From Schizochytrium sp. TIO01 (Eukaryota > Protista > Bigyra: Labyrinthulomycetes): a stretch of 64,000 bases of DNA. The notes beneath the pieces were generated by a model that saw only the letters and a list, made by a program, of their open reading frames with translations, had not been told where the DNA came from and searched no databases. Location of the stretch: positions 310,001 through 374,000 of the forward strand of contig SMSO01000032.1 in the NCBI GenBank assembly GCA_004764695.1. Reading direction: 5' to 3'. The translations under genes were made by a program, and so were the position numbers. Below are positions 1 to 64,000 of the stretch, piece after piece; positions within the stretch are counted from its first letter, which is position 1, and each line of letters opens with the position of its first letter.

Positions 1-11977: not shown

Positions 11978-14900
11978 AACTAAGAGGGACCTTTTCTTTC
12001 GGTTTCGGCGATGGATATGATGCCAGTTATGAGGGAAATGATCTGTCTCCCTGCTGCCTGTCTTTCCTTCCTTTGTTTTATACAATTCCATTCATTTTTT
12101 CCCTCGCGCTAAAGAACTGAATATGTTATTTTAGTTTTTAAATAGGTAGAAATGACTACTCTTGGTAAGTTATAGTTTTTACATTGATTGAAAATAGTAT
12201 TAAAAACAATTCATTTTCGACAATTTTCATCAGAATATTTAAAACAAAATAATTTATCTTCCTCCCAAAGAAAAGAATTTTAATGCAAGTATAATAAATA
12301 AACTCAAACATTATTTAGTTTAAAAAAAGTAAATCATAAATTGTTTATGTACTTTCGGGACAATGAAAAAAAAAGGAAGTTTAATGGAGCTGTGGTATAT
12401 AGAGCTATAAATCACTGTACTAGTGAAATCTGAATTAGGTGGTGACCGTGAACAGTTGTCTCCAATTCCGGAGAACCGGTAGATATCCTGAGATTTTTTT
12501 AGAAATAGAAAAAACTTATTATAATATTATAAAAATGCCCTCAATAGGCAGTGAAAGGAATTACTAGACCTGGTGTATGTAGTTTTTTTCGTGTAATCGG
12601 GAGCGATGGAGGTCATGTTCCTGGATAGCAAAGAACACAATGTTTGCGAATGAAATAAAGTTATCCAGATTATATACTGCAGAAAAATTTAAGGGCCAAT
12701 TTGAGCGAATCGTGTGTATTCTGCCACGTCAGCTTTTTCGGGTTGAAGGCGTTACCCATGTTCAAACTTGTTTTCTGAGAGTTCCATTGCACGGGTGGAG
12801 GGTGATTTTAAATGAAGGAGGGATTAGCGAATCCATGTGCGAGAAAGTCGAATTGTGAATTTTCATTCAGACGTTTGCAATATTATCAGCTCCCGCAAAT
12901 AGTCTTAAACTACAGAAGAGTAATATAATTAATAGTAAGAAAAGATCAGCATCGCAAGTGTATTAGAAGAAGAAGAAAGAAAATATCGAAGCAGATCTGC
13001 CTGCCTGTCTTGTGCGAAAGGTGGCGATTGCAAAGGACTTCGAACAAGTTTAATTTAAGAAAAAGAAAGTCTTGCAAGATAAAGAAAGACACAAGTAAGA
13101 ACACCTTCGATTCTAAACATTTGATGTCACTTTTTATTTCTGAAGCGTGAAATCTCCAGCTTCAGAAAACCAAAGAAGCGACGCTATTTTTTTTTGGCTA
13201 AGGAATAGATGCACAAAAAAAGGACGCCGCTAAAATTACCAGATCTGTCCTTGGAGATTACCCCTATTGGCTACGGACACTTAATGAACCTTAAGAATCA
13301 GCAACGTCCAGGGAACATAAAAGCATGAGTACGTTTAAAAAGGGGGAGAGAGAGAAGGAAAGAAAAGAAAAGAAATAAATATCAATACATGGCTTTCTTT
13401 CGAATTCATCTGTGGCAATAATATATGTGACTGAATTTTGGTTATCTTTCATTTGTTTTTCAGAGTTGAAGTCTTTAGAAGCTACGATTCTAAAATCAGA
13501 ATAGATCAATCAAACAAAATTTATCTATTCCATCCTAGGTAGTCACAGAAAAGACATAATTTCAAGACAAGGCTGGCGACGGATGTCTTTACTTTCTCTG
13601 CTTGAGTACACTACTTTCCCTAAGTATTTCAAAGCAGGAGGTACGCCAACATTCCGAATGAAAGCTATCTTTCAGAGACTTGTACAAGTAACACTACAAT
13701 CCGACAAGTAGGCTCTATCTAGCGAGTTCTATTTGCTTCCATGGAAAGGTAACAAGTATTGCAATCAATTGCCCTCAAAGAAAGGCGATGTGCTTCACCC
13801 TCCAAAATAATATGCCATCTATGTCGACGTGAAGCAATTGTGTAAAGACAAATGAAGTTACAAACCAACCAACAAACGATCTATCTTCGTTACATAGCCG
13901 CACTTACCCGGAACTTAGACTCAGGGAATGTACCTACAACAACGCCGTCACATGGTCTCCCTATGCCCAAATTAGTCCTCTGTAAAAAGTGGACAAGAAG
14001 GTGTGAGTCGCTCTCTTTCCAGAGACCCTAATTAACAAACAAGAGGAAAGACGCATTGGCTTACAAGGAAGGCCCAAAGGTGAACTCTTCTTCTTTACTG
14101 AGTTGAGAGATAAATGCCTTACGCAGCTGCCTAAATCTTCGAGGACTCTTCAGATCAAAGCTCATCAGTGCTCAAAGGCAAAACGTAGCATACTCAATCA
14201 ACGTTGGAAGCAGAGGAGAGATGCATTAGTAATTGCTGCGCTGAGCAAAGACCGATGGTCTTATCTGCGTTTGCGGCGACCGCCGTTGCAGGGTGAGTGT
14301 ATTTTGCTTCATGCTCCTACCTGGTTAATTGTAGCACGAAAGTGGCAGCTTTATCTAAAGCGAAGCGGGCACCCAGTAACGTCTTGAAGCAGCGAGCTGA
14401 GTTGATTGCCTTCTGACATTTTCGAAGTGGGCTCCAAGCAAGCAAGCCTGGTTAAAATGCATCTGCGCAAACTCTCGATAACATTCATTGGACAGGCAAA
14501 CATGCAGACTGCAGGCAAGCATTCATAAACACACTCCGCATTCGCTCTCGATGAGGCTGCACATCATCGGCAGTTGTCAAGCAAATTTATACTGAAAAGG
14601 CTCCAATTGAAAATAATTAAATTGCCAGCCGCCACAATTCGATCTGCAGTATTCGAGAGCTCGTGTTGGCCTTTTCCTGGTTACCATTTCGTTTGGACAG
14701 CAGCCACAATCTCAGGCCTTGAAAATTCCTCACGTGGCGTTGGTGGACACCAGCGAATTAGCCTGTCTCGTATGAGATCTGCCCGAAGCATGGCCGACAT
14801 CACATGGCGCATCGGGGTTGGGACTTCGACCGTTACCACCCAAGAAAGGTGGACAGTAGCAATAGTGGTTTAAAGAAATCCGTCCAAACCCTCTTTTTGA

Positions 14901-15075
14901 TGTTAGAGTTCTTGTCATTCCTCTTCTCTTCTATTCTATTCTCTCTCTTTTTTCCTTTTTTTTTCTTTCTTTCATTAGATTTGAGTATGAAGGAATGAAT
15001 GAATGAACTGCGTCACATCCTGACTAAGGTAGGTTAGTTATGTGCTATCCAAGCAGGGAATTCGTAATTTCCGCT

Positions 15076-15135
15076 TCATTTCATTTGTTCATTCATTCAT
15101 TCATTCATTCATTTATTCATTCATCAATCAATCAA
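15076..15135. repeat. (ATTC)n/(ATCA)n tract
   Basis: Read directly. Confidence 0.85.
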
Positions 15136-18100
15136 TGTTCCCCCGTCAACAGTCGCGGCTCAGACATCTTGACACCCGAAATTCAGTCGTCAAGAGCAAA
15201 CAAGAATGCAAACGAATGAGGTCCGGAGCTAATTCAGAACAGGTTGGTCATATAATACGCCATAGCATTTGCGCACAAGCAGAGATTAAGAGGTATGCAA
15301 GCACACCGAAGGAACATCAACTCGAACTGAGCCTAAGAGCCCATCAAAAACCGCCATTCCAGCCCTCAATTAATTAATTAATTCATTCATTAATTCCCTG
15401 ATTCTGCATTTCTATTCAGCGACCATGATTTTATCGCGGGCCACTTACAAGTCATTCATGGTACTACTTACGATAAGCTGTTGGCTGTCTCGAACTGCCT
15501 CCACTTCAAGTCCCTTTCTTTGGTTTTTGTGCGCCAACCCAACTTAACTTGCACAGTTCACGGTGGCGCAGCTCCAAAACTACTTCAAGCTCGCTTGAGC
15601 TCTTCCGGCTTCCTAGGTCTCAGGTTCCTGGTTCTCGCATCCAGAAAGACTATCAAAAAGTCTGTCTGGCGATCTTGAATTTTTTCTTAAGGGCTCTGCT
15701 CAAAACCCACTCGATCAAGGCCGCGCAACGACGCACGGACCACACGAGTTAGGAGGTGCTCTTTGCTGGCTCCGCGCTCCGCCTAACTATTCCTTCTCAT
15801 AGACAAACAAATTACCTGCTCCAGCCTTACATCTTCGAATAGATCAATAGATAAATGGCGTACTAAGAAGACACACCCTTTCCATTCAAGCTGCTATCTG
15901 CCTATTGTAAATGTGGTCCGTCTGTCTGTGCGATAACCCGAGCCGCTCTGAGTAGATGGGTTTTATTAGAGTTTGATCTTTCAAGGAGGACAACCTCATG
16001 GAGAGATTGAAGAGTGATCTATTTTGGTTGGATTGACATAGACTTTGCTGTTCCACGCTTTGTCTAAATGCGAAGGCCATCTAAATGATAGAATACAAAC
16101 AACAACAATTATAAAATGAGACGCGCATGCGAGATGAACTGTGGTAGGGCAGTTGACCTCTTCTATTGGCACAGCAAAAGAAAGGCTCACCTCAAGTCAG
16201 AAAACTGCTCATGAACCTAGTTAGATACACCTTAACCATGATCTCTTGCACCTGAAAGCTATAGTTTCAATCTCGAAGTCAGCCTCAGAAGAGCCCAAAT
16301 CGACCAAACTAAAGAGCATACGCTATATCTTAAGGTAGCAAGCTTCCACGGTTTGGTTTTCGAACTTTTAGATGGCGTTATCAGAAAAGATAGTCTTCCA
16401 CGTCGATCTATCATGTTGCTCATAAATTTCAAGGTAGGAAAGGAGACGAAACTGGGAGTAGCTAATTCTTTTGTAATTTATTAAGAAGAATAACATCATA
16501 ACATAGAAGATGCGTACTCTCCGTTACTACCGTCGGCCAAGTCCCCTATTTATCGGAGTGTAGTCCTCGGGCACAGGTACTAGTCGGTACATAGAAAATA
16601 CGTCACGTCTTTTCTCTGTCTCCAATAATCTTAAAACAAAACAAAAATAAAAACTGCATCGATAGGCAGTAACATCGAATGAGTTCTTGACATAACTCTT
16701 TCCTCCCACCATGATCAACTTTGGAGACCTTCTCTCTTCAAAGTCTCGCTCCCTTTTCAACCTTTTCAATCAATCAATTTTTCTTTTTTGTCACTACATA
16801 CTGATTCAACGCTTCAGAGAAGGTTAAAAAAAGAAGAACTTGAACCCATTTCATAGGTTAAAGGAAAAAATAAATAAAAACAAACAAACGGGAAAATAAT
16901 CAGAAGAAGAGTGCTCTTTCGAAGCGATGATTCGACGGTGATCTGCTCCAGACAGTTTGTTCCCGAGCACTCGCGACGGGATTTTGCTGCACATTCTGGA
17001 GCGCTTCGGGAAAACAAGTCTGGTCCCTGCCACCTTTCGGTTGCTTTTAATTCCTTGCCAGCTTCCACTCTTCTCTGGAACTGCTCTTTCTTTCACTGAT
17101 CTTCAGTGACAAAGCAATGTGGTAGGTAGGATTGCTTGCTAGTAGGTAGGTCTACCACTACTTTTTGTTAACGCAAATAAAAACTTTCTGTCTAACAGGA
17201 AATAAAATAAAAACGAAACGCTACTTGAAGAACCCGAACCAAGCTCCAGACAGAAGAAATCCCTCTACCCATCGACGGTGTTTTATAGATTAATCTTTTA
17301 GTGAAAAGACCTTGAGCGCAATCCAGCTTCAACTCGGAATGCAGCAGGTCCGGCCCAAAATTATTATTACCTGTTCTGCCCAAATCTGGACAACTTTCGG
17401 AAATCGAGCTTTCTAAATTAATAACTTTTGTTTCTAAAAAAGAAAAAAAGAAAAAAAATAGGTTTATACGTAACATTAAAATAGAAAATAAAGACAAAGC
17501 AAACCAACCATTTTGACATTGGAGCTGGAACCACGCGATTTACAAATCGTACGAACACCCCTCAGTCAACGCTGCGACCGCATGCTGGCGTTTATCCGAT
17601 CTCTAGGGGCAACCTTTTCATGCATTTCTTCTTAGCTTTCTTCCCTGATACCATCAACGCCCGTGACAATAATTGAATGTCTCTGAGGTGTGTACCTACC
17701 CGACTAGCACCGATACTGCCAGATAGTTTATAATACATGGACTTTAGAGAAGAACTCACTCACTCACGCACCTTGAGAGTTGTGGATCGGTGCTTCTAGA
17801 TTACAAAGGAAGTTGATCATGCGGTCACTGCATGTATCCAATCTTTTTGCTTGCATGCGCTTACCGCCCGGCATCAAAATCCAGATTGAAATTAAGAGGC
17901 CTATTGCTAAATGGGGCTATTCTACAGCGCGACCAAGTTGCGGCACGCACTGTGCACGCGACGGCACCTTAAGCTGACTAATTTGTCGATCCAGTTCGTT
18001 CTTCAAGGGGAATTGTCTTATTTCGCATAATAAATTACCTCATTATTAGAAGAAGCCGCACTGCACGAGCTTTGGGCGGTGTTAACTTTGAGATCAGAAA

Positions 18101-20345
18101 AGTACTCTTTTTTGGATGTCTTATTAGGAAGAAATTCTTGATATGTTTTAGTTTACTTTACGAGCTGTTAGGAAAGAGGAGAGGCAAATAATGCCAAGCA
18201 TTGTGATATTATGTGCAGCTCTCCTTGGCGACACATTTTGACTACAAAAACTTGAGCAAGAAATAGGATCGATTGATAGGCGCCTAATCAGGTCGCGAGA
18301 ATGGCAAGTAGATAGGTAGCATATTTAGTTCCATTCAGAATTCAGGGCTCATCAAAAGTTTAACTTCGTATCATGTAGGTAACTACCAACGTAATGCAGC
18401 GAACAAAATTGGATTATTGCATTGATTTTCAAGATCGACCCATTAAAGGGCCCACAGCAAGGCTGGTTGAAATATTCAGGATACTCGTAGCAACATGCGC
18501 TCTATGCGTTGGTACCTTCTGCTGCGCGTTCCACTGCATTAACAACCAATAAATGCCTGGGTCAATTGTCTTCGGAATTCAGCTCCAGACCCCACTAGAA
18601 CGATACTCAATTCGTGACTTCATATGTGACTTTTTGGCTGATTCGGCGGTGCTCATGTCGTCGTCGTCGCTGTCGCTGGTGCAGCAGTCTGAGTTGGTAT
18701 CTACGTGAAGACTGTAGGTCAAACTAGGGAATTTCCCAGTTCACGTTATTGTTGTCTATGTCCGATGGAGCTTCTAAAGTCGATCAGATTGCGGATGTAC
18801 AACGTTTTGTGTTAGTGTTAAGCACACCCAATATTTGTCCTGTCCTAGTAAGATGGTGCCGACGCTGAAGACGTTCGCCACGACAATCCCTTGGAGCATT
18901 GCAAGTAGACCGTTGTACAAGCAAAATGAATGTTTGAGGATCAGCTTTACGAAATGATCATGAGTCATTTTTTCCAGTTCTCAAGTTAATAACTGTTGTC
19001 TCACAGAAACCTTTGACTTGGCCTTTTTTCTGTTGGGCCTTTTCCTTAAGGGTAGCTCTAATGTGCAATGCGAGGTCCCGAAACTATCAGATGACACGTT
19101 TGTATCTTTTCATTGCATGCCAACCACGGAAAGGAGTTGTAGCTTGACCAAGAGATGCAGCGATTCCCCAATTGGACATAGACATTGCCTGAGACGGAGA
19201 TGCTGTTTATGTGCAATTTTTATTTGCCAACAGTGAAAACTGATATAGCGTTATCATTATCATCAAAATGAAGCTTGAGTAAAATCTATGAAAAACCGAT
19301 TTGAAGAAATGTCATATCGGCATTTCTTGGTGATCATGCAGGAACAAATTGGCTATTACCGAGTCCAATGTCTGGATTGCTCTTGTCGATCCATTAGTTG
19401 AAAGTAATTCAAAATCCTCGACTATACTTATCTCGAAGCTATTATGGTGTCTTATTTCACTATGCAAACCGCGTTGGTTTCCATGAAGAAATGAGAATCT
19501 GAACTTAGACGAGTGTCTGGGACAGCATCGTCGTAGTAGAATGACTACCAGGACTGTGTTCACTCTTTTTCAGTGTTTGCATGGCAAATAACAGCAGATT
19601 GACAGTAACCCTTTCGTAAGGCAATTCTTTATAGCTCAGCATGTCTGTAACGAACATAAGCTTGTTGGAAAGTTCTTGGACAAATTTGTAACGTATATCA
19701 AGTCTCTAGTCAAAAGCACTTCGCACAATTTTATAAGCGCATTATGCGCAAATCAAAAGCGCATGTACAACGTTTGACAAGAGAGCGAGGTATACAGTGT
19801 GTGTGGCCCAGCAAATCATCAAGGCGGATGTAACATAAGCAGATGGACCAATGAGCGGAGACGTAAAGAAGCTCGTTAAACGCAACATGAGCTACGTGCA
19901 CGCGAAATTCACGCAGACTAGCAATAAATAAAGATTCAAATAGGAGCCACTCTCAATTTGCAAAAGGGGTTCCTCATTTTCGATGAGAAGGCCTGGATGC
20001 TTGAACCAGTTCTTCAAAATTTCCAGCCTAATAAACTTGAGGTAGTAACATTCTCATGCATTCAACAAGTTCCTAAAGAGGCATTGCCCAGGAGACAGAC
20101 TACCTGAGTAATGAATCAATGCCAAGGATGCACTCGCATGATGGGTCAGAGACATTGGTATGAAGCAACCGTTTTTCTTGATTGAGTAAAGAAGACTTAG
20201 ATTCCAAATATATGTTTGCCTGATTGATGCACCAATGGCTCATGCTTTGAGAAGCCGTGGAATACTGGTACCTAGTCTGAGCATTTATATAATTATAAAA
20301 TAAATATTAAATATTCATAAATTAGCCTCAAAGGAAAACATCAAT

Positions 20346-21830
20346 TGGTAGACATAGGAGTGGGCAGAGAAGGGTCAAGGACGGTTGTGTCAAATGTAGC
20401 GAATAAGGAGAAGGTAGTTCTAGCGTTGTGATAATTGCAGCCGATGGCGAGTTTGATTCACTCAAGAATTAGGTTTCTGGTAAGTTGATGAACTCTTGGA
20501 TCTTGGAAACAACACATTCTGCCTAACTACTATCTATCCATCTCATAATACCAAAAGGAGCGCCATCTTGAGATTGCAAAGGGCCAGTCAAAATAGGTAA
20601 AACTGTTTGCTTGCCAACGTTGGTTGACATTAATAAGTCCTTTCGGCAACTCTTCGTTCAATAGGCGAAGGGAGGTTTCGCGAGCCAGTTGCTCGAGTTC
20701 ATTACGCGACGCAGCGATCAACACTTTGATTTCATTAAAAATTGTTTTATTAATTGTTTTATTCTGTAAAGAGAAAGGAAAGAACAGAGGAATATAGATA
20801 GGTTCGGCAAAGAAAAGTCTTTTTTCACTGTACTAGTAGTAATACTACTAGTATTAGTGGTATTAATAATAGTATTAACAGGGTACTAGGTCCTGTTTGT
20901 TAAAGTTTGCAATGCTCGAAAGCAAAGACCATATATAGCTTTACGTGGGCATATAAGTTTATCAAGCCAAATTATTTTACGTTGTCTGAATGAGTCAGTT
21001 AATTCTGTCTTCGAGAACCTGGCACGTTTGCAATTTCTTAATTACCAAACCGGAAACGAGTCAATCGCGATAGTTCAAAGTACTCGTTTGGTATCTACTT
21101 TGGCTTGATGAATATCAAACCAGAGTGAATAAGTTTTCGTGCCAAAATAAAGATAGAATTACTTCTAATATGAGAGTATATGGAATATAGATCTAAATTG
21201 ATTAATCAAGATTTGGGGACGTCAATCTTTGAAACTCAGCAACGCAAGTTGTTCTGAACTCGTTTTCAGAGCTATCGCTGGTTGAGTAAAATACACTTTT
21301 ATATAGCGCCTCTGCTTTGCTCTTTAGCAGCCGAGAAGCATCATTGATTCCGTGTAGCAAGCTGTGCCATCATCACGTTTTCGATATTTTACGTCTTTGG
21401 CCGTTCAACGAAAGTCCTCACAATCTTGAATGGTGAGAGATCAATACGTACTGTGTCACGACATAACCCTAACTTCGACTTTCCTTCAATAAATGCCAGG
21501 TCGGAATCGAACATGCCATCATGCCAAACCAATTCAATGCCCTGTATAAACCCTGAAAGGCCACGATAGTTCTCTGCGGAAAAGTCAAAGTAACGATAGT
21601 TGCTGATGTGCACAATGTTCACTGGGACGCTCGGAATGGCCTATCAGGAAGAGAGGCTTCTGATAGCATTCCCAATACTTTCCCTTGAAATCCTTGAAAA
21701 TAAACGGCAAGAGATGGGGAGTGTTTATGTATATAAGAAAACTATAGTCGTACGGTAGGTTACAATGATACATTGATTTCATGCCATGCTCTTCTTCGAC
21801 AAGCTCTGTGTCCTTAGATGCTCTGTGTTC
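20346..21830 (-). pseudogene. possible decayed protein gene (several protein-like minus-strand frame fragments)
   Basis: Consecutive fragments ...YQKPLFLIGHSERP / VNIVHISNYRYFDFSAENYRGLSGFIQGIELVWHDG... / LLHGINDASRLLKSKAEALY... / KVLIAASRNELEQLARETSLRLLNEELPKG..., separated by frameshifts and stops. No homolog can be named. Confidence 0.25.
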
Positions 21831-24800
21831 TAGGTAGTAATCGCGATCTGTTGGTTTATAAAATCAGCGAACTGAAAGACATTGGGCCTGCCGAAATTCA
21901 TGCGAGGTTGTTATTGAAGCACCTTCAATCAGATAATTGAATTGATGGAAGTTGAATATCTAAAGTAAGCCTTCATACAGTAGGTAGGTAAAATAATATA
22001 TATATATTTTTGTTTTAGGACGGCAAGGTTTAGTTCTTGACTCAGAATCAGAGTTTATTTAAAAGGAAAAAAGAAAGAGAAAAGAATAAATAGAATTGGT
22101 CTTTCTCGAACTCAAGCAATGGAGCCGAACCGAGACCTCTGACTTAGACATTTAGGATAGTGCGCACTAAACGTTTAGATGATCATGTAATTAAGGCGAT
22201 ACTACCACGATAAAGTTGTATTTGGGTGTTCAGAAATGAAGAAAGCAAGAACGCTACTACCCAAGACTTTTCATTTTTAATGAGCTGGGAAGCTTTGTTT
22301 ATTATGGTTGCTGACTTTTTTCATCTTTAAAATTAGTACAGAAACAAAAACTGAAGCAGATTGTTTTGGCCGGGATCACACATGTCCCTAATTGGCCTGG
22401 TAAAAAGTATCTTCGGTTTATATTGTCTGTTGCGACGAACTGGTATTGCGCGTTCAACTCGTATATTATGAGTTAATCTGAGTACTACTGGGCAAGTGTG
22501 TTCATTTTGAAGTCGAATGAATGAATAAATGAATTAATCAGTGATTTTCTTTTTAAAATATGGATTTCCCCATCTTAAATTTATAAAATAAAATAAAATA
22601 AAGTGAACAATATAATCAGAAAGACTGGCCGAATTGATTAGTTGAGTCTGGAAGAGTGAAAATAAACCTCATTTATATTACCGCAATATATGCTGAGGTT
22701 CAGCTATACTTCTCCCTATGATATACTATAAAGAAACAGAGTCAGTATGCTACTCGTGAGATAATGCAAAAAAATTAAGTACAATCGTGATATATATAAT
22801 TACTCTTTCACGTTAGGCCATGGTTTCATAGGTATGATTATATTGACATAGTACCAGTTGATGAGATTGAGAACCACTGGATCAAGAAGGTTTCTACTGT
22901 CTTAAAAAAGAGATGATTTACATTATTCAACATCATTGAAAAGTATAAAGGAGGAAATAATAAATAAAGAAAAAGTAGTAACAGGTGGGCTTTCTTTTAA
23001 ATACAAAAAAGGGAAATTGGCTGGTAAACGTTCATCTTCAGCCCCTACCTGATCAATTTATGACTAAGTAGTACTACAATGGCTGTTTAAGCATTTTGCG
23101 AGCCAGGCGTCCTCCTCGGCCTGTCAAGTGGTATAGACAAACATACAAAAGGGCTTTTAAAAAATTACAAAAAAAATACACAAAACAACCAGGCCTATGA
23201 AACCAACAAGTCTTTCTAACTATCAATCAGAGAGAAAGAAACCTGCAAAGCATTGGTGGCCCTGGGATAATCGATATTAGGTATGTACCTGCCTACTTGC
23301 CTAGTGAATGCGTAGTTCTGCGGTCGCAATTCCCGTGGCCAGTCGCCTATGGATTAGGGCAGCTCGTAGCAAAGCAACCAAGCGCTGACCTGCATCTCAA
23401 AAGACCTGAAGTTCTTGTATCGATCTCTTCTCTAACAGCTAAATAGCTTAGTTTGCCCAAACAATTTGCACAAAGCCCTTCTTCTGTGTTCCTCGGTCCT
23501 AAACTATATCTTGTACTTTCATTTATTCCTTCATTCAGTCATCCAATCACAGCTTCTGGTTCAAGAAGTTTAGCCAGCTAGGTACTTCGACTTGTGCGTA
23601 TTCTCATCGCTCTGGTGATCAATATTAGTTCAATGGCCTCGCTTTCACAGCTAGGTTGTTTTGCAACTTTCCTTTTCAACCTGCATGCACCGGGTGGTCT
23701 CTCTAAAATTCGAACTTGGCTTTTACTCTTTATTTGCTTGCCACTTCAGGCTTTGACCGAGGTACAATTCTGCAAAACTTCTGTGGATGACCACTACTAC
23801 TACTACTTTCTGTCAGCCACTCAATAACTGGGCAGGCCATCAGCTCATAGGTACTTAGGTATTCAAAGGTTGGTTGGTCGGTGCAGTAAACTTGGCAAAA
23901 GCGAAGTTCAAGGTCCAATCGTCCCTTAAACACGAACGATGCCACTCTTAGGTTTGTGTGGCGTGTATAAGGTGGGTGGGGATTATTTCTTTGGGTTTTT
24001 GGACAAGGGACTTGAAGATGACCCATAATGGCAGCCATTCTCACTGCGTTTACATATGTCGTCATGAACAATGAAAAAACAAGAATTGTGCGCATGGTAC
24101 CTATTGTTCTGAAGGAAGTTGCTCATCTTGCGTTTCCCAGGGTTGTAGTAGTATATACCTAGTTACTACCTCCGATTCTTCAAGGTTTCTAAAGCATTCA
24201 CGGTTTGTGCGGGAACGCGCTTTTCCTCGCCTTTCCTTACTCTACCTATTACCTACTTCCTGCCGTCCCAACAAAGAGGAATGAGAGCACAGCCTAAATG
24301 ATAGGTATGTAGTAGTAGTAGTAGTAGTATAGGTGGGGTCCTTTCTTTCACGGCAATGGCTGAAGAGACAACTCCTCCGCTCATTTGTTGCTCTTCAATA
24401 AAGGTGACTTTGAGAAGCAGAGAGAGACAGAAAAAGACATGAATGGGGATAGGTTGTTTCACAACGAAAGACTGGATTGATTGAGCAGGCAATAGTAAAC
24501 CAGTTGAGACAGATTAGGGCAAGACGAGAACGCAGAGGAGACTAATGAACCTCAAGGACCGCCGTCTTCTCGTCTTTCACTGGACTTTCTAATGCTGGAA
24601 GCACTATTCTTAAAGAGCCATACTATATTCATATAATATGATAAGAAAATAAAATCGAAATTAAATAGATTGGTATAAAAGTACTATAGGGTACCAAACG
24701 CTTCTGTTTGGAAGTGCCAGGAAACACCGAAATATGTTAGTAGAGAGGTTAGTACTGAGGCACGTAGGTATTTGCGCAAGTAGTTTTTCCCAAAGTTGTG

Positions 24801-27800
24801 AATTTAGTGGAGAATCTCGCATTATAGCTTCGGAATGCTGCAAATGTCCCCTCTCGAAATTGAAGTTTCGTTGGGTGATGGTACTGCCCAGGTGCATCAA
24901 TATATTTCGCTAATAAAAATGTTACTCTATACAAAGAATGAAAATGTTAAGCTATAAGTAGGACTGTGAGTAAGTTCAAAGTGGCCCCAGGATTCAGGCT
25001 GGGTAGCATTCGTCGATGGAGTTTACTTGTTATAAAAACCACTAGAATCAAACATTTGCAATAGAAAGTTAATGTTAGTGCTGCAGAGAAAATTCGGACA
25101 AGGTTCCAAATATTCAGTTGCACATTATATAACTATGAAGTTCAAGCGTATTGCTGTGTCAAGTTGTTCACTCTTAAACCACCCGGGAAACGCGCTGGTG
25201 TCATCCTACGACACACATCGTCACCAACACTACCCTGTCGTATTCATTTGATTTAGTTTTAACTAGCGTTTTAATGTTTTCTCTTTGAATACTTATTCGA
25301 ATTCTAAAGGAAAGGTTTCTCGCTGCCAAGTGAGTTGGCTGTCTGTGTGGAAGAGACGGTTGAAGTGTATTAATGGAGGGCGTTGGGCCAAGGTTAACAC
25401 TGTTCCATTCTAAGGCTTATCAAATCCACTTAAACGCTCTAAATCCTAAACTCAGATAGAATATGCTCAGGTCGTGAACATTTGCCCCTATTTTTGCGCC
25501 TCATCATGGCCCAATGCAATTGCCGAACTCTTATGTTAAGTTTCTCCACAGCAGCAATCGAATGTTAAGCTTCGCTGATTTAGTTCTTCGCTTGAATTGC
25601 CCACTTTTCGAACTACTAGTTCTACACCGCCAGAGCTTCACCGCACATGCAGGCAGGCAGGCAGACAGGCAGGCAAGCAGGCACAACGAAAATGCAAAAC
25701 AGCACCTAGACTCGGGTTGACAAAGCTGGCTCGGAAACTAGCCAACTAGCAAGCTATCCAACCCGCAAGCACGCACGTAAGCAGGCAAGAAAGCAAGCAA
25801 CTGGAGCTAACGTCTAATCTCTCCAGGGACCTTGCTCTTTCAGCCGGGTCGTTCTGTGCACGATCTGTATCGCTCTTGCTTAGAGTCCGTCACATTGGTG
25901 TAATTCACCGCAGAAGACGACTTCCGAAGGACCGCGGACTCTCTCCCAGCCACTCATCTCCTGGGCGTTTTATTCTGCTTCTTAAGAACTCTTGGTCGGT
26001 CTCTCTTTGGCAACAAGGCCAGCCTGTCATTGATCGCCTTACTAAGCAGACTGCCAGCCAGGTTCTGCGCTGTTGCAATCGATCCGCCGCCTGGCATGTT
26101 AGTTGGTTTACGTGTACCTGCATTTCAAGTTATGTATTTATTTAAATAAAATAAATTTACAGAGTACTAGTTAGTCATTCACCTCCGTGTTTACTGCGTG
26201 AGGTGAATGCTTGAAGAGGACTGATGATGCGATTTAGACTGTACTGGCTGCTCTGTCTCTTTTATGCCGGGTAATGGCAGGTGGCTTAGCGGAGGGAGGG
26301 AGTGACTGCGAGCAGTGCCTCGTTGAGCTTCCATCGCCATCATTTCGCCTCACTTTCCGTCCACGTCCGCTGGGACTTAGAAATGCAGTTTGGGGGGAAA
26401 ATGTTAAAAATCAAAATGTCATACCTTTGCGCCTATTTTGGATGAGGCTTTGTCAAAGGAAAGAAACATGAAGTAATTCTATATAAAGAGGAGGAGTTCA
26501 TGTTTTCCTTTACTCACCTACGTTGGTCTGTGTTGCATGCTGAGCTGACGTAGTGGTATGGTATCATCAAAAACATTGAATCAATCAATCAATAATTAAA
26601 GCAGGTCCTGCTTTATCGAAGTAAAACAGAACCACTATCATCGAGTGTTTACAACTATTGCACCGTGGGCCTCTGGAGCTTCTGTGGTAATTAAAATTTC
26701 GAAAGTAACTTTGGTTTTCTTTAATCATGGTGTCGATACTTTACTATTCTTTATTATACATATAGTTTGAAATTACTTACAATTAAAAAAAAAAATCGAT
26801 ATATTTATTTTCATGGGGCTTCTTAGTTCGATTTAATAGAACGAAAGTAAATAGTTTATCCCTGCTTAAACAAAAAAACTAAATAAACATTTTAATACGT
26901 AATTATGTTATCGTCGTGGTTAGAAATTTACTCATAGTAGGAAAGAGAAATAATGAAGTATGAACATAAAAATGAAAAAAAAATCTATTTCATTTTTTAT
27001 ATAAGGAATACCTAGCCCTGAAGTAAACACTAGGGTGATATCTTTTAGAATATTAAGCAATGCATTAAGCACCCACTCAATACGTAAGCCTTTTGCAGGA
27101 GGCTACTCCCGGTGGTGATCGAATCTACTAAGCGTGCTCGGTTTCAAAGATCACAGGTTTATTGGCGAGATGCTCGCACTCTTTTGCATTTGCAAGTGCT
27201 TGGTTATCAGGATAAAGATGTCTCGTAAGCTGTTTCAGTCTTGAAGTTAGAGATTGATCCTATTTCATGTACCATGGATGAACCTCAAGCGTGATTACTA
27301 CATGGAAACTTTCAAGCTCAGGGAAGTTGAGCTGTTCTCGCATGACCATGCCGTTTATATGGCAGGGCCTACTGGTGGACACCAAAGTTATCCGCATAGG
27401 AGATGATTGCCTGTTCCAGATGTCCATGTTAATAATCTCAGCCACCACAACTTAAGAAAGTCCTAATACCAATACTGTCTTTTACAAAATGTCACTTAAT
27501 TGGATGATAGCGAGACTGGTTCTAGCACCATCTTAACAAGAGTTTAGATGTATGTATAGATTACCTTGTCAGCCATTTGATGATATGAATAGGTGAACTA
27601 GCTTCTCACAGCAATCACTCACGGGATGAAGCCAGGCGGACCATTTCCCCGGGGCAAATCAAACAGTGTGTTATTTCGCTATCCTTATATTAAGAAATGA
27701 AAATTTCATCTAAAAACTCCAAAGACCTAAACTACACAGCCAGCATACCCACCATTTAAGAATTATTATCACAACACCAAAACATCCTTTCTTAGAGCAA

Positions 27801-29180
27801 TATAGTGGCTCTGAAATGAAAGAACTACAAAAAAGATATAAGAAAAGGAGCCTGGAGTTCGTGAAGCTGTTCTTAGAGAGCAAGCAAAAGCAGAGACGCT
27901 TTTATGTTGTTCGCGTGTTAAGCTGGCGTGACTTTAATACGAGCTCTTCTACTCGCGCTAGGCATAGTCACTTTTCTTGGTGAAGAATCATATGATATTA
28001 GGTCTCCGACAACTTGCGTGCACCTGTCAGGCTGGGTCAATACTCAAATAAGGATTTGGGTCCAACAATAAAGAGGACTTCAATTTTAGTTGGAGACACT
28101 GATCATGGAAACAACGACCATATCATTCATACTGTAGATGAAAGCCATATACGGAAGTCGACCCGAACGAGTCGGAGGTTTCTTGAGCGTGTCCCCGCTC
28201 TGCAAGTTGGGTCGGCTCACTGCAATGTATCAATCAAAAATTTCCTTTAAAAATTGGGTATGTGTATCACTCATTTAGATCTAAAGTGCAACCAACCATA
28301 GTAAAAGGTGCATTTAAAACTTTACCAACTTGCATCCTCTTGAAATAGTTTTTTTGTTTTCGTTTTTTTGGTGAGGAGGGGGAGGGAGTATAGATAAGCT
28401 ATTGATATGGAATATCCCTAACATTTGCTGAAGTCAAGCTCCAGGGAAAGCATATGAATTGCTTACAGACTCTTATCCAAATGCCCGAATGTAAAAACGA
28501 ATGATATAAATGACAACTCCATACATGCTTAGTCTACACAGTTTAGCTTGCGATAACATTCCGTTCCACAGAACTTGAATGAATTCAATGTTCTTGTCTC
28601 ACAAACAATATATAAATATATATAAAGATAGTAATGTAGCATTCTAAAAAAATAGATACCGGTGTATTCTGGAACTCTGCTACGCTGTCTGAAAGCGAGC
28701 CAGGCAGTTACAGAACGAAAATTCTATCAATAACATTGGAACATGATTTAATTCTTTACACAATTGTTGATCAATTGGATTACCTTATCCCTACATCATG
28801 ATCCATCTTAGCAGATTTACTTAAACTTGATTAGCGTATCATGGTAGAGTAGACAAATGACGAAATACCCCCCTCGATGATATATTAAAACATAGATAGA
28901 TCATCAGATAATAGTTCACAGAGGCCTAATTTTAGTACACTGAAGGTGATTTTGAAAAAGAACGAATATTAAAGCACACAACGGATGAGTTTTGGATTTA
29001 TGTTTACTAGAATGTCGTATATTTGTTTAAGCCGGTACTCCCAAGTGAATATTTTTCATACGTTTATTTATTTTACTAGAACATAGAACGGATACACTAA
29101 ATCAAAGATTGCCTGGCTTGTATGGAACATTTTTTGTCATTTTGATCCGGCCCTATGCTCACAATAAATCCTACGGTATA

Positions 29181-29561
29181 TCAAAATCGCTTTCGGATCA
29201 CTTCTTTCATAAGTATTGTAACCTCTCGTTGATATGCTAATGTTGTTATTCTAAAATATCTGAATCTTTGTAAAGTATATTGGGGAAGGCCTTTGGACAC
29301 GAATACTGTACTGTATATGGCTATGCAGCAGTCCGTCTGTACGCAAAGACGAAGAATCAGTTTGTAGAACTGGGGAAAAAATTCATGTTCTGGAATCCGG
29401 AAATAGTAAAGTAAACAAGCTTCTTTTTGAACATGGTACTGAATAAGACCAAAAGAAGGACCGCGAAGTGCGTTGCTTGTGTAACCTATTTCCCAGAGTA
29501 TTTGCTTCACCATGTATTCCAGAAATGCATTTTGGTATTTTCTGTTCATGAGTACAATCAT
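29181..29561 (-). CDS. hypothetical protein, 126 aa
   Basis: ATG-initiated ORF that is long for this AT-rich context and not repeat-derived. No motif recognised. Confidence 0.2.
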   Translation of the reverse strand: MIVLMNRKYQNAFLEYMVKQILWEIGYTSNALRGPSFGLIQYHVQKEACLLYYFRIPEHEFFPQFYKLILRLCVQTDCCIAIYSTVFVSKGLPQYTLQRFRYFRITTLAYQREVTILMKEVIRKRF

Positions 29562-32500
29562 CTTGGTCTTACTTACTCTTGATACATGGACGCATAATTT
29601 AAACTACTGCGCAAAGAATAACAACAGAAAAGGTTTGGACATGGCGCACTTTTGATTGGTCTACCTCGATTAGCAAACGAGATATAGTTTAATCAGGCCA
29701 AATTAAATAGTAATTACTAGAAAATCAGATATATATAAACCATTAAAAAAAATAATTAAAATAATTAAATATGTTTTAGTATTCTTGTTGTAGAACGCTT
29801 CCTTCGACCTTCATGTCGATTATTTTTGTTAATTAAAATTAAACTTTTAGGTGATTGGAAAGACCTCTTCAGGAACTTATAGATTTTCCGTACAATTGAA
29901 CTATAGTTTCCCTTTTCAAATATTCATAAATAACTTTAAAACTATATTTAATTGAATTGGAAAAGTTTTTTTTTTTTTAGTTTTTTTAAACACATGTTTT
30001 TAGAAAGAAAAAAGCTCTTTCTAAAAAGTTAAAGAGTGACAGAAGTAGCAGCATCCCGTGCAAGGTGGAAAGAGATCAGTAAAAGTGTGTTTAAAGACGA
30101 AATAACAGGCTGTAAAGATGGTCGTACGCCATGTTTTGGAGTAGAGGTGTCCACGGCTGGAGCACATATCGATCGTGTCAAGTCAAGTGCAGGGGACGAA
30201 AGCTTTGGAATAGCAACGAACGCTGGACGGTCACGCTTTATTAGGAAATCCACCTGGTGTTGTGCTTCGAAAAGAAAATTATATTGAAGAAATCCTGCGT
30301 GCTAATAGTTCCCAATATATACATTTGTTATTCTAAAGTTAAAAGAAGGAAACGTTTTGAAGAAGGGGACTCTGAAGGGGTAATTAGGCTATGTATGATC
30401 TCTCGATGGTAGATTTCATGTTGAAGAGATGTTTAGACAAAAAATTCGCAACCCTCACTTCAAAGTCATTCTCAAATTGAAGCTGCTGCCTAGAATTAGA
30501 AGAATATTTCTTATTGAAGAATACCAATGCAATAAACTGCCTGCAAAGAAGTCAATGCTTCGGAAAGCCAACATGGGTTTGGCCACAAACTCTGGAATGC
30601 TAGGAACAAGTTTTCAAATATTTAGTGTTTAATTAGAAGAGAGAGAGAAAAGAATAAGTATATACATAGATTGCTCAATAGGGCATACCCTTTTTACTTA
30701 TAACAAATAAAAACTAAAGGCATATGTTTAGAATATTCGAAAGTTTAAAGCTCTATATATTCTTGTGCGACTGTCCACTTCTTGGAAGACAGTTTTGCTA
30801 AAACCTTATTTGAACTTAGAGAAGGCTGCTCGGTGCAGGGAGAATAAAAACTCTATTCATGGAAACCAAGGTGTCAACTAAATGTAGCTACGCAGCATCC
30901 GGAATTATTGTAAATTGGTGTTGCGCATTGCTCATGGCACGGTTCATAAATTTTTGAAGATTGCACTTAAGTGTTTTTATGCATTACCTGATAAGAGACT
31001 ACTTTTTATTGTAGGTCCGCTAAAAATAATCGAATGATAATAATTTTTAGTATGTTCCTAGCCCTTCATAATAGCACATTAACCACAGCCTGTACCTGGG
31101 AACGCGCGTGTACACTTAAACAATTCCATATTGTTTGATAATATCATTGAAACTTGAATTTGAAAAGATAAGAAAATGAATAATATAGTATGTCTTGATA
31201 ATGAGAAAATAGCAAATCATTTTTTCAAGATTGATTTGAAGTGAATTATATTGAGAGTAGAAGAGTGGGTTAACTTCGGGGGCTTTTCAACACACATGCG
31301 CGCAGATGCTATGGTGAGTTTGCCATATATAATTTGACTTGATTGAGACTAGACCTAAAAAAACAATAAGCACTATCACACGAACTCATCTCTGTTTGGT
31401 TTCCTGCACCTGAAAACTGTGAATATGCTATTCCAGGATACCAATAATGACGTTTTCCTGCTTTGCGCCTGATATTCCATTCATATGAGCATTTTCACGC
31501 TCTTACTCGCCCAGTATAAGTTTATATAGTAAGTAACATTTAAACCGATTCCAGAAACCAACCTTCATTTGATAAGAGCTCTTATTTATGATTTTCTTTT
31601 TGATTTTTTATGCTCTCTTTCTCGACAGAAGGTATCTATTCTTAAACGGTTAATACAGTCTCGTTTGAAGATGCTGATTATTTTAATCTCTGGATAAATC
31701 TTGTTCTTGAGGCGTTCTTCACTCACAGCAGCTCTGTCTTAATGACAGAGCGTTTAATAGAATGCTTACGATTACTTACGTTTCGCCGCAGCAACTGTCA
31801 ATTGAGAAGCAGGGATGTTGTTTTTCACGTAGTGGTGTGAATTTCTCAAAAACTCCAGGCTTCATTTATGCTTTCATTGAGGATAATCACTAATCCTATA
31901 GTAATAATTGCAGACTACCACCTGAATATAACAGTAAAATATATATTAGATGAAGCCAAGCAGAGAGACCGAAAGGGTTGAATTGGACTGAGTCATTGAC
32001 TGTGAGGCCGATATAACAGGCAGGAAAAGGAAAGCTAGAACTATTCCGGACTCACATGATTTGACTAGCATGTTATTTTTGATATGCTGGTATATTTTAT
32101 TATTTATTTTAATAATTAAATTGTGGAGAGCTTGTTCATAAAGAAGAGGCGTCAATTCCTTCCATTTAGCACAGAGCGCCTCCCCGCTTGTTGTCTTCAT
32201 TCGCGTCTTCCCTCTTTCGATTAGCGTCCCACCTTTTCTTTTCTTCCTTCTTTTCACTGCCGCAGAGTTTCTATAAAGAAATATAATATTTCTTTATATC
32301 TTCTTAGGAAAAAATGTTATTTCGATTTATCAATAACAATATGTGATATTGTGAATTCTTAAATTTTAGAGAAGGAAAATAGCCAGATCATAAAGTAAAT
32401 TTTAAAAAATTAAAGAAAGGAAGGAAAAAGCAAAACAATTCGTGGTAGAATATTTTATTTAATGACTTCCTTTTAGGAAGCAGATTAGAAAAAGGTTAGA

Positions 32501-34442
32501 AAAAAAAAGTCTAACTTTGATACTATGGTAGTGTCCCCTCTTCCTTTTCTGCTCTTGAATATTTTAAATTGTTTTTAATTTTTGTAAGGAGGTTTTATTT
32601 TTATTTTGAATTAACTGCGAAGTCAGGCTTTGTGATTACTTGTTGTAGAAACTGATTTCCTATCAAAGACTGAAAACCCAATGAAAGTTGGCTTTTCATG
32701 ACAGAGATATAGTCCTTTACTGGAAAGACCGGGATAGAGATATAAAACAGGTTTTCTATTCCATCCAGAATGCTACATCTTCTGGGTACGTCTGTGAAAG
32801 ACGCATGCAGATGAAATTAACATTGTGTCGATGCCCGACAAAATTAATCGAAATGAAATATAATATTCATACAAATAAGTTTCGAATGCTGCTATAACTG
32901 TCTCGAAGACTTAGGGTTTCTACGCAGATTGAATTACATGGCTGCGAATTATCTAATGTATCAGGTAGAACTAAAGAGATCATCTACCTCTCTATATTTC
33001 TCTTAACAAAATATAAACTTCTTCGTAGCAAAGGTGGCTTATTCATGAATTGATAGCTTACCCTAATACATGTTGTTTGTCCGGTTTCAGCGGCTCAAAA
33101 AATTTAAGCCAATCTGTTCAGCCTGATACCGGCTAACGCAACTTGAAAAGTCTACACCAGTCTTGATTATAAAAGCTTCTGTTTACATTGTGACGTATTC
33201 TGGATATGGTATCCTTTATAGTCCTTTTATATAAGACACTGGTCAGGAGAGGAGAATTATGGAGTTGCCTAAATCCACTTAACAAATCAAGTGGACCCAG
33301 GAGACTAGAATCAAAAGAGTGGACCCGTACGTGTTGGAAACGGTTAATAATGGGCAAAAACCTTTAATCATAAAATTGATGACCTCTCTCATTGTGTTAT
33401 GCATTAGCATATGAATTATAATATAAAGTGAATCATTTATATTGTAGTGCTACGATCAGAAGTCCTCACCTTTCTCGATTATCATCCTAAATTTGCACCA
33501 TAGTTTTAATTTCTGTTTTTGTAGTCAAGAGGGGGTTGCTCAAGGTTTAGACAGAGTGACCAATTGACGTTACAACCACTCTCTAAATCCTCAATTTTCC
33601 AAGCTGAGAATATATACCGTCTCGAGTCGTGGGTTATCTCTAGATAGTCTTCCTGGCATTCTGAGGGTATGTCCTTGATAAAGATAACACTAGCAAAGCA
33701 TCTATTATTTACTTATTATTTTCCGCCTAGCCTGTCGTTAGGATAAACCACAACTGTCGTAACATCAAACAAAAATTGTTGAGTGTGAGTGAGTGGCGTT
33801 GATTACCTCCAGGAATGGAAATCATAACTAGAAGTCTAGAGCAAATTTGCTACTGCCAAGATGTAAACTATGGGCTCATTTCTTTGTAAATTTTAAGAGC
33901 AAGTTTGAAAGGGATATGTAATCGCTGGCTCTGCATGGTTTGTTTCGCAGTGGCAGAAACACATAGCACTCTCTCGTGTTGCTCTGGCTCTGCTTAAGTA
34001 TTTATCAGTCCGTCAACAAGTTCATCATCGAGAGAACAATTTTTTAATGAATTAAATTAAATTAATATATATAATGTAAGATTGAATCTTTTTCAAATTT
34101 TGGAAAAGAAAGAGAAAAAAAAATGTTTTTCACTGAAGAAACTGGTAAAGTATATCTTCATACGAAAATATTCCATCGACTGAACTAGAAGAGATATGGA
34201 AGAGAAGGCTCCACTGTAACTTTATCAAAAGAAGCAGAAAGTGAGCAGTTGTTGTTATTTCCCCAAGCTAGCTTCTTTCCGAAAGCACTGCGGAAGTGTG
34301 AAAGTGTACGTTTTTGTGTTGACCATCACACAGGCATTCCACGTCCTCGCACTGCCACGAGCTGTCTTTCTTCGTTCCTTTCGCCTATCCTTCAAAGGCT
34401 TGCGACTCTCTGCGTATGTAGAGAGGACTTTGTAAACTTTCA

Positions 34443-35024
34443 ATGAGTGGATGGAATCGCTTGCGATTAGACCCGCCCCTCCCACTTCAGTGGGTCAGTG
34501 ATAGGCCGTCTCTCACAATTTGTGTGGAGGCTGAATGGCACGAAGACAATGAGTTTTGTTGCGAAAGAGAGATTCCGATTCGTAAGGTGTACTCCTACCT
34601 GCCTACCTACGAAAAAGCCTATGCGGTAAAAGTAGCAGTGGTAACTAGCTGGCTAGTACTTGTTGAAGGGGCCCAAAGCTCTCCTCGAGACCAGGCTCCC
34701 CTGCCCGTATGCCCTCGCGAGGGCCACTCGTCTGCATTTGGACACGCGGTTTATACTTTCATGGTCTCCGTTATGGGTTGTGTGATCCCTGTTAACCAAT
34801 CCTCTCCAGGCATCGCACGGCACGAGTTCAAGCTTGACTCAAACTTAGACTTTCTTTTATCGGGACCACACTGTCTTCTGGTCATCATCCAGTTAGGCCT
34901 TCCTTTTACTTCATTCGCTTTCTGTTGTATAGGCGGTGATTGCATAGAGAGCGCTTCAGCTTTAAATAAAAAGTCGAAAAAGGCAGCGTGCCCTTTTACT
35001 TTGAAGTTGGCAGAGATTTCATAG
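34443..35024 (+). CDS. hypothetical protein, 193 aa
   Basis: Longest non-repeat ORF in the gene desert. It has no domain and crosses a CCTA low-complexity patch, so it may be spurious. Confidence 0.15.
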   Translation: MSGWNRLRLDPPLPLQWVSDRPSLTICVEAEWHEDNEFCCEREIPIRKVYSYLPTYEKAYAVKVAVVTSWLVLVEGAQSSPRDQAPLPVCPREGHSSAFGHAVYTFMVSVMGCVIPVNQSSPGIARHEFKLDSNLDFLLSGPHCLLVIIQLGLPFTSFAFCCIGGDCIESASALNKKSKKAACPFTLKLAEIS

Positions 35025-35792
35025 ACATGGCATGAAATGGCATGAAATGGAATGCTTGCGTGTCCCGTGTGTCTCCACCGTTGTTGTTGCTGTTTGCCAT
35101 GTGTTTGTTTCTTGGTACTCTCTGGCCGTTGGCACTCACCGTGGCTGGAAAACGGCGCTGTGATTTGGTGGTCACAGAGGTACGTGGTACCTGCTTCGTT
35201 TTAAGCTTGAGTTCAAGGGGGGAAACTTTGCGAAACTCACCCTGCTCGCCTTCGCTTCGCGGGTATTGGTAGGACCCATCGGTTTCCCAAATGTGTTGCA
35301 CGCTTCGCGTTGTCTTTTATCGTGAAGTGAATCCAGCCTCGATTCCGGGGAACGAACTCACGAGGGAACAAGAGCACTGGAATCTAGTTGCATCGTAACA
35401 CAGAGCAGCGTGCATGAGCCACTCTATTGCCCTCCTATATAAATGTAGGTGTGTTTGAGTGAAAACGCCAACAAGCGCGAGCTCGCACTCGATACTCCTC
35501 AGGTGGGTACACGGAGCTTTTGATCTGAATTTCTGAGCACCAGTGAAGAAGATCAAGAACAAGACGCTGCGGATGACTCGTTTATGCACCGACAGAAAAG
35601 CAGCGCCCGCTTATAAGCGTCGTCGTTGATTTATAAACATGACTGATCGAAGAAACAGCAGAAGAAGATTTCTGCTCTGCAAATGATGATTGATATAAAG
35701 CGAAATATACGATCTGCGATGGTAGAATTAAAGATGTTCCGCAAACTGGCTGAGGACGTGCGCTCGTTCTTGCAAACGGCGTGATTCCGGAG

Positions 35793-35858
35793 AGCAAAGC
35801 AAAGTAAAGCAAAGCAAAGCAAAGCAAAGCAAAGCAAAGCAAAGCAAAGCAAAGCAAA
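35793..35858. repeat. (AGCAA)n pentanucleotide repeat, ~13 units
   Basis: Read directly. Confidence 0.96.
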
Positions 35859-36294
35859 ACTTCGTCGATCTGGGGACACTTGTGGAGCTCATCATATCTT
35901 TTGCATTTAGTTGGTATTTAGTTATTCGTTTGTTTATATTTATTTATTCGTAGTATTTAGAATGCAGGCTCGGGGCTGTTCTGTCGCAATTCTTACGAAA
36001 AGAAGGAAGTGGGCAGGGGCGACCTAAGTTGGTAGGTGGCCAGTGCCCACTTCGATAATTCGATAATTGACATTCAGAGCACATCATCAAGCTTTGCAAG
36101 AGTCTGCGCCTACGCAAAAGCAGCAGCAAAAGGGGCGATGCGAGGCGTGGGCATGGCTATCGCCTTTGAGGAAAGCTTGGAGAAACGAGGCTTGGGGCTT
36201 GAATAATTAATTATACAATCAATTGCTTATTTTCTTCCTTCCTTTCTTTTTGATCTTCTTTCTTTTCTGTTCTTCTTGTCGCCAAGAATCATGC

Positions 36295-36393
36295 GTACAT
36301 ACATATACATACATGGATTAATAAATAAATAAACAAATAAATAATTAATTAATTATTTACATCAATAAATCAATAATTAAATCAATCAATAAA
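36295..36393. repeat. compound tetranucleotide tract (TACA/TAAA/TAAT/TCAA)
   Basis: Read directly. Confidence 0.8.
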
Positions 36394-36900
36394 TGCAAGC
36401 TCGCAAACAACAAAGAAACAGTTTTCTTTCGAATATACAAAGAAACGTGGAATGGTGAGGACTGAAGTAAAGGCAGTATCGGCCTGTCGTATCCAGATCT
36501 GCACCTGACTGAGCGCACGTCCAGCTGAAAGAACTGGAAGAAACGTCGATCTCCTAAGGAGGAAGAAGCTGTCGCTCCATTCTTCGGGCTAAACCAAAAC
36601 CACGAAGGTATTACAATTTGATCATTCCATTACTCTGCCGCACTATACTCCTAGCTATACTTTTCTCTAGGGTTACAAGTCCTTTTTTATTGCTTCATTA
36701 CCAGTGAGTAGGCCAAGAGAAATAAGTCCTCACATAAATGAAGAGAAATGACTTTCCTTTCCAAGTTAGCGTGTCCGATATCGGCAAAGCTTCCGCGAAG
36801 AGATCCAGATCCAGCTTGTATATTTGTCTGTAGGTCTCAAGTCATGCGATCGATTGCGGTCGAAGTATCGCTAAACAGGAATACTGCAAATAAACAAAGA

Positions 36901-36962
36901 AACTAACTTACTAATTAACTTACTAACTAACTAACTAACTAACTTACAAACTTACTTACTAA
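36901..36962. repeat. (AACT)/(ACTT) compound microsatellite
   Basis: Read directly. Confidence 0.88.
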
Positions 36963-39900
36963 GAATTTTAGTAATGTGACTACGCCAATACAATGAAAGA
37001 AAACAATTAATCCGAAAGAAGATGCTGGGAACTGCTTTCTTGTGCCGTCTTAGCCCCCCTCTACCCACTGCTATCTCGCTGACTCAAGAAGTTTACAAAC
37101 CTTCCAAGGCTTACAGACTCTCGCAAGCAAGTTTGCAAAATGTTTGCAAACAAACCCAAGTAAAGCTTTTCTTCTTCTCTTTCTTTCTATGTCTCTTTCT
37201 TTCTGCTACTTGCATGGCCGCTGATTCTCTATTTGGTTTTCCAAACATAGAAGAGTGCCGTACGAAGTGGGACCTCCCTTTCCATACTTTCCGGCTGGCT
37301 TCTTGTTCTTGTTCTCTTCGTTGCTGTCGTTCTTCTTCTTCTTCTTCTTCTAGTTCTAGTTCTTCCACGAGGTTCTCCTTTGCTTCGAAGGGAAGGAAGG
37401 CTCTTCTCGTACGCGGTCTCCGCCAGGTCCCGCGGTCGCTTGCCTCGCGTTTAGTGGGAAGCTTCTTCGACGCTGGACACCCTTTGGGGTAATAGATTCG
37501 TCGCAGACGGAAGTTTGCAAGCAGAGACTAGAACGAGAATGTGGAAATGTATGAGATGCTGGCATGCCAGAAGAGAGAGAGAAATTCGCGCAATGGACGA
37601 ATTCGAGGAGGAGATCAAACTTGGTCGGCCAAGGTACTACAAAGTCAGGTTGCTTCAAATGCCTCGCGAATTGCATTCTTTGTTATCGATTAATTAATTG
37701 ATTGATTTATCGGTTGGTTGCCTACCTGGGCGAGCCTAGATTGTTTTATACGCATGCGAAGCTGTGAAATCGTGAGTGAATTCAGGAACTGAGGAGCCGA
37801 GGAATGAATTGAGGAACTTGGGCGAAGGCCGATGAAAAGCACGTCGACGAAGGGGAAAGCGTAACGGAACACACCAAGAGGCGCTTCTGCGGGTAACGCA
37901 GTGACGGTGGCAAAAGGCGAAAGCCACGCGCAGCCCTTCAAGAAGCCAGGATCTTAATCGTCTGCAGATGGTTTCGCCTTTAGTGGTTTGGTTAACCTGG
38001 TTTCTTTCTTTCGTTTCGTTCCTCGCTGGCTGAGATGTGCATTGCAGGCGTTTTGTTTGGAGTCCGCGTTGTTCAAGTTATTTGTTGGATCCATGGCTTC
38101 AAGTATATGCCGCATCACGCGGCATTTCGACCTCCCACGCATGTGCTGATCTCGTTCGTTCTGAAGGAGATAAGCTCTGCCTGGCCTTGTTCTTTGAGGG
38201 TTCCTGCTCTTCGTCTCTGCCCTTTCGTGTGTTGCGCTGCTAAGATGTCCTCAAAGATCTTGTGCAACAGAGAGCCTTCGCGCAAGTGCCTCCTGCAGCT
38301 TCTACTACATCCGTCGGCATCTCATGCGCCGCTTACAGACAGCTGCTGCGGTTCGCGACTCTCCAGCGCGTTTGAGAAAGAAAGCATCGGTGCGACGCAG
38401 AAAAGGCGGCCCTCGCCAGCCAGCCAGCCCGAGGGTTGAGGCAGTAGTGCCTGCGCGACACCCTGGGTCAGGCGGAGGCTGGACTCAAGAGAGGTCTTTC
38501 CAGCCTCAGATCGTAGTCACTGAGCGCTCTCTCGTATTCTCGCCTTCCTCTCACAATTATTATCTCCTTTCTGTTACGTAGTACTGGTTGGTACCTGTAA
38601 TATACATATATAGACCAGTGCAATCAATCGGCCAATCGGCAATTAATTATAAACGTTTTGTGTAAATCAATCATCATTCTTCGGTTCTTCAGCTAAAAGT
38701 TAGTTGTTTAGAAGAGGAAGCGAAGTGCTTTATGAAAATACGAATGAGCGCAGAAAGAATTATAAAAACTGCGTGGGAGGTAGTGCTAGCTAGGCAGCGA
38801 GCTGTAGAGAGAGAGAGATATACTACTACGTAAAGGCAGTCAATGTAGGTAGGTGGGATTTATGCTTTTTTACAAAAGGAGGATGTCAGGTGGAAGCTCC
38901 GGGATTCTATCCTTTCTTTTATTATTTTGTAATCAGCAAGCGGCGATTTACAATTAGATATTCCCCGTTCCCTGAGGCGACAGGTGCCCAGAGCAGACCA
39001 TGCACGATGCAATGCATTAGGCGATCTTCGGTTTCACAATCTCCACGATACAAATCGCACTGGTTTTCCCAGGGCTCTTGTTCAGACAAAGGCCTACGGG
39101 TCGGGGCCAAAGCATCGGTGTAAGTGGAGATGATTAGGAGAGGTCGTGCTTTTCTTTTCTTTCAAAGAAGGCAAGACGAGAACAGAAACCTTGGACGCAG
39201 CCTGAAAGCGGAAAGAGCTACGTCCGGGATTTCATCGCGAGCTAGCTCAAAACGCCATCCTGTCACGACAGCAGCCTGTGAGTAAGTGGTGGTTTCAATT
39301 AGAGCAATAGTAACACGAGCTTGCAAGTACAACATAGAAACCGCCGCCGCAATTTACAGATCACCAAATCACTCCTCCTGCCTGGTGAACCAGGTATCTT
39401 GAACCCTCAACTCAATACCGACTCCGTAACCTAGCAGACTCTGTAGTTTTCTATTACTTTTACTCTGTTCGTCACGCTAAGCTGACAGGATTGCTCCGAA
39501 TGCTCATTGACAACAATTAAACCTTCACCACAAGTGCATTTGCCTGCTTGCTTGGCATGTGTTTCAGGATGGGAGTTGCTGTAAAATGTTGATCGCTGGG
39601 GCTAAGAAAACCCGCATCGGAAGCAGCATCGACTGCCTTATGCACATACATAGGCTAGCTGAGCAGCTGAGCAGCTGATGAGCTCGTGCTCTGCTTCTTT
39701 CGTGAATATACTTACTTTCGCAGTCGACAGGCTCGATTGAGGGCCAGATCGTAATGCCAGACTGCAAGGTAACCCAGGGACTGCAGCGGGTGCGGAGATT
39801 GACGACCCAACAGGCATCGCGACTTCTTCGGCCTTACAGGGGTTGACTCAGTCATTTGGCAACAACATCATCGATGATCGATTAGTTGACTAACTGAGTG

Positions 39901-41416
39901 ACTAACTGAGTGAGTGAATGAGTGGGTGGGTGGTAAATTGACTGTTGCCCTATGTATCGGATGCGATGCGATGGGAGGGGAAGTGCCAAAGCTTTCAAGA
40001 TCGAGTGGTGTGTGTCATCTTTGTTATGGCACTGAAGTTTGGCTCTGCACGGGTGAATAATTTAACGCCAGCATTTGCTGTACCTCACGCACTGCCGTCT
40101 TTCTCTAAGTTTCTTGAGGAGGGCATCTTTCCTGCTTAATGCAATATTTGTAGAAGAAGAGAGTTGATTTGAAAGGTTTGCTTTTCCTTCTTTTTAGCCT
40201 TTCATTGTCACGTACCTGAAAAGACAGATAAGGCGCTTGTTGACATCGTAGGCATGGAAATGGGACCTTGAAGAGATAAATGGCGGTCGGAAGTTTGGAG
40301 CACTCGCTTCGCCACCTTCTTCTCCCTTGTTGTCTTTACATGTTCTATGCTCAGGCCAAGGTCGCGCTTTCCGGCAAAGTCTTCGAAATTAATTGGTTTC
40401 TTTTAATGTATGGTTCGTACCTGTAACAGTGATATGATTTTCTTTTATTTACGTTTCTTATAGGCCTATCTGATACAAGTAGTATAAAACTTACTTTGAA
40501 TGATTTTGGAAAGATTTTTTATTTTTATTTTTTATTTTTTAAATTAAAAAAGCTATGTTTAACAGCTGCAAGTAGAGGCAAGTACCTCCGGTTCTTTCTC
40601 AATCTTCTCCAAATTGGGCATGCATAATTAGCACTGCCTGTGTGATACAGATGATACAACGTGCACGTCACTCCGAGGAGTCGCAAACAAAGCCCCCTGC
40701 AAAGTTATTCTTTCAACGTCCATGCATGCCAGCGATCTTTGCAGTGTGTGTCCTCACCAAGTGTCTAACCAAGTGACCTCAAACACACTCATAAAGCAGA
40801 GAGCTATACTTACTTACTTACATTCTTTGCAGAGACGAAGAAGAAGCAGAATAAGAAGGAGGAGAAGAAGTGCTTTGAAAGCTGTTTGGCAATCCGTGTC
40901 TGTCTGTTTAGTGACAACCAGAGGCGGCAGCGTTTTTTTGGGCTCTTTTTGAACTGATCTCGATTTGTGATTCGCCAGCTTCGGATTTCCGAGTCTCCTG
41001 TGCGTGAGAGGGAGTGAGAGCTCTGCTTCTACACACGGTCACTAAAGAACAAGAACAAAAGAAGAGAAGAAGTCCTCAGAAAGAGCCATGATGGGGACAG
41101 CCTGAGCCAGGCACGAGAACTGGAAAACGTGCACTCCTCGAAGGACGCTTGCTACCTCGTGGCCCACCTACGCTTGATGGAGAGAGAGGCTGGATGAAGC
41201 AGGGCACAGCACAGGAGAGCGAGGATATTATTAAACACAACTGGAACCAAGATGATAGATTGGAGCTCCTATGGGTACCTAATGGCCCAAACAGTGTTTA
41301 TCTCCAAGAGGAAGAATCATCGCAGGCACGGCTGCTTTTTGTGTCGGCCAATCGTTGGAAACTTCATGACATATACATTAACAGAGATGAAGACTTTCCA
41401 TGCTCGTGTAAACATG

Positions 41417-41492
41417 TTCATTCATTCATTCATTCATTCATTCATGCATTCATTCATTCATTCATTCATTCATTCATTCATATGCATTCATT
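41417..41492. repeat. (ATTC)n microsatellite
   Basis: Read directly. Confidence 0.93.
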
Positions 41493-41661
41493 CCATCGCT
41501 AGGAGAATCGATGTGTATGATCCACCAAGGTTTATCCATTCCTTTAGGCCGTGGGTCATTGCAGATATGAATGCTTTCCGTCTAGAGCCACATTTGTAGC
41601 CACTGGTGTCTTCCGCTGGCCTGCAAAGCCTCTGGGCTTGCTGGCTGGCTTGGCGATCATC

Positions 41662-41790
41662 GAATGATTGATTGATTGGATGGTTGGTTGATTTATTTAT
41701 TTATTGCTAGAACTGACTGACTGACTGACTGAATGAATGAATGAATGAATGACTGCCTAAGTGACTAACTGAGTGCCTGAGTGCCTGACT
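41662..41790. repeat. compound tetranucleotide tract (GATT/GGTT/TATT/GACT/GAAT/GAGT/GCCT)
   Basis: Read directly. Confidence 0.88.
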
Positions 41791-41890
41791 CGCCGCTTCC
41801 CAGGACCTGCCCTCGCGCCAGTCGTAGGAACAGCAGTTATGCATTCATGAATTAATTTAATGGATAACCTGGCGATTTCAAGGCTGTCCA

Positions 41891-42024
41891 TCAGCCAGTC
41901 AGTCAGTCAGTCAGTCAGTCAGTCTGTCTGTCTGTCAGTCAGTCGGTGAGTCAGTCAGACAGTCAGGCTCCCAGCCAGTCAGCCATTCGAGCAGGCAGGC
42001 AAGCAGGCAGGCAAGCCAGCAGCC
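41891..42024. repeat. compound tetranucleotide tract (AGTC/TGTC/AGCC/AGGC)
   Basis: Read directly. Confidence 0.88.
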
Positions 42025-43295
42025 AACGATCGCAAATGATATCAGCTAGTCGCGCAAGAAGCCTCGAGCATGACTCGTCGCGACTGGCTAGAGTCAGGCT
42101 GGCAGAAGACGAGCTTGTCTTGTCGAGATTGAAGACCTATCGAGATTGTGAAATGAGCTCGAGTACTCGTTCGCCTCCGCTGGCGTTACGAAGTGAAAGT
42201 AAACGAATGAAGGCATACCTAAGTACAAAGAACAGCACTCGTTCATTCATTCTGATCAATTCATTCCTTCGTTCATTCATTCCCACGTTTCACAATCGCA
42301 GATGAGCGACCGTGAATTTTTGATGATCATCGAAGCGAGGAACATTTCAAAAGGAAAGAATAGTGTCATTTCCGTTGACGGCCTCTTCGACGGCAAAATG
42401 AACTCGAAACGGAGAAGTAGTAGCAGCGGTTGTTGCTGTCTTGAGTCGAATTCAGGAGCAAGTGCTCCAAATTCGCTCACGATGCCAACCCTGTACCACT
42501 TCTAGACGAGGTACACTTTCCCTGAGCATGCATCCTGCCTTGTTCCTGGGTGGGTTTGTTTTCAGTCCCACTCTGTCGAGTTGAAACGAATTGCTTGCTC
42601 ACACCAAAGAAACAAACCTCACGAAACCATACAATTGGCAGAGGTGAGCTGTAGGTACCTAAGGTACCTGGTTGAATGAGTTTGAGTTACCATAGTTGGG
42701 TGGGTACCCTTTGCTCAAATGCAGTCAGATACTGTTGCGGAGTCCATTCAGCGGGGCTGAGTTAGCGATAGAAACGATCTTGATCGACAGCATGATCAAT
42801 CGGTTCTTAGTTTCATTTTACATTTGTATTTTATTTTTAAACAAAATAATTAAATAACTAAAAAGAAAACATGTTACCCTTCTACTTTCTTACCTTTGAA
42901 TTTCTTGCACACAGAGATTTTTCACGCATTGATCTATTTCAGCCCATTCACTCCTTCTCAAGGACGATAGAGAGCTCTTACATTGGCTAGGTGTTACTAG
43001 GTATATGATGTCGTGATTGCTTTGCTGAGTTGCTCTTTTCTGTTGCAATTTATTTCTATTTCATTTTTATTAGATGAAGAGATCGATGCCCTCAGTATTC
43101 CTCTGTTATTCTAGCTAGTAGAGTTTGCATGGGTCGGAGCTCCGAGCAGGCTGCCACGCTTTCTTTCTCTTCTTTTTCCTTCTTTCACTCGGTTGAAGCT
43201 TCTTACTATAAAATAAAATATTTCTTCATCTTAAATCTAGGCCTATATGCGAAATTACAACTTTCTTTAATGTTAAACATTAAACATTATTTAGA

Positions 43296-43296
<1 letters not shown>

Positions 43297-43326
<30 letters not shown>
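43297..43326. repeat. (AAT)10 microsatellite
   Basis: Read directly. Confidence 0.93.
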
Positions 43327-43327
<1 letters not shown>

Positions 43328-43538
43328 TATTATTATTATAGTTTATTATTAAAATAGCTTATCCCACTAGTTTTACATTATACTTTAATCAAAACATTCT
43401 TAACACAAAAATACTAAAATACCTTTCGATTCGGGAGAGTGGTTGTGGGTACTTAGATTAAAATCATTCGACGATCAGCCCTTTTCTTTAAAACTTTTAA
43501 GACTTAATTCAAGGCAACCGACCAACGAAGAAGAACGA

Positions 43539-43584
43539 GAAACAACAGAAACAACAGAAACAACAGAAACAACAGAAACAACAG
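43539..43584. repeat. 9-bp tandem repeat GAAACAACA x5
   Basis: Five perfect copies. Confidence 0.95.
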
Positions 43585-46500
43585 CCTAGAGAACAGAGCG
43601 ACCCAGATTTCAACGATGCTTCCCTATCCCCAAATGCAATCATCGCCAAATAAGCAAACACCCGTCGTCCTCTGGCAACCCACCCTCTCAGCTTTCACCA
43701 AAACCTCTCGAATATAGGTGACGTATGTCTCTGTAAGTCTGTCAGTCTGTCTCTCACAGTCTGAGCGAGTGCCACTTTCTTCTTCATTCTTAGTATGTAT
43801 GTATCTGACGACCTTCTCTTCTTCCATAGAACGTGAATGAGAGGAAGAAGGCGAGGACTCAGGGCAGAAGTCCCTACAGCGGCCTAGGAGTTCCGCTATG
43901 CCTTATGGTAGTGAGGAGGTAGCCTGAGCTAGTCGCCGCAATGCGAGGCTGGAGAGGCGGCGCGTGGCCGATGTCGGCGAATACGCCATAAGTTTACATT
44001 CCTTGGCAGCTCAGCTACCCAGTTCTGGGGAGGCAAACCAAGGTGCAACCCTCGGCCTTGTCTTGCATTGTGAAGACCAGCCTTGAAGGAGCCACGGTAC
44101 CGCTTTTTGCACAGCAGGCTGGCTTCGTAATGCCTGGTTTGCTGGTGCACTTGTGCGCTAGTTTATGACCATTTCATTCACCTCCTTGATGGCGAATTGA
44201 GTTAGACTGACTGACTGATGCATGCATTGATGTGTTCTTTAAAGCAGGCGCCAGCGACTCCGTGAACTTGGATATCTAGAAGTTGTTTAGCTAGAAGCGA
44301 GACACCTATTTTAGAGAGGGAAGCAGGTTTAAGTTGCCTGGATTGGAGGATGTTTCGGTGCGAGGGTGCGCTTTCGATCGGGTTGATCTCTTTCCTTCTA
44401 CTCAATTAGGTTAACAAAGAGTGGATCCGTCTGCTCGATCGTATGTATCACCGTCGTGACACTTTGATGTCTTGGCGATGGCTGGTTCTATGCTGTGTTT
44501 GACCTTGCATTTATGGCGTAGTGCAAGCCAATAAGCTTGAACGAAGACTACGGTTCCCCTCTCGACTCGATGCAGTAGTCGAAATAAATTGAAGTACATT
44601 TCAGGCTCGCTCGAGAGGGTTTCATAAGCCCAACAAGCAAGCAAGCAAGCGAAGCTTTCTTCCTTCAGTTCCCTGTATTTTAATCATTGCCTGCCTATCA
44701 AGAAATGCAAATAGAAACCATCCGATTTTAATTCGTTTCTATCAATCATAAGGAGACCCCCACAGAGGATAAATGCCAAATGATTTGGGTAGGTAGGTTC
44801 CTAGGATCTAGGCAGCTGTTGACAACAGAGAAGAATGTTTTTCATGGAGACGAAAGAGAAACAATGAAGAGTCCACGCTTCCTTTCCTCCCACTTTTATC
44901 GCTGCCAAAGTCATTCAAAAGGGTTTCTCCAGAAAGCTAAGGTCCTCACCTGATCGTAAGTACTACCTACTTCGCGGCAGCAACATGTTTACAAACCAAC
45001 TGTCCGCTGAATTTTAGAAATTACCCTCACCCGGTTATTTAATGGAATAATACGAATAGCGTGTATATTTAGTGGGTCTAGGCTGCTATTCTCACCATGT
45101 TTCTCTTTCTCGGCTTATTTCGCAAACCCGGCGTTGGTTTTGGTTGGAAACGACAGCACAACTCTCTTCAAATGGTAGCTAGTGTACCTATTCTGTTTCA
45201 ATCTGACATCTTTATAATCTCACAAAAGCACAATCATCTGTTCACGTCTTTATCGTAGTCTAGCAGGGGCTGAACGTGACGTCCTTTTCTTTTATGAAAT
45301 GCGTGTGTTTTCTAATCTAGTATTTATGTTGCAAACGTACAGTGGGAGGGTGTTCTCTCGCGGAGTGCAAATTGTCGTATACATTTGAATGCAGCAGACA
45401 AGACATTGGGATCGCATTGACGGCCCAACCATACAAATGTCGACCCTTGAACCTTTCAAAGGTTGAACCTGGAAATTACTATAGAATGTGACCGCAAGAT
45501 GTTTCAACTCTTCGCAGATGTACATACCTATCTAGCACTGGTTCATTCATTGCCCAGCATGCTATTCGCTCCCCATGACCTTCCTGCCCTTAGCCAATAT
45601 TTAATCAAGCTTAAAGCTCTAAAACTATTAGAACTCCAAAACCCTCGCAAAGATCGAACAAGCAACTATCTGAAGTGCCCCCTCGTTAAATTGAACCCGT
45701 TAAATTCATTTGCAACATAATTCGTCACTTGGGACACTTGTTGTCGTCCTCGTCCGATCCATTTATAGCGCCTGCACTAACATAGCGCAGGAATCGAAGC
45801 AAACCAAACTAAAGCAGTTCAGGTCTTATCAGGTTTTCCCATTCTAACCAAATCTTAATAAAGCAAGCCACACATTAGACTAATTGAAATCAAATCAATC
45901 GAAATCAAACAACATTTGCCATTTTTTGCCGAGAGAGTACGCTCCTGATGACCCATGTCTTCATCTCTCTCTGTCAATCGATATTCTGAGAAGACTCATT
46001 GCACGAGCCGTCCCCATTTTTGGATAATGCCATGCAGTGCAATGCAATACAGTGCAATGCGGTGCAAAGCAATCAGTGCAATGACCGCACTGCTCGCTCG
46101 TTGGTCTAGCTAACCAGGTGCGTTGAAATGGTCATAGAGATCGACTGCGAGCGTGAGTCTACGCGACTTGCTCGCTCGCATGAAAGAATACAAAAGCCTT
46201 GCGCACGCCCGAAAGCTGCAGTGCATGACAACGCCCACCAGTGCGATACGTGCAAATGGGCTCATGCATGCACTGCTAGACACCTGCTATAGTGTATCTA
46301 TATATAGAGAGAGAGATAACAAGTCTGTTATAGTTATTTATTTATTTATTTATTTGTAACTCAATGTTTTAGTTGTCTACTTCTAAACTTACCTCTATTT
46401 CTCTTTTTCCTTTTGACTTTGAAGAATGTTGTATTTCCTCTTACTTAAAACCTCTTTCTTCTTCTTTTTCTCTCATATATAAAGCTATATATGAGTCACT

Positions 46501-49500
46501 GTGCCCGTGCGGGACCTCATGTATTTCTTTCTTTCTGTTTCCGTTTTCCTTTAAAAACAAAGAAAAAGGAAGAGATAAAATAAAATACTAGTATAAATAT
46601 CTCAAGTGATTCAGATTTGTAATGTATGTTTATATTATTTAAAAAAAATATTATCTCTTTGTTACTCTTGCGCCCTCACACAACAACAGAGAGGTTATTC
46701 CTTTAATCCTTTGAATGTAAAAAGTTTCAGGGTGGATTGAATCTCATTGTGATCGATGCTCCCTGAGTTTAGAAGGTTATTGCCTCGAGTGAGAAGTGCC
46801 ATGGAAACCAGGTATAAAGTATACTTGTGGGGTTTCTTTCATTCTTCAGACTCGCTTTCGCGGCAAAGGTATGAAGGAAAGCAATTCTGAAGAAACCTCA
46901 TTTGGGTTTTTTGCTTTCTGGTCTCCCTAGGAGGTGAAACTGTTGTCAATTAAAATGCAGGGCTCTCGACAAATGGCATTCGTCTATCCATCCAATTAAT
47001 TTCAAGTGTAGGCAGGTACCAGTTTTGTTTCTGCACAGATACAAATGCCATCAGGAAAGTGAGCGACAACATAGAGGAGGGTTTCGCTTTAAATTCTGCA
47101 GGTACCAATATATTGTATTTGAGTGGCGGCTGTTTCTCTTCGTTGTCTCCTTAAGGCTTGATTTATTTAACCCTTCTCTGGACTTGCCCAGGCGCTCGAC
47201 CACGATGTCCATAGAGTGGTTGGTAGAAAAGAAGAGAAACAACAAGAAGAAGACGGAGTCTCTTGCAGTGGAATGAAGCAGGCACTGCACAGAGCAAAAG
47301 GTTTACAATCTTTCTACTTCGAGTCTTTCTTGTTATTCACTAGCTAGAAACACCTCTTTATAATTAAGTCTATACACAGCAAGTTCAGTTGAACTGAAAA
47401 TGATAAAGAAACTCAGCAAGCTATTTTAAAGTAATCAATAGTTTATTTATTTTATTTTATTTTTACTGTCTTTCCATCCAATGTGCATTTCTTGCAATAG
47501 TTCCTGTGTGTTATATGCCCATTAATAGCATGAATAATAAGAGCCCTTTTCTTGGTCACTTTTTTCCCTTTCGAAGCTACGAAGTGATACCGCCCAAATG
47601 AAAAGGTCATCATATCAGTAGGCAGGCAGGCACTAGCAGTAGCTTCCATCCTGTCTTTTACCCACAGCATCTCACTTACCCCCTCTCTTCCTTCCTTTTC
47701 ATTCATCACATGTGATGGTTACATAGATGCCAAGAGAATGATGACCTGCGATAGATAGTGTATGTTATGTTCTGTTATGTTATGATTCGGTAGGGAAGAG
47801 CAATAGAGTCAGAGAAGCGGAAAGACTGGAACAATAGCTCCTGCTCCGACGTCGAGAAAGCGTCGGTACGAGGTACCTGCGAGAGTTATGCACAGCAAAT
47901 CCAAGCCTTCGGCTGCCAGAGCCGCATCCGATGCAAGCTTTCAGCGCCGACCTCCCCTCGCAACGTGCATGCAGGAGCTTGGCTTTCTAGTTGGAGGAAT
48001 GGTGAAGATTTTTTAAGATTTGCGCTGGCAAACTAATTGACGATACCAGTACCAGAGGTACCAGATAGCAATTTGTTGCTGGTGATGAGCATAATGAGAT
48101 CCTCATCTGCAAAAACCTTCGAAAGAGAGTGGGGCGGCATGTGAACCATCGAACAACTACTAGCAAGCATCGATTTGCTTCGTGTGACACAAGTTTTCCA
48201 TCCCGAAGGGATGCAAATGCTTTGGTATGTAATCTGAAACTTTACGCTGTAGCATACTCTTTGAGTTTATTGTACAGTGTGTCATGAAGATAAATGCAGG
48301 AGATGATCGATGTTGACGTTCATTACGTATCAAGAGCGAGGGCAAGACCGGTAACTAGCGACATGGCCCCCGACTAGCTGGTTGACTTATTGCATGTATT
48401 CCAGATGAAGCCCAGATTGAAAACTACGTTCAACGTTTCTTTCCGAATGAAAAAATCCATAAAAAGTCATGGCAACATCAAAAATTCTCTAAGAGCGACC
48501 TCGGACTGTAATTTACTACAAAACTTATTTGATTAATTGAAGAGAAACTTTGTAGAAACCTTGCCGTGCGTTGAAAAGTGATTCTAAATCTCTGGCCAGA
48601 AGCCTGGAAGTGTCTTTTCTGGATGCATTCGTGCTGCGCTCTGATTTCGATAAGCGGTTTCTCCCTTTCAGAAGCTCTTGATCGAAACTGTCGCACTTTG
48701 TTTTGAAAAGCTTTTTAGTCGCACCTTCGAGTCTCCTTCCCTTCTACCATCCAGGAGAAAACTCCAGTCAAGCACCAACAGACAGTCATAGCAACGAATA
48801 AATTGTCAGTCGGAGGCGCTTTCAACAACCCTCAATGATAGCGCATGAGGACGTTTTTTCTTTTCTTCTTAAACAGCTATTATAATTACTGATGAGGATA
48901 TGTACTGGCAGAATCACATGCAAAATCTTTGCAGTGTGAGAGGCCTGGAATCAGTATCAACTGGTCTTGGAGATCTTCATGAAGAGCTGCTTTGAAGCAA
49001 CAGCTTCAGAGGGAAGCACGTATATATGTTTGACGAGACGACAAGAAAATGGACGCTTCCAATAGAAGCACGACTCGCTGACTCGAATTAGATGAACGAA
49101 ATTGCAAATCTTTTACCGATCTCCTCTTTGTGTGGATGTGGTAAATAAATAAGGAGATCACTTCTGAATATTTGTACTATTTTATTTTCAAATTTGAGGA
49201 TTGATTGGTTGAGATGTTATCCGATCCCGCCAACAGAAAGAGTCTCCTGAGGAAACGAATAATTGTGCTGATGTATGCAATAAAATGGTGAAGAGCGATG
49301 GCATTTTCATAACTATAAATGTCAGGCAGCTGAGCATTGTTCACGGACAATTAAAAGCATTGCAATGTAGAGAGCTTGCCCTTTTAAATGTGCTGACACT
49401 TCTGTGAAACATGATTATGTATGAAAATTTACTACAACACCTCAACTGGAGTTTGCGATATATTATATAATTATATGTATTTATTTAGTGAATTACATTT

Positions 49501-50216
49501 TTAAAAATAATAATAATAAAACTATTCTCAAAAGTAGTAGGTACTAATAAGACTCGATTGTTGGAAGGCAAACAAGTTTTCTGTAAACTTTAAATTTTCA
49601 AAAGCAAACTACAAAAATAGAAGAATAATCGAGGAAGGAGGAAAGAACTTTAAACCTTAAAACAACAGCATAGAAATTGGAAGAAGGGAAAACAAAGAAG
49701 AATCGCAGAATCGACCTTTTCATTTACTTTTAGACCAATCGATACATCACATCATAAAAGAACCGCAACAGCAGCAACAACAACAATATGTATCTAGCTA
49801 GAGTCTGCACGATCCGATTCTTGCCATGAGCCACGCGGCTCGCCACGCACCGCTGTCGCAGAGCACAGCAAGAAGCACGAGGGGCACTCCCCCGCCTCTG
49901 CTCTGAGCGCAGCTGCAGCCCAACTACTAGCTCGAAGCGTTGTTTCTTCCGTGGTTTTGCCAGTCCTTCACTTCACTGTTTCATTCAATGAGTCGCTTGC
50001 TCTGCTCCCAACGCTCAGAGGGAGCAAGCAAGAGACAGAGTGAGCGATAAAGTTGACAAGTACGCCAGGAGCACAAGCGGGCACCAGGGCGCGTCTGGCG
50101 ACAAACAAGCGAGTCCAAGTCAAGACGGCAAGCAACCCGCGTGGTCCTTGGCAAAGAAAGGGCTTGCGCGCTTCAGTTGCTGTCAGCACTCTTCTTCTTT
50201 CTATCTATCCTTTTCT

Positions 50217-50217
<1 letters not shown>

Positions 50218-50294
<77 letters not shown>
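50218..50294. repeat. (CTTT)n microsatellite, ~19 units
   Basis: Read directly. Confidence 0.97.
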
Positions 50295-50297
<3 letters not shown>

Positions 50298-50518
50298 TTT
50301 TCCCGCTAATAATAATGCAGTAATAATGCAGTAATAAATAAGTAATAAATAAGCAATTAGTAAGTAAACAATAAACTCAGCACCCATAACAGATCTAAGG
50401 AATCAATCATACACATATCTCATCATTTACCCACCTCTGTAAAGATCAGAGCAAAGGAGGGCAAAAAAGAAAGAACGAAAGACCGACAGACAGACAGTAG
50501 ACAGAGTCAGAGACAGAA

Positions 50519-50550
<32 letters not shown>

Positions 50551-51583
50551 CAAAACTAGGGATGTAGGGATGTATAGGACGTACGTACCTAACAAGGGCA
50601 AGAAGAATGCAGAAAGTAAAAAAAAAAAAAAAAAAAAACATTCAACCTGCCTGAAAAGGAAAAGAGGGAGAGAGTTCTGTTCCTGTTTCTGCACTGCTTT
50701 CAAAGTTATTTCACTTTTCTTTCTTTCTTTCTTTTCTTTTTCTTTTCTTTTTCTTTTCTTTTTCGGTCTCCCTTGAGAGCTGGAGCCAAGCGCCCCGCAC
50801 CAAGCGAACCGGCGCAGGAAAGAAGACCAGGAAGCAGCAGCTTTGCTTGCTTGCTTGCTTGTGCTTGTTGCCACTTCGACTGAGTGGCGCATGAAAGAAG
50901 AAGGAAAACTGGTCTAGGAGAAATTAAAAAAGGGACGCCCAGACCGGAGAGGAGGCTTCCAGGGCTCAGCGGTTTCTTCTTTGTTTGTGCGTTTACTTTA
51001 CAATCGACCCCAAAAGAAAGAAGAATGAGAGTACACGCGCGAAGATAGCAATATGCAGAAAGAATGTTTCTTTCTTTTCTTCCTTCCTCGACATGTATTG
51101 AGAACATTTTCATGTTTTTTCAATTTAAAAGCTCTTTCTATGTTCTTTTAAACGCACCCCGGGTCTGGTATTTGCGCCCCTTCTGCTTCTGCTTCTGCTT
51201 CAGCTTCTGCCGGTTCGCACTTTTTTTAAGATAGTTTTTATAATAACATAAGTGCTTATTTTAAGATTGTTTTTTAATCCTCTGCTTTTGCTGCTTCTTC
51301 ACTTTTCCTCTTCGTCTTTCGAAGAGACTATTAAAAAAATTGTTATTCACTACTTATCCTTTCATTCTTTCGCAAGTGTGGACCTGCTTGCCTTTCTCCA
51401 TTCTCTATCCTCTATTGTGCCTTCGCAGAGTCTGACCGGAGCAGAGGCGGGCAGTGGCGTTGCTCTCGCCGGATGAATTCTGCGTCAACGAAGAGACAAC
51501 GAAGGCATACATACCCCTCGAGGGCGGGCTGGTCGGCCCTTCAGGCAAAGGCTTGCTTTTCCATCGACGATGCCATCCATATT

Positions 51584-51624
51584 CTTTTCTTTTCTTTTCT
51601 TTTCTTTTCTTTTCTTTTCTTTTC
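51584..51624. repeat. (CTTTT)n pentanucleotide repeat
   Basis: About 8 units. Confidence 0.92.
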
Positions 51625-51760
51625 TGCTCCGTTTCCCATTTGGCAGTTTCTGCAGATCTGTTCTTGCGAAGAGTAAAAAGAAGGCATCAAACAGACCCAC
51701 AGAGAGGCAGATAAAACATTTTTCAACTGCAAAATCATCTGTGTATCTATCTATCACTTG

Positions 51761-51835
51761 TTCACTTCACTTCTTCACTTCACTTCACTTCACTTCACTT
51801 CACTTCACTTCACTTCACTTCAATTCACCTCACTT
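51761..51835. repeat. (CACTT)n pentanucleotide repeat
   Basis: About 12-14 units, degenerate at the ends. Confidence 0.94.
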
Positions 51836-52048
51836 TCGTGGAGAGAGAGCAAGCGAGGCGGAGCAAAGGCAAAGAAAGCCCGTCGAAAGGAACGAGTTTT
51901 TAGCCAAACGGAATGAGCGTGCGAAAGAAAAGAATGGGAAAGAAGATGAGTGAATGAAACATGAGAGGGGAAAATAAATAAGTTCGAAAGGTCTCCTTTC
52001 TCTTTGTTTTCCTCTGTTTGAACGCGAGAAAAGATTTCTCTCTTTCTC

Positions 52049-52088
<40 letters not shown>

Positions 52089-52101
52089 TCCTTCCTTCCT
52101 T
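52049..52101. repeat. (CTTT)n/(CCTT)n microsatellite
   Basis: Read directly. Confidence 0.9.
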
Positions 52102-52297
52102 CATTCCAAAATAAAAACAAAATCAAAAATAGTCATTTTATTCATCGAAATAATAATCACAGAAAGTATTCTTAAACTGAAAAAGAGGAAGGAAGAGCGA
52201 ATCCCCACTCTTTCAGCCCTCTAAGCCGGGCCGTCAGAGAGACCCACCCACCCTGTCCTATGGCGCCTGGAGAAGTAGCGGAGGGGAAAAAAATAAA

Positions 52298-52310
52298 ATA
52301 TATATATAAT
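52298..52310 (+). promoter_or_regulatory. candidate TATA-like element / AT-rich core promoter of the zinc-finger gene
   Basis: TATATATATAA beside a poly(A) tract, at the upstream edge of the ATG-free leader. Confidence 0.3.
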
Positions 52311-52751
52311 TTTTATTTAAAAAAAAAAAATAAAGAAAAGTGAGGGCGCAGAAAGAGAGAAAGAGAGAGGGAGAGAAAGAAAGGAAGATACATAGGAAGA
52401 AAGAGAAGTAAGGAATTGTAAGTAAGTAAGTAAAGGAAAGGAAAGGAAAGGAAAGTAAAAGAACAACCACATCCACAGCAGTAGAGATCGGCAAATACCA
52501 AAAGCGCAGCAAACAAACAAAAAGAAAAGAGAGAAAGAGAGAGAGAAAGAAAGAAGAATCGAGGAGAAGAAGAACCAAAAAGACGGAGTAAACGCGAAAC
52601 ATCTGTGGCGACCGCGAGAGCAAAAGAGGTTCAAGAAGAGGAGCGAAAGCAGCGAGCAAAAGCCAAAGGCAAAGCAAGCCAAAGAAAGGCAAAGGCGGCG
52701 GCGGCAGCAGGCGAGGACCTGACGGCAAGGAGGTCGCCAGCGGAGCGCAGG

Positions 52752-52772
52752 CAGCAGCAGCAGCAGCAGCAG
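52752..52772. repeat. (CAG)7 trinucleotide repeat in the putative leader
   Basis: Read directly. Confidence 0.9.
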
Positions 52773-54164
52773 GCAGGCTTGCCGCTGCGGAGGAGCTGAG
52801 CGGTCGGCAAGGCGCGAGGAGACGCCAAGTGGCTGGCTGCCTGACCGACTGACTGACGGAGCGAGCTAGACTTGGTGTTACCTAGTTTGGTAGCTAGGTA
52901 GCGCTGGTTGCTTGCCGCTGCGAAGCTAGCTTGCTGCATCGTGGCATTGGTGCTTGAGGAGTGCCTGGGTAGTCACGACGGCGAGGGGTGAAAAGCCTGA
53001 CAGACTCGTCTTCTTCGGGGAGGTGTAGTTGAACCTGGGTTTTGGGGGTTACTCGCGTCTTGTTCTTTTTGCAAGGCACGGACTGCTCTGTGCAACAGGG
53101 TTTTCGTTCTCTCTTCGCTTTTTTGAGGTGGTACACAACAAACCCACTCTCAAGGGTTGCGCTAACTTGCTTGCTGGTTAGCTTCTGGACGAACGGAGAT
53201 AGTTGAGCAGCAGAAACTTGTCTCTCTGGTTGATATCTCTCTTCGAGTCTGCCCTCTGTGCGACTGGCTATAGAACTCTTTTCTCTTCTTCTGTGATTAA
53301 ACGCCTTTATATCACAAATTGACTTTTTGGACAGGAGATCTTAGATTTCTTTCAAGCAGGACGCCAGAATACACCCTGAGAACGTGTTTTCAGCCTTTAG
53401 CTGATATTGCGGTTTGCCTTGTTTTTTTCTTCTTCTGCTACTTCGTGGAATTGTAGGAGACTCTTGTTGTTGTAATTCTCATCGTGAGGAAAAGAAAAAC
53501 TTGAGCTTTTACAAAATCATCGGTATTGTTCATACGACCCCGCTCCTTCATCGTTAGAATTTTGGTTGCAGTCGCAGCTTGCAAACGTTGCTTGCTAGCT
53601 TGTTTGAGGAGCCTTCCAGCTACATATTCTTGTTCGAGGGCGCTAGGCTCACGAATCAGACAAAGAGTTTATATTAGGACTTTCAATCCGTCGCACAAGT
53701 ACAATAACACAAGCTATAACGCTGCCTTGCTTCTCTGTTCACGAATTGGTCTTCTTTGCAATTCTCTTTGAGTTGTCATTTCAGTGACGGCAAGTGCAGA
53801 AACACATACGCATTCACCTCTTAGTTTTCCCAAACTTTCTGAGTCAGAAAACAAACACCAGGACATTAAATCACCTGATCTCAAAAGGAAAAGAACTCTA
53901 CAAGCGAACTGTGTGCAGATCATTGTCCATAGTTGTTGTTTTCTCCCAGCAAGCGACTGAGTATATCGCCCACCCTCTTTATTAAGTCCGACTTGGCCCT
54001 TTGGACCGTGTACGCTGCTCGAATTCTTTGGCTCTAGCCCCGCTCCGCTCGCACTTTCGCGCGGCTGCGGACCCGTGGCTGTTTGTCAAGGACGACACAT
54101 CTCGTGCCAGATCGTGCGTCTGCGTAAGCCCACGAATAAAGGCAAATCTCCAAACGCGGTGCTC

Positions 54165-54176
54165 ATGAATAAATGA
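54165..54176 (+). other. uORF1 (ATG AAT AAA TGA; MNK*), in frame with the main CDS
   Basis: First ATG after the 1.9-kb ATG-free stretch; 69 nt upstream of the main ATG. Confidence 0.55.
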
Positions 54177-54250
54177 TCATCGCCAGAACATCGGAACAGG
54201 AAACAAGCGTCGATACAGGCGCAAAAGCAGTCCATGTCAGGACACGATGA
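54173..54250 (+). other. uORF2 (25 aa, MIIARTSEQETSVDTGAKAVHVRTR*), out of frame and overlapping the main start codon
   Basis: Its ATG overlaps the uORF1 stop (ATGA). Its stop TGA at 54248-54250 lies inside the CDS. Confidence 0.55.
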
Positions 54251-56015
54251 TAGAAAAGACTCACAACCGCCAAGGTTCACACAAGCGGAATTAACAAACT
54301 TTTTGGGCTCCACCGGCCAATTTGGGCATCACAATTCTCCAGCTCTTGGAAACTTTGTTGCACCCTCCAATATTGAAGCCTTTGCAAAAGCACTTCAAGA
54401 ACAACAACAACACAATGCTTTTGCGTATTCCTCGTCACAGCAGACCTCATCATATCCTCATCACTCAGCGCAGGATCACATGCAATCGTCAGGTGCCGCA
54501 GCTGCTGCAGCAGCCGCAGCTGCACATGCAGCATTACGTCCTGGGGAGTTCCAACACTCATCATCTTCAGCAGCACGAAACTCTATCTCTTCCTTGCAAA
54601 CCTCAAGATACCCGCAATACTTTTACTCAGAGCCGCGCATTGAGGACCAAGCAGTAGCAGGGGCTTACCCCCCGCCTAATTATGTAGGGGCGGGTGGTCC
54701 CGGAGATAGTCGCAGCAGTAGTACAGGGGCATCCGGACAGTCCTCTCTTCACAACCCTTACGCCCATACGCAAGCACCTCATCATCATCACCAGCAGCAG
54801 CGTCACACACAATCCCAAACCCCTACTCACCTGCAAAATCACACCTCGTCCCATCAACAACAAAATGCTCACCCATCTCACCATCAATCCACGCTCAACA
54901 TTGCTCAGTATCAAATGGGCCACGTACCTTTCGGTGGCTATTCCACTGGGAATCCTCCCGGCGGCCCAGCCCCCCCTGCTGGAGTTACATCGCATTCCCA
55001 AACATCCCGCCATATCAATAACTCAAATCCTATGCAGCATGTTTTTGATAACAATTTGGCGCCATCCCTGCTGGGCAAGCGCAAGGGCAGGGATGATTTT
55101 GCAGAAGGTTCTCTCCCTGGTCATACAGCAGAAATCAGCCCTCTGATTAGCACAAGCTCCGCTGGAGACCCGGCCTCCTCCTTGGACAGTGGCAGCGGAG
55201 AGGGAGACCCACCCGATGCACCCCCTGCTCATGAACGCATTCGTGGCCGAAATTATATGGTCAAAGGATGTGTCAAACGCTGGGATGGTAAACGTTTCGC
55301 GCGCTGCTGTGATGCTCCCAATTGCAACAAGTTGGCCCAGGGAACGACCAATTATTGCAAGAATCATGGCGGTGGCTCTCGGTGCAAGGTGCAAGGGTGC
55401 ACCCGTGCCGCTCGTGGTGGGTCTGATAAATGTGCTGCACATGGTGGCGGAAAGCGCTGCGAGCATCCAGGATGTGAGCATGCTGCAATCGGTCGCAATT
55501 TGTGTCGCCGTCATGGTGGTGGTAAGGTCTGTAATGTTTCAGGATGTCAAAACAATGCTCGTGGCAAATCACATTATTGTGCTATGCACAAGAGCAGGGC
55601 GAAGATGGCACTATCCAACTCAGCCACACAAGCTGTACCCCATGGTGCAACTGAAACACGGACAGTCCCTCCGCTTCTTAGTGTTTCTTTGTCACCGTCA
55701 TTGCAGTCACAAGGTCCCTCATCCCAGTTTGCTGGCCCTATGCCCCCTTTCCATTCTTTCGAAGGACGAAACATTCCTCAATCACAACAAAATGTCATCC
55801 ATGGGCTTGCCGCTGCCGCTGCCGCAACCTCTTCCTCGTCTGCATCAGCTGGAGGACATCACCCTTCTTTCGTTGGTCAACAACACCACTTTCAACATCA
55901 GTCTCTCTACGGATCGCACGGTCTGCATCTTCCGCGATCCTCTTCTGCTTTTATTCAGCAAAACCCGGGTCCGCAACGATCTTCATCGTCCGGGTCGAGC
56001 TCCCCATATACGTGA
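54234..56015 (+). CDS. WRKY19-like (HGGG-repeat, C3H-type) zinc-finger protein, putative transcription regulator, 593 aa
   Basis: Long ORF with four Cx4Cx9-10Cx2H fingers joined by GGG linkers (CDAPNC..YCKNHGGG, CKVQGC..CAAHGGG, CEHPGC..CRRHGGG, CNVSGC..YCAMH; ~55308-55589). It also has a basic GKRKGR NLS-like motif and Q/H/S/A-rich disordered arms. Confidence 0.95.
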   Translation: MSGHDDRKDSQPPRFTQAELTNFLGSTGQFGHHNSPALGNFVAPSNIEAFAKALQEQQQHNAFAYSSSQQTSSYPHHSAQDHMQSSGAAAAAAAAAAHAALRPGEFQHSSSSAARNSISSLQTSRYPQYFYSEPRIEDQAVAGAYPPPNYVGAGGPGDSRSSSTGASGQSSLHNPYAHTQAPHHHHQQQRHTQSQTPTHLQNHTSSHQQQNAHPSHHQSTLNIAQYQMGHVPFGGYSTGNPPGGPAPPAGVTSHSQTSRHINNSNPMQHVFDNNLAPSLLGKRKGRDDFAEGSLPGHTAEISPLISTSSAGDPASSLDSGSGEGDPPDAPPAHERIRGRNYMVKGCVKRWDGKRFARCCDAPNCNKLAQGTTNYCKNHGGGSRCKVQGCTRAARGGSDKCAAHGGGKRCEHPGCEHAAIGRNLCRRHGGGKVCNVSGCQNNARGKSHYCAMHKSRAKMALSNSATQAVPHGATETRTVPPLLSVSLSPSLQSQGPSSQFAGPMPPFHSFEGRNIPQSQQNVIHGLAAAAAATSSSSASAGGHHPSFVGQQHHFQHQSLYGSHGLHLPRSSSAFIQQNPGPQRSSSSGSSSPYT

Positions 56016-57654
56016 ACCACATCATCAATCAACCAAACAGTCAATTTCTTAACACCGCAAATCTACTTTCTCAGAAACGGTTTATCCGGTAGATATACAT
56101 ACACTAGCAAGAATCAGATTATTCGACACAATACAAGTATCAAGTACTCACAAACAACATTCTAAATGACACGCAAACCTGAAACGTACTCTTTTACTGC
56201 ATATGTTCTTATTTTGTTTTCTCTACTTGCCCTTCTGTCCAGTCTCTAGTCCCAGCATGAAATGACTCCAAGAATCGACAAACTCTTTCTTACAGAACTA
56301 ATAATTTATGGATATGGCTTAAACGAATCAGCTATCGATATTTTTCCTTCTTCTTTGAGGGACAACAATGTAAATGGGTGCGTTTTAAAATCAAACCCCG
56401 TTTGATTTTTCATTGGATGTTTATATTATTCTGAGCGCATCTTGTTCATAAACTGCCAATACATAATATGATACTCAAATCGAACTGAGATTTGCTTTTT
56501 AAATCTGTGAAGATATTTCTTTTAACTCGTAATAATGCTAGGGCTACTTTGGTCTTGTTTTTAATTCTACTTCTGAAATTGAGTTTTCTGCCTGACAGAT
56601 TGTTCAGAAGCAATCGTAGAACCAGCAACTTCCTTTCTGCACCTACAACGTTCATTAGAACAGATCCTATCAAATAATTGAAGTTCCGTCTACACCTAGT
56701 GTCCACAGTACCAGCCTTTCATTACCTCTACTAACGTTACTAGCGCCAGAGTCTTTTCTAGGTCAGCAATTATCGATCACCATACAATCAAAGTTGGTCA
56801 TCCTAGTCCAAACCCACAAGTGATGTAAATTCGCTTTTATTTTGTGATTGTCCTTCTCTGCATGATTTTCTTAGCACATAGTATGTACAGGCTGACGTCG
56901 AGTCTTGTTATCTTGCATCAAGGTCTGTCTACATGTTAAAAAGCCCTTATGAACGGACTCTTGGATATACAAATCTCAAAATAGATATCATGCACCTTTG
57001 TTTGATGACCTTACATTTTTTTTTCACAACATCGTCCCTGCGCGTTCCATACGTTTGTACTATAGCTCTGCTGTGATTTCTGTGATTTCATTGACTTAAA
57101 ACGTAATGTTGATCCAGACCCGTCTCTTTGTGGCTCTATCTACTTTGGTTTGATTTCAACGACATGTTAGATCTGGCTAGCGCAGGCAGTTTAGAATTTG
57201 ATGGCAATCCATGTGACTTGCTTGGCAACATCTATAGATGTCTGAAACCTCTCGATTTATCCATTAATATCTCATTTCCATTTATCAATCAAACAAAAAC
57301 ATCACTGTCTTAGATTTAATTATTTGTTTTGATTGCTATAATCCACGAAAAACTAGGCACAGTATTTGCATGTGATTGTTGAAGAAGCATGTCAAAGTCG
57401 CTGTTGGTACGTTTTTACAAAATCCATATCCTCAAGTTAAATCTTTAGCTTCATATAGCACTAAGTCATAATATGTCAAATATAACTTCAAAATGAAAGA
57501 TTCATTAGGATTAATCAGAGGAGTCATTTGTTCTCTTCAACTACTACTTACTACATCATCCTAAATACCTGCAATTAAAGACGAAAATTTTAGTCTCTGA
57601 TAAAACGCAAGCGAATATCCCTGCTGTAGACCGTCCAGTTTCCAAGAACTGAGT

Positions 57655-58720
57655 ATGAACCCACCTTATTCGCCAATGAGCAATGAAGCAAGCACCATAT
57701 CGGAAACACATGATCGAATGTGCATGTCAGTTGAAAATCAGGTCAGCAGGCCAGTACAGACTACTGAAGGTGTCTCAGAGGCAATAACCGATGCTTTAGA
57801 ATTGCTGAAAGATGGTTTTGGTCAGCTTGAGGTTGACTGTAAAGATTAAGGCAAGGGTTTTGATGAAGGCTTTAAGAAGGTTGATCTAAGAGTTCGCAAA
57901 CTGCTGTCCTAGAGTTCATTCTCCAGGACAGATGGACTCATGCAGTAATTTAGGAGGATAAGACATTCTCAAAAGGTGTTGGAGATGATCGATCGATTCA
58001 AATTACACCTTACTTGGATGTAGTAGCTAATGTGTAGTCACACTTCTAATTCTTGGCTCTGGCAGCCACATGAACCTGGCTGACTACCCTTGCTTTATTG
58101 TAAGCCCTATGTCTGTGAGGGCTTCACAAAGGGGCGCCAATAACTCTAGCAATGTCTTGTTCACTAGTTCCTTCGATTAGAGATCTCAGCAAGAATAATG
58201 AGCACAATCATTTTTAAAAAGCCATTGCTAGAGATATTTTTTGCTTATGACAATTTTGTATTCACGATGAGCTAGGTATGGAAGAACAGTTTCAAGATCC
58301 ACGCATATGCAACGCGATATTTGCAGCAGAGTCTCAACACCTTCATTCTACATCAACAAAGGACCTACCTCCCCTAGATGAATATCTCCCCATGTTAAAC
58401 CATATTTCATTCGACATTCTAAATAGTATCATCGTGCAGATTTTTTAGAACCAGTTTCTAGAGTCGTGTGAGCTAGCGAAAGCTGTCTCAGACGTGGGCC
58501 CAAAGGCGACCCAGGCAAATACTGGTTTGGCTGCAAAAGTATATTTTCGTTGACAAGGTCTAAGGCTGAACAACTTTGTACTAGAAAAATCAGGAATGTT
58601 AATGCTAAATCAGATTTGCTTCGAAAGAGTAGCATAGTAGATTATCAATAGTCAGAAGTGCTATGGCAATACCTTCGAGTAAAAACGATCAATACACCTG
58701 GATTTCTTGCCTATATGAAG
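57655..58720 (+). pseudogene. possible decayed gene (coiled-coil-like fragment plus downstream helical fragments)
   Basis: EAITDALELLKDGFGQLEVDCKD*GKGFDEGFKKVDLRVRKLLS* continues through a TAA. A second frame reads IHDELGMEEQFQDPRICNAIF...DILNSIIVQIF*NQFLESCELAKAVSDVG... Confidence 0.25.
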
Positions 58721-61700
58721 TGAATTTACAACATTCATTTCGCCTGAGAGACAAATTACATCAGGAAGTAAGACCGCTGCACTACGTTGTTGACTTTGCT
58801 TCTAGCATTCTAAAAAAGAAAGTTATCAGATCGTTTACTACGGAAATATGCTCTAGAGGCAGTAAGTAGCAGTGACAAAGGCGGCGGGCTCCACTCTCAC
58901 TGGTCAGGTGGCTACTTGTTCTATGAGTCCTTCTGCTTAGGTGAAACCGCTAGGCATCCTCTTCGGTACACTTTGAACCATCATAACCACTGTACTCACG
59001 CAAGCCAAGTGAATCAGTCATCCACAAAGTTATCCCGATAGCGAATTCTGTTTGCCAACCATGTAAGCCAGCTCTGTCATGTCGTGACCTTTAGAAATTA
59101 TAAGTAGCAAGCACTAAGATTACTGACACTTTTATTAAGCCAATCATATGTATCCGAGATGGAAAAAGCAAGCGCACGCCAGTTTACTGCTCCAGCGATT
59201 TTCCCGTGTGGCTGCGTTAGTCTGTCGTGAGACGCACCTTTTCGTTTGGCCACTGAAATGGTTCTTTTCCTCTTTGCACGTCGTCCTTTCTAAATCCTTG
59301 AGTAATGCCTAGTAGTGTTACCTTCTTAGAGTAGTACTTGTTATTTATTTTTTAAAATATTATTAAAAAAATAAAAAATAAAAAAACTTCGCATTTATGT
59401 GGTACACTCTTAACTTTATGCAATCTGCCCGGCATGAAGCTGGTAACTTCTGCCGAGAACGAAGTGGATTGAGAGTTAACCACCCTTAAAGTGAAATAAA
59501 TGAAGATGTTGGGTTGAAAACCAATACAACTATTGAGGTGAACTTGCAGCAACCAATGCTACTTTGGTGTGACTACTACTGAGTTCTGTATTGAAAGATT
59601 CGTGTTGAGCACTTGCATTTCAACATGACACTTATTTGTCTTGCTCCGTGGGTACAAGCAGAATGTTTAAGCTAAAGTTTCTATGACAGTCATGCTTTCT
59701 CTCAATAGCAGGTTGGGGCATAAGAAGATGCCCAAACAGCTTGTGATTCGGGTTTGGGGTTCTCTACATACATCATAGCGTCATAATTAATAGTTTCGCT
59801 TGCATGCTAAGGTCCACATTATCACACCAAAGTAGTTGACACATTTTGAGGAGAATTGCTCAGTGATCATACTTGATCATTCCCGTCTTGAATTTCTTCT
59901 TAAGCTAAGTTCATGTGATTCAAGATACATTTGCTAGAATCAAGAAAATAATTATACATGCAATTTTATTTCCAAGCAAAACTCGTTTCGTTCCAGAAGT
60001 TCTGATAAGTACCAATGTTTGATTACACTGTGCGACTGTGAATGACTTTCCTGCTCTATGCCATATGACAAGAAACCCTTAATAAATACTCTCTGTACCA
60101 TGCACTTTCTCTAACTAAATATGCAAAAACCAAAACTTGGTCCTCCTCTGCACTCATCCATCCATCCATTCATTATCCATCCAACCATTCATACATATGA
60201 TCACCATACATTCTCGTATTCGTCAAAAGACTTTAAATACCGTGGTCTTGTCATTATGTTCAAGTTCTTGCCATTAGCCATTCACACTTGCATGAACGTG
60301 ATTCTTTGCAGAAGAACTGAGAGGAAGTAAGAAGTAACTCACTTTCCCAACTAAATTCTAACTAAATCCTACCTTCCTAACTCTCGAGCTAGCTAACCAA
60401 TGCCTTTATGGAGGCAGCTCTTGGTACTGAAGACAACCAACTCGAGCTTACGCCGTGACGGCCAACTCCGCGTTGCAAGCAGGCGACTTTGCCGACCCAT
60501 CGGGTAGTTGCCACGTGCAGCTGACAACAAGTCCGAGTTTCACCTCCGTTTCTATTGCTTTTTCATAAACGTCAAATCGAAAATCAATCAGCACGGCAAA
60601 AAGCTATACATGAAACTAGAATGAAATACTTGAAAGGAGGGAAAAGAGTAAAACCACATTAGCTCATGGAGTGCGGATGGGAAGAAACACTCATATGCTC
60701 AGAAAGAAAGTTTCGTTTCTTTTGTTTTTCTTTTTGTTTTATTTGTTCTTAGCTACTAAGTACTAATGTATAACTGCACGTGCAACACGCGCTGCGCAGG
60801 AAGCCTCCGGCGCTAGCTCCAGCCCTGCTGCAGGTGCTGGATGTGATTGGCGCGTGAGCGAGTTGGGGCTAGGTGCCGAAGTGAAGCAGCAGAAGCATCG
60901 GCAGAAGCAACGATAACAGATGTTCGACCTGCTCTTCCTACTGCATGTGCAGCCCGAGATCTTTAGTCGTGCACAAGTTCAACATTGTATGAACAAGATG
61001 CATCTATGATCGCTGCACATTCAATATCGATGCAACATCCGTCCAACCAAACCCACATTCATTCAGTTGTTGAATGTATGTCTGTCTCGCTTTTTAATTA
61101 AAACAAGATGGCCATGACGGACAGTACAGAAAGGCTTCAAGCTTGAGAAGACAACTCAGCGAGAGTGGGGATCGCAATCAATCTCAGTTCGCCTTCCTTG
61201 AAGTTATTCGTGGAGGACTCCTCCTTGGCAGGCAGCAGTTTTTGCGGACCTCAACTTAACCTCGAATCAGCTCTCGGCTTCGTTGCAGAGCGATGATGGC
61301 TGCTTGCATGTCGTTCGTCTCGGCCCCGCTCCCGGACCTCGGAGATATCGACGCAAGACAGAAACCATCGCGATGCGAATCTATGGTCCACAAGGTTCGT
61401 GATTGATGAATCGAACGATTCCTTGATCGAGTGCTCCATCAAGCAACCGTGGGGCTTTGGGAATCACAACGAAGAAATGGCGCCCTTGTTTCGTACAACT
61501 TACCTAGCGATACATAGACCTTTTAGAATTAAATCTCAACGACGAACGTCCTCGACACGCCCACACCTATGCGGGTGCCCTTACAATGAAGTGTGGGAAT
61601 CATAAGGGATGAAAAGCAGGGAGAACGGTACACACCTAAGTACCCAGGGAACCCGCACCCCGCGCTGCAACGACGCGCGCTACGTAGAGTTACTTAGTTC

Positions 61701-62604
61701 TTTACTTAGTAATGAGGGATCCACATCGACTACAGGCGCATGACTGGAAACCAGAAGCGCCGGAAGAGGACTTTTAGCCAAACTTTCGAGTTGAAGGGAA
61801 ACTTGAACAAGCTTGAGAGACAAACGAGGAAGGCGTGTAGGTAGAGTACAAAGAAGCAGCATATTTTCATGCGCTGCGAACAACTGTTTTTGTTTGTTTC
61901 TTTGTTTGGTTGATTGTTTGTTTGTTTCTTCTTTTTGTTTAAAAGGTGTCGGGGGTCCAAGATGGTTGCTTTCTTACGCCAGCTTTTTAAAGTAGGCCGT
62001 CGGTCTGCAGGTCAGCCAGCCTATGCATTCCGAGCCCAGGGATTCTGGCAAGAAGGACTGCCGGCAATCAACTCGAGCCTATGCGATCTAGTGCAATGGC
62101 AAATGGCAGGCTGCCAGCTAGGCGCTGTACCTGATAATCACGCTGTGCTTTTCAGTGCACCTGTTTCTTGAGCTGGTCTTCTTGTTTTATCTCATTTTTT
62201 AAGGGAGGTTTCTTACTAATTTATGGGTTTTTTAACGTGCACGCGCTGCCGAAAATTATATAGCTATACTAGGACCTCTATAGGACTCGGAGCAAGGCCA
62301 ACGGGACTTCCTCCGCTTTTCCCTCCCTTTCCCACAGGTTTCACATTACCGGACTATATATTAAGTAATATATCTAAGATATTAAACTCACTGTTGGGCG
62401 GTAATATAAGCGCCCCAGGACGTGCCGGCTTGGCTTTCTCCACTTTGCGGAGTTTGTTTTACTTTTCATTCAATGTTTCTTTGATTTGTGGACTGCTTAG
62501 GTTTTGCAAGATCGACGGTGGGGTCTCTCTCCTGCGCAGAGATGCCGATGGCGTGGGCTTTAACTCTAAGTATCTGCAGCGCTTGACGGCATGAGCATTG
62601 ACTC

Positions 62605-62636
62605 TCTGTTTGTCTGTCTGCCCGTCTGTCTGCCTT

Positions 62637-62678
<42 letters not shown>
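62605..62678. repeat. (GTCT)n microsatellite
   Basis: Read directly. Confidence 0.93.
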
Positions 62679-63104
62679 AAGTGGAAGTGTCTGTCTCTTC
62701 AATTTCTTTTCCTTTGAATATGATGATTATGTACGATAATGCTGAATAAATAGATGAATGAAATTCTCTTTTCTTTCACTTGACTGGAATAAATGGAATC
62801 ACGAACTGGAATAAATTGGAATGAAGTGCAATGTATGGAATAAAATCAACATTTTTTCACCTTCGTTGATTCTCAAGTATTCGTGGGCTTGACTCATTCC
62901 ATGCACGCACCAGCATGATGCAAACCTGAAAGGCGACGCTGGCGAGGCGCGCTTGCCTTCGCGACCCGCTTCACGACCCGGAGCGGGACACACTTAGCAG
63001 CGATAGGGCTGGTCCACTCTTTCGCTTTGCTCTCCTTGTGAACTGGGTCCTCTCGTCCATTGCGCTGGTCGTGTGTGGACACCTACTCTACTTCTCGCCC
63101 AAAG

Positions 63105-63314
63105 GTAAACGATAGAACCAAACAAGCAAACAAACACATAAACCCGTAGCAAGCAATCGCACTGCTGCCTCTGCTGTTGTTGTTGTTGTTGTAGTTGTTG
63201 TAGCTCACGTTCGTGTTGTGAGAGCAATTGACAATTATAAACTCCTGAGAGACCTGGCTTGACAAACGTGGGGACGTACTATTCCCAAACTCGCAGCAAA
63301 GAAACAATTTTCAG
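63105..63314 (+). other. candidate 5'-UTR intron of the 63376 gene
   Basis: AAG|GTAAAC donor at 63105 and AATTTTCAG| acceptor at 63314; contains a (TTG)n tract. Motif inference only. Confidence 0.3.
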
Positions 63315-63375
63315 ATCTGGGGACCTTGAACAGCTGGCTGCGCCAGATTAGCGCGGTGATCAACGACTCGTTACA

Positions 63376-64000
63376 ATGACGACCTCAAACTCGACGTGTA
63401 GTGGCTCTGCGTTCGTATGGGTCGAGGCAAACCAGCTTGCGCCAACATCACTGGACTGGAGTCTCAATGGTAAATACTCGCCAGCATTTAAGCGCGATGT
63501 GCTTAACCTTGTTATTCCTGCAATGACCTTGAGCGGACTCTCCCCTCGTATGTGCAGTGATGCGGCTGTGCTTGCCATTGTTACTCTCGAGAATGGAACC
63601 CAAGTCGAGTACTCCGGTGAATGGTCAGACAGAGAACGCGGTTATATTGTAGCTGCTTTGCCGGGCTCGCCACTTGGTACTGTGGATCTCTACATCGACG
63701 ACCGCTTCATTACGTCGCTCGACTACAACCCAATTGACTCAACACTAAAATTCCACATTATTTACACAATAATCGGTGTGCTTGCCTTAGCGCTTTTCTG
63801 GGTGCTCATGTTTATGGCAATTGACGTAATACGTAGATGGTGTAAGCGTCGTCACCAGCGTAAAGCAGAAGGCTCCTCGCGTATCCGTGCAGCTAAATCT
63901 CTCCACGGAGGAGACGAGGAGGAAGAAGAAGCCGACTCCGTCTCTATCGAACCTGATAGTTCACAACAAGTAGATATGACAAACACAAACTTATTGCGTC
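63376..64000 (+). CDS. membrane protein with N-terminal beta-rich (probably extracytoplasmic) domain and a TM helix; 3'-partial
   Basis: Open frame from ATG 63376 to the window end (208 codons; preceding in-frame stop at 63349-63351). Begins MTTSNSTCSGSAFVWVEANQ..., has N-glycosylation sequons NST and NGT, a TM helix IIYTIIGVLALALFWVLMFMAI (63757-63822), then RRWCKRRHQRK (positive-inside) and acidic DEEEEE. Confidence 0.88.
   Translation, partial: MTTSNSTCSGSAFVWVEANQLAPTSLDWSLNGKYSPAFKRDVLNLVIPAMTLSGLSPRMCSDAAVLAIVTLENGTQVEYSGEWSDRERGYIVAALPGSPLGTVDLYIDDRFITSLDYNPIDSTLKFHIIYTIIGVLALALFWVLMFMAIDVIRRWCKRRHQRKAEGSSRIRAAKSLHGGDEEEEEADSVSIEPDSSQQVDMTNTNLLR

What the first reader, a model, noticed from the sequence alone, without database searches (positions are those of the whole stretch)
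52263..54164. 1.9-kb strand-specific ATG desert: a giant AUG-free 5' leader
Seen: reading base by base, there is no ATG on the + strand for 1902 nt immediately upstream of the zinc-finger gene. By hand count ~68 AT dinucleotides occur and none is followed by G, while the reverse-complement CAT occurs ~17 times. In the other intervals I checked, ATG-free runs were only ~400-450 nt. The stretch begins beside a TATATATA/poly(A) element. Known: scanning ribosomes impose selection against upstream AUGs only in exonic leader sequence. Inference: the mRNA carries a largely unspliced leader of up to ~1.9 kb kept AUG-free by selection, so ribosomes reach the uORF cassette at its end. This points to translational regulation of this factor.
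Basis: partly seen in the sequence, partly recalled or inferred. Interest (0 to 1): 0.75.

Follow-up and report, generated by a model that had tools for sequence, protein, structure and literature searches.

The report
Long AUG-free leader, protist zinc-finger gene
A zinc-finger gene of a marine protist is preceded by 1.9 kb with no ATG on the coding strand, most of which likely forms an unusually long unspliced mRNA leader kept free of start codons so that ribosomes would reach the gene, a design already known from fungal regulatory genes.

Summary
The next-longest gap in the window is 535, and 450 shuffled windows never exceed 1570. CAT is not depleted, so the effect is strand-specific. In three public runs that the tool guesses are RNA, one contig each runs without a splice joint from about 52540-52620 through the 593-aa WRKY19-type zinc-finger ORF. 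The leader is therefore likely at least 1.55-1.63 kb and unspliced. The first 270 nt of the desert are ATG-free by composition alone. The leader ends in a 3-codon uORF whose stop overlaps the AUG of a 25-codon uORF that overlaps the main start; their function is untested. The organism is a thraustochytrid-like protist. The closest precedent is Candida WOR1 (about 2-kb 5' UTR, no AUG uORFs), and this scan has already noted similar deserts in fungi. The start site, conservation in other species and regulation could not be tested. Verdict: a real, strong case of a known rule; new member of a known kind.

The parts
52263..54164 (+). ATG-free stretch (1902 nt) on the coding strand
52263..52535 (+). 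Purine-rich, low-complexity 5' part; ATG-free by composition (1.4 expected); holds one TATA-like heptamer at 52299; promoter or start of the leader, undecided
52536..54233 (+). Likely unspliced 5' leader; contigs of RNA-guess runs begin at about 52536 (X10), 52574 (X1), 52617 (X2), computed from contig overhangs
52877..52902 (+). Predicted 11-bp hairpin inside a cluster of AGCT/CTAG palindromes; significance doubtful
   Evidence: one strain change breaks a pair
54165..54176 (+). uORF1, Met-Asn-Lys-stop, in frame with the main ORF, C at -3, stop 57 nt before the main AUG
54173..54250 (+). uORF2, 25 codons; its AUG overlaps the stop of uORF1; runs out of frame across the main start; T at -3
54234..56015 (+). 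Main ORF, 593 aa, low-complexity arms around WRKY19-type zinc-finger repeats (PF24906); T at -3; no WRKY motif
   Evidence: 7 of 9 strain substitutions synonymous
55305..55601 (+). Four C-X4-C-X9/10-C-X2-H repeats, preceded by a subfamily motif shared with 7 aligned relatives
56016..56530 (+). Likely 3' UTR; main contigs of the RNA-guess runs end at 56153, 56273 and 56530

Best explanation
The 1.9-kb stretch has no ATG on the coding strand only, and at least 1.55-1.63 kb of it is likely an unspliced 5' leader of the zinc-finger mRNA from which selection has likely removed upstream AUGs because scanning ribosomes would otherwise start too early. Shown: the strand-specific absence of ATG, and contigs bridging leader and ORF without a joint. 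Inferred: that the runs are RNA, that the leader is scanned from the cap, and that selection is the cause. At the end of the leader, ribosomes would meet two AUGs in apparently weak context. Starting at uORF1 (3 codons) would carry the ribosome past the AUG of uORF2 and allow re-initiation at the main AUG 57 nt later. Leaking past uORF1 and starting at uORF2 would skip the main AUG. The cassette most likely damps and tunes output of a dosage-sensitive regulator; this last step is the weakest (about 0.4 on its own).
For: 0 ATG vs 13.9 expected in 52536-54164 while CAT is 15 vs 13.5, and only the exact AUG is lost, not near-cognates: what a ribosome reads, not what a two-stranded mutation process does. 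One contig in each of X1, X2, X10 (3 studies, 21-39 million letters against 63-66 million for the DNA-sized runs) spans leader and ORF, and no joint is listed in the leader. A protein one residue different (P0001) is on record from a transcriptome source, longest contig 3627 nt for a 1782-nt ORF (which source holds the longest contig, and how its non-coding part is split, was not seen). The leader varies freely between strains (19 substitutions in 1380 nt against 9 in 1782 nt of ORF, P 0.008, plus 4 indels), so the constraint is not on primary sequence. The third-longest + strand gap (458 nt) also ends at an ORF start, 63376. Purifying selection on upstream AUGs is general (PMC7889888, passages). 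Both tolerated AUGs lie in the last 70 of about 1700 nt (P about 0.04 as one cluster).
Against: No run is on record as RNA; the label is the tool's guess. Contigs cannot show a start site, strand or isoform share, so most molecules could start further down. 0 of 19 substitutions and 0 of 4 indels create an ATG, but only 1.0 was expected (P 0.35), so polymorphism gives no test of selection (19 rows of the variant table were not shown). No orthologous leader could be obtained. The 'weak context' reading rests on the general Kozak rule (recalled) and two neighbouring genes with A at -3. AUGs close to the ORF are usually the most depleted (PMC7889888), so the two uORFs could also be tolerated leftovers.
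Confidence: 0.72

Rival explanations
1. Dispersed or alternative start sites ('ATG desert' promoter logic): transcription starts at many places across the stretch, and ATG is purged so that every start gives the same protein. The longest isoform would be only one of several.
For: The three contigs begin at different places (about 52536, 52574, 52617) and contig depth is one flat number, so internal starts are invisible. A cluster of CTAG palindromes at 52860-52930 (4 in 120 nt against 2.6 per kb) could be DNA sites. Hox leaders proved shorter than reported on CAGE (PMC8892498, abstract).
Against: The described class is depleted about 1 kb on both sides of the start (PMC2672154, passages). Here ATG is not depleted upstream (17 vs 11.7 expected in 50500-52259). 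It is also not exclusive of the best explanation, since the purge still acts through scanning.
Confidence: 0.15
2. The first AUG (54165) or a non-AUG codon upstream is the true or an additional start: read-through of the single in-frame TGA would give an N-terminally extended protein, or the 71-codon open frame 53961-54176 encodes a regulatory peptide.
For: 54165 is in frame with the main ORF with one stop between. The frame is open for 71 codons. The main AUG has T at -3.
Against: All 5 of 5 strain substitutions in that frame change the amino acid and one strain has a 1-nt deletion in it. No variant of the TGA is listed in 4 runs. The TGA is followed by T, not the read-through context C (recalled).
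Confidence: 0.06
3. Most of the stretch is an intron or unprocessed pre-mRNA, and the absence of ATG has another cause.
For: GT[AG]AG donor-like words occur at 52340-52426, 53484 and 54124. Contigs drop rare forms.
Against: No joint in the leader in 3 of 3 RNA-guess runs. An intron gives no reason for a one-strand loss of ATG.
Confidence: 0.04
4. Chance, low complexity or a DNA-level mutation or methylation bias (6mA at ApT is reported downstream of start sites in Aurantiochytrium).
For: The first 270 nt are explained by composition. PMC12695648 (passages) reports three 6mA peaks in A. limacinum.
Against: P about 1e-7 for the rest; 0 of 450 shuffled windows reach 1905. ApT is its own reverse complement, so a DNA process should remove CAT as well, and CAT is at expectation.
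Confidence: 0.03

Closest known systems
Candida albicans WOR1 5' UTR and the long leaders of CZF1, EFG1, RFG1 (PMC4552353, passages read)
   Same: [quoted passage not shown]
   Different: Here the host is a stramenopile, the leader ends in two AUG uORFs, and neither the start site nor an effect on translation has been measured.
General purifying selection against upstream AUGs (PMC7889888, passages read)
   Same: Sense-strand loss of AUG from the leader.
   Different: Complete over 1.6 kb, and the only AUGs kept are those nearest the ORF, where depletion is usually strongest.
ATF4 two-uORF switch (review PMC13631847, passages read)
   Same: A short first uORF and a second uORF that overlaps the main ORF out of frame.
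   Different: In ATF4 ribosomes re-initiate at uORF2 after uORF1. Here the AUG of uORF2 overlaps the stop of uORF1, so forward re-initiation would miss it and the delayed re-initiation switch cannot work the same way.
Plant conserved-peptide uORF group HG9, At5g64550/At5g09670/At1g64140 (PMC2075485 and PMC3426882, passages read)
   Same: The main ORF has the same CX4-7CX10CX2HX5 repeat type, and the leader carries uORFs.
   Different: HG9 uORFs encode a conserved peptide; here uORF1 is 3 codons and conservation is unknown. Orthology to the plant genes was not tested.
'ATG desert' core promoters (Lee et al. 2005, seen only through PMC2672154 passages)
   Same: Kilobase-scale loss of ATG near a gene start.
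   Different: That class spans both sides of the start site in mammals; here the loss lies downstream of the contig 5' ends and not upstream.

Membership tests
Long AUG-free leader of a regulator (WOR1 type) | Kilobase-scale transcribed, unspliced leader | tested here: met
   3 of 3 RNA-guess runs bridge at least 1.55-1.63 kb into the ORF with no joint; RNA status is a guess and the start site is not mapped
Long AUG-free leader of a regulator (WOR1 type) | No AUG-initiated uORF in the leader | tested here: not met
   None for 1.55-1.63 kb, but two in the last 69 nt
Long AUG-free leader of a regulator (WOR1 type) | Gene encodes a transcriptional regulator | tested here: inconclusive
   PF24906 repeats, no WRKY motif; function of the repeat is called unknown in PMC3426882
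Long AUG-free leader of a regulator (WOR1 type) | Leader changes translation efficiency | not testable with these tools
   Needs reporters or polysome/ribosome profiling
ATF4-type uORF switch | Short first uORF plus out-of-frame uORF overlapping the main ORF | tested here: met
   54165-54176 and 54173-54250
ATF4-type uORF switch | uORF2 start lies downstream of the uORF1 stop, so that re-initiating ribosomes can take it | tested here: not met
   AUG at 54173-54175 overlaps the stop at 54174-54176
ATF4-type uORF switch | Induction when eIF2 is phosphorylated | not testable with these tools
   Experiment needed
ATG-desert core promoter | ATG depleted about 1 kb both upstream and downstream of the start site | tested here: not met
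   17 ATG vs 11.7 expected in 50500-52259; the start site itself is only bracketed
ATG-desert core promoter | TATA-less with multiple start sites | not testable with these tools
   One TATA-like heptamer; contigs cannot show starts
Plant CPuORF group HG9 | Main ORF with CX4-7CX10CX2HX5 tandem repeats | tested here: met
   Four repeats, three with X10 and one with X9
Plant CPuORF group HG9 | uORF peptide conserved across species | not testable with these tools
   No orthologous DNA found
WRKY transcription factors | WRKY DNA-binding domain | tested here: not met
   Only Zf_WRKY19 at E<=0.1 in Pfam; no WRKY motif

The most novel reading that the evidence does not exclude
The leader is a 1.7-kb AUG-purged runway that delivers every scanning ribosome to an inverted ATF4 switch: a 3-codon uORF whose stop hides the AUG of an inhibitory overlapping uORF, so the protein is made only by ribosomes that take the first weak AUG and re-initiate 57 nt later. 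Output would then track start-codon stringency or initiator-tRNA supply. uORF control of this zinc-finger family would be shared between thraustochytrids and land plants (HG9), by ancestry or convergence.
Probability: 0.12. Interest if true: 0.65.

Novelty: new member of a known kind. Interest (0 to 1): 0.36.

Why it matters
It extends the pattern of a very long, AUG-purged leader on a putative regulator from fungi to a thraustochytrid, a genetically tractable and industrially used group (recalled) for which my searches found no study of 5' leaders. It suggests that one-strand ATG deserts can flag long leaders and candidate regulators from DNA alone. The terminal two-uORF cassette is a cheap reporter test of an unusual uORF geometry. 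The principle itself is established, so the surprise is moderate.

Tried and rejected
No whole genome is held, so the genome-wide scan for other deserts could not be run. No RNA holder is listed on record; the 18 'RNA?' labels are guesses. The three RNA-guess runs show no cover at 56605-57750 where X19 does. Their ends differ, so this is only a weak hint that they are RNA and is not counted as evidence. A rough sum of covered length minus words lost to variants reproduces the word shares of X1, X2, X10 (0.70, 0.69, 0.62 against 0.70, 0.68, 0.61), which hints that they hold little upstream of 52530; reads were laid on 52785-58500 only, so this is untested. Orthologous leaders: 0 of the 80 loci kept from the metagenome scan (557 confirmed relatives, scan cut at 22 of 64 parts) carry the subfamily motif. 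The motif pattern gave 2 chance hits in prokaryote genomes and 0 in viral contigs. The organisms behind relatives P0006, P0036, P0037, P0101, P0127, P0146 and P0176 remain unknown. Rfam on 51500-56800: 5 matches, all far below gathering score, none inside the desert. RNA structure: 2 of 30 windows reach z -3.6 and -4.5 (25 shuffles each), but the 221-nt region gives z -1.8 and a strain change breaks a stem pair. A coding frame in the desert was rejected (no + strand stop-to-stop frame over 88 codons). Polymorphism test of selection: no power (P 0.35). ESM Atlas gave only WRKY19-type clusters, feature scores under 0.9. No thraustochytrid leader or uORF study came up in literature searches; supplements were not read and could list UTR lengths.

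Full report
Observation. The + strand has an ATG at 52260 and the next at 54165. The stretch's own dinucleotides predict 17.1 ATG. None of 2000 shuffles had fewer than 5, and none of 450 block-shuffled windows had a gap above 1570 on either strand. The first 273 nt are purine-rich and expect only 1.4 ATG. The signal lies in 52536-54164: 0 against 13.9, while CAT is 15 against 13.5 and CTG, GTG, TTG and ACG are at or above expectation. Only the exact AUG on the sense strand is missing, which points to translation initiation and not to a DNA-level bias.

Gene and organism. The ORF 54234-56015 (593 aa) has Zf_WRKY19 repeats as its only Pfam match, four C-X4-C-X9/10-C-X2-H units and no WRKY motif. 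Seven of nine strain substitutions in it are synonymous. A motif just before the repeats is shared with seven relatives at 44-59% identity. The best named relative of the neighbouring MORN/WW gene is from Hondaea fermentalgiana at 62%, and scan notes on this genome point to an Aurantiochytrium-like host (unchecked AI notes), so the host is most likely a thraustochytrid. Between that gene (start 1915, - strand) and the desert, none of 62 frames of 92 codons or more reaches a Pfam cut-off. The gene seems to sit behind about 50 kb of gene-poor DNA; intron-split genes could be missed.

Transcript evidence. One search listed 24 runs from 10 studies. None is on record as RNA; 18 are guessed RNA (21-49 million letters) and 6 are 63-66 million letters. 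I laid 4 of the 24 on 52785-58500. X1, X2 and X10 (three studies) each have one contig that covers the laid part of the leader and the whole ORF with no joint in the leader. They overhang the start of the laid stretch by 211, 168 and 249 letters, which puts their 5' ends at about 52574, 52617 and 52536; they end at 56530, 56273 and 56153. The DNA-sized run X19 begins at about 52440 and goes on to 57877. If these are RNA, the leader is at least 1548-1629 nt to the first AUG and 1617-1698 nt to the main AUG. P0001, one residue different from the window's protein, is on record from a transcriptome source with a longest contig of 3627 nt, which fits, though I could not see that contig. Limits: contigs show no start site, strand or isoform share, and the region upstream of 52785 is known only from overhang lengths.

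Variation. Among the rows shown (19 rows were not shown), the leader has 19 substitutions and 4 indels in 1380 nt against 9 substitutions in 1782 nt of ORF (P 0.008). The leader sequence is loosely constrained. None of these changes makes an ATG, but only 1.0 was expected, so this is no test. The 71-codon open frame ending at 54176 takes 5 of 5 amino-acid changes and a frameshift, so it is unlikely to encode a peptide.

The uORF cassette. uORF1 (54165-54176) reads Met-Asn-Lys-stop, in frame with the main ORF, and ends 57 nt before it. The AUG of uORF2 (54173) overlaps that stop, and uORF2 runs 25 codons out of frame across the main start. All three AUGs have a pyrimidine at -3; the two neighbouring genes have A (n = 2). 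Both tolerated AUGs fall in the last 70 of about 1700 nt (P about 0.04 as one cluster). The inferred mechanism is that taking uORF1 shields the ribosome from uORF2 and allows re-initiation at 54234, while leaking to uORF2 skips it. This resembles ATF4 in its parts (PMC13631847, passages) but not in geometry. It would be closer in effect to poor-context uORFs that sense start-codon stringency (PMC8892498, abstract). No step of this is shown.

Comparison. The Candida WOR1 leader is about 2 kb, has no AUG uORFs and lowers translation; CZF1, EFG1 and RFG1 have 1.1-2.1 kb leaders (PMC4552353, passages). Upstream AUG depletion is general, and strongest near the ORF (PMC7889888, passages). Mammalian ATG-desert promoters are depleted on both sides of the start (PMC2672154, passages), which is not met here (17 against 11.7 upstream). 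Plant genes with the same repeat type form conserved-uORF group HG9 (PMC2075485, PMC3426882, passages); orthology was not tested. Reported 6mA at ApT in A. limacinum (PMC12695648, passages) is strand-symmetric in sequence and cannot explain a one-strand loss (inference). This scan noted 1.6-kb and 2-kb ATG deserts before a fungal cyclin and a fungal GATA factor (unchecked). Eight literature searches returned no study of thraustochytrid leaders.

What failed. No genome is held. No orthologous DNA was found. Rfam gave nothing, and the one hairpin is doubtful.

Verdict. The feature is real and most likely a long, unspliced, scanned leader purged of AUG (0.72). A regulatory role for the end cassette is plausible but open. 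It is a new member of a known kind; interest 0.36.

Noticed in passing
window 2100-52300: About 50 kb with no recognisable gene upstream of the zinc-finger gene: 0 of 62 frames of 92 codons or more reach a Pfam cut-off (one sub-threshold DUF4776 match). Fits a large regulatory region; intron-split genes could be missed.
   Followed up: partly
window 62918-63376 (+): The third-longest ATG gap on the + strand (458 nt) ends at the start of an ORF with a predicted membrane segment that runs off the window; probably a second, shorter AUG-free leader.
   Followed up: partly
window 57750-58320: Multi-copy repeat: summed depth up to 4360 against 25 in X19, with many diverged copies, also in the RNA-guess runs.
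   Followed up: no
window 56273: The X2 contig goes on for about 280 letters that do not match here; a 17-letter probe of them is not found in the window. Strain insertion, distant 3' exon or chimera.
   Followed up: partly
window 54217: All 4 laid runs differ from the window at this base. Their allele is silent in uORF2 and gives an in-frame CTG six codons before the main AUG.
   Followed up: partly
proteins P0006, P0037: Subfamily relatives have short ORFs on long contigs (345 aa, longest contig 3601; 465 aa, 3907), a hint that they may carry long untranslated regions too; their DNA was not seen.
   Followed up: no
window 55230-55310: A motif of about 25 residues before the zinc-finger repeats (Tyr, Gly, Lys, Trp, Gly invariant in 8 aligned sequences) marks a subfamily that Pfam does not separate.
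   Followed up: partly
window 1-1915 (-): MORN-repeat and WW-domain gene, 62% identical to a Hondaea fermentalgiana protein.
   Followed up: yes
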